Below, piece after piece: positions 1 through 64,000 of a stretch of DNA of 64,000 nucleotides (position 1 is the first letter of the stretch; each line of letters starts with the position of its first letter). The notes under the pieces are model-generated. The model saw nothing but the letters and a program-made list of their open reading frames with translations. It did no database searches and was not told where the DNA came from. Source of the stretch: Candidatus Helarchaeota archaeon (GTDB taxonomy: Archaea > Asgardarchaeota > Lokiarchaeia > Helarchaeales > RDOG01); NCBI GenBank assembly GCA_019058315.1, contig JAHPZH010000001.1, positions 1,329,432 through 1,393,431 of the forward strand, given 5' to 3'. The position numbers were made by a program, and so were the translations under genes.

Positions 1-2
1 TT

Positions 3-533
3 ATCCCTCCAATAAGAGAGAAGGAAGAGCAAAATAAACTCTGGAATCATCTTATTAAGGGGACAATTGATACCATAGGAACCGACCACTGTCCTATGCC
101 AATACGTGAAAAATCAAGGAATATTTTTTATTCTAATAATGGAATTCCCGGGCTAGAAACAGTATTACCCCTTTTATTGAACCAAGTAAATCAAAATAAC
201 ATAAGTTTTGAAAGGGTTATTCAATTAATGTCCACAAATCCAGCAAAAATTTTTGGTTTATATCCCAATAAGGGTATTATAAGGGTAGGTTCTCAAGCTG
301 ATCTTTGTGTTATTGATTTAAATAAGTCTGCAACAATTACAATAGATGAACTTTATACAAAGGGAGAATTTACTCTTTATGAAGGGTTTAAAGTAAAAGG
401 AGTTCCTATTATGACGTTATTTAAAGGAGAAGTTATGATGGAAAACGGATTTCCAGGTGAAATTAAAATAATAAAAAATAAAGGCGAATTTCTCCAAATA
501 AAATTTGAACATGATATGTTGGTGAAGCAATAA
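3..533 (+). CDS. Dihydroorotase/allantoinase-family amidohydrolase, C-terminal part (5' truncated by window)
   Basis: The frame is open from position 3 and reads IPPIREKEEQNKLWNHLIKGTIDTIGTDHCP, then GIPGLET, STNPAKIFGL, KGIIRVGSQADL. These are cyclic amidohydrolase motifs. Confidence 0.85.
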   Translation: MPPIREKEEQNKLWNHLIKGTIDTIGTDHCPMPIREKSRNIFYSNNGIPGLETVLPLLLNQVNQNNISFERVIQLMSTNPAKIFGLYPNKGIIRVGSQADLCVIDLNKSATITIDELYTKGEFTLYEGFKVKGVPIMTLFKGEVMMENGFPGEIKIIKNKGEFLQIKFEHDMLVKQ

Positions 534-1916
534 ATGCCAGAACTAATTAAAGCAATTTGTATAGGTGCAGGTAGCAGAGGAATAGACGCATATGGTTATT
601 ATGCGTTAAAAAATCCAAAACGGCTTAAATTTATTGGTGTAGCTGAACCTCGTAAAGAATGGCGTGAAAAGTTTATTCGATTACATAAGATTCCAAAAGA
701 AAATGTATTTAATTCATATGAAGAACTGTTCGCAAAAGAGCAATTTGCACGTGCTGCAGTCATTTGTACTCCTGATCAAATGCATGTCGAGCCAACGATT
801 CTAGCATTAGAGCGCGGTTATGATGTCTTACTTGAAAAACCCATGGCTAATACATTAGAAGGTTGCCTAAAATTAGTTAGAAAAGCTGAAGAAGTAAAAA
901 AACATCTTCAAATTTGTCATGTATTGCGCTATACAAACTTTTGGTCCACAATTAAATCGTTTATCGATAGTGGACAATTGGGTGATATAATTACCATAAG
1001 CCATAGAGAAAATGTCTCATATTGGCATATGGCTCATAGTTTTGTTAGGGGAAATTGGCGAAATTCCGATATTACATCACCCATGATTCTTGCCAAATGC
1101 TGTCATGACATGGATCTATTATATTGGATAATAGGAAAAAAACCAATTTCTATTTCATCATTTGGCTCTCTCTCATTTTATAGACCAGAGAGTGCACCTC
1201 CAGGAGCTCCTTTACGTTGTACTGATGGTTGTCCTGTTGGCGATACTTGTATGTTTAACGCAATTAAAATCTACATCGATTTGGATGGCTATTATAATAT
1301 GGGAAAAAATTGTCCATCTCGTGCATTTCGCTTCTTTTCTCACCATCGTAATGCAATTCGACATATGAGCCATATAATTCGCCCTTTGAAAAGGTTAGTA
1401 GATTTTAAAGAATGGCCGGTAAATACAATAACAAGTGACCTTACTTTGGAGGGTAAAATGAAAGCTTTACGAGAAGGACCTTACGGTAGATGTGTTTTTC
1501 ATTGTGATAATAATGTAGTAGACCACCAACAAACTTTAATTGAATTTTCAAATGGTGTCACAGCGGAATTAACTATGCATGGACATTCAGCTTTAGAAGG
1601 TAGAAGTATCCGAATTGATGGGACGAAAGGTACTTTAATTGGATCATTTATGGGGTGGGATGATTTATACTTCATTGAGTCACAGAATGGAGAAAAAAGA
1701 CAACTTATAAAACCTAAAATAACAATTGAAGCCCATGGAGGAGGAGATTTAAAGCTTACAGAGGGATTTGTGAATTCACTTCAACCAGACTATAAACTTG
1801 TTCCTTTAACTGATGCTAGAGCAGCATTAGAAAGCCACTTAATGGCTTTTGCAGCAGAGAAAGCCCGTTTGGAAAAAAAGGTTATAGATATGGAAGAGTT
1901 TCATTCATTAATTTAG
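534..1916 (+). CDS. Gfo/Idh/MocA family oxidoreductase
   Basis: IGAGSRG Rossmann motif, LLEKPMA, KCCHDMD. Confidence 0.9.
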   Translation: MPELIKAICIGAGSRGIDAYGYYALKNPKRLKFIGVAEPRKEWREKFIRLHKIPKENVFNSYEELFAKEQFARAAVICTPDQMHVEPTILALERGYDVLLEKPMANTLEGCLKLVRKAEEVKKHLQICHVLRYTNFWSTIKSFIDSGQLGDIITISHRENVSYWHMAHSFVRGNWRNSDITSPMILAKCCHDMDLLYWIIGKKPISISSFGSLSFYRPESAPPGAPLRCTDGCPVGDTCMFNAIKIYIDLDGYYNMGKNCPSRAFRFFSHHRNAIRHMSHIIRPLKRLVDFKEWPVNTITSDLTLEGKMKALREGPYGRCVFHCDNNVVDHQQTLIEFSNGVTAELTMHGHSALEGRSIRIDGTKGTLIGSFMGWDDLYFIESQNGEKRQLIKPKITIEAHGGGDLKLTEGFVNSLQPDYKLVPLTDARAALESHLMAFAAEKARLEKKVIDMEEFHSLI

Positions 1917-1940
1917 AAAATAATCGATTTTTCAATTTTA

Positions 1941-2237
1941 CTACAATTCTCTCATGGCATGAGACGCTACATAAACACAACCTACTCCAGAAACATATTG
2001 AGCCACCCTTATTGCCTCCAAGATTTCTTTTTTTGTTGCTCCAGCTTTTATTGCTGCGTTTGCCAAGGCTTGAACACCAGCTGTAGCACCATGACTAGCA
2101 TCCAATGCCATCGCAATTAGAAGTTTGATTTTTCTGGGAAGTGCACCATCTGAAAGAGCAAATTCTGATGATTCATTAACATGTTTGAGAAGCTCTGGGT
2201 CTACTTTTTCATATATTTTTAGAGGATTTATTGCCAT
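1941..2237 (-). CDS. Carboxymuconolactone decarboxylase (CMD/AhpD-like) family protein
   Basis: GALPRKIKLLIAMALDA...AIKAGATKKEILEAI pattern; 98 aa. Confidence 0.85.
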   Translation of the reverse strand: MAINPLKIYEKVDPELLKHVNESSEFALSDGALPRKIKLLIAMALDASHGATAGVQALANAAIKAGATKKEILEAIRVAQYVSGVGCVYVASHAMREL

Positions 2238-2414
2238 AATTTTATCAACTCCACTATTTTTATTCTAAAACTAAAAGAATGGTTAATTTTAATTATAAAG
2301 AACCTTAATTATTTTTAAAATTTTGATATTTAAAAAAAATAAATTCTTATTACAATAAAAGAATAAGAGAAATTGGTAGATTGGCTAGAAAATTAATAAG
2401 GAGTTCCGAATTAG

Positions 2415-3632
2415 ATGAAAGTTTTAGCTTTAGGTGGAAGCGGTGATATGGGTCGAATGGCGGTAACCGTGCTTCTCCCCTCCCCCAAAATCACTTCGAT
2501 AACCGTGGCTGATAAAGATTATGAATTTACAAAAACTTTTGTAGATTTAATCGATTCCGATAAATTAAAAGCTGTAAAAATTGATGTGACTAATCAGAAA
2601 GAATTAAATGATCTCATTTTAAAACACGACATAGTGCTTAATACTGTGGGACCATATTTTAAATTTGGAAAATTAATTTTAGAAACAGTGATTAAGGCAA
2701 AAAAACCATATTTTGATATTTGTGATGATTGGAAGCCCACCTTAAATCTATTAGAAATGGATGATAGTGCAAAAAAAGTTGGCATGACAGCTATTATTGG
2801 GATAGGAGCAAGCCCTGGAGTTTTAAATCTCATGGCGGTTATGGCTAGTTCCCGTCTTGATAAAGTAGATGAGATTGTCACCGCATGGGGGATGGGTCCC
2901 GTGAAAACTGGCAGAAAACCAAAGCATTTTATCAAGAAAAAGAAAATATTTAAAAAATTAGGTAGATCTGTTGAAGAAACTGCAACAGCAAATGCAGCGA
3001 TTGTTCACCTACTTTATGAAAGTATCGGGAAAATCCCGACCTTCAAAGATGGTAAAAGAATTGAAATTGAAGCTTTAACTGAGGTGGATCCTATCCAAAT
3101 TCCTGGGTATGCTGATGCCTACGCCGTGCATATTGGTCATCCTGAGCCTATTACCTTACCAAGGACCATAAAAGCAAAATCCATTTCAAACGTAATGTTT
3201 ATCGGTAAGACCGCTACCGAGGTCGTCCGTGATTATAGGAAAAAAATAATAAATAATGAGATTTCAATTGATGATGCTGCGATTAAGTTAAATGAAGAAT
3301 TAGAAATGGCTCAAAAAGATGGTTCAATTTTGATAGAATATATTAATATGCCTCCAGAATTATGTGTAATCGCAACTGGTTTGAAAGGGGGAAAAAGAAG
3401 AAAAATTGCCATCGGTTTAAATTATAGCCCATACGGAGAAATGGCAGGCGTAACTGGTGTTCCACTAGCGGTTGCAGCATTAATGTATATCGATGGAAAG
3501 ATTCAAGAAAAGGGAGTCTTAACTCCTGAAGAAGCTATTGATCCAAATGAATTCTTCGATAGATACGCGAAATATTGCAAAAAAAATCTAAATAAGAATG
3601 ATGTTCTTATTGTTAAGGAAGTAGATTTGTAA
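2415..3632 (+). CDS. Saccharopine dehydrogenase-family (NAD(P)-binding) protein
   Basis: LGGSGDMG, NTVGPY, YFDICDD, GIGASPG, HPEPITL, GVLTPE. Confidence 0.88.
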   Translation: MKVLALGGSGDMGRMAVTVLLPSPKITSITVADKDYEFTKTFVDLIDSDKLKAVKIDVTNQKELNDLILKHDIVLNTVGPYFKFGKLILETVIKAKKPYFDICDDWKPTLNLLEMDDSAKKVGMTAIIGIGASPGVLNLMAVMASSRLDKVDEIVTAWGMGPVKTGRKPKHFIKKKKIFKKLGRSVEETATANAAIVHLLYESIGKIPTFKDGKRIEIEALTEVDPIQIPGYADAYAVHIGHPEPITLPRTIKAKSISNVMFIGKTATEVVRDYRKKIINNEISIDDAAIKLNEELEMAQKDGSILIEYINMPPELCVIATGLKGGKRRKIAIGLNYSPYGEMAGVTGVPLAVAALMYIDGKIQEKGVLTPEEAIDPNEFFDRYAKYCKKNLNKNDVLIVKEVDL

Positions 3633-3648
3633 ATAATAGTGCTTAAAA

Positions 3649-4110
3649 ATGAAAAAAAAAGAAATTTTTGAAACAATATTGAATTTTATTCATTCTGAAA
3701 CGGGGTGGGGGGATCCTCTCAGACCACATTGCGAATTTGAAGACCTTAATATTAAAGAGACTAAAAAACAAGATGATGGAAGTCTTATTGTAACTTTTAA
3801 GTATCATTTTGATGAAGATGGGTTTTCTCAATATGATAAAACACACATAATAGAAGGCAAAGCAAAAATTGATTCTGAAGAAGAAATATTTGCATGGACA
3901 TTGGAAGAAGTTCATACAGGAGTTGACACGCATTTATACTATGGTAAGAAGAAACAAGAAGAGGATAAATTAAAGCCTTTTATCAAAAAATTAGAAAAAT
4001 TGCAAAAATTGTTGGCTGAAAAAGGTTTGAAACGAGAAGATTACGAGAGATTAAATGACGAGATTGATATAGTCATGAAACAAATTGAAAAATTAAAAGA
4101 AACCAATTAA
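3649..4110 (+). CDS. Hypothetical protein; acidic beta-rich N-domain plus C-terminal helical hairpin
   Basis: 153-aa ORF directly after the preceding gene on the same strand. Its C-terminal ~45 aa align with the C-termini of the two LRR proteins. Confidence 0.7.
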   Translation: MKKKEIFETILNFIHSETGWGDPLRPHCEFEDLNIKETKKQDDGSLIVTFKYHFDEDGFSQYDKTHIIEGKAKIDSEEEIFAWTLEEVHTGVDTHLYYGKKKQEEDKLKPFIKKLEKLQKLLAEKGLKREDYERLNDEIDIVMKQIEKLKETN

Positions 4111-4291
4111 TATATTAGTTTTAAGATGTTTTAAACCAAATTACTTTTAAAATTTAAATATAATTAATAAAAAATTATCAGATTTTAACATTATTTTTAT
4201 ATTTTAATATTAAAAAAATAAATTTTTTATAGAAGAAACTTCATTTAGTAACTAATCACAGACGGTTAAGCAAACCGGAGGATGTTGTCAA

Positions 4292-5374
4292 ATTATCCCA
4301 AATTGGACCATTCAGGCTATAATTAATACATTAGCAATAATTCCTTTATCAATGGCATTAGGAATAACAATTTATAACATTCTCAAAGAAAGATATCGCC
4401 ATATATTTTTTATGATGATGGTCTGGTTATCTCTAACAATTTGGGGGATTTTTTCAAGCATGACAATTGTTTATTTAGATTTAGATTTTTCAAGGTTTAG
4501 ACATTATTTTTTTATTCCATTGGCTTTTTCTATGAGTTTACTTTTAGATTCTCTTACGAGAGAATCCTACGATCCCTTAAAATTAACTTTTGTCGCAATT
4601 TTTTCAACAGCTTTATTCATTTATTCATTAGATCCAAATATGACTAATTATTTCTTTTTTCCAAATGGAGAAGTAACTCTAGCAGCAACTGGATCTTATA
4701 GAATCGCAATTTCTATTTTGACAGGCTTTACTGGAATATTGTACTTTGCATATATGTTAAGAATTTATTTAAAATCACCTAAAAACTTAAAATTATATGC
4801 TTCAATGATTTTACTTGGGGGTATTACATTGGGAATAGGAGGTCCATTAGTTGGTATTACAGGAATAAATGTTATAATTCCAGGAATTGAAACTTTTTTT
4901 ACTGCAGGGGGTGCATTATTTGTCTCTATTTCTTTTGTTAAGCAACCAAAATTAGCTTATGTCCTCCCTTTTAAAGCTGTAAAATTGGTTGTTATTGAAA
5001 TTAAGAGAGGAATTACTCTCTTTAGTTATAATTGGATTGAAAAAGAAGAAACCGTTGAAGATATTCAATTTACTGCAATGATCAGTTCAGTTAGTAAGTT
5101 TATTGAGGAGATTGTTCAGAAGGGAGGTGTAAGGGAGTTGTATCTCGAAAAAGCAACGCTAATTTTAGATACCCACAGTGATTCCCCCGTATCAGCCGTT
5201 ATTTTAACGAATAAATCTAACAAAACTCTTAAAAATGCATTAAGTCGTTTTTCGAGAGATTTTTTTCAAGACTACTCCAAATATTTTTCTGCGTCAATAG
5301 ATACCGAACAGTATAAAAATGCGTATAAATTAGTCAAAGAACATTTTCCATTTGTTCCGGAATATAAAGACTAA
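4292..5374 (+). CDS. 7TM membrane protein with C-terminal longin/roadblock-like domain (paralogue 1); probable ATT start at 4292
   Basis: Seven hydrophobic segments followed by PFKAVKLVVIEIKRGITLFSYNW...AMISSVSKFIEE...FPFVPEY. The in-frame IIPNWTIQAIIN upstream of ATG 4352 matches paralogue 2 and follows GGAGGA at 4277-4282. Confidence 0.8.
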   Translation: MIPNWTIQAIINTLAIIPLSMALGITIYNILKERYRHIFFMMMVWLSLTIWGIFSSMTIVYLDLDFSRFRHYFFIPLAFSMSLLLDSLTRESYDPLKLTFVAIFSTALFIYSLDPNMTNYFFFPNGEVTLAATGSYRIAISILTGFTGILYFAYMLRIYLKSPKNLKLYASMILLGGITLGIGGPLVGITGINVIIPGIETFFTAGGALFVSISFVKQPKLAYVLPFKAVKLVVIEIKRGITLFSYNWIEKEETVEDIQFTAMISSVSKFIEEIVQKGGVRELYLEKATLILDTHSDSPVSAVILTNKSNKTLKNALSRFSRDFFQDYSKYFSASIDTEQYKNAYKLVKEHFPFVPEYKD

Positions 5375-5549
5375 AAACTTTAGTTTTAATGGCTAGTTAA
5401 GCTTAATCTAGTCTACTTTTTATTAAAATCACTAAAAAAATGTATTATTTTAAAATTATTATGATTTGATAATAAAACAACTTTTTATTGAAAGAAAAGA
5501 ATATATATATACAATCACAGTGGGAAAAAGAACACTGGAGGATTTTAAA

Positions 5550-6632
5550 ATTATCCCAAATTGGACGATTCATGCTATAATTAATATTATAGCAATAATT
5601 CCTTTATCAATTGCTGTAGGAATTACAATATATCACATTTTCAAAGAAAAGTATCGACATATTATATTCATGATGATATGTTGGTTTTTTTTAATGTTAT
5701 GGGAGATTTCAGCAACTCTAGCTAATTTATTTTTAGATTTAAATTTTAGTAAGTTGAGTACCTATTTTTTTATTCCAATAGCTTTTTCTATGTGTTTACT
5801 TTTAGATTCGATTACAAAAGAAACATTTGATCCATTAAAATTAATTTTTTCAACCATTTTCTCGACATCTTTAATAATTTATTCTTTTAATCCAAATTTA
5901 ATAAACTATTTCTTCTTTCCAAATGGAGAAATATCGTTAGTTGTGACTGGATTATATAGATTTTCAATTTCAGTTTTAGTAGGTTTTACGGGATTTTTAT
6001 TTTTTCTATATATGACTAGAATTCATTTAAATGCACCTGCAAATTTAAAATTTTATTCATCATTAAATTTAGTTGGAGGTTTTTTGGTTGGAATAGGATC
6101 TCCATTAGTTGTTATTACAGAATTAAATTTGATAATTATAGGAATTGAAGATTATTTTAGTGCGGCTGGTGCATTATTTTGTTCTATTTCTTTTGTAAAA
6201 CAGCCAAAATTAGCTTATATTATGCCTTTTAGAGCTGTGAAATTAGTTGTTATCGAAATAAATAGAGGTATCACGCTTTTTAGCTATAATTGGATCGAAG
6301 AGGAAGAGATAATTGATAATGTTCAATTAACAGCAATGATCAGCTCTGTATGCCGATTTGTAGAGGAAGTGCTCCAGAAAGGGGGTGTAAGGGAGTTGTA
6401 TCTTGAAAAAGCTACACTCATTATGCATAAATACGATCGTTCCCCAATATCTTCCATTATAATAACTAATAAATCTAATAAAACCCTCAGAAATGCTTTA
6501 AGTAGTTTTTCAACAAGTTTTTATAGAGAATACTCAAAATATCTTTCCGCTACAATAGATATTGAACAATATAAAACTGCATCTAAATTAGTCAAAAAAC
6601 ATTTTCCTTTTGTTCCAGAATACACAAAATAA
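5550..6632 (+). CDS. 7TM membrane protein with C-terminal longin/roadblock-like domain (paralogue 2); probable ATT start at 5550 (ORF-track TTG 5466)
   Basis: Colinear with the previous gene over its full length. GGAGGA at 5537-5542 precedes ATT ATC CCA AAT TGG. Confidence 0.8.
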   Translation: MIPNWTIHAIINIIAIIPLSIAVGITIYHIFKEKYRHIIFMMICWFFLMLWEISATLANLFLDLNFSKLSTYFFIPIAFSMCLLLDSITKETFDPLKLIFSTIFSTSLIIYSFNPNLINYFFFPNGEISLVVTGLYRFSISVLVGFTGFLFFLYMTRIHLNAPANLKFYSSLNLVGGFLVGIGSPLVVITELNLIIIGIEDYFSAAGALFCSISFVKQPKLAYIMPFRAVKLVVIEINRGITLFSYNWIEEEEIIDNVQLTAMISSVCRFVEEVLQKGGVRELYLEKATLIMHKYDRSPISSIIITNKSNKTLRNALSSFSTSFYREYSKYLSATIDIEQYKTASKLVKKHFPFVPEYTK

Positions 6633-6656
6633 GGTTAATGTAAAAGAAAGAAAGAA

Positions 6657-7820
6657 TTAACGCTTAAAAATTTTCATGTCCAATGTGCTTATTCTTTCAC
6701 AACCGCTTTTTGTTACTATATACTGATCTTCATTGCCTATAGTCCCATATCCTTTTAATAAAGTCCAAGCTTCCATATTCAGAACATTACCTTTCTCAAA
6801 TTTTCTTTTTAATCCACCCTTCATAGGATCAAAAAAATGATATTCTTCAGTTTTTAAGCCTAAACTATGTGCAATTATAATAAATTGATCTTTTCTACCA
6901 GCGTCTCGCCAAGTCTTTTCAGCTAAAGATAAAATCTCCTTTGGATCTGCACCAGGTTTAATAGCTTTTTGACACGCATTTTGAACTTGAATTATTGCAT
7001 CTATAGCATCTTTTAGGTCCGATGGAATTTTTTCACCAATATAGGCCATTCTATTAACATCAGAAACATAACCTTGATACATAGCTCCAACATCCAATCT
7101 TAGAGCTTGATTTTTTTGCACTTTTAATCCAATTCCAGGAGCTTCAGGATCGCTATCACCTATCGACATAGTAAAATGATCCCAACCCTCTGCACCTTCA
7201 TCAATAACCGTTTTTTTTGCAATTTTTATCAATTCGATATCTGATATACTGGGTTTAATTGCCTCAATCATATTTACTAATGCTTTTTCAGCTATGCGTG
7301 TAGATTCTGTAATTCTACGGATTTCTTCTTCAGTTTTTATCAGTTGCATATCAAGGAGTAAATCATCTGCATTGATAATTTTAGCTTGAGGAAATTTTTT
7401 AGTTATGAATTCATGAATATAAAATGGAAAAGTACTTTCCACACCAATAGCTCCTTCCCCGAGATTCTTTTTAAGAAATATTTTTAATCCCCTTAATGCA
7501 TCTTTTGGGGTTAAACACCCTTTAGCATCTTTAATCCAGCTTAATTTTTTGTCGTAAATATCCCATACAATTAAGCTTTCTTCCCCATCTCGGTAAATTA
7601 ACGCTATTGTTGGATACTGATTTTCAAGGGCAAATAATATTGGGTTCATTGCCTGATGACGAACTGCTAATCCAGAAGCATAAAATACATTGGCTGGAGA
7701 GGTTAGAATTAGAACATCAAAACCATATTTCTCCATTAATTCAGCTGCTCTTTTTTTATCATAACCTATTGGTTTAGGTCTCTTTGTTTCATCTCTTCCT
7801 ATTAATTGCATTATTTTCAC
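6657..7820 (-). CDS. M24 family (Xaa-Pro peptidase/creatinase-like) metallopeptidase
   Basis: Creatinase-like N-domain, IKTEEEI, LDVGAMYQGYVSD, HSLGL, NMEA, GNEDQ metal-ligand motifs. Confidence 0.88.
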   Translation of the reverse strand: MKIMQLIGRDETKRPKPIGYDKKRAAELMEKYGFDVLILTSPANVFYASGLAVRHQAMNPILFALENQYPTIALIYRDGEESLIVWDIYDKKLSWIKDAKGCLTPKDALRGLKIFLKKNLGEGAIGVESTFPFYIHEFITKKFPQAKIINADDLLLDMQLIKTEEEIRRITESTRIAEKALVNMIEAIKPSISDIELIKIAKKTVIDEGAEGWDHFTMSIGDSDPEAPGIGLKVQKNQALRLDVGAMYQGYVSDVNRMAYIGEKIPSDLKDAIDAIIQVQNACQKAIKPGADPKEILSLAEKTWRDAGRKDQFIIIAHSLGLKTEEYHFFDPMKGGLKRKFEKGNVLNMEAWTLLKGYGTIGNEDQYIVTKSGCERISTLDMKIFKR

Positions 7821-8948
7821 CTAATTTTTTAAATAATTATTCTGTACATACTTTTCCAAACCTTCTAAAATACTTTTAGTTCCCTTGGTTTGATAAATTT
7901 CCATTAAATCATTATAAGTGGCAATTTTTCCAGTTCTTGCAGATAAATAGCCCATTAAAACAGTAGCAATAGCAAATTTTGCTTGTTCAGGGGTAAATTC
8001 AGGTTCTTTATCTTCTAAAATACAATTTGTAAAATAATCATCTTCGATTCTTGCTGATATCTCATAATATTTAGGAAAAACACCATGTTCAATTTCTGGC
8101 TCATACCAAAGTCCACGTTTATCTCCCAAATCTTTATGAAAGGAATTTATTTTAACTGGTTTTTCCCAAGCATGATTTTCAAGTATTGTCCCTTTTGTTC
8201 CATAAACTTCCATTGAATTAGTTGGAGGAGTTGTAACCGTGAAACTTACAACTGTTTCAGCAATAGTTCCTTTTTTGAATTTCAACATTATCAAGGCATT
8301 ATCCTCTGCTTTTTCAGCCAAATTGGTACATTGTTTCGTTATCCAGCTGTAGGCAGATTCGACTTGATCGTTTAAAATCCAATTCATTGTGGCAAATTTA
8401 TGAGCTCCCATATCCATTAAAGATCCACCTCCAGCTTTTATTGGATCTCCTTTCCAGAAACCTTGTTTCATAAGCCCTGGAATCTCATTAACACCCTCAT
8501 AAGCTCGTATTAAGAACACATCTCCTACCAATCCTTTTTGGACTGCCTCCATAATATATTTATGAGCGGGAAGAAATCGATGGTTTTCTGCAATCATGAA
8601 TTTAACTCCGGCATTACGTGTGACTTTAATCATTTCATCACAACCTTCAAGAGTAGTTGCCATTGGTTTTTCACAGAGAACATGTTTTCCCGATTCAGCT
8701 GCGGCTAATACCATTTCCTCATGCAAAAAATGTGGGACCATTATTAATACTGCATCTATATCACTATTAAGAAATGAATTAAGATTTGAATAAGCTTCCA
8801 TTTTAAAGGATTTGGCAGTTCTACTAGCTTTTTTTTCATCTATATCATAAACAGAAACGAATTTTATTTTTGAATTATTTTTACAACCAGCTCGATGAAA
8901 TTGCCAAGCAACTCCCGTGCCAATAACACCATATTTTACAACTTTCAT
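7821..8948 (-). CDS. Gfo/Idh/MocA family oxidoreductase
   Basis: GVIGTG, HVLCEKPMA, GGGSLMDMGAH; abuts the M24 gene, suggesting an operon. Confidence 0.9.
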   Translation of the reverse strand: MKVVKYGVIGTGVAWQFHRAGCKNNSKIKFVSVYDIDEKKASRTAKSFKMEAYSNLNSFLNSDIDAVLIMVPHFLHEEMVLAAAESGKHVLCEKPMATTLEGCDEMIKVTRNAGVKFMIAENHRFLPAHKYIMEAVQKGLVGDVFLIRAYEGVNEIPGLMKQGFWKGDPIKAGGGSLMDMGAHKFATMNWILNDQVESAYSWITKQCTNLAEKAEDNALIMLKFKKGTIAETVVSFTVTTPPTNSMEVYGTKGTILENHAWEKPVKINSFHKDLGDKRGLWYEPEIEHGVFPKYYEISARIEDDYFTNCILEDKEPEFTPEQAKFAIATVLMGYLSARTGKIATYNDLMEIYQTKGTKSILEGLEKYVQNNYLKN

Positions 8949-9036
8949 GGTAGAAATTTAAAGCACAATCTTTATATTAATTTTTTTAAAAGTCATTTCA
9001 TTATATTGTAGAATCTAGAAGAAGTTACGATTAATT

Positions 9037-9717
9037 TTGGTGTTAATATTGATAACTTTTATTAGTTTAGAGGATTTAAAGGATAAGAAACATGCACTAA
9101 TATTTCTTTCAGGAATTGGAGCTATATCATTCATAATTTTAACATTTATTGCTATGCTTTTTTATCCTAGACCTTACAATTTCTTTACTGATCATTTTAG
9201 TATGCTCGGTTTAATAAACGCTAATCCTTCATTTTTTGGACGTATTCCACCGGGTCTACCTCTTCCAAATCCCATTTCGTCCATTTTATTTATGAGCGCT
9301 TTGACAATTACGGCGGTTGCAACAGTTCCATTTTGGATTATAATTACCTCATTATTTGAGGAAAATAGAAATACCAAAATCTTAAGCAGATTCGGTTCAA
9401 TTGTAGGCTTAATTTCATCACCATTATTAATTGGAATCGCTTTTCCTGCAGATGTTTATCTTGAAATACATTCAATATCCACCATGTGGTTCTTTCTACT
9501 ATTTGCAGTAGCGATAATGATATATACTATCGCCATTTTTTTAAATGAAAACTATCCAAACGAATATGCCATCTTTGGAGTAATTGTGGTTGCAGTTGCA
9601 ATTCTTTATGTGTTTATCCCATTTACTCCATTAAATGCAATGCATCAAAAAATAGCAGTTTATTTATTTATTGCTTGGCCATTGCTTCAAGCTAAAAAAA
9701 TCTGGAATGAAATATGA
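9037..9717 (+). CDS. Membrane protein, DUF998-like
   Basis: About six TM segments with YNFFTDHFSMLG, FPAD..H and QK motifs typical of DUF998. Confidence 0.65.
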   Translation: MVLILITFISLEDLKDKKHALIFLSGIGAISFIILTFIAMLFYPRPYNFFTDHFSMLGLINANPSFFGRIPPGLPLPNPISSILFMSALTITAVATVPFWIIITSLFEENRNTKILSRFGSIVGLISSPLLIGIAFPADVYLEIHSISTMWFFLLFAVAIMIYTIAIFLNENYPNEYAIFGVIVVAVAILYVFIPFTPLNAMHQKIAVYLFIAWPLLQAKKIWNEI

Positions 9718-9747
9718 AAAACACTGCCAAATCTGTTAAGTTATTTC

Positions 9748-10308
9748 TCATTTGTTGAAAAAATCATATAAAACATCTTCATCTAAATGTGTTAACAAAT
9801 CTACACTTATATCTTGGATATTAACTTTCTGAGTTTCCTTTAGAACTATTTCTTCTGATTCTAACCCTCCAGAATACCAATGTTTTAAGAAACCTAAATG
9901 AGATATTTTTCCCGTATTAAACATTTCTCTAATAAAATCGATCCAACGATTTGCTAATTTATTTATCATTTCAGGCCAAAGATTTTTTCTAACTTTTTTT
10001 TTCTTTTTAGCGATTTTATCTTTAGCCCAATTTTCTATTTCTTCCTCAGTCCATCCTTTTTTACGTAATTTTTTGACTTTCTTTGAATCCATTAAGGCAG
10101 CTTGTCTTTGACTGGTAGAAAGGATGCCTAAAACAGTATCACAATCACAATAAGCCTTTGTAGCTCTAAAATATTTTTCTCCATGTAGTTGGGATTTAAT
10201 ATTTGGATTGTTAATTGGAGTAAAAGCCATCTCAAATTTATTAAATATTTGCTCAAATGCTCCTTTATTAGTATTTTTTGGTAATATCGCAGTAATATAA
10301 TAACACAT
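9748..10308 (-). CDS. Hypothetical protein (MC..IT...CDC.T.LG motif)
   Basis: 186-aa ORF with host-like codon usage and an ATG start; Cys cluster may bind metal. Confidence 0.7.
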   Translation of the reverse strand: MCYYITAILPKNTNKGAFEQIFNKFEMAFTPINNPNIKSQLHGEKYFRATKAYCDCDTVLGILSTSQRQAALMDSKKVKKLRKKGWTEEEIENWAKDKIAKKKKKVRKNLWPEMINKLANRWIDFIREMFNTGKISHLGFLKHWYSGGLESEEIVLKETQKVNIQDISVDLLTHLDEDVLYDFFNK

Positions 10309-10423
10309 TTTTACACATTCCTAGATCAAGTATTAAAAATAAATAATAAAAGGCATAAGAATTATCGCTTAATTTTTTATATTTTTAATATAATTTGAAA
10401 TAAAAATATATTGAGATGTTAAT

Positions 10424-10840
10424 TTGACAGAAGAAATGAAAAAGTGGCATGCTCCCTGCGGGATTTATTGTAAAAGATGTCCAGGAATAAAAGTCTATAA
10501 TTGTAAAGGATGTCGAGAACAAAAAGGTCAAATTTCAAAACTGCCAATCTGTAAGACTTTTGAATGTGTAACAAGTAAAGGGTACGAATTTTGTTATGAA
10601 TGTGAAGATTTTCCTTGTGAAATGCTCCAACCAATTGTCAACTTTGAAATTTTTGTTCCTCATAATTCGAAAGTATACAATTTAGTAGAAATAAAGAAAT
10701 TAGGTTTGGAAGAATGGAATAAAATTTGTGAAGAAAAAACCACATTATATTACAAGGGAAAGAAAGTAAAGTATGGTGGCGACCCGCTGACCCTAGAGAA
10801 AAAAGATAAAAATATGTACAAAAAGAAAAAGAGAGATTAG
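10424..10840 (+). CDS. DUF3795-like Cys-rich (Fe-S/Zn) protein
   Basis: APCGIYCKRC...CKGC...C...C...CYECEDFPC pattern. Confidence 0.85.
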   Translation: MTEEMKKWHAPCGIYCKRCPGIKVYNCKGCREQKGQISKLPICKTFECVTSKGYEFCYECEDFPCEMLQPIVNFEIFVPHNSKVYNLVEIKKLGLEEWNKICEEKTTLYYKGKKVKYGGDPLTLEKKDKNMYKKKKRD

Positions 10841-10846
10841 AAATAA

Positions 10847-13800
10847 TTAATTTTCAAATAACCTCTGAATAAATTTTCCAATTTTTGAAAAAATTTCTAC
10901 ATCTCCATTAAAGGTCTCGAATTCTTCCTTATAAAAATCTTCTATATCCCGAACTAATTGAATTAATTTATTCCTTAAAGTTGCTAAATTTTCTTCAGTT
11001 ATCAATGCAGTAGTTATATAATCCCCATGTTCGAGGAGAATAGTCATTTCTTCTTGTTCTATTATTTTTATTTTTGTCCTATTTCTAGTCATTTCTTGTA
11101 TTAACATTGAAATTCCCGTTAAACCACCAGCAACTAGTTGAGGTTCAATTTCTTCTGTCGATTTAAAAGAATAATCATGGAGAAGGATGCCACTTTTTGG
11201 TAAAAACACATATAGAAAATGAATTCTTTTAGACCAACTTAATTCCGATTCAGTTTGGAGGTCTGTTTGAGACATTTCATCAATATTTACTGAGGAGCTT
11301 ATTTCAACAGGGCAAGTTGGGGCTGAAATGCCTACACTACTTGCCGAAACTTCAGGTTTTTCAATAATTTCTAATGCAGAGGCAAGGATAGACTTTTCAT
11401 TCCTAACCATTTCAAGATAATTTTGAATTTCTTTTTTCTTTTGCACATATCCCGCATTTTCAAATATTTTTAAAGCTGTATTTAAATAATTTGTGGCTAT
11501 TACCAAATATTGATTTTTTTTATTAAAATCTATTTCATTATCGGCTTGAATTAAATGCCACACACCGTCAAAATAGGTTGAAATCGCCATTGCCCAAGTA
11601 GCATCCGGTTTAAATCCACCTAATTGATAATTTTTTGCTGATTCCCTCAGATACATTTTGACTTTCTTATAATAATCAATTTTTTGCTCAAACAAGGCTT
11701 CAAGATCAAATAATACTCCGTTTTCTAGAGCCTTACAAAATAAAGAATTGCCTAAAGATAATTTTTTCATTTTACTTTCTGGAAAGATTTCGCTTGCCTT
11801 TTTAAAAAGATCGGATGCGATAGCAAAAAGATTCGATTTATGCTCTACTTCTGCCCGTTCCATATTTTCCCAAGCCTTACATAGATAAAAAACTGCTGTT
11901 AACTCATCTCTTTCCCGCTTAATCTTAAATTGCTGACAAATGTTTTCAAAGAGAGAGCTTGCTTTATTATAAAGCTCTGCTGAGTGTAGATGGTTTCCTT
12001 TTTTACTTTCTAGTCTTGAGTTTTCTATTTGCTGACGGGCTTCGCAATAAGATTCTCTAATCTTTGCGACTTCAATTAAATCTGAAATTCTTTTAATATC
12101 CTCTGGAGATTTTTTCTTTTTTAAGTATGCATTAAGAGTTTCTGTAGCAGTTATGAATTTATTTTTAGAAACTAAATACGTTGCTGCTGCTTCTTCGTGA
12201 TTATTTTGTTTACTTAAATTTTCTGCATTTTCCAATATAGCCCATGCACTATAAAAAGGTGCTTCAAATTTATATTCACGAACATTATTTAAAATTCGAC
12301 TTGCTTCCTCATAATTTAGTTGTGCGTTATTATGGTCCTCTGTTGCATGGTATGATTTAGCTTTTTCAATAATACTCCAAGCTTGTAAATAATTGTTTAA
12401 TTTCTCTATTTTTTTACCCAATTTGCTGTAAGTAAGAGTTAATATGGCTTGATTGAATGAATCAATTGCTTTTTGATAATTATCTGCAGCAGAATGAAAA
12501 TTACCAAGTCTATCTTCTATTTGGGCGAGATTTACAAATCCCGATCCTACTAAATTAAAAAATCCTCTATTTTTGCAGAATTCTATGGCATCATAATATG
12601 CTAAACTTGATTCTTTGAATAATTTATCATCTTCAGTTAAAATTGCTAGCTCATAATAAATTTCTCCAATAAAAAATAAATTTTCAATGTAAAACCTGAA
12701 GAAACCACCGATATGATCTTTCCCCTTTATACAGAGTTCCAATGCTTTTTGATAATAATTAATCTTTTCTGACTGACTCAAGGCATTTTGTGCCATTATA
12801 ATACCAGTTCTAGAGGTATGGTTTAGATGAAATATGTAAACTTGAGTTTTATCCAATTTTTGAAAATTATAAGTTGAAAGTTCATTAAATATTCTAGTAG
12901 CTATTTGCAAATAATTGAAACTTTCTGTTTTTTCTTTAATTAAATCAGCTAATATCGCATTCGACAAGCAGGAATAAATTGATTTCACTAGGTTATACAT
13001 TTTATAATCTGGGTTATTTGCTATAGAAATTTTTTTTAATAGTTCGATTGAATTTAATGTTCTTTTTGCGAAATCAATTCTTGAAATAGGTGGAGTAGAA
13101 GGATTAATGGCACCAAGTGAAAGAATAACCATAGCATAAACAATTGCAGCTATAATTGTTATCCGAGGGAAATGAATAAATAACGATTTATGATATGATT
13201 CCAAATTCGCCATTACATGTTTAAAATCACTGGCAAAATAACCAATATATATTAAAAGTATTGCATTAGTAAATCGCATAAAATAAAATAATGTTAAAGG
13301 TGTTGTTGCATTGATTTTTTCTAATAAAACTTCTGCTTTTTTAAGCCATTTTTGAGCTGCTTTTATATATTTTTTTTGATCGAATTGATCAATTTCAGTA
13401 AATGCACCAACAATTGTATTCAAAAAAGAATAAACTGAATAAGCACCAAATAATAGCAATATCTTTGATTCTTCAATAACCTCAATAATTTTTCCAACTA
13501 GGTCAATAAACTCAATAAAATATTGTTTTCTTATTGATTCTTCAATCGGTAAGGAAAATATAGACCATATACAGAATTCAGTAACACTAATTAAATAATA
13601 ATAATTATAAATTTCAGAAAATTCTGGTTGTTTTAATATATCTTCTGTTATTTCTGTCGTTAAATTTCTAAAATCTAAAGCCAGTTTCTTGAAATCTGTA
13701 TTTTCATCAATACGAATACTTTTTTCACCAATTATTAAATTCAAGGCTCTATGTTCAAAAACTGCCATTTTTAAGGAATCTATAATATTTCCAGAATTCT

Positions 13801-14233
13801 TATAGATTTGTTTTGCTTTTTCAAAATGTGATTGAGCAGAATTTAATAGAATATTTTCCTTTCCTATTTCTGATTCAGATTCTGATATATATTTTAAAAG
13901 ATTGATAAAACCTAAGGCTGCATTTACTTTTTCTTCTCTTTTTAATTCTTTGAAAACATCATGTGCTTTATTAAAATAAGAAATCGATAACTGAAAGCAA
14001 TTTAAGACTTTTTCTTCTTCTTTTTCGAAATCTGAAGCGATGTAATAGATTTCACCCATTCTATAATAGATTTTCCCTTCAATTTCTTTATTTTTTGTTT
14101 CTGAACTAATTTTTTCTGCTTCTTTCAAAATTTCAATAGCATTATACCAATTATATTTAAATTCCTCTTCTTCAGCTTTTTGGAAAAGTTCAGTAATTTG
14201 ATCTAATCCACTACTTTGTGAGGAATTTGACAT
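10847..14233 (-). CDS. Large TPR/alpha-solenoid protein with C-terminal longin/roadblock-like domain (paralogue 1)
   Basis: TPR-like repeats (GKIYYRMGEIY, NLAQIEDRLGNFHSAADNYQKAI). C-terminal LYVFLPKSGILLHDYSF...QLVAGGLTGISMLIQEM...IKIIEQ...ILLEHG longin-like pattern. Confidence 0.8.
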   Translation of the reverse strand: MSNSSQSSGLDQITELFQKAEEEEFKYNWYNAIEILKEAEKISSETKNKEIEGKIYYRMGEIYYIASDFEKEEEKVLNCFQLSISYFNKAHDVFKELKREEKVNAALGFINLLKYISESESEIGKENILLNSAQSHFEKAKQIYKNSGNIIDSLKMAVFEHRALNLIIGEKSIRIDENTDFKKLALDFRNLTTEITEDILKQPEFSEIYNYYYLISVTEFCIWSIFSLPIEESIRKQYFIEFIDLVGKIIEVIEESKILLLFGAYSVYSFLNTIVGAFTEIDQFDQKKYIKAAQKWLKKAEVLLEKINATTPLTLFYFMRFTNAILLIYIGYFASDFKHVMANLESYHKSLFIHFPRITIIAAIVYAMVILSLGAINPSTPPISRIDFAKRTLNSIELLKKISIANNPDYKMYNLVKSIYSCLSNAILADLIKEKTESFNYLQIATRIFNELSTYNFQKLDKTQVYIFHLNHTSRTGIIMAQNALSQSEKINYYQKALELCIKGKDHIGGFFRFYIENLFFIGEIYYELAILTEDDKLFKESSLAYYDAIEFCKNRGFFNLVGSGFVNLAQIEDRLGNFHSAADNYQKAIDSFNQAILTLTYSKLGKKIEKLNNYLQAWSIIEKAKSYHATEDHNNAQLNYEEASRILNNVREYKFEAPFYSAWAILENAENLSKQNNHEEAAATYLVSKNKFITATETLNAYLKKKKSPEDIKRISDLIEVAKIRESYCEARQQIENSRLESKKGNHLHSAELYNKASSLFENICQQFKIKRERDELTAVFYLCKAWENMERAEVEHKSNLFAIASDLFKKASEIFPESKMKKLSLGNSLFCKALENGVLFDLEALFEQKIDYYKKVKMYLRESAKNYQLGGFKPDATWAMAISTYFDGVWHLIQADNEIDFNKKNQYLVIATNYLNTALKIFENAGYVQKKKEIQNYLEMVRNEKSILASALEIIEKPEVSASSVGISAPTCPVEISSSVNIDEMSQTDLQTESELSWSKRIHFLYVFLPKSGILLHDYSFKSTEEIEPQLVAGGLTGISMLIQEMTRNRTKIKIIEQEEMTILLEHGDYITTALITEENLATLRNKLIQLVRDIEDFYKEEFETFNGDVEIFSKIGKFIQRLFEN

Positions 14234-14382
14234 AATTAATCAAGATAAATTTTCTGTTTATAATATTACTGTAATCAAGGATGCGAATTTAATGGAAAAA
14301 CCCGACTATCTACTACTTTTAAAATTTCTAACTGAAAATCATTAAACGAAAAGTTGATTATTAAAATAAAATAAGTTATTAT

Positions 14383-15228
14383 ATGATACTATTCTGTGAC
14401 AATCATGGCGATTTGGAAGTTTTAAAGGAAATATTAAAATTAGAGGGCGGAGAGAAGGTTTGTTTAGGGGATTTAGTGGCTTATGGTCCCAAATCGCGGG
14501 AATGTGTTGAATTAGCGAAGGAATATAAAGATGTCACTTTCCTTAAAGGAAATTGGGAAGCAATAATTACAGGGGAAACAGTTTCAAACCGGCAATTTGT
14601 GACTCTAAACACATGTGAAAATTTAGTAAGAACACTACTAGATTTTTATCCAAAGGATGGAATTTTACAATTTGTTAACCAAAATTCTCATTTTGAAATT
14701 TTACATCCCTTTATAGATGAACCAAACAAGATTCATAAAATTAAGGCAAAAATATTCATCAAGGATTTTTATTTTAATCGTTTAGAATTTCTGCCATTTC
14801 GATTAAGACCGTATTTTCCTAATAATTCTTTAATTTCTTGGTTAGATTCGCTAGAATTGAGCTACAAGTTATCGGTTGATGCTATCGCGACCCATGGGGG
14901 ATTAAGCAATAATTATGACCTATTCACTTCTACATACCACGAATTCACTGCTACGTATGAGAAAGCTCAAAAACAAATAGAATTGGCAAAAAAATATTAC
15001 AATGTTGGAAAAATTTTTCACGCACATACGCATTTCCCAACAATTATTGTGGGTAATAATTATTATAGTAATAAAAAAGTTAAATGGGATTATGATTATC
15101 CATTAAATGAAATACCTTACGCAAGTCTCCCAGCGACTGGAAATTTTATAAGAACGAAGGGAATTTTTCAAACAGGATACATCAAGATTGAAAAGGAGGA
15201 GAATTCACTAAAATTTATTAAATTATAA
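14383..15228 (+). CDS. Calcineurin-like metallophosphoesterase
   Basis: DNHG, LGDLVAYGP, KGNWE, THGG, HAHTH motifs. Confidence 0.85.
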   Translation: MILFCDNHGDLEVLKEILKLEGGEKVCLGDLVAYGPKSRECVELAKEYKDVTFLKGNWEAIITGETVSNRQFVTLNTCENLVRTLLDFYPKDGILQFVNQNSHFEILHPFIDEPNKIHKIKAKIFIKDFYFNRLEFLPFRLRPYFPNNSLISWLDSLELSYKLSVDAIATHGGLSNNYDLFTSTYHEFTATYEKAQKQIELAKKYYNVGKIFHAHTHFPTIIVGNNYYSNKKVKWDYDYPLNEIPYASLPATGNFIRTKGIFQTGYIKIEKEENSLKFIKL

Positions 15229-15280
15229 ACAATTTCAATTAAATTATAAAAAAAGTAGTAAAGTAGGGAGAGATAAAATT

Positions 15281-16132
15281 CTAAACATTAAATGTTTCAA
15301 GATCTACGCCTAGAGCTGCTGCTACATCCTCCGCAAGTTTTTCAGATTGCTCACGAGGTGGACCAGTAGTTAAACCACCATCCACTAAAATAGCAGACCC
15401 ATTAACAAAGCTGGAGTCTTCACTTGCAAGCCAAACTGCAGCTTTAGCGATATCCTCTGGTAGACCAGCACGCTTAATCGGTTGAATTTGTGCTAATATC
15501 GGTTTAATTTTAGGGATCAATTCTAATGCTCTTTCTTGCGTTAATCCAAGACCTCTACCAAAAACTGCTGTTGCTATCCCCCCAGGACAAATACAATTAA
15601 CACGTATACCAAGCTCACCAACTTCCCGGGCTACTGTGCGAGTCATATGAATAATTGCTGCTTTTGCTGCACTATACGCATGAGAGGCATATCCCGCACT
15701 GATTCCTGCAACACTCCCAGTATTAATAATACATCCTGAACCTTGTTTTTGCATTAATTTAATTGCATGTTTCATTCCTAAAAATGTACCACGTAAATGA
15801 ACCGCAATTATACTATCAAATGCTTTCGTTGAAAATGTTGCAAACTCTGGTTCTAATCGATCAAAACCGGCGTTATTATACATACAATCGAGCCTATTAT
15901 ATTCTTTTTTAGCATATCGAATGACAGCTCTAACATTTTTTTCGTCAGTGACATCCGTATGAAAAAAATTCACATCTGAACCAAGATTTTTGGCTAATTT
16001 TTCACCAGAATCATCTTGAATATCCGCAATTATTACCTTGGCACCTTCTTTGGAAAAAAGTCGAACCCCGGCTTCACCAATTCCACTAACCCCACCGGTT
16101 ATAATAGCAATTTTACCATCCAGTTTACCCAA
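15281..16132 (-). CDS. Short-chain dehydrogenase/reductase (SDR)
   Basis: TGGVSGIG, NNAG, YSAAK, IRVNCICPG. Confidence 0.93.
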   Translation of the reverse strand: MGKLDGKIAIITGGVSGIGEAGVRLFSKEGAKVIIADIQDDSGEKLAKNLGSDVNFFHTDVTDEKNVRAVIRYAKKEYNRLDCMYNNAGFDRLEPEFATFSTKAFDSIIAVHLRGTFLGMKHAIKLMQKQGSGCIINTGSVAGISAGYASHAYSAAKAAIIHMTRTVAREVGELGIRVNCICPGGIATAVFGRGLGLTQERALELIPKIKPILAQIQPIKRAGLPEDIAKAAVWLASEDSSFVNGSAILVDGGLTTGPPREQSEKLAEDVAAALGVDLETFNV

Positions 16133-16207
16133 TTTATCATCAACTCAAAAAGAATTTTGAAATTGAATTATGATATATGAATCTAACTAATAAAATTAAT
16201 TAAAAAA

Positions 16208-19200
16208 TTATTTTTTGAAGATTTTTTGAACGAATTTGTCAATTTTAGAAAAAGGTCTAATATCTCCTTGAAAATTTTCCAATTCTTCACTAAAAAAGTC
16301 TTCTACATCATTAATTAAATCTTTTAATTTATTCCTTAAAGTTTTAAGATTTTCTTCTGCTATTAAAGCTGCACTAACATAATTCCCGTGTTCGAGGATT
16401 ATTGACAATTCTTCTTGTTCAATTATTTTTATTTTTGTTTCGCTTTTAGTTACTTCTTTTATTAGCTCAAAAAGACCTGCTAATCCTCCAGAAACAAATT
16501 GGGCTTCAGATTCTTCGATAACACCAGATTTAAAGGGATATTGGTAAATACTCTCACCTTGAGGTAAAAATAAATAAATATGATGTAATCTTTTATACCA
16601 ATTTTTCTCAGATTCTGTTTGGAAATCGGTCAATTGCATTTCTTCAATATTTGCTGACGTACTGATTTCTATGGGGCATGAAGGTGCTGAAATCCCTATT
16701 GAACTAGCTGAAATAGCTGGTTTTTCAATGATATTAGATGCTGTTGTAAGTATCATTTTTTCTTTTTTGATCATATCTAAATATTGAGAAATTTCTTCAC
16801 TTCTTCTCTTGGATCCGACTTCACTGAAGAGATTTTGTGCTGTAGTAAGGTAATTTGTTGCAACATTTAAATCCCTATTCTTTTTAGTAAAATCGAGTTC
16901 ATTGTCAGCTTGAATTAGATGCCATAATCCATCAAAATAAGTCCCAGTTGCTAAAGCCCATTTTGCATCTTCCTTGAAACCCCCTAGTTGATAATTTTTC
17001 GATGCTTCCCTTAAAAATGTTTTAATCTTTTTGTAGAAATTAGTTTTTTCATTTAAATCAGTAGATTTATCAAATAGAATTCTATTTTCAAGCGCTGAAC
17101 AGAAAATAGAATTTCCTAAGGATAATTTCTTCATTTTAACAGTTGGAAAATTTTCACTAGCTTTATTAAATAAATAAGAAGCTATAGCAAATTGTTTTGA
17201 ATCCTGTTTTAATTCCGCTTTTTCCATGTTTTCCCAAGCCTTACATAAATAAAGAGTTGCGGTTAATTCATCTTTTTCCCGTTTTATCTTAAATTTATGA
17301 CAAATAGTTTCAAATAATGAACTGGCTTTATTGTAAAGCTCAGCAGCTAGTAAATGATTTCCATTTTTACTTTCTATTCTTGCAGTTTCAATATGATGTC
17401 GAGCGGTGCAATAATTTTTTCTGGTTTCCCCAACTTGAATTAATTTTTGAATTCTTTCAATATTTTCCGGGGATTTTTTCTTTAGAAATGAATCTAAATT
17501 TTGAATTGCATTTTCAAAACTTTTTTTTGCCTCTAGATATGTTTCTGCAGCCTCCTGATACATACCTCTTTTACTAATATCTTCTGCTTTCTCTAAAATG
17601 CTCCACGCAGAATAAAAGGGTGATTCATATTTATATTCACGAATTTTATTCAATATCTGGCTTGCTTTTACATAATTTTCTTGTGCTTTTATATGATTTT
17701 CATTCGTATGTTCATTTTTTGCGATTTCGATAATTTCCCATGCATTGACATAACTTTTTAATTTATTAATAGTTTTTCCGGCTTTAATATACGTTAGAGT
17801 CATTAAAGCTCTATCAAATGCGTCACTTGCTTTTTTATAATTATCTGCAGCGGCAGTGTAATTACATAATCGGTCTTCAATTTGTGCAAGATAAATATAT
17901 CCCGATCCGACTAAATTTGAATATCCTTGATCTTTACAAAATGTTATTGCATCATTATATGCCACGATTCCCTTATTAAACATATCACCATTTGTTAATA
18001 TTCCCAATTCATAATATGTTTCTCCAATCATAAACAAATTTTCAATGTAATACCATGTTTCCTCATAAATATGCTTTTTTAAAAAGAATTCAAGCGATTT
18101 TTTTAGATAATTTACCTTTTCTGATTTATCTTTTGAATGTTTTGCTAATAATAATCCAATTCTTGGATAACAATACCCAAAGACATGGCTATAATTATAA
18201 GATCGTTCCTTTGTAACTCCAATATAATTCGAAATCTCATTAAAATATTCAATAGCACTTTGTAAATGCTTGTTTCTTTTTATATCCTCAAATATATCTC
18301 CCAATCCTATATGACCCACACATAAAAGAGCTTTATAAAATTGATTATATAAAATATAATTTGGATCAATCATTATTGGAATTCTAAAATTTGTTAACAT
18401 ATCCAATATCCTATTAGCAAACTCCACTCGTTGAATACTTAACGTTGCACGACTCATAGCCCCGATCATGAAGGTAAATGCACTATAAAAAACCCCATGT
18501 GCTGCCATAATTTTAGGAAAATGTAATTTACTAGCATTAATACTTTTTTCTAAGTCTTGTAGAATTAAATTAACATCTTTTGCGAAAAAACCAATAGAAA
18601 TTAAGAACATTGCAGTGGAGAATCGCGAGTAATAAAAAAATATTAAACCTGAAACGGGGATGCTTTTTGATAAGAATTCATCTCCTTTCTTTGCGGCCTT
18701 TTGAGCTCTATTTAAATATTTTTTTTGTTCAAATTGACTCAGTGCAAAATACGCACTAAAAATAAAATTAAAAAATAAATTAGCAGCATATGAAAAAAAT
18801 AACCAAGGAAGTTTATTCGATTTTTTAAATTTACTAATTAATTCATCAGATAATTCTAGCCAATTGAGGACATGTTGTTTTATATTTTTTTTATCAATTG
18901 GTGAATAGACAATAAGCCATGCAGTATATTCCTCAATACTAATTAAAAAATGATAGAAGCAAATTTCAGGTACATTTTGTTCCTTTCTTAATTCATCCCA
19001 TATGTTTTCTAGAGTAATTTTAAATTCTAAAGATAAATCATCAAAATTTGCATTTTTATCATTTCTAATACATTTTTCAGCAAAAATCAATTCTTGTGTT
19101 CTGTTTTCTAGAACTGCCATTTTTAATGATTCTATTCCATTTCCTTTTTTGGTATTTAGGATTTTTGCATCATGAAAATTTTTTTTAGCAGATTCAAGTA

Positions 19201-19585
19201 ATAATTTTTCTTTTCCTTTCTCGGCTTCTGATATATATTTTAAAATATCAATAAAACCTAAAGTTCCTTTAATTTTTTCTTCTATTTGCAACTGAGTAAA
19301 TATTTTATATGCTTTCTGATAATATTCTAAAGCAAATTTAAAATCATTTAATACATTTTCTTCTGTTTTTTCGAAATCTGCGGCTATTTGATAGATCTCA
19401 CCAAGTTTATAATATGCTTCACCTATTTTCTCTTTAAAATTTTCAGGTTGAGTTTGATGAATTTTTTCTATATTTTTTAATATCTCTATAGCCTTTCCCC
19501 AATTATGATTGTGTTCTTCTATCTCTACTTTTTTTAAAAAGTCATTAATTACTTCTAAGCTTTCCTTTTTCGAGATATCTGACAT
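16208..19585 (-). CDS. Large TPR/alpha-solenoid protein with C-terminal longin/roadblock-like domain (paralogue 2)
   Basis: Colinear with 10847-14233, sharing KFKIKRE.DELTA..YLCKAWENME and IEKP..SASS.GISAP.CP.EIS, and carrying the same C-terminal domain. Confidence 0.8.
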   Translation of the reverse strand: MSDISKKESLEVINDFLKKVEIEEHNHNWGKAIEILKNIEKIHQTQPENFKEKIGEAYYKLGEIYQIAADFEKTEENVLNDFKFALEYYQKAYKIFTQLQIEEKIKGTLGFIDILKYISEAEKGKEKLLLESAKKNFHDAKILNTKKGNGIESLKMAVLENRTQELIFAEKCIRNDKNANFDDLSLEFKITLENIWDELRKEQNVPEICFYHFLISIEEYTAWLIVYSPIDKKNIKQHVLNWLELSDELISKFKKSNKLPWLFFSYAANLFFNFIFSAYFALSQFEQKKYLNRAQKAAKKGDEFLSKSIPVSGLIFFYYSRFSTAMFLISIGFFAKDVNLILQDLEKSINASKLHFPKIMAAHGVFYSAFTFMIGAMSRATLSIQRVEFANRILDMLTNFRIPIMIDPNYILYNQFYKALLCVGHIGLGDIFEDIKRNKHLQSAIEYFNEISNYIGVTKERSYNYSHVFGYCYPRIGLLLAKHSKDKSEKVNYLKKSLEFFLKKHIYEETWYYIENLFMIGETYYELGILTNGDMFNKGIVAYNDAITFCKDQGYSNLVGSGYIYLAQIEDRLCNYTAAADNYKKASDAFDRALMTLTYIKAGKTINKLKSYVNAWEIIEIAKNEHTNENHIKAQENYVKASQILNKIREYKYESPFYSAWSILEKAEDISKRGMYQEAAETYLEAKKSFENAIQNLDSFLKKKSPENIERIQKLIQVGETRKNYCTARHHIETARIESKNGNHLLAAELYNKASSLFETICHKFKIKREKDELTATLYLCKAWENMEKAELKQDSKQFAIASYLFNKASENFPTVKMKKLSLGNSIFCSALENRILFDKSTDLNEKTNFYKKIKTFLREASKNYQLGGFKEDAKWALATGTYFDGLWHLIQADNELDFTKKNRDLNVATNYLTTAQNLFSEVGSKRRSEEISQYLDMIKKEKMILTTASNIIEKPAISASSIGISAPSCPIEISTSANIEEMQLTDFQTESEKNWYKRLHHIYLFLPQGESIYQYPFKSGVIEESEAQFVSGGLAGLFELIKEVTKSETKIKIIEQEELSIILEHGNYVSAALIAEENLKTLRNKLKDLINDVEDFFSEELENFQGDIRPFSKIDKFVQKIFKK

Positions 19586-19735
19586 AATAATATCCCCATG
19601 TAATCTTCCGTTGAGATGTTAAATAATAATAGAAAAGACAATAAAAAATTTATTAAAAATTCAAATAGATAGTAATTTATACTATTTCAAATAAAATTGA
19701 AGAATAAATTATCTAAAAATTAGCGAGAACAAAAA

Positions 19736-20236
19736 ATGGCTGAAATTCTCATTATTCGACAACCTAAAACTGAAAAAGAATTTGAATTAATGTATAATTT
19801 GAGATGGCGAGTTTTAAGGAAGCCTTGGGATCGACCTCGGGGTTCTGAAAAAGATGAAGATGAATCTATCTCGAGTCATTTTATTGCAATAGCGGATAAT
19901 AAAATTATTGGGACCGCACGATACCATAAGATAAATGAAAAGGTTGGTAGGGTTAGGTATCTAGCTGTAGCTGAAGAATATCGTGGAAGAGGTGTTGCTC
20001 GTTCTATAATGGAAGCAATTGATCTAACAGCATGCAATCAGAATTTAAAATACTTGATTCTGAGTGCACGACATACAGCTGCGGAATTTTTTAAAAAGAT
20101 GGGTTATAAAATAATGGGAGAAGGAAAAACACTTTTTGGAGAAATCAAACATTATAAAATGGTAAAAAAATTTAAAGAAAATATTTCTAGAATGCAAGAA
20201 ATAATTGATAATTTAAGAAAAACGCTAGATTCTTGA
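19736..20236 (+). CDS. GNAT family N-acetyltransferase (YiiD/ElaA-like)
   Basis: LRWRVLRKPW, YLAVAEEYRGRGVAR acetyl-CoA binding motif, FFKKMGY. Confidence 0.9.
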   Translation: MAEILIIRQPKTEKEFELMYNLRWRVLRKPWDRPRGSEKDEDESISSHFIAIADNKIIGTARYHKINEKVGRVRYLAVAEEYRGRGVARSIMEAIDLTACNQNLKYLILSARHTAAEFFKKMGYKIMGEGKTLFGEIKHYKMVKKFKENISRMQEIIDNLRKTLDS

Positions 20237-20294
20237 ATTAAATTCAAAAATCAGCATTATAAAGTAATATTATTTAAATGGAGATAGGATATAA

Positions 20295-20939
20295 ATGATC
20301 TATTTAGAAGAAACGTTTAATATTGTTCCAGCCAGTCCTGAAGGCTTGGATATATTTGTTAGATTTGTGCAAGAGAAATTAATGCCAATAGGTCAAAAAC
20401 TAGGGTTGAATTTGATAACGGCTTGGTTTAGCAATGTTGATTTATTTAGCCAAGTTACACATATAACGGAATTTGATGACTTGGAAGCATTAAAGGTGTT
20501 CCGGATTAAATCCAGCGAAGAGAAAGCATGGGGAGAATATTTAGCAGGTTTGGAAGAATTAGCTCCAGAACGGCACTCTCGATTATTAGAACCATTAGAA
20601 AGTGTTCCGCCTAAAGCTTTACATAAAGCAATTAAAAGAAGCCAACGAAAGCCATTAGATGTTTATAGCCTAGCAGTACTCGAAGTGGCCCCTGGTAAGA
20701 TGCAAGATTTTATTTCATCGCTAAAGGATGCGGCCAAAGGGTTCCCAATTATAGCTAGTTGGCGTCCTGTTACGGGAAGCCCAAATGAGGTGATTGATTT
20801 ATGGAAGGGATCAATAACACAACAAAGTTACAAACCAGCTGACGACTTTATGAAAGAATTTTTTAGACAAGTCCGAGACTTAGCACCAAAAGAACGTTTG
20901 AGAACTGTATATGCACTACCATACTCACAATTGAGATGA
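20295..20939 (+). CDS. Tandem NIPSNAP-like (dimeric alpha/beta barrel) protein
   Basis: Two related halves, each ending LAPER/LAPKER...P.S; W...G..NEV..LW pattern. Confidence 0.65.
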   Translation: MIYLEETFNIVPASPEGLDIFVRFVQEKLMPIGQKLGLNLITAWFSNVDLFSQVTHITEFDDLEALKVFRIKSSEEKAWGEYLAGLEELAPERHSRLLEPLESVPPKALHKAIKRSQRKPLDVYSLAVLEVAPGKMQDFISSLKDAAKGFPIIASWRPVTGSPNEVIDLWKGSITQQSYKPADDFMKEFFRQVRDLAPKERLRTVYALPYSQLR

Positions 20940-22231
20940 AGGTTATGTCTGAAAAATCAGGTAAATCTATGAGAAAAAGAAGTGATAAACTCAAAGGGTT
21001 ACAAGTAATTACAAGTCAGGGTATTAAATTTCGTCATCCTATGAAAGATGTTCATACAGCCAGTATGATCATTTCTGGATGTGGTTGGGTCGACACGGAC
21101 GATGGCATTGTGTTAATTGACACTTTGATCAATAAAAAAGCTGCTAAAACGACTTATGATAAGATCCATGAGGTAAGTAAAGGTAGGATTAAATATATAA
21201 TTTATACACATGGTCATGGAGATCATATCGGTGGATGTGAAGTTTTTATGGCTGACAAACCAGAAGTCATAGCTAGCAAATATTTACCCGCCCGACTTGA
21301 TAAATATAGAATGTTGGCTCAACATAGAAACCGAATTTCAGCTCAACAGTTTGACTTGCCAGAAATAAAAATGCCTGAAAAACAAATCGCTAGAATATAT
21401 TCCAGTGTTATCTATCCAACTAAAACGTTTTTAGGAGAGATGACTTTTAAATTAGGAGATAAAACCTTTGAACTCCATACAACACGTGCAGAAACTGATG
21501 ATGCGTGTTGGGTATGGATACCTGAGATAAATGCAGCATTTGTTGGAGATTTGATTATTGGAAGTTTCCCAAACATTGGCAATCCATGGAAACCAACTCG
21601 TTTCGCCTTGGATTGGGTAAAAGCATTAGAAGAGGTTCGAGCCAAAGAGCCTGAAATCATTTTTGCTAGTGGAGCAGGCATAATGTATAGAGATGATGAT
21701 GTCTCAGCCGTTTTAGATGCAAATATCGAAGCAATCCGTAATATGCATGATCAAGTCATTGACTGTATTAATAAGGATATCCATATAACGGAGATGATTC
21801 ATAAAATTCAGCTACCAGATCATCTCAAAAATAATCCACATCTTGCTTTCTTATACTCTCGACCAGAATTTTTTGTATACAATGTATATCGGTGGTATCA
21901 TGGTTATTTTGATGGTAATCCAGCAAATCTATTACCCCGACCAGAGAAAGAAGTTATGGATGAGATTTATAAAATTATAGGTGATCCAGAAAAAATCTTG
22001 AATAGCGCCAAAGATCTCTTCGATCAGAATCAGGTGCAACTAGGTCTTCAAATATTGGATATTTTGATTCAGGCAGATCCAGAAAATATTAATGCACGAA
22101 AATTACGGATAAGAATGCTTAAAAAATTAGGTTCAAGGGATTATTGTTTAATGTCCCGTAACGCTTGGGTTTATTTTATTAAAAAGGATAAGAAATTTAT
22201 TCGCTCAAGAGAAAAAGCTAAGACTAATTAA
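20936..22231 (+). CDS. Metallo-beta-lactamase fold alkyl/aryl sulfatase-like protein with dimerisation domain
   Basis: THGHGDH, ETDD, GDL...FPNIGNP, WYHGYFDGNPANL and C-terminal ...RN motif typical of the SdsA-like family. Confidence 0.85.
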   Translation: MKVMSEKSGKSMRKRSDKLKGLQVITSQGIKFRHPMKDVHTASMIISGCGWVDTDDGIVLIDTLINKKAAKTTYDKIHEVSKGRIKYIIYTHGHGDHIGGCEVFMADKPEVIASKYLPARLDKYRMLAQHRNRISAQQFDLPEIKMPEKQIARIYSSVIYPTKTFLGEMTFKLGDKTFELHTTRAETDDACWVWIPEINAAFVGDLIIGSFPNIGNPWKPTRFALDWVKALEEVRAKEPEIIFASGAGIMYRDDDVSAVLDANIEAIRNMHDQVIDCINKDIHITEMIHKIQLPDHLKNNPHLAFLYSRPEFFVYNVYRWYHGYFDGNPANLLPRPEKEVMDEIYKIIGDPEKILNSAKDLFDQNQVQLGLQILDILIQADPENINARKLRIRMLKKLGSRDYCLMSRNAWVYFIKKDKKFIRSREKAKTN

Positions 22232-22259
22232 AATAAATCCATTAAGATGGAAACCTAAC

Positions 22260-23792
22260 TTATGCATCAAAATCTTTCAATTTATCAATTAATTCTTGAG
22301 CTCTTTCTTCCAAAATTTTTAAATCTGCCAATTTAATTCCAGACTTCTTCATTTGTGCTTTAATTGATTCTAATTCCTTAAATATATTCTTCTTTTTCTC
22401 TTTATAGCTTTTACAATATTTCACTACTGCCTTTGCATCATTAATATTCAAACCCTCTATTTTTTCGATCTGATTATTAGATAGATCTAAGGTTTGTAAT
22501 TGGGAGAGGGGTTCCAACCCCTGTATTTTATCGATCCGATTATTAGATAGTAATAGTGATAGTAATTGGGAGAGATTTTCCAATCCCTCTATCTTAGCAA
22601 TCTTATTATTATTGAGAGATAATGTTTGTAACTGGTTCAGGTTTTCCAATCGCTCTATCTTTGTGATTTGATTATTTGCAAGAAATAATTCTATCAAATG
22701 GGAGGGAGTTTCCATTCCCTCTAATTTGACGATCTGGTTATTGCTGATAGATAATAATTGTAACTGGTTAAGCTTTTCTAATCCCTGTATCTTTGTGATC
22801 TGATTTTCTGTAAACTCTAAATGTTCTAATTGGAGGAGGGTTTCCAATCCCTCTATCTTTTTGATCTGGTTTTTAAATAGAACTAATATTTTTAATTTGG
22901 TGAGGTTTTCTAATCCTTCTATCTTTGAGATTTGATTATTCGAAAGATATAATGTTAGTAAATTGGAGAGAGTTTTCATACCTTCTATCTTCGCAATCTG
23001 ATTATTAACGAGAGATAAAGTTTGTAATTGGTTAAGATTTTCTAAGCCCTCTATTTTTGTGATCTGATTATCTACAAGCTGTAAATCTTGTAATTGGGAT
23101 AGAGTTTCCAATCCTTCTATCTTCTTGATCTTATTACGTTCAAGATATAAATTTTTTAATTGAAGGAGGGTTTCTAACCCTTCTATCTTGGTAATCTGAT
23201 TATTAAATAGAGCTAATGTTTGTAATTTGGTGACTTTTTTTAATCCCTCAATTTTTGTGATCTGATTCAACCCAAGATTTAATAGTTTTAATTGGAAGAG
23301 GGTTTCCAATCCCTCCATCTCTTTGATCTGATTATTTTCAATCCATAATTCCTGTAATTGGGAGAGTGGTTTCAAGCCCTGTATCTTATCTATCTGATTA
23401 TAATTAAAATCTAAAATTAGTAATTGGGAAAGATTTTCCAATCCCTCTATCTTTGTAATTTGATTTTTAGTGAGAAATAATTTTTGTAATTGAGTAAGAT
23501 TTTCTAATCCCTCTATCTTTGTGATCTGATTGTCCCCAAGACTTAATACTTGTAATTTGGAGAGTTTGTCCAACCCCTCTATCCTTTTGATCCGATTTTG
23601 TGCTAGATATAATGTTTCTAAATGAGAGAGTCCCTCCAACCCCTCTATTTTAGTGACCCCTTTATTAGATATGTTAATGGAATAAACGTGCCAGTCTTTA
23701 TTTACCAATATATCAAATTTACTAAGTTTATATTTCTTTGTTAGTCTTTCAATTGCTTCTTCTTCTTCTGGCTGAAATTCAATATTTGCCAT
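22260..23792 (-). CDS. Leucine-rich repeat protein, about 18 SDS22-class 22-aa repeats, no signal peptide
   Basis: Repeat consensus NQITKIEGLENLSQLxxLxLxx, with a 66-bp periodicity in the DNA. Confidence 0.93.
   Translation of the reverse strand: MANIEFQPEEEEAIERLTKKYKLSKFDILVNKDWHVYSINISNKGVTKIEGLEGLSHLETLYLAQNRIKRIEGLDKLSKLQVLSLGDNQITKIEGLENLTQLQKLFLTKNQITKIEGLENLSQLLILDFNYNQIDKIQGLKPLSQLQELWIENNQIKEMEGLETLFQLKLLNLGLNQITKIEGLKKVTKLQTLALFNNQITKIEGLETLLQLKNLYLERNKIKKIEGLETLSQLQDLQLVDNQITKIEGLENLNQLQTLSLVNNQIAKIEGMKTLSNLLTLYLSNNQISKIEGLENLTKLKILVLFKNQIKKIEGLETLLQLEHLEFTENQITKIQGLEKLNQLQLLSISNNQIVKLEGMETPSHLIELFLANNQITKIERLENLNQLQTLSLNNNKIAKIEGLENLSQLLSLLLSNNRIDKIQGLEPLSQLQTLDLSNNQIEKIEGLNINDAKAVVKYCKSYKEKKKNIFKELESIKAQMKKSGIKLADLKILEERAQELIDKLKDFDA
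22450..23660 (-). repeat. Coding tandem repeat, 66-bp unit (LRR)
   Basis: Recurrent + strand motif aatccctctatctttgtgatctgatt at 66-bp intervals. Confidence 0.9.
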
Positions 23793-23859
23793 ATTTTAAC
23801 ACGAAATTGATATTTACTTTATTTACTACAACATGCTTATTGCCTTTTCTATTAGATTT

Positions 23860-24855
23860 TCATTTATTAATTGCATTCAATTTATCAATTAATTGTTGAG
23901 CCCTTTTTTCTAAATTTTCTAAATCTACCAACTTAATGCCTGGCATGTTCATTTGTTCTTTTATTGATTCTAATTTCTCTAATAGATTTTGTTTGTATAA
24001 GTTTTTAGAATATTTTACTATTGCTTGTGCATCATTCATATCCAAACCGTCCACTTTAGCGATTTGATTATTTTCAAGGTATAATGATTCTAATTGTGAG
24101 AGGTGTTCCAATCCCCCTAATGTCTCTATCTGATTACCAGAAAGATCTAATTTATTTAATTGGGAGAGGTTATCCAGTCCCTCTATTTTGGTGATTTGAT
24201 TATATCCAAGACGTAATTCTAGTAATTGGGATAGGGCTTCTAATCCTTCTATCTTTTTGATCTGATTGTTGAAAAGGTGCAATGTTTTTATTTTGGTGAG
24301 GTTATCCAGCCCCTCTATCTTTTTGATCTGATTATTGTGAAGAGTTAAAGCTTGTAATTGGGAAAGGTTTTCTAACCTCTCTATCTTCGTGATCTGATTA
24401 CTTCCAAGCCATAAATATTGTAATTTGGAGAGTGTCTCTATGCCCTCTATCTTTTTGATCTGATTGTCTTCAAGTTGTAATAATTTTAATTGAGAGAGAT
24501 TTTCTAATCCTTGAATATTCGTAATCTCATTACTATAGACTTCCAATGTTTCTAATTGAGAGAGATTTTCTAACCCTTCTATCTTTTTGATTTGATTATT
24601 ACCTAGATATAATATTTTTAATTGAGATAGCATGTCCAACCCCTCCATCTTAACAATCTTATTACCATAAAGTTCTAATTGTCGTAATTGGGAGAGAGTT
24701 TCCAACCCTTCTATCCTCGTGAACCCTTTAAGTGATAGACCAAGAGAATAAACGTGTCCTTCATTATTAACATCGAAATCTTGCTCCTCAAGTCCATAGT
24801 TCTTTATTAAGAAATCAATTGTTTCTCTTTCTTCTTGAAATTTAATTTTTTCCAT
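23860..24855 (-). CDS. Leucine-rich repeat protein, about 10 SDS22-class repeats (paralogue); probable start ATG 24855
   Basis: Same repeat consensus and same N- and C-caps as the neighbour. MEKIKFQ aligns with MANIEFQ, and the upstream DNA is homologous. Confidence 0.9.
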   Translation of the reverse strand: MEKIKFQEERETIDFLIKNYGLEEQDFDVNNEGHVYSLGLSLKGFTRIEGLETLSQLRQLELYGNKIVKMEGLDMLSQLKILYLGNNQIKKIEGLENLSQLETLEVYSNEITNIQGLENLSQLKLLQLEDNQIKKIEGIETLSKLQYLWLGSNQITKIERLENLSQLQALTLHNNQIKKIEGLDNLTKIKTLHLFNNQIKKIEGLEALSQLLELRLGYNQITKIEGLDNLSQLNKLDLSGNQIETLGGLEHLSQLESLYLENNQIAKVDGLDMNDAQAIVKYSKNLYKQNLLEKLESIKEQMNMPGIKLVDLENLEKRAQQLIDKLNAINK

Positions 24856-24989
24856 GTTCAACCACGAAGTCGATGTCATGATGATGTATTTACAACAGGT
24901 CTATTGAGTTTTCTTTTTTATTTAATCTCAATTTAAATTAATAGCAGCTATAGTGTTATTATAAAAAATTTTTTTTTAATTCTTACTAT

Positions 24990-25610
24990 TTATAATAATT
25001 CTTCACATTTTTTTACAGCATCTTGGGGATCTTTACCGAAGGCAACACCTAATTTATCTGCAATAGCTTTAGTGAATGCAGACCCTCCAACAATTATTTT
25101 AATTTTATCTCTAAGATTCTCCTTTTCCAATAAATTAGTAATTTCTTTTACAGATTCAATTGCCATTGTGAGAAGAGCTGACAATGCCAAAATATCAGCA
25201 TTCATTTTTTTAATAAATTCTATAAATTTTTCAGCAGGAACATCAACTCCTAGATCTTCGACATAGAATCCTGCTGCTCTTAATATTGTAATTACGATAT
25301 TTTTTCCAATATCATGAATATCACCTTTGACAGTTCCAAATACAATTTTTCCTTTCGCTTTTGTTTTAATATCTTCCTTTAATATAGGTTTTAATTCTTC
25401 GAACGCATCCTGGAAGATGTCTCCACCTGTTATTAGCTCCGCTAAAAAATATTCTTTTTTCTCAAATAAATCACCTACAATTTTTACACCTTGAGAAAGC
25501 CATTCTATTATTTTTAAAGGTTTTGTACCTTTTTCAATTTCTTTTTTCACGAGCTCCATAACTTTGGCTCTTTTTAAATCGCCCATTGCATTAATTAATT
25601 CATTATTCAT
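24990..25610 (-). CDS. Corrinoid (B12-binding) methyl-acceptor protein, MtaC/MttC-like
   Basis: N-terminal cap (VGDLFEKKEYFLAEL), GTVKGDIHDIGKNIV (DxHxxG), SALLT, IVGG; probable ATG start at 25610. Confidence 0.93.
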   Translation of the reverse strand: MNNELINAMGDLKRAKVMELVKKEIEKGTKPLKIIEWLSQGVKIVGDLFEKKEYFLAELITGGDIFQDAFEELKPILKEDIKTKAKGKIVFGTVKGDIHDIGKNIVITILRAAGFYVEDLGVDVPAEKFIEFIKKMNADILALSALLTMAIESVKEITNLLEKENLRDKIKIIVGGSAFTKAIADKLGVAFGKDPQDAVKKCEELL

Positions 25611-25623
25611 ATTAATCACTTAT

Positions 25624-26766
25624 TTAAGCTTTATATAAACCATATTTCATTACAGAATCTCTCATTGCTTTTAAATTAGCAAGCGAAACGTTGTCAGGTA
25701 GAACGCAAGCAGAACATAGCATATATCCTCCACCTTCTTTGCATCCTTCAATTTGTTTCCTACAGTATTTTTCGACTTCCTTTGGGGACCCCAAACCGGT
25801 AATTTGAGGTGGTAAATTCCCCATTATACAGGCTCTATCTCCCAAAATTTCCTTAGCTTTGAAAATATCGGTTAGGTCTAAATGAAACATAATCTTACCC
25901 TTAGGAAATTCCGTAAAATACTCTAATACATCTGTATAGTCATTATCTAGATGATATTGAACAATACAACCTTTTTTAATAATGAAATCAGAAATTTTTT
26001 TAATATGTGGCCAAAATAACTCAAATTTTTTAGGAGAAATTAAATTAGTTGCTATACGACTGAATCCGAAAAGGACCATTTTTGGACCTTTATGACCTCC
26101 AAGAGTAAGGATTTGTAATTGCCCATCAAGAGTTTTCAGCATTTCATCAGTAGTAGCATCACAGGCTTCTACTAATTTTTCTGGAATTTCCACTACATCT
26201 GTTAAATATTTGTTAAAGGACCTCAGAAAAGAAATAATATCCACAGGTGGTTCAATATACCCATGTGCAAGCGCCATAAGTCCCTTTTCTTTATGCCAAC
26301 GACCAATATCTAGTGCCACATAGTCATTTAATATTTTGGACAGCTCTTTCTGTAACTTTCTATCCTTTCTTTTAAAGAGAGAATAACCCTTTTCTATTAA
26401 TAGATCATAATCCTCACGCTTCATTATTTCACGTTCATTCATCTGCTCTGAAACATTACCTTTTGGGAGCGTCCAGTCGAAATAAAACATACTATGACTG
26501 TTGGGAAAAGGTGCATAATAGCCCAATATGGGAGATGTTCCTGATAAAATATCAAACCCGCCAGTCATATTCCACAATTTTTTACTTGCTTCAAATGATT
26601 TAGATATGTCAAAAAAAAACTCTTCAATCGTTATTCCTGTTAATAATGCAGGAGCACAATGGAAGGCTGCTACTACTGGCACCCTATCCGGTTCCTTAAT
26701 GGATAAAACTGTCTCTACACGCTCTTTTGGAAGCATGGTGTCCTTATCGTGTAATTTAAAACTCAA
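25624..26766 (-). CDS. Uroporphyrinogen decarboxylase / MtaA-CmuA family (corrinoid methyltransferase-like) protein
   Basis: ER...EPDRVPV, DIFKAKEILGDRACIMGNL, GGGYMLCSAC; adjacent to the corrinoid protein. Confidence 0.88.
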   Translation of the reverse strand: MSFKLHDKDTMLPKERVETVLSIKEPDRVPVVAAFHCAPALLTGITIEEFFFDISKSFEASKKLWNMTGGFDILSGTSPILGYYAPFPNSHSMFYFDWTLPKGNVSEQMNEREIMKREDYDLLIEKGYSLFKRKDRKLQKELSKILNDYVALDIGRWHKEKGLMALAHGYIEPPVDIISFLRSFNKYLTDVVEIPEKLVEACDATTDEMLKTLDGQLQILTLGGHKGPKMVLFGFSRIATNLISPKKFELFWPHIKKISDFIIKKGCIVQYHLDNDYTDVLEYFTEFPKGKIMFHLDLTDIFKAKEILGDRACIMGNLPPQITGLGSPKEVEKYCRKQIEGCKEGGGYMLCSACVLPDNVSLANLKAMRDSVMKYGLYKA

Positions 26767-26831
26767 ATGAACACTTCTGTCAAATATTTTAGGTTAAACA
26801 TTAAAAAATAAGAAATTTAATTTTAATATAA

Positions 26832-27689
26832 TTATTTTACTGGTTTCAAAGATTCTCTAAACACAAAGGGCATCATTTTATTATATTTTTTGATATTGCG
26901 AAGAATTTTTTCATTTAATTGGGGTTTAATATCTTTAAAGAGTGTTTTCCAATCGGGATAAGTACGTCCTTGAATTAATGGTGTAATTGTGGCTTTCATA
27001 TTGTCCAATTGAATACGCTTAACCACCGTTCCAGAAGGCAATTTATTTTCATTAGAAGCGAGGTAACTCGCGATTGGTCCTATAATTTCAGGGGGGTCCT
27101 TTCTACCAGGAGAAGCTCCAGCTAATCTTGTATCAATTAATCCGGGATTAATTGTATATACTTTAACATGTTTTTCCTCCTTTGCAAGGACATCTGCAAA
27201 AAGTAGTAATCCTGCTTTAGAAACTCCATAGGCACTTAAATAAAGCTGACCTTCAATACCAAAACCTGACGATATATTAATAATGCAACCAGATTTTTGC
27301 TTTTTCATAATATTTAAGCTTTCCCTTGTTGCAATAAATGCACCTCTAAGGTTAACATTCATAATCAAATCCCATTCGCTTGTTTTCATTTTAGCAATAG
27401 GTGATCCTCCAGAAACACCTGCATTATTTACCAAAATATCAATTTTATTAAATTCTTCAAATGTCTTGGAAATTAAAGCCTTAATATCTTCTTCTTTAGT
27501 CATATCTGTGCGTATGGATAATGATTTACGTCCCAATTTATGAATTTCATCTCTAACATTCTCAATTTCGCTTACAGTTCTTGCGGCAACGACAACATCA
27601 GAGCTATTTCTTGCAAAATCTAATGCAATAGCCTTCCCAATGCCGCGTCCGCCACCAGTAACAATTGCTACTTTTCCTTCTAAACTCAT
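26832..27689 (-). CDS. SDR family oxidoreductase with C-terminal extension
   Basis: TGGGRGIG, NNAG, YGVSK. Confidence 0.92.
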   Translation of the reverse strand: MSLEGKVAIVTGGGRGIGKAIALDFARNSSDVVVAARTVSEIENVRDEIHKLGRKSLSIRTDMTKEEDIKALISKTFEEFNKIDILVNNAGVSGGSPIAKMKTSEWDLIMNVNLRGAFIATRESLNIMKKQKSGCIINISSGFGIEGQLYLSAYGVSKAGLLLFADVLAKEEKHVKVYTINPGLIDTRLAGASPGRKDPPEIIGPIASYLASNENKLPSGTVVKRIQLDNMKATITPLIQGRTYPDWKTLFKDIKPQLNEKILRNIKKYNKMMPFVFRESLKPVK

Positions 27690-27824
27690 TAAGGTTCCCT
27701 CATGTTTTAATTAAAATTTTTAATATTGATTCATGAAATAAATTACAATTGGTTAATAAATTATTATTATTTCTGACTCACTATTATCTTACTAAAACTT
27801 GAAATATTATGGTTTGGGAATAAA

Positions 27825-28952
27825 ATGGATGTAAATAAATTAAGTATTGGGACCGAAGCGTCTTTTTTTCCACCATTTGAAAAGGGAATAAATACAATTA
27901 AGAAGCTTGAAGAATCGGGTTATGATTCTATTTGGTTAGCAGATCACCTGATGGCTTGGGTTCCAGAATCAATTTGGACACCAGAAATTACAGGATTAGC
28001 GGCTAAAGGAGTCAATACTCCACACATTTATTTTGATGCCCTTTGTACACTTTCAATTGCAGCGTGGAATACCGAAAAAATTCAAATAGGAACTGCCGTT
28101 ACTGAAACCTTCCGTCGTCATCCGGCTATGTTAGCGCAAGCATTTCTGACTTTAGATCATCTATCAAAAGGAAGAGCAATTCTAGGACTTGGTGCAGGTG
28201 AAGGGGAAAATATTACCCCTTATGGTATTAAATGGAATAGACCTGCAAGCAGACTAGAAGAAGCTATTAAAATAATTAAGTTGTTATGGAAAAGCGAAAA
28301 GAAGGTTGATTTTGAGGGGAAATTTTGGAAATTAAAAGATGCAGTATTAGGTTTGCCACCTTATAAAAAAGGGCAATATCCTCCAATTTGGATTGCAGCC
28401 ATGGGACCAAAAATGCTCGATATTACTGGTAAACTAGGAGATGGATGGCTGCCTGTAAATCTAGATATAAATTCATACGAAAAGGGGTTTAAAATTATAA
28501 AATCTTCAGCAAAAAAAGTAGGGCGGAATCCTGCTGAAATAACTCCATCACTATATAGTTATATAATTATTGATGAGGATTATGATGAATGCCTCCGTTT
28601 GCTTGAAACTCCAATGTCTAAGAACTTTATTCTAATAGCATCAAATGAAACATTTAGGCGATATGGTTGTACACATCCCCTTGGTGAAAATTTCTATGGA
28701 CTTCGAGACTATATACCAAGTCGATATGATCGGGAAGCTGCTCTTGATGCCATTGAAAAAGTCCCTACAGAATTATGTTCTGACAGTTATTTAATTGGAA
28801 CTCCTGAGGATATAATAGATAAGATAGAAAAATATATGGAAATTGGTCTACAACATATAGTTTTATTTAATATAACTTACTACTGTGACTCTAATAAAAT
28901 AAAAAGCTCATTTGGGGGAATAAAAAAAGTATTAGAACATTTTAAAGGTTAA
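27825..28952 (+). CDS. LLM-class (luciferase-like) probable F420-dependent oxidoreductase
   Basis: GYDSIWLADH, RRHPAMLAQAFLTLDHLSKGRAILGLGAGE, PPIWIAA.GP, GDGW. Confidence 0.9.
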   Translation: MDVNKLSIGTEASFFPPFEKGINTIKKLEESGYDSIWLADHLMAWVPESIWTPEITGLAAKGVNTPHIYFDALCTLSIAAWNTEKIQIGTAVTETFRRHPAMLAQAFLTLDHLSKGRAILGLGAGEGENITPYGIKWNRPASRLEEAIKIIKLLWKSEKKVDFEGKFWKLKDAVLGLPPYKKGQYPPIWIAAMGPKMLDITGKLGDGWLPVNLDINSYEKGFKIIKSSAKKVGRNPAEITPSLYSYIIIDEDYDECLRLLETPMSKNFILIASNETFRRYGCTHPLGENFYGLRDYIPSRYDREAALDAIEKVPTELCSDSYLIGTPEDIIDKIEKYMEIGLQHIVLFNITYYCDSNKIKSSFGGIKKVLEHFKG

Positions 28953-29015
28953 AAAGAATTAATATTTGAAAAATCCTAATACTTATTGAAATTAAAAAAA
29001 ATGGGATAATTAACT

Positions 29016-30080
29016 ATGATTTTAGATCCTCTAGAATTTACTTCCTTATTAATGCGATTTGCCTTTGCAATTGCCTCTATTCTTAATGCTGGGGTTTTCT
29101 TTTTGAAAGTAAAACGTGCAAAAGGATCTATGTTTGATTTTTCATCTTTTTTTGGATTAGGAATCTTTGCCCTCCTTGGTGGAATAGCAGAAATTTATTT
29201 CACCTATTACTACTACTATATTTTTGTATTTAATCAAGAATTATTTGATATTTACACATACGCAACATATGTAGGTTACTTGGGGGTAATTGGGATAATT
29301 TTTTTATCAGAAAAGATGTTTGGTAAAACAAAATATGTTTTTACCATTTCTTGTATTATTAGTTTCATTTGTGCTATTTTTTTTGTAAATTCAATTGAAG
29401 AATTACGGGTTTATACCACCATAATGCTCCCAACATCGGGGTTAATTGTTTTCATCAATTTTGGTTATTCAATGGTGTTTAAAACGACGGGCGAAATCCG
29501 GAAAAAAATGAGAAATGTATTTATTGGCTTTTTAACATTCATGATATTCTATATGCTAGATTCTGAGCTTGTAAAAAATTCTTTTCCTATTCACCCACAA
29601 ATTACAACCATTATTGCAATGCTTGGACTTATAGTAATCATTAGTTGGTGGGCATACATATTTCTCAGCTTTGAAACCTTTACTGAATTTGGGTGGAGGG
29701 AAAAATTAAAAGAACTTTATATCATTGCACCAAATGGGGGAACCTTATTCCATTATTCTTTTGAAAAAGGCACACCAGAAAAAACACCTGATCTAGTAAG
29801 TGCTGGTTTAACGGGATTTAAAGATGTTATAGCAGAAATAATACAAAGTAGGCAGAATTTAAAAGTCATGGATCATCAGGATGTAAAAATTATTTTTGAA
29901 TATGGAAATTATTCAACTTTAGCTTTAATAGCATATGAAAATTTAAAGATATATCAGTCTAAATTAGATTCCTTAATAAAGCAGTTCGAAAATTTATTCC
30001 AAGATGTTCTTTCAGACTGGAAAGGAGAGACTGAGGTCTTCCTACCTTCTAAAAGATTAATAGAAGAAATTTTTGGATGA
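29016..30080 (+). CDS. 7TM membrane protein with C-terminal longin/roadblock-like domain
   Basis: Seven hydrophobic helices followed by WREKLKELYIIAPNGGTLFHYSF...DLVSAGLTG...LKVMDHQDVKIIFEYG, which aligns with the TPR-protein C-termini. Confidence 0.82.
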   Translation: MILDPLEFTSLLMRFAFAIASILNAGVFFLKVKRAKGSMFDFSSFFGLGIFALLGGIAEIYFTYYYYYIFVFNQELFDIYTYATYVGYLGVIGIIFLSEKMFGKTKYVFTISCIISFICAIFFVNSIEELRVYTTIMLPTSGLIVFINFGYSMVFKTTGEIRKKMRNVFIGFLTFMIFYMLDSELVKNSFPIHPQITTIIAMLGLIVIISWWAYIFLSFETFTEFGWREKLKELYIIAPNGGTLFHYSFEKGTPEKTPDLVSAGLTGFKDVIAEIIQSRQNLKVMDHQDVKIIFEYGNYSTLALIAYENLKIYQSKLDSLIKQFENLFQDVLSDWKGETEVFLPSKRLIEEIFG

Positions 30081-30091
30081 ATTTGAATAAT

Positions 30092-31024
30092 TTAATCTTT
30101 TGTTGTTGCAGTAAGGACTGGTCTTTTTTTCTTCATAACTTCATCGTAACCAACTTTTGAAAATGGACAGACTTTAATACAGATAGAACATCCAAAGTGT
30201 TTAAAGAAATGAGGAAAACATTTATCCCCATCAATGTTTTGAAGATATTTTCCATTAGGTGATTGCTTTTTTTTATCATGCGGAAATATTGCTCCTCCAG
30301 GACAGGCTTTAACACATAGTTCACATGTTTTACAATATTCTCTTATCCCTAAATTTGGTTTCTTTGTTTCTGGTAGTGAAGCATCAGTTGCAATCATGGA
30401 TAATCTTTGTCTAGGTCCAAATTTACGGGATATTAAAACTCCATTAACTCCAATTTCTCCTAATCCTGCTTTTTCTGCCATAGGTGGATAAAGAACTGGA
30501 CCTCCAAATGGATGAAATGCTTGTGCCTGAAATCCACGGTCTCGAAGATATTGCGCTAATTTAACAGTGGCTTCACCTAGATCTGCATATATTTTCATTG
30601 CTTCGGCTCCAGCTGGTGGTTTTGGAGCTTGTTCAATCCTGCCTTTATCCATTTCCATACCTAAAACAATTGCATTATCTAACACATTATCTTTAACGCG
30701 ATAATCAGTCATCTCTTCTTCAAAAATAAAATATTCATCGACTTCGGTGAAACCAATTAAATCAATTCCAATGGATTTTGCATATTCAACCAATTCGTCC
30801 CAAAATTTTTCGTCAGCCTTAGGTCTTTTTGATTGATCTACTTGTTTATTATATTTTTTTGATCTTTTAGCTTTACTTAAACCCTTAAAAGTTCGACCAA
30901 TATGGGAAAATACTTCATCTAATAATTCTTTATTTGATTCATTTCCGAAACGTTCTGTACGAACTCTGTCCATATCAATATATCTTTGTTTTAATCCACC
31001 TTTAGCTTTTTTAATTCTGAACAA
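30092..31024 (-). CDS. Reductive dehalogenase/QueG-like cobalamin and 2x[4Fe-4S] protein, no Tat signal
   Basis: GIDLIGF, AIVLGMEMD, AEKAGLGEIG, FGPRQRL, CKTCELCVKACP and C...GCSICIKVCPF. Confidence 0.85.
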   Translation of the reverse strand: MFRIKKAKGGLKQRYIDMDRVRTERFGNESNKELLDEVFSHIGRTFKGLSKAKRSKKYNKQVDQSKRPKADEKFWDELVEYAKSIGIDLIGFTEVDEYFIFEEEMTDYRVKDNVLDNAIVLGMEMDKGRIEQAPKPPAGAEAMKIYADLGEATVKLAQYLRDRGFQAQAFHPFGGPVLYPPMAEKAGLGEIGVNGVLISRKFGPRQRLSMIATDASLPETKKPNLGIREYCKTCELCVKACPGGAIFPHDKKKQSPNGKYLQNIDGDKCFPHFFKHFGCSICIKVCPFSKVGYDEVMKKKRPVLTATTKD

Positions 31025-31118
31025 CTCCGTGATTTAGTAAATAAAATTCAACAATTAATCCAACAGTCTTTTAATTATTTTTAAAAATATTTATAATTGA
31101 CTCATTCAATACCAATTT

Positions 31119-31670
31119 ATGAATAATTCAGATTTCTCTCTTGATAAAAAAGGATTTTTAATACAAATATTAATAGCAATCATTATTTCTGTGCTTCTTC
31201 AAATAATTGTTGTTCCTCTGATTATTGATCCTCTCACCAGCAGATTTCCCACCATATTTGAAAGAAGGGCTACAATTTTAATAACTACTTTGAGTTTCTG
31301 GTTTTTTTCTTTTTCAGTTGCTTTCTTTTTCTATCCCGAAAATGAACTTATTAACTCATATTTATTGTGTTCATTTATTCCATTGTTAGTGATTATTATT
31401 CAAGAATTTATGGGGTTATTCTTCTTTGACATATTACATATGCTTCCAATTATCGTAGTAATTTATATAGTTTGGAAATTGCCAGATACAATCAATTTGA
31501 AATACACAACCATTGCTTCACCAATATTATTAATCTGGTTTTTGATAGTTCGATTACTTGGAATAAATTATCCAGATTTTGAATTATCTTTTCTTGGAAT
31601 AAGTTACTTAATTATTTGGGGAATATCAAATATCATCATAGCATATATAATAACAAAAAAAAGGGACTAG
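31119..31670 (+). CDS. Hypothetical membrane protein (about 6 TM)
   Basis: Highly hydrophobic 183-aa ORF lying 7 bp upstream of an MFS gene. Confidence 0.7.
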   Translation: MNNSDFSLDKKGFLIQILIAIIISVLLQIIVVPLIIDPLTSRFPTIFERRATILITTLSFWFFSFSVAFFFYPENELINSYLLCSFIPLLVIIIQEFMGLFFFDILHMLPIIVVIYIVWKLPDTINLKYTTIASPILLIWFLIVRLLGINYPDFELSFLGISYLIIWGISNIIIAYIITKKRD

Positions 31671-31677
31671 TTAGAAT

Positions 31678-32949
31678 ATGAGTGGGGATGAAGAAATTGA
31701 AATTGGGGTTAAAGAATGGAATAAATACCATACATATTTAATAATTTTCTTTTCTATTATGAATTTTTTTGGTTTATTCAATATCGTTTTTGGAGGTTTT
31801 GTTTTAAATGAAGTTGCACAATCATTTGGAGTCAGCGTTGTAATAATCCCCATTATTTCTTCAATTGCAGGTATTGGGCTATTTTTTTCAATTATTACTA
31901 GAACCTTACCAGACCATTTTGGCCGTAAGAGAACATTATTTGTTTTGACGATTTTAGCGTATACAAACCTATTTATTACTGTATTAGCCCCCAATGTTAT
32001 TATTTATACTATATTTGGAATTACAGGTAATATGTTAGCCTCAAATACTGCTACAGTGATTATCTCTGAAGAAATTCCCGCAGATTATCGAGGGACTGCG
32101 GTTGGTCTCGTCCAAGGGATTGGAATGACTGCCGCCCCTTTTTCAGCTTTTATATCAATCTATGCAGGAGGTTTTGATGTATGGAGATATATCTATCTAA
32201 TAGTTAATATACCAGCAATCATTATTTTTACGATTCTTTGGTTTTGGTTAAGAGAACCAGAACGATATCTCCAAGAAAAGAAAATACGAGAAGAAACAGG
32301 TGAGGATAAACCCAGTATATTTGCGGTTTTTCAACACAAATATTTGAAAACCTTTCTTATGAGTTCAATATTATTATTTATGACACAGTTCATCTATTTA
32401 ACAATCAAACGTTATTTCAAACCATTTCTTATTAATGAAAGAGGACATTTGGGATTTAATAATGCCACAGTTGGGTTCTGGATGATTTTTATATATATAG
32501 GGTCCATTTTAGGGTATTATTTATCAGGTTATTTAGCGGATCGTCTTGGTAGACGACTTTCAATTTATATCACTGCATCTTTATACTTTATTTTTAATAT
32601 TACCTTCGTAATTTCAGGAACTATGTGGGGTATTCTCGTTAGTTTTTTTGGTCTCAATTTGAGTTTTTCGATTTTCATGATTGTAGCTACGATATATTCT
32701 TTTGAATTTTATTCAACAAAAGAGCGTTCTACAGGTTCTGGATGGGTTCAAGTTCTTGGAAATTCAGCATGGATTTTTGCTAACTTGGTGATTTCTATTT
32801 TTGTATATTCTTTGAATTTTACATGGGGTGAAACATTCCTAATTTTATGTTTTGCACCGATCTTACTAATAATTATTACCTACTTTATGCCAGAAACTAA
32901 GGCTCTCGAATTGGAGATAATTGTTGAAAAATATGTAGAAAAAAAATAA
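31678..32949 (+). CDS. MFS transporter (paralogue 1)
   Basis: 12 TM; PDHFGRKR and ADRLGRR A-motifs; SEEIPA.YRG; MPETK. Confidence 0.92.
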   Translation: MSGDEEIEIGVKEWNKYHTYLIIFFSIMNFFGLFNIVFGGFVLNEVAQSFGVSVVIIPIISSIAGIGLFFSIITRTLPDHFGRKRTLFVLTILAYTNLFITVLAPNVIIYTIFGITGNMLASNTATVIISEEIPADYRGTAVGLVQGIGMTAAPFSAFISIYAGGFDVWRYIYLIVNIPAIIIFTILWFWLREPERYLQEKKIREETGEDKPSIFAVFQHKYLKTFLMSSILLFMTQFIYLTIKRYFKPFLINERGHLGFNNATVGFWMIFIYIGSILGYYLSGYLADRLGRRLSIYITASLYFIFNITFVISGTMWGILVSFFGLNLSFSIFMIVATIYSFEFYSTKERSTGSGWVQVLGNSAWIFANLVISIFVYSLNFTWGETFLILCFAPILLIIITYFMPETKALELEIIVEKYVEKK

Positions 32950-33036
32950 GAAATCAACGCTTTTTAAAAATCTTTAAATAATTTTCCCGAGTCAATCCAT
33001 ATATTATAACATATAAATTAAAGGATTTGTTACCAA

Positions 33037-34296
33037 ATGAGCAATGAGGTAGAAGCTAAAGAATGGATCGGCTACCACACTTACTTGGTAATATTTCTAT
33101 CTATTGTTAACTTTTTTACTCTATTTGGCGTGGTTTATGGAAGTTTGACCATGAATAACGTTGCTAAATCATTTGGTATTAGTGTGACTATAATTCCCTT
33201 GATTACTTCAATCATGGGTATAAGTATGATTTTTTCTATTTTATTTCAAAATCAAGCAGATCGGTTTGGAAGAAAAAAGATAATGTTTATTTTTTATATG
33301 CTAGTTCATATTAATGGATTTTTTCTAGTATTATCCCCCAATATAATTATTTACACTATCCTTGGCTTTATAGGATCAATGTTTGGTGTAAATCTCATAA
33401 ATGTAGTAATTTCAGAGGAAATACCTGCGAGATTTAGGGGAACGATAATTGGTGTTGTCCAAGGTGTTGGTATGAGTGCTTCTGTTTTAGCTGCATTTTT
33501 AAGCTCATTTTTAAGCTTATCACAAAATATGTGGAGATACCTCTTTCTTATTGTAGATGTTCCCGGAACAATTATTTTTTCAGTATTATGGTTATGGATG
33601 AAAGAACCAAAAAGATTCCAAAAAGAAAAGGACATTAAACTAATCGAAAAGAAATCTAGCTCTGGAATTTTCGCTGTTTTTCAACCGAAATATATAAAAA
33701 TATTTGGTTTAAGTTGTTCGTTAGTCTTCTCAGCTTCTTTTATTTATATAACTATCAAGCGTTATTTCAAACCGTTTCTTCTTGATGAGAGAGGTTATTT
33801 GGGGTTTAATGATGCCACGGTTGGGTTCTGGATGATTTTTATATACATAGGGTCCATTTTGGGATATTATTTATCAGGTTATTTGGCGGATCATCTTGGC
33901 AGACGCAAGACAATCTATATTTCTGCATTTATCTATTTCATTTTTAACATTACCTTTGTAGTTATTCAAATTGATTGGGTTATATTTTTAAGTTTGCTTG
34001 GCATTAACACAAGTTTTTCCATATTTTTCATTACAGTAAACATTTATGCAGTAGAATTTTTTTCAACAGAAGAAAGAGCTACGGGATTGGGTTGGATAAT
34101 GATAATAGGAAACTCTCCATGGATTTTTGGGAATTTACTTATTAGTCTCTTGCTTGGTTTAGGACTTTCTTGGGGTGCAGTTTTTCTTATTTTCTCATTT
34201 TTTCCAATTCTACTAATTATATTGACAAAATTAATGCCAGAAACCAAAGAGTTAGTATTAGAAGATATTCATAAAAAATTTGTAGAAAAGAAATAA
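33037..34296 (+). CDS. MFS transporter (paralogue 2)
   Basis: ADRFGRK, ADHLGRR, SEEIPARFRG, MPETK; colinear with the upstream gene. Confidence 0.92.
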   Translation: MSNEVEAKEWIGYHTYLVIFLSIVNFFTLFGVVYGSLTMNNVAKSFGISVTIIPLITSIMGISMIFSILFQNQADRFGRKKIMFIFYMLVHINGFFLVLSPNIIIYTILGFIGSMFGVNLINVVISEEIPARFRGTIIGVVQGVGMSASVLAAFLSSFLSLSQNMWRYLFLIVDVPGTIIFSVLWLWMKEPKRFQKEKDIKLIEKKSSSGIFAVFQPKYIKIFGLSCSLVFSASFIYITIKRYFKPFLLDERGYLGFNDATVGFWMIFIYIGSILGYYLSGYLADHLGRRKTIYISAFIYFIFNITFVVIQIDWVIFLSLLGINTSFSIFFITVNIYAVEFFSTEERATGLGWIMIIGNSPWIFGNLLISLLLGLGLSWGAVFLIFSFFPILLIILTKLMPETKELVLEDIHKKFVEKK

Positions 34297-34372
34297 TATT
34301 AGATAAATAATTGTTTTCTTATTCTAATTTTAATAAATTAATATTTTTTAAATAAAAAGGAGATTTTATACA

Positions 34373-35755
34373 ATGGAGACTGAAAAACCAAGTTTTACCA
34401 AGCGAGAGAAAACTTATTGGAGTTTAGCAGCTATATCTTCTGCTGTACCATATCAAATGTTTAGTGCTTATATTTTTTATTTTTATGAGACTGTACTTAA
34501 TCCCGGCTTGCCTCCAATTTATGTAGCTTTAGGATTAGTAATTTGGAGTATATGGAATGCTTTAAATGACCCATTACTCGGTTACGTTTCAGATCATACC
34601 AAAACTAAAGAGGGAAGGCGTATACCATATATCAAATATGGGACAATCCCATTTGTTATTATATTCTTTTTAGTTTGGATTCCACCAGGTGCTGATTTAA
34701 TTGTTGTATTTATTTATTTTTTAACAATGATTTTATTATTTGATACTCTTTATACAATGGTTATATTAGGTTGGACTTCATTATTTCCAGAAATGTATAA
34801 AACACATCAGGAAAGAGTAGAAGTCACAGGAATGAGACAATTTTTTACCTTAATTGGAGCGATACTAGCATATGTAGTTCCATCATTTTTACCTAATGTA
34901 GATCCAGTTCCCTGGATAATGGTTGGTTTGTTCTTTACTATTATTACCGCAGTGTTTCTTTTTATTTCTTTAAAAGGGAGTAGGGAAGATTTGGCATATC
35001 AAGATGAGGGAGCATTAGGATTCAAAGAAACTTTTACTGTCTCATTAACTAATAAATCTTTTCTCACCTTTGTTTTTACTCATTTATGTATCCAATATGG
35101 TCAAACTCTACTTACTTCTGCCTATCCATATTATAGGGACTATGCTTTGAAAATTCAGCCTGAAAATCTTCTTGGGGGAATTATATTATTATTAGTATTT
35201 GTTTATGCAATTCTCACTATTCCTCTTTGGGGAAAACTAGGACAAAAATATGGTAACAGGAAATGTTGGATTTTTGGTTTGATAATTTCGATCTTTTCAC
35301 TTCAAGCATTTTGGTTCACTGCACCTTTAATTTTACTCGTATTAATATTTCCATTGGGTTTAGGACTTATGTCACAATTATTTTTTATGGATAATATAAT
35401 AGCAGACATAGTAGATGAAGATGAATTGAAAACAGGACTCCGTAGGGAGTCCACGTATTTTGGAATGAACGCATTTGTGATGAGATTGGCTGTCGCTTTT
35501 CAAGCACTAACACTCGGAATTACTTTACAATTAACTCAAGGATTTGAATTAGTTCTTAGTCTTCCTAGTAATACTATCAGGTTAGTTCTTACAGGTTCAA
35601 CTGAGTTCTGGATAACATTTATTATGGCCATCCCAACAGCTATAGCTTTGGGGATTGGAGTTCTAATTATGAAATATTATCCTTTACATGGAGATTATCT
35701 AATCGATGTTAAAAAAAGAGTTAAAGAATTGCATGAAAAGAAGGGAACAGAATAA
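34373..35755 (+). CDS. GPH family (MelB-like, MFS_2) glycoside/cation symporter
   Basis: WNALNDPLLGYVSDHTKTKEGRRIPY, SLFPEM, ADIVDEDELKTGLRRE..YFG. Confidence 0.92.
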   Translation: METEKPSFTKREKTYWSLAAISSAVPYQMFSAYIFYFYETVLNPGLPPIYVALGLVIWSIWNALNDPLLGYVSDHTKTKEGRRIPYIKYGTIPFVIIFFLVWIPPGADLIVVFIYFLTMILLFDTLYTMVILGWTSLFPEMYKTHQERVEVTGMRQFFTLIGAILAYVVPSFLPNVDPVPWIMVGLFFTIITAVFLFISLKGSREDLAYQDEGALGFKETFTVSLTNKSFLTFVFTHLCIQYGQTLLTSAYPYYRDYALKIQPENLLGGIILLLVFVYAILTIPLWGKLGQKYGNRKCWIFGLIISIFSLQAFWFTAPLILLVLIFPLGLGLMSQLFFMDNIIADIVDEDELKTGLRRESTYFGMNAFVMRLAVAFQALTLGITLQLTQGFELVLSLPSNTIRLVLTGSTEFWITFIMAIPTAIALGIGVLIMKYYPLHGDYLIDVKKRVKELHEKKGTE

Positions 35756-35817
35756 CCCTTTTTTCAATTTTAATTACCCCATATTAAATTTTTTAATCAA
35801 ATGGAAAGGAAATCAGA

Positions 35818-36066
35818 TCATTTATAATTTTTAAGCACTATAAACGTATTTATTTCTATAATCCCATCAATAGGATCAATTTTTTCAACTATTAAATCAT
35901 TTATAACCTCGATATTTTCAGCTTGAATCTCTATCATTAAATCGTACATACCTGCAAGATGAGAAATTTGTTTTAATTCGGAAATTTGCTTCAAACTATT
36001 TATAACTTTTTGAGTATAACCCATTTTTAATTTAATAACAGAATATGCTTCTATCAATTTCATCAC
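35818..36066 (-). CDS. Stand-alone Lrp/AsnC ligand-binding (RAM) domain protein, no HTH
   Basis: AYSVIKLKMG...V...LKQI.EL......GMYDLMIEI...I..IDGI.EINT.IVL; overlaps the upstream gene by 4 nt (ATGA). Confidence 0.88.
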   Translation of the reverse strand: MMKLIEAYSVIKLKMGYTQKVINSLKQISELKQISHLAGMYDLMIEIQAENIEVINDLIVEKIDPIDGIIEINTFIVLKNYK

Positions 36067-37499
36067 TTTTTTACTTCAAATTCTATTAAGTTTTCCATAT
36101 CCAATATACTATCTAATTGCTTTAATTTTTCGATAAAATTCTGTAAAAGATAATTACTTTGGAAAAATGTTCTTATTAAAACGTTATATTTACCTGATAT
36201 AGTTTTCAACTCAATTATATTTGGATTATATTTCAATCTATTGATTAAATCATTCAGTCTATTTGACTTAACTTTAAGAAATATAATTGATTTTAAGCTA
36301 TTTTTTTCATGATAATATCGTAACAGAATGGTTATTGATAATATGATAATTGCCATGCTCAATAATATTAGATCATATCTAACTCCTTCGTTACTAATAA
36401 CAAAACCAACAAAAATCGATGTAAAAGGTTCAAAAACCGCAAGAATTGCAACCCATTGGTCCCATTTTAGACGGCGTGAAGGCCAATTATTTTGACTTGA
36501 AAAATAAACAATATAAGGAATGATTGTGCTCTCAATTCCTAGAACCCAAGTCCAGATATTAAAAATTATTGCAGGAAAATTTTGATATTCAAGAAGAAAA
36601 TTTTTTATTTCAATTCCAATTGTAGTTGATTCTAGAGGCAAAATTTCAATGATCAAAGAAAAAATGATAAGTCCCAAGAAGCTTGACAGGAAAAAAAAGA
36701 AAATTTTTACAATTGATTTTGTAAGTTGAAAGTTTGTATTTTTATCACGAAATCCAAGAATTCTTTCTTTCTCATAAGCTGTAAATTCATCAAATCCGGA
36801 TATTATGATAAATAATACCCAGAAAATTAAAGTCATGCCTAAAGCAATGAACCCATAGAAGCTGGCTTCACTATTAATTGTTAGAGGAGTACTTATTATC
36901 GTTAGAACACCAGCAATAACAAATAAGGACAAATATGAGAATTTAATAGAGTCCATATACTCCAATCTTCTGCTTAAATTCCATAAAGCCACTATAATTA
37001 TTGACCCCACTGTATTTAATATGGCTGAAAAGATTATCCCTAGAATTTGATAAGCTTTAAAGTAAAAATAGATACTTACGACATAAAAGATGCCTAATGA
37101 AAAATAATATACCAAATAAGGAATTCGAGATTTTCTTTTAGATGTCAAAATTCCACTTAAAGGAAGATTACTCGTTATTTGTTTTTTAAAATCTTGAAAT
37201 GAATATTGAAACCAACTCCATTTTCCTTTTCTATTATATAATGATGAAAGAATGAGTGATATAAATATGAAAAAGAACGCTCCAATAATTGAAAGTAATG
37301 TTCTCATAAATGCTACCATTAAGATGGAGTTTAAAGTTTCGTTAAGATATAAAAATGGCCATGGGATTAATCCCCACATTATCGTAGTTATTAAAATTGC
37401 AATAAAATTTACCTTTTTCTTAATCGAGATTAATGATAAAATCAATAATATTACGGTAATTATATTAAAAAACACTAATGAGCTAAAATCGTCTATCAT
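36063..37499 (-). CDS. EamA/DMT-family transporter fused to a C-terminal Lrp/AsnC (RAM) domain
   Basis: EamA repeat 1: ITTIMWG...AFMRTLL...YFYFKAY. Repeat 2: LGIESTIIPYIVYF...AILAVFEPFTSIFVG..ISNE. C-terminal SIIFLKVK...PNIIELKTISGKYNVLIR RAM pattern. Confidence 0.75.
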   Translation of the reverse strand: MIDDFSSLVFFNIITVILLILSLISIKKKVNFIAILITTIMWGLIPWPFLYLNETLNSILMVAFMRTLLSIIGAFFFIFISLILSSLYNRKGKWSWFQYSFQDFKKQITSNLPLSGILTSKRKSRIPYLVYYFSLGIFYVVSIYFYFKAYQILGIIFSAILNTVGSIIIVALWNLSRRLEYMDSIKFSYLSLFVIAGVLTIISTPLTINSEASFYGFIALGMTLIFWVLFIIISGFDEFTAYEKERILGFRDKNTNFQLTKSIVKIFFFFLSSFLGLIIFSLIIEILPLESTTIGIEIKNFLLEYQNFPAIIFNIWTWVLGIESTIIPYIVYFSSQNNWPSRRLKWDQWVAILAVFEPFTSIFVGFVISNEGVRYDLILLSMAIIILSITILLRYYHEKNSLKSIIFLKVKSNRLNDLINRLKYNPNIIELKTISGKYNVLIRTFFQSNYLLQNFIEKLKQLDSILDMENLIEFEVKK

Positions 37500-37640
37500 T
37501 CTATAATTATCTTCTTTTTTAATTTATTAAGATTAGATTATCAATAAATAAAAACAAAATAAAGTTTTAAATTATTTTAAAAAAAGAGAAATTGACGATA
37601 TTCATAAAAAATAGAGAAATTTTGTTAATTCCACCGCTAA

Positions 37641-38408
37641 CTAGGACTCCCAGCCGATCTTATTTTTAAACCATTCAGGCATAGAAAAGCAGACATACAT
37701 TATTATAGTAGATGCTAATAGAACAAATAAAGAAATTGCAAAAATTGGAATTAACATTACAAGATAGGTTGATCCAAAACAAGTTAATGCTATTCCCATC
37801 CATAAAGATAGGTTGGATTTTGGTCTATTTTCTTCACGGATCTTTGAAGCAAAATAAAAGAAAATTATTGGACCAACAAAAAAATTCGGTAGAACATATC
37901 CAGTATAAAAATAATTAACAATGGGATCATAAGCTAATATAAATCCTTTAACCTCTGCATATGGAGGTCCTAATATATTTGCATAAATTATTAATAGAAT
38001 AGCTATTATTCCTAAAATTGTTACTATTATTATTAATTTATTCTTTTTATCTGGATATGTCATAATCAAAGCAAAATTATCAAGACTAATAATTGCAAAA
38101 ATACTGAAAGACAATGCAATAATCGACATCAATCTACCAAAATCGGGTTGACCTAGAGTAGTATAACTTATATTTTCTATAATCATAAATATTACAGCTA
38201 TTTCTGTAAATAAAAACGCAAATAACATTGATAAGGTAGTTTTTTCTTTAGTTTTTCTATATTTTTTAAATAAATTCACTATAATTAGAGTCGATACACC
38301 CAATATAATAAAAATTAGGTAAGGAACTATAAATCCGGATGGATCTCTATTGCTAAAGTACCCTGTTAATTGGTTTAAAGTAAATTCAATTGAATAAATT
38401 AATCCCAT
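37641..38408 (-). CDS. 7TM membrane protein without cytoplasmic output domain (paralogue 1)
   Basis: Seven hydrophobic helices ending MPEWFKNKIGWES. Confidence 0.8.
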   Translation of the reverse strand: MGLIYSIEFTLNQLTGYFSNRDPSGFIVPYLIFIILGVSTLIIVNLFKKYRKTKEKTTLSMLFAFLFTEIAVIFMIIENISYTTLGQPDFGRLMSIIALSFSIFAIISLDNFALIMTYPDKKNKLIIIVTILGIIAILLIIYANILGPPYAEVKGFILAYDPIVNYFYTGYVLPNFFVGPIIFFYFASKIREENRPKSNLSLWMGIALTCFGSTYLVMLIPIFAISLFVLLASTIIMYVCFSMPEWFKNKIGWES

Positions 38409-38701
38409 TTTCGTTCATAACCATTATTGATAGTTTTTATTAAATTTAATTTAGAGTAATTTATTTTTATTAATTTTTATATTTATATCCTTATTGATAT
38501 TTACTTCTTTAAATAATGTAAAATTAAAATATTTTTATGTAGAGTTTTTTAAACCATTTTGAGAAATTTTTTCGATAAATTATCAATTGAGTTTTAAGTT
38601 TTTCAGGTTTTATATTGCTCAAGAGTGTAAAGTTTTTTAATGATACCGTTTTAATTGTTCATTCATAAAAAATAGAGAAATTATGTTAATTCTAACGCTA
38701 A

Positions 38702-39469
38702 TTAGGACTCCCAGCCGATCTTATTTTTAAACCATTCAGGCATAGAAAAGCAGATATACATTATTATAGTAGATGCTAAAAAAATAGACAAAGGAATTGC
38801 TAGAATTGGAATAACTATTAACAAATAGCCCAATCCAAAACAAGTTAATCCTATTCCGATCCATAAAGATAGATTAGATTTTGGTCTATTTTCTTCACGA
38901 ATCTTTGAAGCGAAATAGAAGAAGATTGTAGGACCAATGATAAAGTTTGGTAAAATTAATGAGAAAATAAAATAGCTAATTATAACATCATATATTAATA
39001 AAAATCCTTGAATATATGAATACGGATATCCTAACGTATTTGCAAAAATTACCAATAGAATGGCTATTATTCCTAAAATTGCCACTATTATTAATATTTT
39101 ATTCTTTTTATTTGGATATGTCATAATTAAAGCAAAATTATCAAGATTAATAATTGCACAAGTAGTGAAAATCATATTAAGCACCGACATCATTTTACCT
39201 AAATCGGGTTGACCTAGAATAGTATAACTTATAGTTTCTATAACCATACATATTGCAGCTAATTCTGTAAATAAAAATGCAAGTGCCCATGATAAAGTAG
39301 AATTTTCTTTAGTTGTTTTATATTTTTTAAATAAACTCAATGTACTTATAGTCGCTACTACCAATATTGCGAGAACTAGATAATAAACTATCACTCCTGA
39401 TGGATCTCTATTGTTAAAGTACCCGGTTAATTGGTTCAAAGTAAATTCGATTGAATAAATTAATTCCAT
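38702..39469 (-). CDS. 7TM membrane protein without cytoplasmic output domain (paralogue 2)
   Basis: Same length (255 aa), near-identical N-terminus and identical C-terminus relative to 37641-38408. Confidence 0.8.
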   Translation of the reverse strand: MELIYSIEFTLNQLTGYFNNRDPSGVIVYYLVLAILVVATISTLSLFKKYKTTKENSTLSWALAFLFTELAAICMVIETISYTILGQPDLGKMMSVLNMIFTTCAIINLDNFALIMTYPNKKNKILIIVAILGIIAILLVIFANTLGYPYSYIQGFLLIYDVIISYFIFSLILPNFIIGPTIFFYFASKIREENRPKSNLSLWIGIGLTCFGLGYLLIVIPILAIPLSIFLASTIIMYICFSMPEWFKNKIGWES

Positions 39470-39640
39470 TTTAATTCATATCTGTTTTTAATTGTTTTTA
39501 TTAAAATTAATATTGCAGAAAAAATTAATTCAAATGGTCTATAATTTTATATATATTCTTATATAAAAATTCTTCAATATCGATGAATCCTTTAGTTATG
39601 AAGATTTATTTATTAAAAATCCTCAATTGGAGGTTTTAGT

Positions 39641-40420
39641 ATTTCGTTTTTAGATGATCCATTAGTTTCAAGCTTTGTTTTTTATCCAAGGAAAATATCT
39701 ATTCCAAAAAATTTAGGACCAAACGTACGCATTTTAAAATTTCAAATTACAGATGATATTTTAATCGGAGGTTTTTGTTACTTAAAAGATGCTAATCTAC
39801 CAACTATGTTAATGTTTCATGGAAATGGGGAGATAGCTCTTGATTATTTAAATATATATGAGTTATTCCATGAATGTGGCGTCAATTTGGCAGTTGCTGA
39901 TTTTCGAGGTTATGGTTTTAGTTCAGGTCAGCCCTTCTATACGAGTTTAATTAAAGATGCTATGCCGATTTATAATCATTTCAAAGATTGGGTAAAAAAT
40001 GAGGGTTTAAAAAACTCATTATTTATAATGGGTAGGTCCCTCGGTAGTATTTGCGCATCAGAGATAGGTTCACAAAATCCACCTGATGTTCGAGGAATCT
40101 TCTTTGAGAGTGGATTTGCTAGTATTTATAACTTGATGACTCGTCTCTTTCGTGTTGATGGACCAAATATAACCCCAGAAGCTTTAAAAGATTGGTCAAA
40201 TGATACCAGGATTGCAAAGATTAGGAAACCAGTTTTAATAATCCATGGAGGTAACGATTGGATTATTCCAAGCTCAGAAGCAGAATTAATTCATGAAACT
40301 CTTCCAGAAGATATCGATGCAAAGCTTTTTATCATTAGAGGGGCTGGACATAATAATATTTTAATGTATGGAGAAAAATATACTCATCCATTAAAACAAT
40401 TCATTGAAAAATACGGATAA
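39641..40420 (+). CDS. Alpha/beta hydrolase (BEM46/ABHD17-like); probable ATT start at 39641 (ORF-track ATG 39806)
   Basis: FHGNGE, DFRGYG, GRSLG nucleophile, IIHG..D.IIP, GAGHN. The in-frame upstream extension ISFLDDPLVSSFVFYPR resembles the usual family N-terminus and follows GGAGGT at 39629-39634. Confidence 0.85.
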   Translation: MSFLDDPLVSSFVFYPRKISIPKNLGPNVRILKFQITDDILIGGFCYLKDANLPTMLMFHGNGEIALDYLNIYELFHECGVNLAVADFRGYGFSSGQPFYTSLIKDAMPIYNHFKDWVKNEGLKNSLFIMGRSLGSICASEIGSQNPPDVRGIFFESGFASIYNLMTRLFRVDGPNITPEALKDWSNDTRIAKIRKPVLIIHGGNDWIIPSSEAELIHETLPEDIDAKLFIIRGAGHNNILMYGEKYTHPLKQFIEKYG

Positions 40421-40436
40421 TTTTTGGTTAATTTGA

Positions 40437-41327
40437 ATGCCAAGTGAACAATATAATAAAATTATTGAATTGCTTAAATCAACTAAAGTTGATAGAACTG
40501 TCACAATTGAGGAAAGACGTAAAAATTTAGAGAAGATGGCTTCGCTTGTAAGGCTCCCACGGGATATTCGTTTTGAATCTTTAAAAGTTGGAAAAACTCC
40601 TGCTGAATGGATAATCACTCCAGTATCCGTTGAGGATCGAATCATTTTATACCTTCATGGAGGGGGATATGTGATAGGCTCGATTAAGACTCATAGAGAA
40701 TTAGCAAGTCGTATAGCAAGGGCTTCTAAAGCACGAGGACTTTTAATTGAATATCGATTAGCACCTGAGCACAAATTTCCCGCTGCCTTGGAAGATTCTA
40801 CTTTAGCTTATCGTTGGCTACTCAAAGAAGGATATAATCCCGATCGAATAGTAATTGCTGGGGATTCTGCGGGAGGTGGTTTAACAGTGGCAACCCTTGT
40901 TGCATTAAGGGATCAAGGAGAACCTTTACCTGCAGCAGCTATATGTTTGTCTCCATGGATTGATTTGGAGGGGCTTGGTAAATCTGTAAGGACAAAAGCC
41001 AATATTGATCCTTTATTTGACATAGATGGAATTATTCAAAATGCTAAACTATACCTCGGTGGTGAGGATCCCCATAACCCTCTTGCTGCCCCTTTATATG
41101 CTGATCTTACAGGCCTTCCACCGATGCTGATACAAGTTGGCACATGGGAAATTTTACTTGATGACTCTTTACGACTCGCTGAACAAGCAAAAAAGGCAGG
41201 TGTTGAGGTTATTCTTGAGAAGTGGGAAGATATGGTTCATGTTTTTCAAAGTTTTGGTTACTATCTTCCTGAAGCACAAGAAGCAGTTGAACATATTGGT
41301 GATTTTGTTATTCAATATACAAGCTAA
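40437..41327 (+). CDS. HSL-family esterase/lipase (Abhydrolase_3)
   Basis: HGGG oxyanion motif, YRLAPEH, GDSAGG, E..LDD, HVF. Confidence 0.93.
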   Translation: MPSEQYNKIIELLKSTKVDRTVTIEERRKNLEKMASLVRLPRDIRFESLKVGKTPAEWIITPVSVEDRIILYLHGGGYVIGSIKTHRELASRIARASKARGLLIEYRLAPEHKFPAALEDSTLAYRWLLKEGYNPDRIVIAGDSAGGGLTVATLVALRDQGEPLPAAAICLSPWIDLEGLGKSVRTKANIDPLFDIDGIIQNAKLYLGGEDPHNPLAAPLYADLTGLPPMLIQVGTWEILLDDSLRLAEQAKKAGVEVILEKWEDMVHVFQSFGYYLPEAQEAVEHIGDFVIQYTS

Positions 41328-41346
41328 AATTTATTATATCTAAATA

Positions 41347-41862
41347 TTATTTTTGTGAATGGAGGGCATAATACCGAGATATTAATGACAATACAAAAAA
41401 TCCCAACATCGCAATAAGCAATATGTTGTAAATTAGACTATCAGCAAAGATGAGTGTTATACCTATTATTATATAAAGAAATAGTCCAGAATATCTACCT
41501 ATAGGATCGTAAACCGGCTTTTTTTGTTTCGATGTTAAAATAAATTGTAGAAACATAAACCCTATTATAATAAGTATCCAAAATGGATATATTTCCTTTA
41601 AAATAAATGCAAAGAATAATATAAAAATAATAACAAAGTCAGAAATAGCATCGAAATATGCCCCAAAGGTAGATGTAACTTCTAATTTTCTTGCAATGGT
41701 CCCATCAAGGATATCTGTGATCCAAGAGATAGTAAAGAGAATAAAGCACTCTATGATTAAATCATTGAATAAGAAAATTAATAATGGTGGAATTAATACG
41801 ATTCTTAAACCAGTGATGATTTGAGGGATAAGAAACCTCTTATTATACCTTTTATTTTCCAT
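41347..41862 (-). CDS. CDP-alcohol phosphatidyltransferase family protein
   Basis: ITGLR, TDILDGTIARK...STFGAYFDAISD (DxxDGxxAR...GxxxDxxxD). Confidence 0.92.
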   Translation of the reverse strand: MENKRYNKRFLIPQIITGLRIVLIPPLLIFLFNDLIIECFILFTISWITDILDGTIARKLEVTSTFGAYFDAISDFVIIFILFFAFILKEIYPFWILIIIGFMFLQFILTSKQKKPVYDPIGRYSGLFLYIIIGITLIFADSLIYNILLIAMLGFFVLSLISRYYALHSQK

Positions 41863-42001
41863 TTTCTCTCATTCTAAAAACAATTTAGTCAATAATCTTT
41901 TAAAATTATTTCATATCAATCTATAACAACAGTCAGATGACAAATATAGTACAAAAAGAGTAATATTATGAATTATATTAACTATAAATTGAGATCTAAA
42001 A

Positions 42002-42643
42002 ATGAAAAAAGAATCTATAATAACCACGATTTACGGATTACTCACCATTAGTTTAATAATAATATTGTATTTACTTCTTGCCAACTCAATACCTAATATT
42101 TTTATATTAAGCGAATGGACTGAATTTTTAATACTATTATGTCTAATATTTCCAATTATAACCACATTTTTAGCACTTATTTTTTATTTTACTTTAAAAA
42201 TCGCAATTCCAATGGTATTTTCAGGTTTAGGTTTTCTATTTTTTCAAGGAATCTGGTTTCGATTTCCAACTATTAATGTTATGATGAGTTCAGCTTATTT
42301 TTTAGTAGGTATGTTGTTTATTGGACTGGGATTGTGGTTAGAATCTGACCTTTTACCAGTAAGATATCCTGAAGCATTTGAAGATACAGAGGAAAAACCT
42401 GAGCCTATGGATATTGAATTTTCTGAAGAGGATTATAAAGATGAAGTAAAATTTTGGATTAAATTACTTGATAGTTCTGATGAAAAATATCGAGAAGAAG
42501 CAATAATTTCATTAGGTGAAATAGGAGATAAAAGAGCAATTCCACATTTAGAAAAATTACTTGAGGATGAATCAAAATCTACTCGTGAACTCTCAAGAAA
42601 AGCAATAAAATCAATAAAATCAATAAAAGGGAAAGTTAATTAA
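42002..42643 (+). CDS. Membrane protein (about 4 TM) with C-terminal HEAT/PBS-lyase repeat
   Basis: Hydrophobic N-half; REEAIISLGEIGDKRAIPHLEKLLEDE. Confidence 0.8.
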   Translation: MKKESIITTIYGLLTISLIIILYLLLANSIPNIFILSEWTEFLILLCLIFPIITTFLALIFYFTLKIAIPMVFSGLGFLFFQGIWFRFPTINVMMSSAYFLVGMLFIGLGLWLESDLLPVRYPEAFEDTEEKPEPMDIEFSEEDYKDEVKFWIKLLDSSDEKYREEAIISLGEIGDKRAIPHLEKLLEDESKSTRELSRKAIKSIKSIKGKVN

Positions 42644-42682
42644 GTATTATAATTAATAAAAGTTCAAAGGAGGAGAAAATAT

Positions 42683-43387
42683 ATTATTTTTAATAGAGTT
42701 CGTGTAGCAATAAGATTTACAGATGAGCAAAATAGAAAAAGAACTATTGGAGCGAATTGTAGAGTAAGCTTCAGCTCAAATTTTATAGAAATTATATCAA
42801 GAAAATTATTAAGACTCAAGCTTAGGAATGAATTGGAGAGATGGTTTGCATTTCAAGAAGTCCCTATATTTACAGAAGAAAATTTACATCTTTTATTTAA
42901 AGTATCTAGAGAATTATGGGTTCCTTGGCCTTATATTATGAAATTTAAATTTAATCTCAAAAATATTTCCTATGAAAAATTCGAAAAATCTATAGATCTC
43001 GTAAAACGAGGTTTAAAAAACGTTATCCTTCATTTTAATTCAAGTCATGGGATAATTATTTTAGAATTGAAAAATAAAAAAGCAGCTATAACCGATATTA
43101 TTTTATCTTATGGGGAGAAGATTGGAGAGATTGAAGAAGAAGTCTTTGTTCCAGCTGACTTTGGGTTTGAGGAGGCTGACTTTAAAGATGAAACTGAATT
43201 TTGGATTAAATCCCTTGGAAGTTTGGATGAGGCTTATCTAGAAGAAGCAATTATTTCATTAGGGGAAATAGGGGATAAAAGGGCCATTCCATATTTAGAA
43301 AAATTCTTGGAAAATGAGTCAAAATCACTTCAAAAATTATCAAGGAAATCGATAGAATCAATAAAAAGGAAAGGAAATCAAAATTAA
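42683..43387 (+). CDS. Soluble protein with C-terminal HEAT/PBS-lyase repeat; possible ATT start at 42683 (ORF-track TTG 42833)
   Basis: EEAIISLGEIGDKRAIPYLEKFLENE. The frame is open from 42653 and AAGGAGGA at 42667-42674 precedes ATT ATT. Confidence 0.72.
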   Translation: MIFNRVRVAIRFTDEQNRKRTIGANCRVSFSSNFIEIISRKLLRLKLRNELERWFAFQEVPIFTEENLHLLFKVSRELWVPWPYIMKFKFNLKNISYEKFEKSIDLVKRGLKNVILHFNSSHGIIILELKNKKAAITDIILSYGEKIGEIEEEVFVPADFGFEEADFKDETEFWIKSLGSLDEAYLEEAIISLGEIGDKRAIPYLEKFLENESKSLQKLSRKSIESIKRKGNQN

Positions 43388-43400
43388 ACAAATAAGATTT

Positions 43401-44381
43401 TTATTTTTCCTCTAATTCCTCTTTTGTACCTACAATAACATTTAAACTGTTTGGAATGATTTCAAATTCAAAATCTGTCCCTTTTCCGACCTGTTCACCA
43501 TCCAAGTCTAAAAAAACAGGATCTTCACTTAAAATTTTAACGTTTATACAAAGATCATGTTCTTTAACTTGAGGCATCTTTAGATGTGAACCATCATAAA
43601 TTTTCCCGATATTTGTTAATAGCATCCATCTAGATCCATCTTGAATTGTAATAATACTAAATTTTCCATTTGTTGAATCTGAGTTTGGAGAAATCATCAT
43701 TCCTCCCCCAAAATATTTTCCAATACAGATACATGTCATATTAGCATTATACTCATACGCATTTTCTTCATCTTCATCTAAAATAAGGCGAGTTAGGCTT
43801 TTATGATGATGCATAATTCCACGTATAGACCCAATAAGGAATGAAAATTTTCCCCCAAGACGTTTTGTTGTCCGATTAACACGATCTACAACATCACCAC
43901 CTAAACCAGTATCAGCAACATTAACAAATAAACGAGTTCCCGGATTTCCTTCCAAATCCTTAAATTTTGCAATACCAACATCTTGCTTCTGAATAATTCC
44001 ATGTTCTAGAATATCTATTGATCCCTCTATTTCTTTAGGAATTTCTACTGTTTTAATAAAATCCGAACCAGTCCCGCTTGATATTACACCAAATTTGCAC
44101 TCAGGGTTTAGAGGAGTAAAATTTTCAGGATCAAAAAATCCATTTGCAACTTCATTAAATGTCCCATCGCCACCAACTGCTACAATAAAATCTTCATTTT
44201 GTTTAATGGCTTCTCTTGCCAATTCCGTAGCATGATTAGGACCTTCTGTAAAAATATGGGTATATTCTATTTTTTTCCCATCTAGAAGAGGTTTAATCTC
44301 TTTTTCCCATCGTTTTTTTGTTTTACCATTTCCCGCCTTTGGATTAATTATAATATACAAAATTTCAACTCCAGAAATCAA
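43401..44381 (-). CDS. Diacylglycerol/lipid kinase family (YegS/DgkB/BmrU-like)
   Basis: IINPKAGNG, VGGDGTFNEVANG, GTGSDF, YFGGGM, LDGE. Confidence 0.93.
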   Translation of the reverse strand: MISGVEILYIIINPKAGNGKTKKRWEKEIKPLLDGKKIEYTHIFTEGPNHATELAREAIKQNEDFIVAVGGDGTFNEVANGFFDPENFTPLNPECKFGVISSGTGSDFIKTVEIPKEIEGSIDILEHGIIQKQDVGIAKFKDLEGNPGTRLFVNVADTGLGGDVVDRVNRTTKRLGGKFSFLIGSIRGIMHHHKSLTRLILDEDEENAYEYNANMTCICIGKYFGGGMMISPNSDSTNGKFSIITIQDGSRWMLLTNIGKIYDGSHLKMPQVKEHDLCINVKILSEDPVFLDLDGEQVGKGTDFEFEIIPNSLNVIVGTKEELEEK

Positions 44382-44440
44382 GCAAATAAAATAATAACGA
44401 ATAAGTTATTTATGCCTTTTTTAATATAACATATTCTAGA

Positions 44441-45751
44441 GTGATCAAATTGGAGAATGATAAACAATTCGTGTTATGGGATCAGATTTTACATTATTTT
44501 GAAATGGCGATGAAGATATTTGAAAGTATGGAAGGACGACTTCAAAATCAAGAATTTGTAGATATGTTTTTTAATTATTTCAAGAAGCTTCGTATCGCTA
44601 AAAAAGAAAATAAACCGATTGTGATGACAAATTTTTGTCTCCCACCGGAGATCATTTATGCTATGAATTGTTATCCAATGTGTCAAGAAATAGGGAGTGT
44701 TGCGCTTTCCATTGCAAATGCAGGATTGAAATATATTGATGTAGCCGAAGAAAAAGGCATTGATAAATTTCAATGTAATGCACAAAAAGTTTGGATAGGC
44801 GCCAGTATGTTAGGAGAAGCTCCATTTCCAGATTACATAATTTACGGAAGTCAGCCTTGTGATTCAACTAATTCCCAATATCAGGTTTTAAGAAGAATTT
44901 ATGATAAATCTTCTGTTTATACAATAGATATTCCTTATTGGCATTACGACCCTCAAAATAAGTATTACGATGCCGATACCGTTCCGTATGTTGCAAAACA
45001 ATTAAAAAATTTAATTCCTTGGTTGGAAGAAAGAACTAAAACTAAAATGGATCATGACAGATTTATGGAAACAATAAAAAATTCGAATAAGACTCGAGAA
45101 ATTATTATGGAAGGGATGGAGTTGATGAAGGCAGTTCCTGCGCCATTACCCTCATTGGCAGCTTTTAACAATTACGGTGTTCTTCTAACTTCGGGTGGAC
45201 TACCTGAGCCTATAAAATATGCTGAATGGGTGCGAGATACAGCTAAAGAAAGGATTAAGAATAAGCAAGGTGCTTTAGCAGAACGGGGAATTGAAGAAAA
45301 AATTAGGATTATGTGGATTTATTTACCAATTTTTTTCGATTCATTTTTATTTGATTGGTTAGAAAGAAAATTCGGTGCAGTAACTGTAATGGATATGATG
45401 GGTTATACTATGAGTCAAATAATAAATACAAAAAATGATGATACAATTTTTGAAGGATTGGCTGCTCAAATTTTAGATACACCTATGGGAAGACAGTCGA
45501 GAGGACCGGCAGAGTTCTATATCGATGATCTGCTCAGGATCGGCAAAGAATATAAGGTTGATTGTGCTATTTATGGAGGCCACCTCGGGTGTAAACACTC
45601 ACACGCGATAGCAGTCATGATCAAGGAAATTATTGAAGCCGAATTAGGTATACCATGCCTTAATTTTGAAGTAGACTGTATTGATTCAAGACCAATCACT
45701 GGAAGGGAAGTGAAGAGGAAACTTAAATTATTTCTGAAAAATTTAGAATAA
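44441..45751 (+). CDS. 2-hydroxyacyl-CoA dehydratase subunit (HgdA/B, FldB/C, BcrB/C family)
   Basis: PPEIIYAM, C (FQCNAQK), PCD, IDIPY, EYKVDCAI...GCK, GIPCL.FEVD. Confidence 0.88.
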   Translation: MIKLENDKQFVLWDQILHYFEMAMKIFESMEGRLQNQEFVDMFFNYFKKLRIAKKENKPIVMTNFCLPPEIIYAMNCYPMCQEIGSVALSIANAGLKYIDVAEEKGIDKFQCNAQKVWIGASMLGEAPFPDYIIYGSQPCDSTNSQYQVLRRIYDKSSVYTIDIPYWHYDPQNKYYDADTVPYVAKQLKNLIPWLEERTKTKMDHDRFMETIKNSNKTREIIMEGMELMKAVPAPLPSLAAFNNYGVLLTSGGLPEPIKYAEWVRDTAKERIKNKQGALAERGIEEKIRIMWIYLPIFFDSFLFDWLERKFGAVTVMDMMGYTMSQIINTKNDDTIFEGLAAQILDTPMGRQSRGPAEFYIDDLLRIGKEYKVDCAIYGGHLGCKHSHAIAVMIKEIIEAELGIPCLNFEVDCIDSRPITGREVKRKLKLFLKNLE

Positions 45752-45862
45752 CATCTCTTAACTAAAAAAAGATAAAAATAGGATTTACTCATTAAATCAA
45801 TCTAATATTTGATATTTATAATTAGTTGAAAATCTTTTAAAAAATAGTAAAAAGTATAGGAG

Positions 45863-47065
45863 TTATATTATTTTTTCATTTCTAAATTTATCTATCTCTT
45901 CTTCTGAATAACCTAATGATCTGAGAATTTCATTATTATGCTCTCCATATTCAGGAGCATCGGATCTGATTTGGCATGGAGTTTTGGACAATTTGAATGG
46001 AAATCCAACCATTTTACATGGACCTAACTTGGGGGAATTGAATTCAATGAACATTTTTCGATTTTTCACATGTTCGTCCTTGATTACCTCTTTAAATTCA
46101 TTAACTTTTGAAATACAGACGTCATAGCCTTTCATTTGTTCGAACCATTCGTCTCTTGTTTTTTCTTTAAATTTTTCTTTTAAAAAATTAAGTATTTCGT
46201 CTCTTCTAGAACCAGAGGGAGAATAATCTTCACTATATTCGGGGCAATTTAAAATTTGACATAATTTCTTCCAGAATTTTTCTTCCAACGCACCTAATGC
46301 TATATATTTTTCATCTTTTGTTTGATATATGTTATAATTTGGTAAATATCCAGTTAATCTTTCTCCTCCAGTTCGAGGTTCTCTATTATTTACAATAAAT
46401 TCAGCAAACTTTCTTACTAACCAATAAATAGCACCATCTTGCATAGCAACATCAATATATTGTCCCAAATCAAATTTATCTCGGGCAATTAACGCACTTA
46501 AAATTGCAATCACACAATTCATACCCCCTGTTCCCAAGTCTGCAATTTGAATTCCTGGTGGATGGGGGTTTCTTCCATACTCACCAGTCAACATACCCAG
46601 TCCTGCAACGCTGATGTAATTCAAGTCATGACCAACCATGTTAGCATAACTTCCATTTTGACCATAACCAGTAAGTGAGCAATAGATAATTCTCGGATTA
46701 ATCTTTTTTATCGTCTGATAATCAATCCCAAGTTTTTTTACCACTCCAGGACGAAACCCCTCTAAGATCACGTCATAATTTTTTGCTAGCTGATAAAAAA
46801 TCTCACGACCTTGTTGTGTCTTAAGGTTTAGAGTCATAGATTTTTTATTTCTATTTAAACAATAAAAAGTATAATTGATTTTTTTCCCGTCATTTGTTGT
46901 AATGTATGGTTCCCGCCATCTTGCATAGTCTCCTTGTATATTATCTTCGATTTTAAGCACATCGGCACCCAAATCTCCAAGAAGCAAGGTAGCAAATGGA
47001 CCAGGCAGTAATCTTGATAGGTCTAAAATCTTTATTCCTTCTAATGGTAGAGGCATTTTTATCAA
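45863..47065 (-). CDS. CaiB/BaiF family III CoA-transferase (AMACR-like)
   Basis: LEGIKILDLSRLLPGP, NRNKKS, EGFRPGV, GHDLNY, IADLG. Confidence 0.93.
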   Translation of the reverse strand: MIKMPLPLEGIKILDLSRLLPGPFATLLLGDLGADVLKIEDNIQGDYARWREPYITTNDGKKINYTFYCLNRNKKSMTLNLKTQQGREIFYQLAKNYDVILEGFRPGVVKKLGIDYQTIKKINPRIIYCSLTGYGQNGSYANMVGHDLNYISVAGLGMLTGEYGRNPHPPGIQIADLGTGGMNCVIAILSALIARDKFDLGQYIDVAMQDGAIYWLVRKFAEFIVNNREPRTGGERLTGYLPNYNIYQTKDEKYIALGALEEKFWKKLCQILNCPEYSEDYSPSGSRRDEILNFLKEKFKEKTRDEWFEQMKGYDVCISKVNEFKEVIKDEHVKNRKMFIEFNSPKLGPCKMVGFPFKLSKTPCQIRSDAPEYGEHNNEILRSLGYSEEEIDKFRNEKII

Positions 47066-47215
47066 AACTATTAAATTTTTAATTCTTATTTTGCCTAAGC
47101 TTCATATTTATAAGTGAAATTTATATTAGATGTTGAAAAAATTAATCTAGAGTAAAGTGTTATATATCATTTCTAAAAATATATGTTCTTAAAATAAGAC
47201 TAAATTTTCTAAAAA

Positions 47216-47506
47216 ATGTGTTACCAAATGGGTAAAAAGAAATTTTTCAAATGCCCGAAGTGCTCTTCTTTACTTCAAATAGAAATAGAGTTACCAGAAC
47301 ACGTTGAATCATGGCCATATGTTATGCATTATAAGCATCCAGGTCCTAATAATACAGAATGCGATCTTGTCCTTGAAGTTGATTCAAATTATACTATTCG
47401 TGAACTGGGGAAAGAGGGACTAGACGAAACAAAAGAAGTTGTGAGTGAAAAAGTCACAGAAGAGAAAAAAGCTGAAGAATTAGGTTTTAAAGTCGTAAAA
47501 GAGTGA
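47216..47506 (+). CDS. Small putative zinc-binding protein
   Basis: FKCPKC...H......C..VD.NY.IR pattern with an acidic tail. Confidence 0.7.
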   Translation: MCYQMGKKKFFKCPKCSSLLQIEIELPEHVESWPYVMHYKHPGPNNTECDLVLEVDSNYTIRELGKEGLDETKEVVSEKVTEEKKAEELGFKVVKE

Positions 47507-47565
47507 AAATGAAAAAATTTGCTCATTGAGATTTATAAGAAGACAGCTCTTTTTTTGTATAAATA

Positions 47566-48513
47566 TCATTTTGAATATTCAATAGATACATCACAACTTC
47601 TATCTCCAGCTGCTAACCTTTGGGACACATATGATTTTAATTTTTTATTTACAGCATGAACCAAACCATCTTCCCAACTTACAAACGCTTGGCAAATTTT
47701 TGGATCTTTCATTCCTCGATGAGGGCATCTATAAGGATTCCCACAAAAGCTTATAATTGACTCCCTTGGATTTACTATAACCTCTGGCTCATTAAATGGG
47801 TAAATTACACGTTCCCACCCCGCCAACCCGTATAAAACATAGATATACATTATCATTTGAGTTGCTTTTGTAATATCATCTAATTTACTTTCTTTAAAGA
47901 ATTTGAGTTGTCCGAATTTTTTCCCATAATAATAACCTATTGGAAAACCAGCTTCTTTGGTAACTTTAATAAACTGATTTCGATATTTTGAACGGCTTAT
48001 CCAATTTATAACATATCCTGATAAACTTCCAGCCCAAAGTAAATAAGCCCGTATTGGATTATCACGAAATGTCTGCAAAAATAGAGAGCGCTGTTTAATG
48101 AATCGTTTAAACATGTGTAATACTGCTTTGGCCCCATAAGCAATTAGTCTAGGAATAAATGTTCTACCAATCTTTTTAGTTGTATAATAAGTTCCAGACC
48201 TCAATAATAAAAACCAAAATTTCGCCCTATCCTCCCAAGTTACTTCATTTTTTAACTTTAGGACTTCTTCTGCTAACCATTCTGGTGGATTTTTCTCAAT
48301 ATTCCATTGACGAAATTTATTAGGAGGGGTTATGCGTTTAAAAAGCCTTACAGGCAATCTTAAAATTTTCGCAAACGCAATTATAAATCCGTTACTTGAA
48401 ATAAATCTTAAATATGTATATCCAGTTGATAATGCGTATAGTAATATTACTAAAAACATCAGAATTAAGAACATAGCTCCGGCTACAAGAATTATACTCG
48501 CCATATTCGCCAT
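47566..48513 (-). CDS. Membrane-anchored protein with C-terminal V4R/ATC-hydrolase-like Cys domain
   Basis: N-terminal TM segment; CPH......C..F..WE.GLV.AVN......RLAAGD..CDV.I pattern. Confidence 0.6.
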   Translation of the reverse strand: MANMASIILVAGAMFLILMFLVILLYALSTGYTYLRFISSNGFIIAFAKILRLPVRLFKRITPPNKFRQWNIEKNPPEWLAEEVLKLKNEVTWEDRAKFWFLLLRSGTYYTTKKIGRTFIPRLIAYGAKAVLHMFKRFIKQRSLFLQTFRDNPIRAYLLWAGSLSGYVINWISRSKYRNQFIKVTKEAGFPIGYYYGKKFGQLKFFKESKLDDITKATQMIMYIYVLYGLAGWERVIYPFNEPEVIVNPRESIISFCGNPYRCPHRGMKDPKICQAFVSWEDGLVHAVNKKLKSYVSQRLAAGDRSCDVSIEYSK

Positions 48514-48649
48514 CTTTTAACTTTTCTTAAATTAAAGTTACCTACTTTTAAATGGCATTTATATTGAATCAAAATAGCAAGTAAGGTATAAAAAGATAAT
48601 TTCTATTATTTTCTAAAATTAAATAATAAATTAATTAGAGGGTGAATCC

Positions 48650-49153
48650 ATGCCAAATACTCTTGATAATTTGAAAAGTGCATTTGCTGGTGAGAGCCAA
48701 GCGAATAGAAAGTATCTTGCTTTTTCAAAGAAGGCAGAAAAGGAAGGATTTTCTAATATTGCGAAAATGTTCAAAGCAATTGCAGAAGCTGAGACTGTTC
48801 ATGCCCATAATCATCTAAGAACAATGGGCGGGATCAAATCCACTTTAGAGAACTTGGAGGAAGCAAAAGGCGGCGAGTTTTACGAAATAACTAAAATGTA
48901 TCCAGCTATGGTAGAAACGGCCAAAAAAGAGGGTAATAAACAAGCTGAACGAACAATGAATTTCGCTTTACAAACTGAAAAAATTCATGAGAAAATGTAT
49001 GAAAAAGCAATTGACAAAATCAAAGACGGAAAGGATATTGACGAAAAAGTGTTCCATGTTTGTCCCGTTTGCGGTTGTACATTCGAAGGAGAAGATCTGC
49101 CAGACAAATGTCCAATTTGTAATGCAAAAAAAGAATTATTTATGAAAATTTAG
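48650..49153 (+). CDS. rbr: Rubrerythrin
   Basis: AFAGESQANRKY, EAETVHA, E..EMY, E..H, CPVCG...CPIC; SD GAGGGTGA. Confidence 0.95.
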   Translation: MPNTLDNLKSAFAGESQANRKYLAFSKKAEKEGFSNIAKMFKAIAEAETVHAHNHLRTMGGIKSTLENLEEAKGGEFYEITKMYPAMVETAKKEGNKQAERTMNFALQTEKIHEKMYEKAIDKIKDGKDIDEKVFHVCPVCGCTFEGEDLPDKCPICNAKKELFMKI

Positions 49154-49285
49154 CATAAAAACTAATTTTTTTCAAATTTTCCTTTTTTATTTTGTTAATT
49201 TGATTTTAATTTAATTTATTTTTTATAGTTTTTTTCATAATGTTTTATAAATTCATAAAATCGATTATTTTCATTTGTTAAACTA

Positions 49286-49801
49286 ATGGTGAAATTAATG
49301 GTGAGTACTGAAGAGAATCTGAAAACTGCATTTGCAGGTGAAAGTCAAGCAAATAGAAAATATACTGCATTTTCGAGGAAAGCAGAAAAAGATGGATTTC
49401 CTAATATTGCAAGAATGTTTAAAGCAATTGCAGAAGCTGAAACAATACATGCTATTAATCATTACAAAGCATTAAGTATGGTAAAATCCACTGCTGAGAA
49501 CCTTCAAGTGGCAATTGATGGTGAACATTATGAAGTTACAGAAATGTATCCTCCAATGGTCGAAACGGCAAAAAAAGAGGGACATAAACAAGGAGAACGT
49601 TCAACCCATTTTGCGTTAGAAACGGAAAAAGTCCATGAAAAAATGTACAATGTTGCATTAGAAAAAGTAAAAGCTGGGGAGGACGTTAAAAAAGTAAATT
49701 ATTTTATCTGTCCTGTTTGTGGCTATACATTTGAAGAGGACGATCTACCAGATAATTGTCCAGTGTGTAAAGCAAGAAAAGAATCGTTTATGAAATTTTA
49801 A
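49286..49801 (+). CDS. rbr: Rubrerythrin (paralogue)
   Basis: Same diiron and rubredoxin motifs; probable start at the second ATG (49298) after GGTGA. Confidence 0.95.
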   Translation: MVKLMVSTEENLKTAFAGESQANRKYTAFSRKAEKDGFPNIARMFKAIAEAETIHAINHYKALSMVKSTAENLQVAIDGEHYEVTEMYPPMVETAKKEGHKQGERSTHFALETEKVHEKMYNVALEKVKAGEDVKKVNYFICPVCGYTFEEDDLPDNCPVCKARKESFMKF

Positions 49802-49815
49802 AGGAGTTAGAAAAA

Positions 49816-49989
49816 ATGCCTTTTTGGAAATGTGAAAAATGTGGTTATATCCACGAGGACCAACTACCGCCAAGTGAGGGTATCTGTCCAAGTTGTAAAG
49901 ATACCTGCACATTCAAAAATGTAACATGTTATTTACCAGAATGTGGTCATGAAGCGGGAAGCAAAGAACACATAGACCCTAGACTATAA
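49816..49989 (+). CDS. Small rubredoxin-like protein (57 aa), missed by the ORF track
   Basis: AAGGAG SD at 49801, then MPFWKCEKCGYIHEDQLPPSEGICPSCKDTCTFKNVTCYLPECGHEAGSKEHIDPRL*. Confidence 0.88.
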   Translation: MPFWKCEKCGYIHEDQLPPSEGICPSCKDTCTFKNVTCYLPECGHEAGSKEHIDPRL

Positions 49990-50032
49990 TTCTTTTTTTT
50001 ATTCTTTTTAAAATGAAATTTAATTAATATAC

Positions 50033-50941
50033 TTATTCATCTGCCAGAATTTTAATTATTCGAGGATGGATATATTCGCAAATGCTTAAAGAAGAACCTC
50101 CATGAGTATTAATCAAATAACGACCTTCACAAACTTCATTCGCTGCAGATTTAACCATTTTTACTAATTCTAAGAAAAAATCTCTACTTAAGCCACGATC
50201 TCCATAATCGCCACGTGCAGTATCATGTCCTAATAAATGTAAAATTATACTTGGACAAAATTTTTTAATTCTATTGATGAATTCTTTATCAACTTTTTTT
50301 AAATATTCTTTATCAGTTGTTGAATAACCTGAATCAACGCAAATTTTTGTATTTTCATCTTCTATTCTATTTGAGCTACAAAAACAGACATGGAGGACAT
50401 TATGATTTCCCATAGTAACATTTCGAGTTCCATTTCCATGATGTGAGTCTGTATCTAGTATTGCAATTTTGATATCTCTGAATTTTTCTTCAAGATTGGC
50501 AATTACTGCTCCAGATACTGATGCGTAAGTACCTCCCCAAGCAGAATCTTTTTCTGCATGGTGCCCCGCAGCCACACCAAAACATAGAGCATTTTTGAAT
50601 TCCCCTTTTACAATTCTTTCAGCTGCTTCAACACATCCACCAATAGTATAACGGGCACCTTCATAATCCCACCTAGTTTTAAGACGTTTAAAATATCGTT
50701 CTGTATGAACTTTAAGGAGTAGATTTTCAGAAACCAATTTTGGTTCAATCAATTTAACGTTTTCAATCTTTAATTCATTTTCCATTACAGTAGGATAATT
50801 TTGAAATTTGTTATTTATTATATCCCAGATTTTTTTATTAAAAAGATCATGAAAATAAACAGCTGTAATTCCTTGCAATTTACTTTTCATTCCTATCATT
50901 TCAATAAGTATTTCATCTTTCAAAATAGGAGAAATAACCAC
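50033..50941 (-). CDS. Histone deacetylase-family (Zn-dependent) protein, divergent; true start probably ATG 50899 or 50890
   Basis: LLKVHTERY, AGHHA, ILDTDSHHGNGT, GHD..GD. Confidence 0.85.
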   Translation of the reverse strand: MVISPILKDEILIEMIGMKSKLQGITAVYFHDLFNKKIWDIINNKFQNYPTVMENELKIENVKLIEPKLVSENLLLKVHTERYFKRLKTRWDYEGARYTIGGCVEAAERIVKGEFKNALCFGVAAGHHAEKDSAWGGTYASVSGAVIANLEEKFRDIKIAILDTDSHHGNGTRNVTMGNHNVLHVCFCSSNRIEDENTKICVDSGYSTTDKEYLKKVDKEFINRIKKFCPSIILHLLGHDTARGDYGDRGLSRDFFLELVKMVKSAANEVCEGRYLINTHGGSSLSICEYIHPRIIKILADE

Positions 50942-51452
50942 CTAAAAATCCTAAAATTATAGTAATTATGATATTAGTGTCAATTATATCAAGAATTATA
51001 ATTGGTTCTGTTGGGAAAGGAAGTTTAAATATTAAATTTTCTGTAAATAAGTCAATAAGAACTAAAATTAAAGCAATAATAAAGAGAATTGTACCTATAA
51101 GACCAATTTTATTCTTTCTTTGAAAGGAAATTACACCACCGATAAAAAATAGAGTGTTAACGATAAAAATTAGTATAATATTTATAATATCTAAAAGATT
51201 ATGCCACCTAAGAAATGATATAAGATCACTTAGTAGATCTAAAATGTTTGTAATGCCATAAATTAGCCATCCATTTAAGGAACTTCCCATTGATCCTTTT
51301 AGATTTATTGCAGGAATAGAAAAACCTAGGAAAGGGGAAATACCTAAAATTAAAAGAAAAATTGCGTTTGACAATAATAAAAAGCCGGCAATTTTAAATT
51401 TAGGATCTCCCGACTTTTCTTTTTTTAATTTATCCAAGGTATAATCCTTCAT
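50913..51452 (-). CDS. Hypothetical membrane protein
   Basis: About four hydrophobic segments; overlaps the upstream lipase gene by 4 nt. Confidence 0.65.
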   Translation of the reverse strand: MKDYTLDKLKKEKSGDPKFKIAGFLLLSNAIFLLILGISPFLGFSIPAINLKGSMGSSLNGWLIYGITNILDLLSDLISFLRWHNLLDIINIILIFIVNTLFFIGGVISFQRKNKIGLIGTILFIIALILVLIDLFTENLIFKLPFPTEPIIILDIIDTNIIITIILGFLGGYFSYFER

Positions 51453-52537
51453 ATTTTATCAGTTAAAAGATCTATTACAAAATTTTTTCTTGATGAACTT
51501 GGTGTAAGAAGAGACCCGTGAGATTCGTAATCCCAAACATAATTTTGAGCACCATTCAACTTTGCACTACGCGGAGCAACTAAACCATCAGTTCCTACAT
51601 CCATCCAAAGAAATAATTGTTGAAGCAAATTTAAAATCAATATATTTTTTCCTCGTTCCCAATCATCATATTCAAAAACCGTAAATTCAGCCTGCATATG
51701 CTGAAAATAAGCTAAATAATCAAATAAAAACCTGCCAGCAATTGTAGTCCAGGTAATATTTGCATCATACGGAGTTTCATCTCCAGCAACTTTCAAAGTC
51801 TCAAAATATGGACTATTTTTTCTGATTTGGATTAGCTGGTGGTTTAAATCCAAAATATGATGATAAACATAACTCATTAACAAACTTATAGTGGGATCTT
51901 CCATAATTAGAAGAATTCTTAAATAGATTAGATAATCTAACAAACCTTGATATGGATGAGAACCTTTACGAAAAGCTATAGCGAGTGATCCCTTGTTTGG
52001 GGTTCCCATTGTGATTACATCATCTATATTGATACCACTAGCATTTAAATTTGGATAATAATTACAAATCAAATCACGAACAACTATGCCACCCATGGAA
52101 TGACAAAGAAAATCAACATCGGTAAAATTTGAAGAATTTAAATATTGAAAAAGATAGTAGCTTATATTGGAAATATCTGTCTCTAAATCTATTGGATTAT
52201 GATTTCCTATGTAGTTTTTAGGTTCAGAACCGCTTCCATCCCAATAATAATTTATTGCAACGACTTTATTGTAGTAATTTGCGTAAATATTTGAATCATT
52301 CCAACGATCAAATACACTGGAACTAGCAGCATGCCCATGAATTAGAATTAAAGATTTGTTAGTTCCTCCATTTTTAGGAGCAGTTGGTCTATGAATGGGA
52401 GTTCTTATTGAAGCAGTAACGTAACAGATATTCTGTTCTAATACTGAATTATTTCTATTTATCGGAATTATTGTTAAGAATAAGCAAGTTATACTAATAA
52501 ATGATATAAATATCAGTGATTTTTTTGATGATTTCAA
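51449..52537 (-). CDS. Secreted or membrane-anchored lipase/esterase (PGAP1/lipase_2-like alpha/beta hydrolase); probable TTG start at 52537
   Basis: KSSKKSLIFISFISITCLFLTII signal-like segment, LIHGH, CHSMGG, ITMGTPNKGS, TDGLV, SH. Confidence 0.85.
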   Translation of the reverse strand: MKSSKKSLIFISFISITCLFLTIIPINRNNSVLEQNICYVTASIRTPIHRPTAPKNGGTNKSLILIHGHAASSSVFDRWNDSNIYANYYNKVVAINYYWDGSGSEPKNYIGNHNPIDLETDISNISYYLFQYLNSSNFTDVDFLCHSMGGIVVRDLICNYYPNLNASGINIDDVITMGTPNKGSLAIAFRKGSHPYQGLLDYLIYLRILLIMEDPTISLLMSYVYHHILDLNHQLIQIRKNSPYFETLKVAGDETPYDANITWTTIAGRFLFDYLAYFQHMQAEFTVFEYDDWERGKNILILNLLQQLFLWMDVGTDGLVAPRSAKLNGAQNYVWDYESHGSLLTPSSSRKNFVIDLLTDKI

Positions 52538-52629
52538 GTCTAAACTACCATTGGTCTCTTTTCTCGTATAGTAATAAAAATTTTTATTACTTAATGTGTT
52601 ACTTTTTTTTAAAATAATAATAGAGGTTT

Positions 52630-53829
52630 TTGAATTTGAAACCAAGTGTATTTTATACTGATGAAGAGCAAAAATTTAGACAAGAAGTTCATGATTTTGT
52701 ACAAGATAAAATGCCTCCTTTTGTCGATGATATTATCGAAGGAGGAAGAACTCATGATTTTGAACCATTAAGGAAAGCCATTAAGCTTTTGGGAAGTAAG
52801 GGGCTAATTGGGTCAATTCATCCAAAGAAGTATGGTGGTACTGAACGTGGAATGATAGGAGAGGCAATTGTGGCTGAAGAAGTAGCCAAAATAAATGGAG
52901 CATTAGAACTTACTAGATTAGTTACAGCAACATTATTCGGAATGCCTTTATCTTTCTATGGTTCTGAAGAACAAAAAGCAAAATATTTACCAAAAATATG
53001 TAGCGGTGAATATCTTGGCTGTATTGCAATGACTGAAGATCAAGCAGGTTCGGATTTAGCAGGAATGCAAACCATGGTTAAGAAGGAAGGAGACGACTAT
53101 GTAGTAAATGGACATAAGAAATATATTACTAATGGAGGAGTTGCAGAATTAGTTGCATTATTTGCAGTTTTAGAAGATATTGAGGATAAAGATCCAAGAA
53201 AAAAACTTATTGGACTTCTAATTGATACAAAAAATACAAAAGGATTTAATGTAGTCTCACAATTTGATTTAGCAGGCATGGAAGGGGCATCAAACGTCCG
53301 CATAGAATTCGATGAAATGGTTGTTCCAGGAAATATGGTATTAGGTAAAGAAGGACAAGGTTGGGAAATATTAATGTCAGAATTGAACGAAGAGAGATGT
53401 GGTATGGCTGCCGATTGCGTTGGATTTGCCCAAGAGGCTTTTAATTTGGCATTGAAACATTCTAATGAACGGGTTCAGTTTGGTATGCCAATATCTCGAC
53501 AGCAAGCAGTTAGTTTCAGAATAGCAGATGCTTATACAAAAATTCAAGCCGCAAGATTGTTGACTCTTGAAGCTGCAAGATATATCGACATGCATGATCG
53601 TGCTGCAACAATGTCAGCTTCGATGGCATTTGCATACGGATCAGAAATGCTCCTTGATGTTTCAGAGGGTATGTTATTAACTTTAGCTGGTGAAGGAGTT
53701 GCAAATCGAGCAAAACAAGCCGCGGTATTTCATAGAATGGGTCCCATCATGTGGGTCGTTGGAGGGACAACAGATGTACAGAAACATATCATACAAAGAG
53801 AACTTTATAAGTCTTTAAAGAAAAAATAA
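52630..53829 (+). CDS. Acyl-CoA dehydrogenase family protein
   Basis: EEQK.FR, YGSEEQKAKYLP, AMTE..AGSD, NGHKKYITNG, ERVQFG.PI, GGTTDVQ. Confidence 0.95.
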   Translation: MNLKPSVFYTDEEQKFRQEVHDFVQDKMPPFVDDIIEGGRTHDFEPLRKAIKLLGSKGLIGSIHPKKYGGTERGMIGEAIVAEEVAKINGALELTRLVTATLFGMPLSFYGSEEQKAKYLPKICSGEYLGCIAMTEDQAGSDLAGMQTMVKKEGDDYVVNGHKKYITNGGVAELVALFAVLEDIEDKDPRKKLIGLLIDTKNTKGFNVVSQFDLAGMEGASNVRIEFDEMVVPGNMVLGKEGQGWEILMSELNEERCGMAADCVGFAQEAFNLALKHSNERVQFGMPISRQQAVSFRIADAYTKIQAARLLTLEAARYIDMHDRAATMSASMAFAYGSEMLLDVSEGMLLTLAGEGVANRAKQAAVFHRMGPIMWVVGGTTDVQKHIIQRELYKSLKKK

Positions 53830-53992
53830 AGTAATTTTTTTATTTTTCTTTTTTTATTTTCTCCATTTATTTATTAAATCCCATCTTTTAAATTAATTCT
53901 AGCAATATATTAATATTATTACTTATTTAATATTAAATGTTTCAATTGAAAATAGTTTATTATACAAATTTTGTTTAAATTAAACAAGAAAT

Positions 53993-55153
53993 ATGATAAG
54001 GGTTTTTATTTTGACGGAAAATAATGATAAATATTATAAGAAGATAGCTGATGCACTTTTGTTACCTAAAGGAATGAGAAAAGATCTTTTTAAAATATTA
54101 AAATTTTGGTTTACTCCAGAAGAAGCTAAAATTGTATCGGTTTTTGGAACATCAATGATGGATTCATATCCTGTTGAAAAAATAGCTAAAAAAACGAAAG
54201 AACCCGAAGAAAAAGTTGCAAAAACTTTAGATAAACTTGCTAAAAAGGGTCTGATATTCACTTGGCATAACAAAAAATTGAATAAAAAGATGTATACAAT
54301 TCCAATGTTATTCCCTGGATTATTTGAATGGTATTTTGCAAGCAAGTTTAATAGTATGGATGAATTAAGAGAGGCGGCAAAAGCGTTTCTCCCGTTAGAG
54401 AGTAATTTTATGAGTATGGCATCAAATTATCCAATTTCCCGAGTTGCTCCTAGTATTAAACCATTGGAGAAAATAATTGAGGTTAATAAGGGTGTCGAAG
54501 TCGGAAAAGGTCAGGTATTAATATTTGAAGATGTCAAGCAGATTCTCCAGAACTCATGGAAAATAGCCGTCATGCCTTGTCCTTGCAGAATATTCCATGG
54601 AATTTTAGGAGATGCTTGTGATAAACCAATTGAGGTTTGTTTTAATTTAAATTCATCAGCTGACTATGTAATCAAAGAGGGGATAGGACGAGAATTAACA
54701 GTTGAGGAAGGAATTGATGTATTAAGAATGGCTGAAGAAGCAGGATTAGTACATGTTATAAATAATCAATCAGATAAATTTACATTTATCTGTAATTGCT
54801 GTGATGATTGTTGCGGTTTTCTTGGAACAGCTAACAAATATAACTTGATAAATAAGTCCATTGCAAAATCGAACTACTTCCCTAAAATTGATCATATGAA
54901 ATGCAAGCGGTGTAAAAAATGTTTAAGTTTATGTCCTGTTAATGCAATTTTTCTCAATTATGGTGAAAAAGAAGATCTATCCGATTCTTTTATTACCATC
55001 CGGGAAGATTTGTGTATAGGATGCGGGATTTGTGCTACTAACTGTTCATGGGATGCTATTACACTAGAAAAAATTGGTAATGTTACGGATGCAGACCTAG
55101 AAAGTAAAATTTGGCAAGCAGGTATGCGAAGCCGTCAAGAAAAATTATTTTAA
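53993..55153 (+). CDS. 4Fe-4S dicluster protein with N-terminal HTH-like domain
   Basis: FTPEEAK...LAKKGLI, CPCR......C......C, ICNCCDDCC, CKRCKKCLSLCP, CIGCGICATNC. Confidence 0.88.
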   Translation: MIRVFILTENNDKYYKKIADALLLPKGMRKDLFKILKFWFTPEEAKIVSVFGTSMMDSYPVEKIAKKTKEPEEKVAKTLDKLAKKGLIFTWHNKKLNKKMYTIPMLFPGLFEWYFASKFNSMDELREAAKAFLPLESNFMSMASNYPISRVAPSIKPLEKIIEVNKGVEVGKGQVLIFEDVKQILQNSWKIAVMPCPCRIFHGILGDACDKPIEVCFNLNSSADYVIKEGIGRELTVEEGIDVLRMAEEAGLVHVINNQSDKFTFICNCCDDCCGFLGTANKYNLINKSIAKSNYFPKIDHMKCKRCKKCLSLCPVNAIFLNYGEKEDLSDSFITIREDLCIGCGICATNCSWDAITLEKIGNVTDADLESKIWQAGMRSRQEKLF

Positions 55154-55417
55154 AATTTTTTCAACTTTTTATAGAATTTTTTAATTTTTTTGTTTATTTC
55201 TAGAAAAAAAATTTTCTATTAATATTCAATATTTTTTTTCAGTCTGAAGTCAAGTTTTTCTTTTTGAGATCAAAATTCTTTGAAATTATTCTTTTCAATC
55301 TGAGATTTCAATTTGTTTTTGGGCATTTTTTTTAATTAAAATTTTTTGAATTGAATTTTTTGAACTTTTTTTTTCAAATACTTTTCTTTCTAAATTTATT
55401 CAAATTCAAAATATTAG

Positions 55418-55459
55418 TGTCAGACGAAATGTCAGACAACTGTCAGACATATTTAAATA
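55418..55459 (+). promoter_or_regulatory. Triple TGTCAGAC direct repeat (pseudo-palindrome TGTCnGACA) abutting a TATA-like box; probable operator
   Basis: TGTCAGAC at 55418, 55430 and 55441; TTTAAATA at 55452; lies upstream of an RHH gene. Confidence 0.7.
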
Positions 55460-55545
55460 ATAATTCTGTTTCTAAAATATTGAATAAAAATATTTTATGG
55501 TGAATAATATCTGCATAATATTTTGAGTTTGAGAGGATTTTAGGA

Positions 55546-55809
55546 ATGATTAAAGAAAATAGAGTTACTTTTCGCCTTAAAGATTTTACAATAGAACAAT
55601 TAGATGAATTAGTCAAAGAGAAGGGATATGAAAATAGGTCTGCTCTAATAAATCAAGCAATTAAAAAGCTAGTTGAAGGAAAAGAGGATAAAAAATTAAA
55701 GAAACATTTGAAATTTTTTTATGATATTTTTGTTAAAAATGCCTCAAAATTTGTTATGGATATAAATGAAATAGAAAAAGTAGAACTTATTGAGGGTGTT
55801 TTAGATTAG
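55546..55809 (+). CDS. Ribbon-helix-helix (CopG/NikR-type) DNA-binding protein
   Basis: RVTFRL.....QLDELVKEKGYENRSALINQAIKKLV; SD GAGAGGA. Confidence 0.85.
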   Translation: MIKENRVTFRLKDFTIEQLDELVKEKGYENRSALINQAIKKLVEGKEDKKLKKHLKFFYDIFVKNASKFVMDINEIEKVELIEGVLD

Positions 55810-55825
55810 TAAATTATCAGAAATA

Positions 55826-56077
55826 ATGAGACAAAGATTGTTGGAAGATAAACAAAAAGAAAAGAAAAAAGAAAAATCCAGAAAAAGAAAGCCTAAAGAG
55901 GGAATAATAAAACCGAAAAGAATTAGAAAATCAAAAAAAGGTTTAAAAGTGAGACGGGGTGGACCCACTTTTCGACAACTTATGTTTATTGCCGAGATGT
56001 GGAAGATTCCTAATTCTACAAATGTAACTTCAAAAACAAAGTTGAAAAATATGATAATTAATTTTTTAGAAGAATAA
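55826..56077 (+). CDS. Small very basic hypothetical protein
   Basis: 83 aa; K/R-rich N-half and a short helical C-domain; lies 16 bp after the RHH gene. Confidence 0.6.
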   Translation: MRQRLLEDKQKEKKKEKSRKRKPKEGIIKPKRIRKSKKGLKVRRGGPTFRQLMFIAEMWKIPNSTNVTSKTKLKNMIINFLEE

Positions 56078-56089
56078 AAAGCTTGAATA

Positions 56090-56230
56090 TTTGGTTTTTT
56101 TAAGCTATTGAACTAGCCCTCCCTAATGGGAGGGGATTCGTAATTCATCGAGGACGGCTGATATAGCATCAGTCTAACGTCCTCTCCAAACGCATCGACC
56201 GCAGTTCCTGCGGCAGCATTATTATTAATG
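56090..56230 (-). ncRNA. Predicted TnpB omega/reRNA (3' end of tnpB plus right end, with flank-derived guide)
   Basis: Established TnpB biology places this RNA over the element right end. A hairpin is seen at 56117-56134. The 5' boundary is approximate. Confidence 0.55.
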
Positions 56231-57506
56231 ATTTTGATATGATTATTTTTAAGACATTTTAACCCTTCTTTTTTAATATTGATAGAGGCATTAATATCTC
56301 TATCATGGTGGGCAGAACACTTAGGACATGTCCAAACTCTATCGGTCAGTTTTACATCTTTGTTTTTAAAACCGCATTTGGAACAAAGTTTGGAACTTGG
56401 AAAATAACGATCTATTAAGACAAGATACCCTCCTCTGTCTTCCATCTTATATTTTAGAATATTTATGAATTGATTCCAAGAAAAATCAAGTGTAACCGAT
56501 TTAGATACACCCGAATTGAACTGTTGCATTCCTTTAATGTTCAAGTTTTCTAATATTATTCCCTCAAAATGCTGACTCATACAAAACGTTAGCTTATGTA
56601 CCCAATCCAGTTTACGGTTTCCTATCTTCTCATATAGGCGGGCTAGTTTCACCCTTACTTTGTTACGATTACTACTTCCCTTTTTCTTTCTACTCAACGC
56701 TCGGTGTAGTTTTTTCAACTTACCCTCTTCAGTTCTATACCATCGGGGACTTGAGAGTTCTATCTCTTTGGCTATCAGAAACTTAGAAACACTCATGTCA
56801 AAGCCGATAATAGTCTCCTCTCTTATTACCTGTTTTGGGAGAAGGGTATGTTCGGTCTCTATCAAAATGGAGGCGAAATAGGTTCCAGACCTATTTTTGG
56901 AGACCGTTATGTGATGTATTTCCTCATGAAACATACGGTTATCACGATACCGTATCCACGTCTTTATCTTGGGCAGTTTTAATCTCTTCTTTCTAAAATC
57001 TAGCTTACAGTTGTTATTAATATTAAACGTGGTGTAGGACTGCTTAGACCTCTTAGACTTAAATCTCGGAGACCCCTTCTTTATCCCCTTCTTAATATTC
57101 CTGAAGAACCCATCATAAGCGGATTTTAGATGTCTCCACTCACATTGTAATGCCTTTGCATCAACCTCCTTTAAAAACGGAAACTGTCCTTTATACTCCC
57201 TCTCCGTTTGATATGTATGGGCATAAAGAGTCTCCTTGTCATCCTTTAACTCTTTATATACTTTAATCCTCTCCTCTAACATCTTATTATAGATGAACCG
57301 ACAGCAGCCAAAGGTTTGATCTAACAATGCTCTCTCTTCTCTATTGGGATACAACCTAACCTTGACTGCCCTATATAGCTTCATCAGCTACTCTATCTTG
57401 GTTACCCTATTTAAACCTCTAGAGACTTCTTGATAATTGAAAAAAATTACTATGTTGTTGTTGTATTCATCCCCGCCTGAAATCAGGGGCATTCTGCAAT
57501 TTTTAG
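56108..57506 (-). mobile_element. Non-autonomous IS200/IS605 (IS1341-like, tnpB only) element with IS608-like ends
   Basis: Minus-strand left end TTTAC|CTAAAAATTGCAG-AATG-CCCCTGATTTCAGGCGGGG. Right end GAAT-C-CCCTCCC ATTA GGGAGGG-CTAGTTCAA|. No tnpA. Confidence 0.85.
56113..57384 (-). CDS. tnpB: TnpB RNA-guided endonuclease (IS200/IS605 family)
   Basis: N-terminal KVRLYP...FGCCRFIYN. RuvC I GFDMS, RuvC II ILENLNIKG, Zn ribbon CSKC..CPKC, RuvC III DRDINASINI. GC is visibly higher than the flanks. Confidence 0.95.
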   Translation of the reverse strand: MKLYRAVKVRLYPNREERALLDQTFGCCRFIYNKMLEERIKVYKELKDDKETLYAHTYQTEREYKGQFPFLKEVDAKALQCEWRHLKSAYDGFFRNIKKGIKKGSPRFKSKRSKQSYTTFNINNNCKLDFRKKRLKLPKIKTWIRYRDNRMFHEEIHHITVSKNRSGTYFASILIETEHTLLPKQVIREETIIGFDMSVSKFLIAKEIELSSPRWYRTEEGKLKKLHRALSRKKKGSSNRNKVRVKLARLYEKIGNRKLDWVHKLTFCMSQHFEGIILENLNIKGMQQFNSGVSKSVTLDFSWNQFINILKYKMEDRGGYLVLIDRYFPSSKLCSKCGFKNKDVKLTDRVWTCPKCSAHHDRDINASINIKKEGLKCLKNNHIKIINNNAAAGTAVDAFGEDVRLMLYQPSSMNYESPPIREG

Positions 57507-57627
57507 GTAAAAAGTAATAAGATATTATTTTCGATTTTTCAAAATTAATTTGCAATCCTAGTTAGGAATACTTAATAATTTTTTTTTGAAGGAAATTCTG
57601 TTAATAAAGCAATAATAAGGAATTTCA

Positions 57628-59349
57628 ATGACTGAATCTGAAAGAAATGCTGGACAAGTGGTTAAAGGTGGAAGCCTTGTTTTAATATCCAGTTTACTTG
57701 CAGGCACAATTGGCTGGATATGGGGTGTTTTAGCCTCTCGTTCTGATATCGGATTTGGAGCTGCAGGTTATGGAATTGTATCTATGGCAAATTCAGTAAT
57801 CATTTCCATGCTAGCTATATCAGGGGGTTTACATCAATCGTTCTCTAAAAAAATTTCAGAATCCCTTGTGACTTCAAATGATATAGCTTTGAAATATTCT
57901 AGAGCGGGATTTAAAATTTCACAATTATTCGGCTTTGCGTTTTTTATTCCGCTTTTAATTTTATCAATATATTTTTTTATTAATCAGGATTCCTTGATGG
58001 GTTCTATTATACTTACTATCTCAATTGCGATGTATTTAGCTTTTTTTCGGGATAATTTTATAGGAACGCTTGGAGGAATTCAACGTTTTGACTTAATTGC
58101 AATTGTGAACTTTATGTCAATGGTTGGAGGTATTTCTATAGGTTTTTTAATTCTATTTCTGGTTCCTCCTCCTGAAAATGCAATTCTAGCGCTTATAACA
58201 TTAATAACAGGTCCTATTCTACAACTATTTGTTGAATTTTTTTTCTTAAAAAAATCTTTACCATTTTCATTAAAATCATCAATATTTGGTGGAACTGATA
58301 GAAGTATTGTGATTGAAACATTAAAATATGGATTATATTGTGCTTTACCAATGGTTATTTTAAATGGAAGTATCTATACTCTTCAAACACTATTTTATTC
58401 TTTATTTTTTAGACCAGGTCCGGCAATTCCAATCCCTGCATTACAACAATTAAGTTCTTTTCTATTTCCAGAATCTAATATAATAGGAATTTCTGCAATT
58501 TTTATTGGATATGCAGGTGTAATGAATGCAGTAGCAGTAATGGCTTGGCCTCTTGTTCCAGCACTTTCAGAAGCAAAGGCAATTTCAGAGTCAGCTACAG
58601 CCACCGAAGAAGAAAAATCGAAAAATACGTTACTTATCGATGATTATGTAAAATCTTCCTTCAAAACAGGATTTAATCTTACCTCATTTTTTATGATAAT
58701 ATATATTGGTCTTTCATATTCACTTTTATATCTTCTTCATGGTCCAGAATACACAATTGGTTACTTTCCTTTTATAATCCAAAGTGTCGGAGTAGCATTT
58801 ACGGGTATTGTTTTTTTAATCTCAGCCGTATTAATGGGATTAGGTGAGGGTCGAAAAGCTGCAATAAGTATTGGTACATTATTAGGCACTAATATAGTAT
58901 TAATACCACTTTTTATTATTTTATTTAAAACGAATAATCCTAATAATTCCTTATATGCAGGGCCTATTTCATTGCTACTGGCTTCGGGAGTAATTCTTAT
59001 TTTTACTTTTCATTATCTTACGAAGCTCACAAGAAATCCTAGAAGTTATTTTTTATCAGTCCTTGGAAAGGGTTCATTAAGTGTAGTTGTAGCAATTCTT
59101 ATTTCATTTTTTATTGATAAGTATCTATATCCTTATCATCAAAATATTCTTTCATTTTTACTTGGAGGAGTAATTGTCGGAGTAATTTATTTATTTACTA
59201 TGCTTTTTTTAGCAGCATATGATGAGGAGGATTTAAAATTAATGGAAGGTTTTGGACCTCTAAGCGGTTTTACAAAAATGGCACGGAATATAATTCGAAA
59301 AAGTCCATTTTATAAAGAAAATGAAGATCAAAAAACCGATTCTAAATAA
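57628..59349 (+). CDS. Oligosaccharide flippase / MOP (MATE-like) transporter
   Basis: About 14 TM; VVKGGSLVLIS, SR..G..GYG, LVPALSEA, LLYLLHGPEY, SAVLMGLG. Confidence 0.85.
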   Translation: MTESERNAGQVVKGGSLVLISSLLAGTIGWIWGVLASRSDIGFGAAGYGIVSMANSVIISMLAISGGLHQSFSKKISESLVTSNDIALKYSRAGFKISQLFGFAFFIPLLILSIYFFINQDSLMGSIILTISIAMYLAFFRDNFIGTLGGIQRFDLIAIVNFMSMVGGISIGFLILFLVPPPENAILALITLITGPILQLFVEFFFLKKSLPFSLKSSIFGGTDRSIVIETLKYGLYCALPMVILNGSIYTLQTLFYSLFFRPGPAIPIPALQQLSSFLFPESNIIGISAIFIGYAGVMNAVAVMAWPLVPALSEAKAISESATATEEEKSKNTLLIDDYVKSSFKTGFNLTSFFMIIYIGLSYSLLYLLHGPEYTIGYFPFIIQSVGVAFTGIVFLISAVLMGLGEGRKAAISIGTLLGTNIVLIPLFIILFKTNNPNNSLYAGPISLLLASGVILIFTFHYLTKLTRNPRSYFLSVLGKGSLSVVVAILISFFIDKYLYPYHQNILSFLLGGVIVGVIYLFTMLFLAAYDEEDLKLMEGFGPLSGFTKMARNIIRKSPFYKENEDQKTDSK

Positions 59350-59356
59350 GAAAAAA

Positions 59357-60652
59357 TTAATTTTTACTACTCCGATCGAGGTATTTTCCAACTTTAACTA
59401 CTTTTTTCTTTTTCTTAATTCTAGTAGGTGGCTTCAAATATTTTGTATTTAAACCATGACCTATTGAAATAATATGGTCTCGAGTCACCTTATCTTCAAT
59501 CTCAGTTTCGTGTGTGATATTGAATAGAACACCAGATAGGACTTCTTCGAATGAAAGATCAAGATCTTCGTAATGAATTCTAGGACCTTTAGGATAAATA
59601 AATTCATTTTGTAACCATTTTTTGTTTTCTTTATCATATTTAGGTATTTTACAATTAACAGTTTGCCAAGGTAAAGCAATTCCTTGATGATATTTATAGG
59701 AAATTAATTTTAGAAATTGTTCAAATCCTTCAGGTTCGTGTTTTTTCATAAATTCTAAACTTTCTTTTTCGAAATAATTAAGAAATAATTTATTATTAGT
59801 TAACATCTGGGTAATTTTTATAGCCCATTCACCTCTGGTAAGGCCGAATAGCATATTCAGAATAGGAGGCCAAGGTTCATAACCAAAAAGACTATCTTTC
59901 ATACCATAAATTCTTTGTGCATTTACTCCATCCCATAAACTTGCTGATGAATTCCAATTGGAAATTGCCGCAACCAAACCAACTCCAGTAATGTATACTA
60001 AAGAAATATGATAAGTGGAATTAGACCATTCGGGTCTTAACTCATTTCTTACATCAGTTAATATATCACGAATCTTAACGCTGGCTTCCGCCATATTTTT
60101 TGTCCGGTTAGGTATTTCGCGAAGTTTATAACCAAGTTTCATGTGTCTACGGTCAAAGATTTCATCGTCTGATAATTTAAACCAAAAATCCTCAACCACA
60201 CCATCTTCTTCATGGGCATTGAAAATCAGTTCAATCTCACCAGTAATATCATTGACAGCACAGAAGGAAATATCAGCAGATGGTCCATAAATCATTTTTG
60301 CAGACATGCCTGAATAAGTAGCAAGCATTGGGATAACTGGAGGAATTCCCCAATATACAATTGTATGCTTTTTTCTATTTCTTGGAATTCTTCCATCTTT
60401 TATAGCTTTTTCAACTTCTCTAGTCTCATTCCATCTTGTTTCTATCATTTTTTTTGCATATTCTGCAAAAACTAAAGTAGATTCAGCTCTTCCCTCATAC
60501 ATTTTAAAATCTTTGACTAATCTAAGTGCAATTAATGCGTTTTCAGACATGGGCAAATATTCTTTTAATTTATATTCACTTGGTAAGTCTCTCATAACTT
60601 CAGAAATAGATCTTAATTTTAATTCTTTAGCATCATAAGGTTCAATTGGCAT
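59357..60652 (-). CDS. Hypothetical protein (431 aa)
   Basis: Long ORF with SD GAGGGA; no family motif recognised. Confidence 0.75.
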   Translation of the reverse strand: MPIEPYDAKELKLRSISEVMRDLPSEYKLKEYLPMSENALIALRLVKDFKMYEGRAESTLVFAEYAKKMIETRWNETREVEKAIKDGRIPRNRKKHTIVYWGIPPVIPMLATYSGMSAKMIYGPSADISFCAVNDITGEIELIFNAHEEDGVVEDFWFKLSDDEIFDRRHMKLGYKLREIPNRTKNMAEASVKIRDILTDVRNELRPEWSNSTYHISLVYITGVGLVAAISNWNSSASLWDGVNAQRIYGMKDSLFGYEPWPPILNMLFGLTRGEWAIKITQMLTNNKLFLNYFEKESLEFMKKHEPEGFEQFLKLISYKYHQGIALPWQTVNCKIPKYDKENKKWLQNEFIYPKGPRIHYEDLDLSFEEVLSGVLFNITHETEIEDKVTRDHIISIGHGLNTKYLKPPTRIKKKKKVVKVGKYLDRSSKN

Positions 60653-60812
60653 AAAATTCCCTCAATTATTAACTATTAAACTTTAATCAAATTAGGTTAA
60701 TTACTTATTAAAAAAATTATGATTTCTATCTAAACTCATATAATTGAAAGAAATAAAATTTGATATTTTTATAAAAGAAAAACATTTCATTAAAATCTCT
60801 TCGTGAATAAGG

Positions 60813-61580
60813 ATGAAATACACCTTTGGGACAAGTAAAATAGCTGCAGAGAGGTTGGAGAATATTTCAAACTTTTTTAATCCTCTTGCTATTAGAATTA
60901 TAAAAAAATTTATTGATAAACCCATTAATTCTGCTTTGGATTTAGGTTGCGGACCAGGTTTCACAACAAATATGCTTTATAACGCATTAAATTGTGGTAA
61001 AGTCTATGGATTAGATATATCGGATAATTTCTTACGTTTAGCTTCAAAAAGATTTAAAAATTGTATTTTTATAAAACATGATGTAACCAAGACTCCATTT
61101 CCAGTATCTTCAGATGTAATCTATGTGCGTTTTCTACTCTCACACCTCAATAATATTATTAATTTAGTAAATCGATGGATAGGTGAATTAAGTAATAATG
61201 GTATCTTGTTTATTGATGAAGTAGAAGATGTAAAAACAGTAAATGTTTTTTTTCGAAAATATCTTGAAATAAATAGAGGACTTGTTGGTTCACAAGGTGC
61301 AAATCTTTTTGTTGGTAGTATATTAGCCAAATCGAATTATGATGCTTCTATCCTATGTAATGAATGTTTTACTATTCCTGTAGCGAATTGGGAAGCTGCA
61401 ACGTGGTTCTACCCAAACACCATAACAATATGGGAAAAAGAAAAATATGTTTGTAACAAGCTTACTAGGACCGAGAGAAAAGAAATATCTGAAAAACTTT
61501 TACAAATAAAAGAATTAAAAGAGCAAAAGAGTGAAATTACTTGGTATATGAGAAGAATTGTTTTAAAAAAAATCGATTAG
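60813..61580 (+). CDS. Class I SAM-dependent methyltransferase (Tam-like)
   Basis: ALDLGCGPGFTT, YGLDIS, HDVT, RFLLSHL. Confidence 0.9.
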   Translation: MKYTFGTSKIAAERLENISNFFNPLAIRIIKKFIDKPINSALDLGCGPGFTTNMLYNALNCGKVYGLDISDNFLRLASKRFKNCIFIKHDVTKTPFPVSSDVIYVRFLLSHLNNIINLVNRWIGELSNNGILFIDEVEDVKTVNVFFRKYLEINRGLVGSQGANLFVGSILAKSNYDASILCNECFTIPVANWEAATWFYPNTITIWEKEKYVCNKLTRTERKEISEKLLQIKELKEQKSEITWYMRRIVLKKID

Positions 61581-61637
61581 AGATTTAATACCTTTATTTA
61601 ATGTATATTAATAAAAATAAAAAAAGAAAATTCTGTT

Positions 61638-62192
61638 CTATTTTTTCAATACCGCTTCTACTATCTGATTTAACTTTGCTGGATTTGCTCCAAGAAGTGT
61701 TTCAAATAAATTTCCCTCCTTATCAAACACAATCAAATATGGAATCGCATTAACACCATAAGGTTTAGCATAAGTCATAAATAAATCGCCACCGACTTGA
61801 GTTTCCGTGTCGACTTGAATCACATTTAATTCATCTTTATACTTATCTTTTAATTGATGGACCACTTCCCCAATCATACGGCAAGGGGCACACCAATCCG
61901 CCCAAAAGTCTACTAAGGTTGGTTTTCCTTTTAAAGATTTTACCTTCTCGTTATCCAGTTTTTCTAATTCTTTAGAATATTCTTCAATTTTTTTGGTGTA
62001 TCCATCTTCCGCAATGAATTTTTTTATTGCTTTAATTTCATCCTCTAAGGATTTTATCCTAGCTTCTAATGATTTATTTTCTTTTGCTTTTTTGATATTT
62101 TCTATCTCTCTTTTTATGGTTAATTTCGTATTTTCAAGAAGATTTTTTTGGTTTTTTTCTATAGGATCTATATTTAATTTTTCTTTACTCAT
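61638..62192 (-). CDS. Thioredoxin with N-terminal coiled-coil extension
   Basis: LVDFWADWCAPC, YGVNAIP; the first ~85 aa are a heptad-like charged helix. Confidence 0.9.
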   Translation of the reverse strand: MSKEKLNIDPIEKNQKNLLENTKLTIKREIENIKKAKENKSLEARIKSLEDEIKAIKKFIAEDGYTKKIEEYSKELEKLDNEKVKSLKGKPTLVDFWADWCAPCRMIGEVVHQLKDKYKDELNVIQVDTETQVGGDLFMTYAKPYGVNAIPYLIVFDKEGNLFETLLGANPAKLNQIVEAVLKK

Positions 62193-62498
62193 TAAATCAC
62201 GATCTTTTTAATTGAATCCAATATTATATCTTGTTATTTTATGAACAAAACCCCTCCTTTATTTAATAACGTAGTATTTGCTAATATTTTATAAAGAAGA
62301 GTATTTTAATCTATAAAAATAATATTGGTATAAAAACATTTATACTAAAAATTTTCAAATAGGTGAAATAAATAGGACTGGCTCCTAATTATTTGGAAGA
62401 TAAGATTATTATAGAAGATTTAATGAAATTTCATGAAATTAAAGTTACTCTTTTGAGAGGCGTTTTAGCGAAAAGCATTTGATTTTTAAAATTAAAAG

Positions 62499-62993
62499 GT
62501 GTATTATTTGAAAATATTAATTTGTTATCATACTATCACTGGAAATACAGAAAAAGTTGCAAAAAGTATTAAACAGGGTTTAACTGGACAGGATGTTACA
62601 TTAACTCCAGCATTAGGCGTGGATCCTGTTGATTTGGCTTCCTTTGATATCGTATTCCTGGGATCTGGAACTTATGCTGCTAGTGTTGGAAAATCTATTA
62701 AAAAACTAATAAAAAGTGCTGAAAAACTCCCTTCAAAATTTGTCTTTTTTTATACACATGCATCTCCAGGTTCAAATAAGTGTTTTTATCGAGTTGAAAA
62801 AGAAATAACTAGAAAAAATTCTTCGATAATAGCGAAATTTGAATGTTTAGGTGCTACAAAACCAACTAAGGAACAATTAGAGTTAATGAATCCTAAACAG
62901 AGAGAAAATTATAATAGTTTAATAGGTCATCCAGATGAGATAGACCTTGAAAATGCTAAAGAGTTTGCAAAAAAGGTAATTGTAAATCTTTAA
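62499..62993 (+). CDS. Flavodoxin family protein (probable TTG start 62508)
   Basis: YHTITGNTEKVA, VFLGSGTY, GHPDEIDLENAKEFA. Confidence 0.9.
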   Translation: MYYLKILICYHTITGNTEKVAKSIKQGLTGQDVTLTPALGVDPVDLASFDIVFLGSGTYAASVGKSIKKLIKSAEKLPSKFVFFYTHASPGSNKCFYRVEKEITRKNSSIIAKFECLGATKPTKEQLELMNPKQRENYNSLIGHPDEIDLENAKEFAKKVIVNL

Positions 62994-63003
62994 TTAACTA
63001 TTT

Positions 63004-63999
63004 TTATTTGCTGTACCAATAAGTAACACTGGAATAATCAGCTTTTACTTCATTCCATTCTCCAACGGTTATATTAACAGTTATTGATTTTTTATATGGA
63101 ATTCCATCTGGATGAAATCGATAAACACTAATTTGACGTTTCCATTTGCTCATAGAAGTAAGACCATGATATAAATGACTAAATTCACCTTTCATAAAAT
63201 ACCAAGCGCCCATAAAATAATCCTCTGTTCCAGTATATTCGATTGAAGGCTCACCTTCTCTATCTTCATCATCAACCCAAACTTTTAAGTTGCCTTCCAT
63301 GAAATCAAATTGTCCTAAAAACAAGCTAAGCGTCCATGCTATTGGATTCAAGTTCCACATCCACCCATACCTCTTCATATTCAGAACTACACCCACATAA
63401 TGGCCAGGACCGTTATTATCATCTAAAATAACATAAGGTTTACCTTTAGTTGTTGGATTTTGACGTTGAAATTTTGCATTGAAATATAACAAATCTTCTG
63501 TAAATTCGGGAATTTTATGATAGGTTACTGCACCATACAAAGCAAGTTTTTTCTTTTTATGGGTATTTTCAAATTCAACTCTGCATTTTTTTGCAAACGG
63601 CATAGGGAAATAACAATAAAACCCCCCTGAGGTCATACCTACGAATGCTGACCTACACTGCCATTTTTTATATTCACTAAATCCTGAACCAAAAAAATCC
63701 CCCACAGGAGAATCAACTCTAGGTTCCGGTTCATCGTCAAAATATATCCTAATTCTCATTAATCTTAACATTGGTAATTTCGCAGAAGCTCTCGAATACC
63801 AATTTAGAGAACTAGATAGCTTATAAGGTGCCATTGTAATCCAAATACAATTAACAATTCCTGGACCATCATTAATCTCTGGAAAAGTATATGTGGACTT
63901 TGGCTCAATTTCAACCCAATCTTGATGATTTTTTTTACCTATATGAGCATGAGTGGATACTTGTTTACATTTAGTGTTTTTCACATAAGCCAAACCTGC
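63004..63999 (-). CDS. DUF2961 / GH172-family glycoside hydrolase (5' truncated by window)
   Basis: GPG....IWIT, IYFDDE..P.VDSPVGDFFG, YFPMPF, GHYVG, EG, TGTEDYF, YRFH, YSSVTYWY; the frame is open to the window edge. Confidence 0.88.
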   Translation of the reverse strand, partial: AGLAYVKNTKCKQVSTHAHIGKKNHQDWVEIEPKSTYTFPEINDGPGIVNCIWITMAPYKLSSSLNWYSRASAKLPMLRLMRIRIYFDDEPEPRVDSPVGDFFGSGFSEYKKWQCRSAFVGMTSGGFYCYFPMPFAKKCRVEFENTHKKKKLALYGAVTYHKIPEFTEDLLYFNAKFQRQNPTTKGKPYVILDDNNGPGHYVGVVLNMKRYGWMWNLNPIAWTLSLFLGQFDFMEGNLKVWVDDEDREGEPSIEYTGTEDYFMGAWYFMKGEFSHLYHGLTSMSKWKRQISVYRFHPDGIPYKKSITVNITVGEWNEVKADYSSVTYWYSK

Positions 64000-64000
64000 A

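Follow-up and report, generated by a model that had tools for sequence, protein, structure and literature searches.

Gene pair and its conservation

The window (the whole 64,000-nucleotide stretch of DNA that was analyzed) contains two overlapping genes on the reverse strand. One of them (36063..37499, (-), ending in the stop codon TGA at 36063-36065) encodes a 478-aa membrane protein made up of an extra N-terminal transmembrane helix, a DMT carrier core, and a C-terminal RAM domain (RAM1). The other is an open reading frame matching the Pfam RAM family PF01037 and encodes a free RAM protein (RAM2), either from an ATG at 36063 (35818..36063, (-), 81 aa) or from a GTG at 36066 (35818..36066, (-), 82 aa). 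The junction of both genes reads AAAAAGTGATGAAA, with the carrier stop codon TGA lying within GTGATG; the GTG start gives a 4-nt overlap (GTGA) and the ATG start a 1-nt overlap (TGATG). Alignment with relatives favors the ATG start and the 81-aa product. The first-pass annotation had read the overlap as ATGA, which the letters contradict, and had proposed translational coupling; an overlap is indeed present here, but it is not kept, since most relatives have gaps of 10 to 40 nt instead. The architecture that it had described, a DMT carrier with a fused RAM domain next to a free RAM protein without a helix-turn-helix (HTH) domain, is real, and both open reading frames lie where it had placed them. 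The 255-aa genes upstream were considered as operon members and rejected, because their adjacency to the pair is not kept in relatives.

All 22 close homologs of the 478-aa protein are about 480 aa long, with the fusion present in every one, and contigs of an independent study span the gene junction without indels. The carrier-RAM family was found in 77 of 400 Asgard genomes, and RAM was kept in both of its subfamilies. An assembly artifact, which had been named as a possible source of the fusion, was thereby dismissed. Conservation of the gene pair across Asgard genomes had also been proposed as a check, and it was borne out: in 39 of 41 loci, drawn from several Asgard families, the free RAM gene adjoins the carrier gene and has the same orientation. 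At three loci from two genomes (family f5), the free RAM gene lies upstream rather than downstream, so it is the linkage that is kept and not the gene order. Two genomes of family f7 have a carrier without an adjacent free RAM gene, and two free RAM genes are present at one locus (L042 of lineage G134).

Lokiarchaeial relatives of the pair adjoin the Kam genes for lysine fermentation and the arcBC/rocD genes for ornithine/citrulline breakdown, and with such catabolic neighbors, uptake or exchange by the carrier would fit at least as well as export. The alpha subunit of lysine 5,6-aminomutase was absent from the window genome and from three genomes of the close subfamily (with G188 as the positive control), and searches of the window genome for ornithine aminotransferase and carbamate kinase yielded no match exceeding the cut-offs. 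Because the window genome lacks those catabolic genes, the lysine and ornithine neighborhood cannot be transferred to the window organism as a clue to the substrate.

Carrier core and two unequal RAM domains

In the AlphaFold2 (AF2) model of the 478-aa protein (pLDDT 79.7, pTM 0.78), the extra N-terminal transmembrane helix (residues 4-27; 37419..37490, (-)) precedes a 10-helix DMT core (residues 31-399; 36303..37409, (-)), which is supported by structure alignment and by EamA matches in relatives. The model aligned with eight DMT structures over 248 to 303 residues, with VIA Z scores of 15.3 to 21.3; these included SLC35B1, TPT, PfCRT, LicB, Vrg4, and CST, as well as YddG (5i20) at a Z score of 17.0. 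Foldseek comparisons against DMT structures gave target-normalized TM-scores of 0.55 to 0.65. The DMT assignment rests on the fold search, because a sequence-profile search of the PDB with the carrier returned RAM matches only and no DMT chains. Similarly, Pfam EamA (PF00892) gave no match to the window protein at E ≤ 1. EamA did match 26 of 31 relatives at E ≤ 0.01 (best, 6.8e-10), and one relative, P0031, scored 28.8 bits against a cut-off of 28.2 and passed both Pfam gathering thresholds, EamA and PF01037. The window protein is homologous to these EamA-matching relatives, with profile E values of 1e-35 to 1e-51. Hence, of the earlier EamA/DMT assignment, the DMT fold stood, while the Pfam EamA match was seen in 26 of the 31 relatives and not in the protein itself. 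The extra helix is confined to this subfamily: DMT structures align only from about residues 23 to 33 onward, and sequences of the distant subfamily begin near profile position 30, i.e., past this helix.

Conserved residues within the membrane were R66 (TM2), T325, P328, and Y329 (TM8), and E357-P358 (TM9), with position 357 being E or D in 27 of 31 family members. The polar or charged residues R66, E/D357, T325, and Y329, placed inside helices, argue for a predicted working carrier. Lysine and arginine residues are distributed asymmetrically, with 19 in the inside loops and 2 in the outside loops, placing both ends of the core, and thereby RAM1, in the cytoplasm. The core is joined to the RAM domain by the junction LRYYHE (residues 393-398; 36306..36323, (-)), defined from conserved columns and the AF2 model, which leads from TM10 to the first RAM strand. 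Across both subfamilies, E398 is invariant and R394 and H397 are nearly invariant; in the model, the TM10 helix stops at residue 399 and the first RAM strand begins at 402.

The last 77 or so residues had been recognized as a RAM domain from the letters alone, and both sequence profiles and fold comparison agreed. RAM1 (residues 402-478; 36066..36296, (-)) is supported by PF01037, by the profile match to FL11, and by AF2 alignment. PF01037 aligned with residues 407-469 at 24.5 bits, just below the cut-off of 25, and it matched the fused RAM domain of 27 of 31 relatives. A profile built from 18 carrier orthologs matched the RAM domain of FL11/PH1519 with an E value of 2.3e-6. The modeled RAM1 aligned with RAM structures at VIA Z scores of 12 to 14 and rmsd values of 1.4 to 2.1 Å, e.g., with FL11 (1ri7; Z 14.1, 2.0 Å, 80 residues) and with the stand-alone RAM protein 2zbc (Z 13.4, 1.4 Å).

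For the free RAM protein, PF01037 scored 48.5 bits against the cut-off of 25, with the β-α-β-β-α-β order of the RAM fold, and neither protein of the pair matched any HTH family, in agreement with its earlier description as a RAM domain only. A profile of 25 free RAM orthologs was closest to the RAM domain of FL11 (E 1.7e-16), followed by DM1 (1.6e-11) and STS042 (5.2e-11). We did not retain two lines of argument for lysine as the ligand: LysM, the best NCBIfam match of the free RAM protein, reached only 32 bits against a cut-off of 180 and barely exceeded AsnC, and the similarity to FL11 concerns general RAM motifs. The window genome holds 13 PF01037 matches, several of them in open reading frames of the size expected for HTH-RAM regulators.

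In Grp, the positions of the G-x-x-D and T-x-T motifs bind the backbone of the ligand (PMC2504300). Both motifs are kept in the free RAM family, with G in 25/25 and D in 23/25 sequences for the former, and T or S in 23/25 and 25/25 for the two T-x-T positions. In the fused family, G-x-x-D is kept (G in 31/31, D in 27/31), whereas the T-x-T positions are occupied by I, V, or L in nearly all sequences. Within the window, RAM1 reads GKYN at G-x-x-D and M-E-N at T-x-T, and the free RAM protein reads GMYD and I-N-T, with the first threonine replaced. The first-pass annotation had drawn no distinction between the two domains; judged by these motifs, they are not equivalent, RAM1 being a degenerate copy that has lost one half of the canonical ligand site, T-x-T, while the free protein keeps it. 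With a mean pairwise identity of 47%, the free RAM protein is also the most conserved part of the module, above the carrier core and above RAM1 (31%).

Probable pairing of the RAM domains and a possible sensor role

Two natural fusions bear on the suggestion, made earlier, that the fused and free RAM domains associate. In P0039 (541 aa, found in two samples), the carrier, RAM1, a linker of 30 residues, and RAM2 form a single chain, and the fragment P0088 has the same single-chain arrangement. In the AF2 model of P0039 (pLDDT 88.1, pTM 0.84), a single superposition fits residues 350-539 to both RAM-like domains of NirDL (4czc_A), with a Z score of 16.5 and 2.4 Å over 156 residues, a placement to be read with the caveats that AF2 may pack tandem ferredoxin-like domains by default and that the alignment was shallow for RAM2, since MAFFT put the free RAM rows on RAM1. 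Stand-alone RAM proteins can also join larger ones, as DM1 does in forming hetero-octamers with FL11 (PMC2995911). The earlier suggestion thus gained backing from the two fusions and from the NirDL-like placement in the model, and together with gene adjacency they make hetero-pairing of the fused and free RAM domains well supported as a prediction; in the window organism, a physical heterodimer would presumably form as well. As a separate observation, the P0039 record (MBN8215563.1) is labeled "Spirochaetes bacterium," which may be a binning error, and named GC-rich relatives are all Promethearchaeota. A metagenome scan with P0039 gave no match.

On balance, we lean slightly toward reading the two genes as a module in which a DMT secondary carrier has a built-in cytoplasmic metabolite sensor made of RAM1 and RAM2. 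In this module, TM10 would pass through a rigid conserved LRYxHE junction into the degenerate RAM1, which would form, with the canonical RAM2 made from its own gene, a sheet-to-sheet dimer of the kind usual in Lrp/AsnC regulators. The intact ligand residues would come from RAM2, where the G-x-x-D loop would contact the amino group of the ligand and T-x-T its carboxylate, and RAM1 would serve mainly as a tether. In Lrp/AsnC proteins, the ligand pocket sits between two RAM dimers (PMC2504300), and the most likely effect of a ligand would accordingly be to favor or stiffen contacts that join the RAM1-RAM2 heterodimers of neighboring carriers. A higher assembly must be assumed here, because one RAM heterodimer per carrier forms no canonical inter-dimer pocket. 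Through such contacts, an intracellular amino acid could cause a movement that is passed on via TM10, favoring or blocking the alternating-access cycle. The more specific proposal, which we offer tentatively and rate below even chances, is that amino-acid-dependent assembly of tethered and free RAM heterodimers from neighboring carriers clamps or releases TM10 and so switches transport post-translationally; the free RAM protein might also shuttle to Lrp-type regulators and thereby link the state of transport to transcription. Ligand binding, the identity of the ligand, how it affects transport, what the carrier transports, and in which direction are points that we infer; an amino acid is the probable substrate, and in Lokiarchaeia it may be a basic one. 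Against a sensor would speak the weaker motifs in the window itself, with GKYN in place of G-x-x-D in RAM1 and I-N-T in place of T-N-T in the free RAM protein.

Public records suggest another identity for the membrane protein: the 81%-identical ortholog P0002 is listed by NCBI as an "Lrp/AsnC family transcriptional regulator," and P0028 by JGI as a "DNA-binding Lrp family transcriptional regulator." With HTH absent and residues 1-399 forming eleven membrane helices, identity as an Lrp/AsnC transcription factor is refuted by domain content and these annotations stand corrected. An assembly or gene-calling artifact is at odds with a fusion that recurs in 77 genomes and with independent contigs that cross the locus without indels, and we give practically no credence to either version. 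It could instead be that RAM1 and the free RAM protein form a purely structural module, which dimerizes or stabilizes the carrier for assembly, oligomerization, or membrane insertion and has no regulatory ligand. RAM is the oligomerization domain of Lrp proteins, and some archaeal members of that family are believed to bind no amino acids (PMC2995911); the loss of T-x-T from RAM1 and the partial erosion of both motifs in the window pair would fit as well. We nevertheless consider a structural role unlikely, since the ligand-backbone residues of the free RAM protein are near-invariant over deep divergence (G 25/25, D 23/25, second T/S 25/25) and since conservation above that of the carrier core and RAM1 is hard to square with a mere spacer.

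The output might also be mainly transcriptional, with the carrier acting as a transceptor or sequestration switch that holds or releases the free RAM protein, which would then enter mixed oligomers with Lrp/AsnC regulators. Such oligomers have a precedent in the hetero-octamers that DM1 forms with the full-length regulator FL11 (PMC2995911), whose RAM domain is the nearest to the free RAM profile (E 1.7e-16); potential partners could be found among the 13 PF01037 matches of the window genome, several in HTH-RAM-sized open reading frames, and bacterial EamA transporter genes are commonly under Lrp-type regulators (PMC8707732). However, the covalent carrier-RAM1-RAM2 fusions would bind the "messenger" to the membrane for good, and strict one-to-one adjacency is more in keeping with an obligate partner than with a shared messenger, so that we see little probability in this reading. 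A variant of the sensor, in which the RAM1 domains of two carriers pair with each other and dimers of the free RAM protein dock onto them, would build ring-like assemblies with pockets composed of RAM1 G-x-x-D and free T-x-T. That RAM1 has G-x-x-D only and the free RAM protein has both motifs would make them complementary half-sites for pockets between unlike dimers (geometry, PMC2504300), and two free RAM genes at the G134 locus would be in line with this. The AF2 model of P0039, on the other hand, shows RAM1 and RAM2 in an intradimer arrangement, and its 30-residue linker suggests close in-chain pairing of both domains, which leaves the homodimeric variant quite improbable.

DMT carriers belong to one of the largest transporter superfamilies, and nearly all work on RAM domains has, to our knowledge, concerned transcription factors that contain them. 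What stand-alone RAM proteins do has been called unclear (PMC2995911). The Asgard module offers such proteins a concrete, testable job, and it suggests that a metabolite may switch a secondary carrier directly, a form of control that, as far as we know, has not been described for the DMT class. If the RAM-switched carrier is real, it would represent a class of ligand-gated secondary carriers that is new and mostly restricted to Asgard archaea; in it, the feast/famine RAM module, not known in any role but that of a sensor for DNA-binding regulators, would act post-translationally on a carrier. A fermentative lifestyle has been reported for cultured Asgard archaea; the module is widespread in Lokiarchaeia and may control the amino-acid traffic that this lifestyle needs. 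Among cultured Lokiarchaeia, a genome search located it in Ca. Harpocratesius repetitus (G134) and in G137.

Comparison with known systems

We found no published description of a DMT carrier with a fused RAM domain and a free RAM partner. The closest relatives of the membrane part are the 10-TM DMT carriers, i.e., the YddG/EamA-type amino-acid exporters, LicB, the plastid TPT, and the SLC35 nucleotide-sugar transporters. The ten-helix fold is shared over nearly the whole solved chains (Z scores of 15 to 21), both ends of the core are cytoplasmic, and most family members match Pfam EamA. Unlike these carriers, the Asgard subfamily adds an eleventh, N-terminal helix and a long basic TM2-TM3 loop, and the Asgard members all have a C-terminal RAM domain and a free RAM partner; we know of no characterized DMT carrier with a cytoplasmic ligand-binding domain. 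The RAM parts, in turn, have the same fold as Lrp/AsnC assemblies and stand-alone RAM proteins (FL11 and DM1 of P. horikoshii, STS042 of S. tokodaii, and Grp), with rmsd values of 1.4 to 2.1 Å. The free RAM protein keeps G-x-x-D and T-x-T, and its predicted mixing with a RAM domain on a larger protein has a precedent in DM1-FL11. The Asgard pair differs in having no DNA-binding domain, in that one partner is membrane-anchored, and in the tethered RAM domain having no T-x-T.

Among regulated transporters, the methionine ABC importer MetNI has a small C-terminal, ferredoxin-like C2 domain that halts transport when it has bound, on the cytoplasmic side, the amino acid being imported (trans-inhibition). 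This is, by analogy, the same logic as that proposed for the Asgard carrier, although in MetNI the domain belongs to an ABC ATPase subunit rather than a secondary carrier, is ACT-like rather than RAM, and has no separately encoded partner. The first-pass annotation had drawn parallels to MthK, whose RCK gating ring uses a regulatory domain in both fused and free form, the free copy being translated from a start site within that gene, and to GlnK-AmtB, in which a sensor protein from the cytoplasm docks onto the transporter in the membrane; folds, ligands (Ca2+ for MthK, ATP/2-oxoglutarate for GlnK), and transporter classes differ from those of the Asgard pair. The siroheme decarboxylase NirDL/AhbAB (4czc, 4czd) has two RAM-like domains paired in one chain and is the best structural match of P0039 RAM1 plus RAM2, but this enzyme is soluble, has HTH-like domains and includes no transporter, and a functional link is not implied. 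Finally, bacterial Lrp/AsnC regulator genes adjoin EamA transporter genes, e.g., PA2577-PA2576 (PMC8707732). There, the same two protein families are linked and a RAM sensor controls an EamA carrier, but control is transcriptional and exerted via the HTH domain, whereas the candidate Asgard sensor domain is joined to the carrier itself.

The gene pair and the fold of the carrier

By ORF reading, the 478-aa carrier gene (36063..37499) and an 82-aa open reading frame for the free RAM protein (35818..36066) lie together on the minus strand. The first-pass annotation had given an ATGA overlap between them; the genes do overlap, but the letters were wrong, and the junction reads AAAAAGTGATGAAA. The carrier gene stops at TGA, and the free RAM gene could start either at a GTG (4-nt overlap) or at an ATG sharing its A with the carrier stop, of which alignment with 24 orthologues favors the ATG, with a predicted product of 81 aa. 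The junction is also spanned by contigs of an independent study (X2 record 9, 35993-36195; X3 record 12, 35869-36306), and no insertions or deletions were seen in any run.

The sole Pfam family found on the two proteins was PF01037 (Lrp/AsnC ligand-binding, RAM; cut-off 25 bits). The small protein scored 48.5 bits, and residues 407-469 of the 478-aa protein scored 24.5 bits. The Pfam EamA model did not match the 478-aa protein at E<=1. When 31 family members were scanned singly, however, EamA matched 26 and PF01037 matched 27, with the homologue P0031 exceeding the gathering thresholds of both, so that the EamA assignment made at first reading is recovered by HMM in the family, not in the window protein itself. 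A profile of 18 orthologues (A1) searched against PDB sequences matched the RAM domain of FL11/PH1519 (E 2.3e-6) and no membrane protein.

In the AlphaFold2 (AF2) model of the window carrier (pLDDT 79.7, pTM 0.78), eleven membrane helices precede a domain of beta-alpha-beta-beta-alpha-beta topology. Aligned by VIA-align against 48,161 chains, the model matched eight DMT carriers over 248-303 residues, with Z of 15.3-21.3 (SLC35B1, 21.3; TPT, 19.5; PfCRT, 19.2; LicB, 19.0; YddG, 17.0; Vrg4, 16.4; CMP-sialic acid transporter 6oh4, 15.9, and 6i1r, 15.3). All eight alignments span from about residue 23-33 to about residue 400, and helix 4-27 lies outside this core. Residues 398-478 matched RAM structures with Z of 12-14 and rmsd of 1.4-2.1 A, and Foldseek results concurred with VIA-align. 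Both folds of the proposed EamA-class carrier with a C-terminal RAM domain are thus recovered in the predicted structure.

Since the predicted inner loops hold 19 Lys and Arg residues and the predicted outer loops 2, the N-terminus is outside and the RAM domain cytoplasmic. The core looks functional because polar residues are kept within its helices (R66 in TM2, T325, Y329, and an acidic residue at position 357 in 27 of 31 members). TM10 ends at residue 399 and is joined by a conserved LRYxHE motif to the first RAM strand, which begins at 402, and movements of the RAM module should therefore reach TM10.

Distribution of the family and linkage of the two genes

A word-based search returned 22 homologues, all about 480 aa long and 49-81% identical, and the named close homologues all came from Helarchaeota, Lokiarchaeota, or Hodarchaeota MAGs. 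The public name of some carrier homologues is "Lrp/AsnC family transcriptional regulator." When 1.84 billion representatives were searched exhaustively with HMMER, 59 clusters reached E<=1e-30; their named members, GC-rich ones included, were Promethearchaeota with the sole exception of P0039. By six-frame profile search, the carrier family was found in 77 of 400 genomes of the phylum: a close subfamily in four genomes of the window's order, and a distant one (435-460 aa, 21-28% identity), without the extra helix and reaching the end of the RAM domain, in families f5 (6/14), f6 (60/135), f7 (3/4), and f9 (3/3). Invariant or near-invariant residues in the joint alignment A2 include R66, T325, P328, Y329, W339, W349, and P358, as well as R394/H397/E398 at the junction and G436. 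Four larger proteins, P0081 (692 aa), P0089 (829 aa), P0091 (1238 aa), and P0153 (618 aa), matched the family's DMT core alone (E 1e-10 to 1e-28); several hundred extra residues without a confident Pfam match replace the RAM domain, and the core may here have become attached to other modules, cytoplasmic or extracellular.

The small-protein HMM was run on all loci, and four apparent exceptions were followed up by searching the genomes. The free RAM gene adjoins the carrier gene, with both on one strand, in 39 of 41 loci (38 of 40 genomes), confirming that the two-gene arrangement is conserved across Asgard genomes; an adjacent copy was absent only in two f7 genomes. Translational coupling by overlap, in contrast, did not hold up as a general feature, given that the free RAM gene usually lies 10-40 nt downstream, with overlaps in the window, L001, and L031. 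In family f5, it is found upstream of the carrier (L029/L040 and L041), and because adjacency persists there too, the linkage is conserved across deep divergence and gene-order change. The free RAM gene is duplicated in L042. This locus and L041 are paralogous modules of one genome (G134), and the L042 carrier (476 aa) has a long acidic C-terminal tail and is followed by two free RAM genes, encoding 80 and 97 aa.

Probable pairing of the fused and free RAM domains

In Grp, the ligand amino group is bound by D102 of the G99-x-x-D102 loop and the carboxylate by T132/T134 of the neighboring dimer, residues described as conserved family-wide (PMC2504300). At these positions, the free RAM has G in 25/25, D in 23/25, and T/S in 23/25 and 25/25 sequences, whereas the fused RAM has G in 31/31 and D in 27/31 and carries I/V/L at both Thr sites. 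Judged by these residues, the two domains are not equivalent. Over 24 matched pairs, the free RAM was the most conserved part by mean pairwise identity (47%), ahead of the carrier core (37.5%) and the fused RAM (31%).

The two RAMs also occur in single chains. The 541-aa P0039, with a 99%-identical copy in a second sample, comprises carrier-RAM1, a 30-residue linker, and RAM2 (59.6 bits to PF01037), while in the fragment P0088 about 110 residues link TM10-RAM1 to a RAM2 similar to the first free RAM of L042, with two RAM stretches reported by Pfam. The AF2 model of P0039 (alignment A5) had pLDDT 88.1 and pTM 0.84, with both RAMs above 80 and the linker disordered, alignment depth at RAM2 being small and MAFFT having put the free RAMs on RAM1. 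Its residues 350-539 aligned with residues 61-312 of the siroheme decarboxylase NirDL (4czc_A), which has two paired RAM-like domains placed like RAM1 and RAM2 in the model (Z 16.5, rmsd 2.4 A, 156 residues). On 4czc_A, the lone RAM of the window model covered just 75 residues, so both P0039 RAMs fit the NirDL pair at once. The stand-alone RAM protein DM1 builds hetero-octamers with FL11, a precedent for a free RAM assembling with the RAM of a larger protein, and a review terms the role of stand-alone RAM proteins unclear (PMC2995911). Hetero-pairing of the fused and free RAM is well supported.

In NCBI, the GC-rich P0039/P0171 (MBN8215563.1) carries the label of a "Spirochaetes bacterium" MAG. 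The proteins most closely related to it are from Asgard archaea (37-42% identity), and the label could reflect a binning error or transfer out of Asgard archaea. A metagenome scan for P0039 found no locus. Other RAM architectures were also observed: P0094, P0115, and P0162 (170-186 aa) are small soluble proteins with a tandem RAM pair and no HTH, by domain content a covalent version of the RAM dimer, and P0156 (336 aa), in which RAM domains are fused to a response-regulator receiver domain, is a further case of the module outside Lrp-type DNA-binding proteins.

Gene neighborhood, proposed mechanism, and known systems

The genes flanking the pair in Lokiarchaeia include a lysine fermentation cluster (KamA, KamB, KamE, and KDD above NCBIfam cut-offs; KamD assigned via Pfam PF09043). 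Also present are ornithine-oxo-acid transaminase, carbamate kinase, and ornithine carbamoyltransferase, each of which exceeds its NCBIfam cut-off. Transaminase and carbamate kinase occurred in 7 of 20 loci with 8-kb flanks, from four genera, these genomes being related and the counts not independent. This neighborhood points to basic amino acids as the predicted substrate and fits uptake or exchange no less than export. Near the pair in two Lokiarchaeial genomes are a glycyl-radical enzyme of 991 aa (PFL2/glycerol dehydratase family; L045, 4636-7611, minus strand) and a methylmalonyl-CoA mutase (L049, 5208-6881, plus strand), which add to the anaerobic catabolic character of these surroundings. 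In genus g24, a 2-oxoacid:acceptor oxidoreductase operon lies on the same strand as the pair.

Transfer of the lysine/ornithine clue to the window was ruled out because KamD was absent from its genome (94% complete), as from three other close-subfamily genomes (positive control, G188), and the window's genome gave no ornithine aminotransferase or carbamate kinase above cut-offs. Two close relatives have, as the next gene, a member of the isopropylmalate/homocitrate synthase family that scores below equivalog cut-offs. Within the window, the neighbors are three MFS transporter genes converging on the pair (31678-35755, plus strand; 423- and 419-aa paralogues of MFS_1/Sugar_tr type and a 460-aa MFS_2 type) and, directly upstream on the minus strand, two paralogous 255-aa multi-helix membrane proteins (37641-38408 and 38702-39469). 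The latter have no Pfam match, both terminate in MPEWFKNKIGWES, and their genes are not conserved beside the pair in relatives. An MFS_2 homologue (cluster c17) is also found near the pair in L048 and L050.

Most likely, RAM1 would tether the ligand-competent free RAM beneath the carrier, and binding of an intracellular amino acid at the interfaces between RAMs would alter the assembly and thereby the transport cycle. Ligand pockets canonically form between dimers, so the mechanism would probably require two heterodimers, and with them two carriers, to come together. Ligand, gating, and transport direction are predictions, less firm than the hetero-pairing.

Full-text literature searches turned up no account of a RAM domain on a DMT carrier. 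The nearest published system works through transcription, with an EamA gene under the control of a neighboring Lrp/AsnC regulator (PMC8707732).
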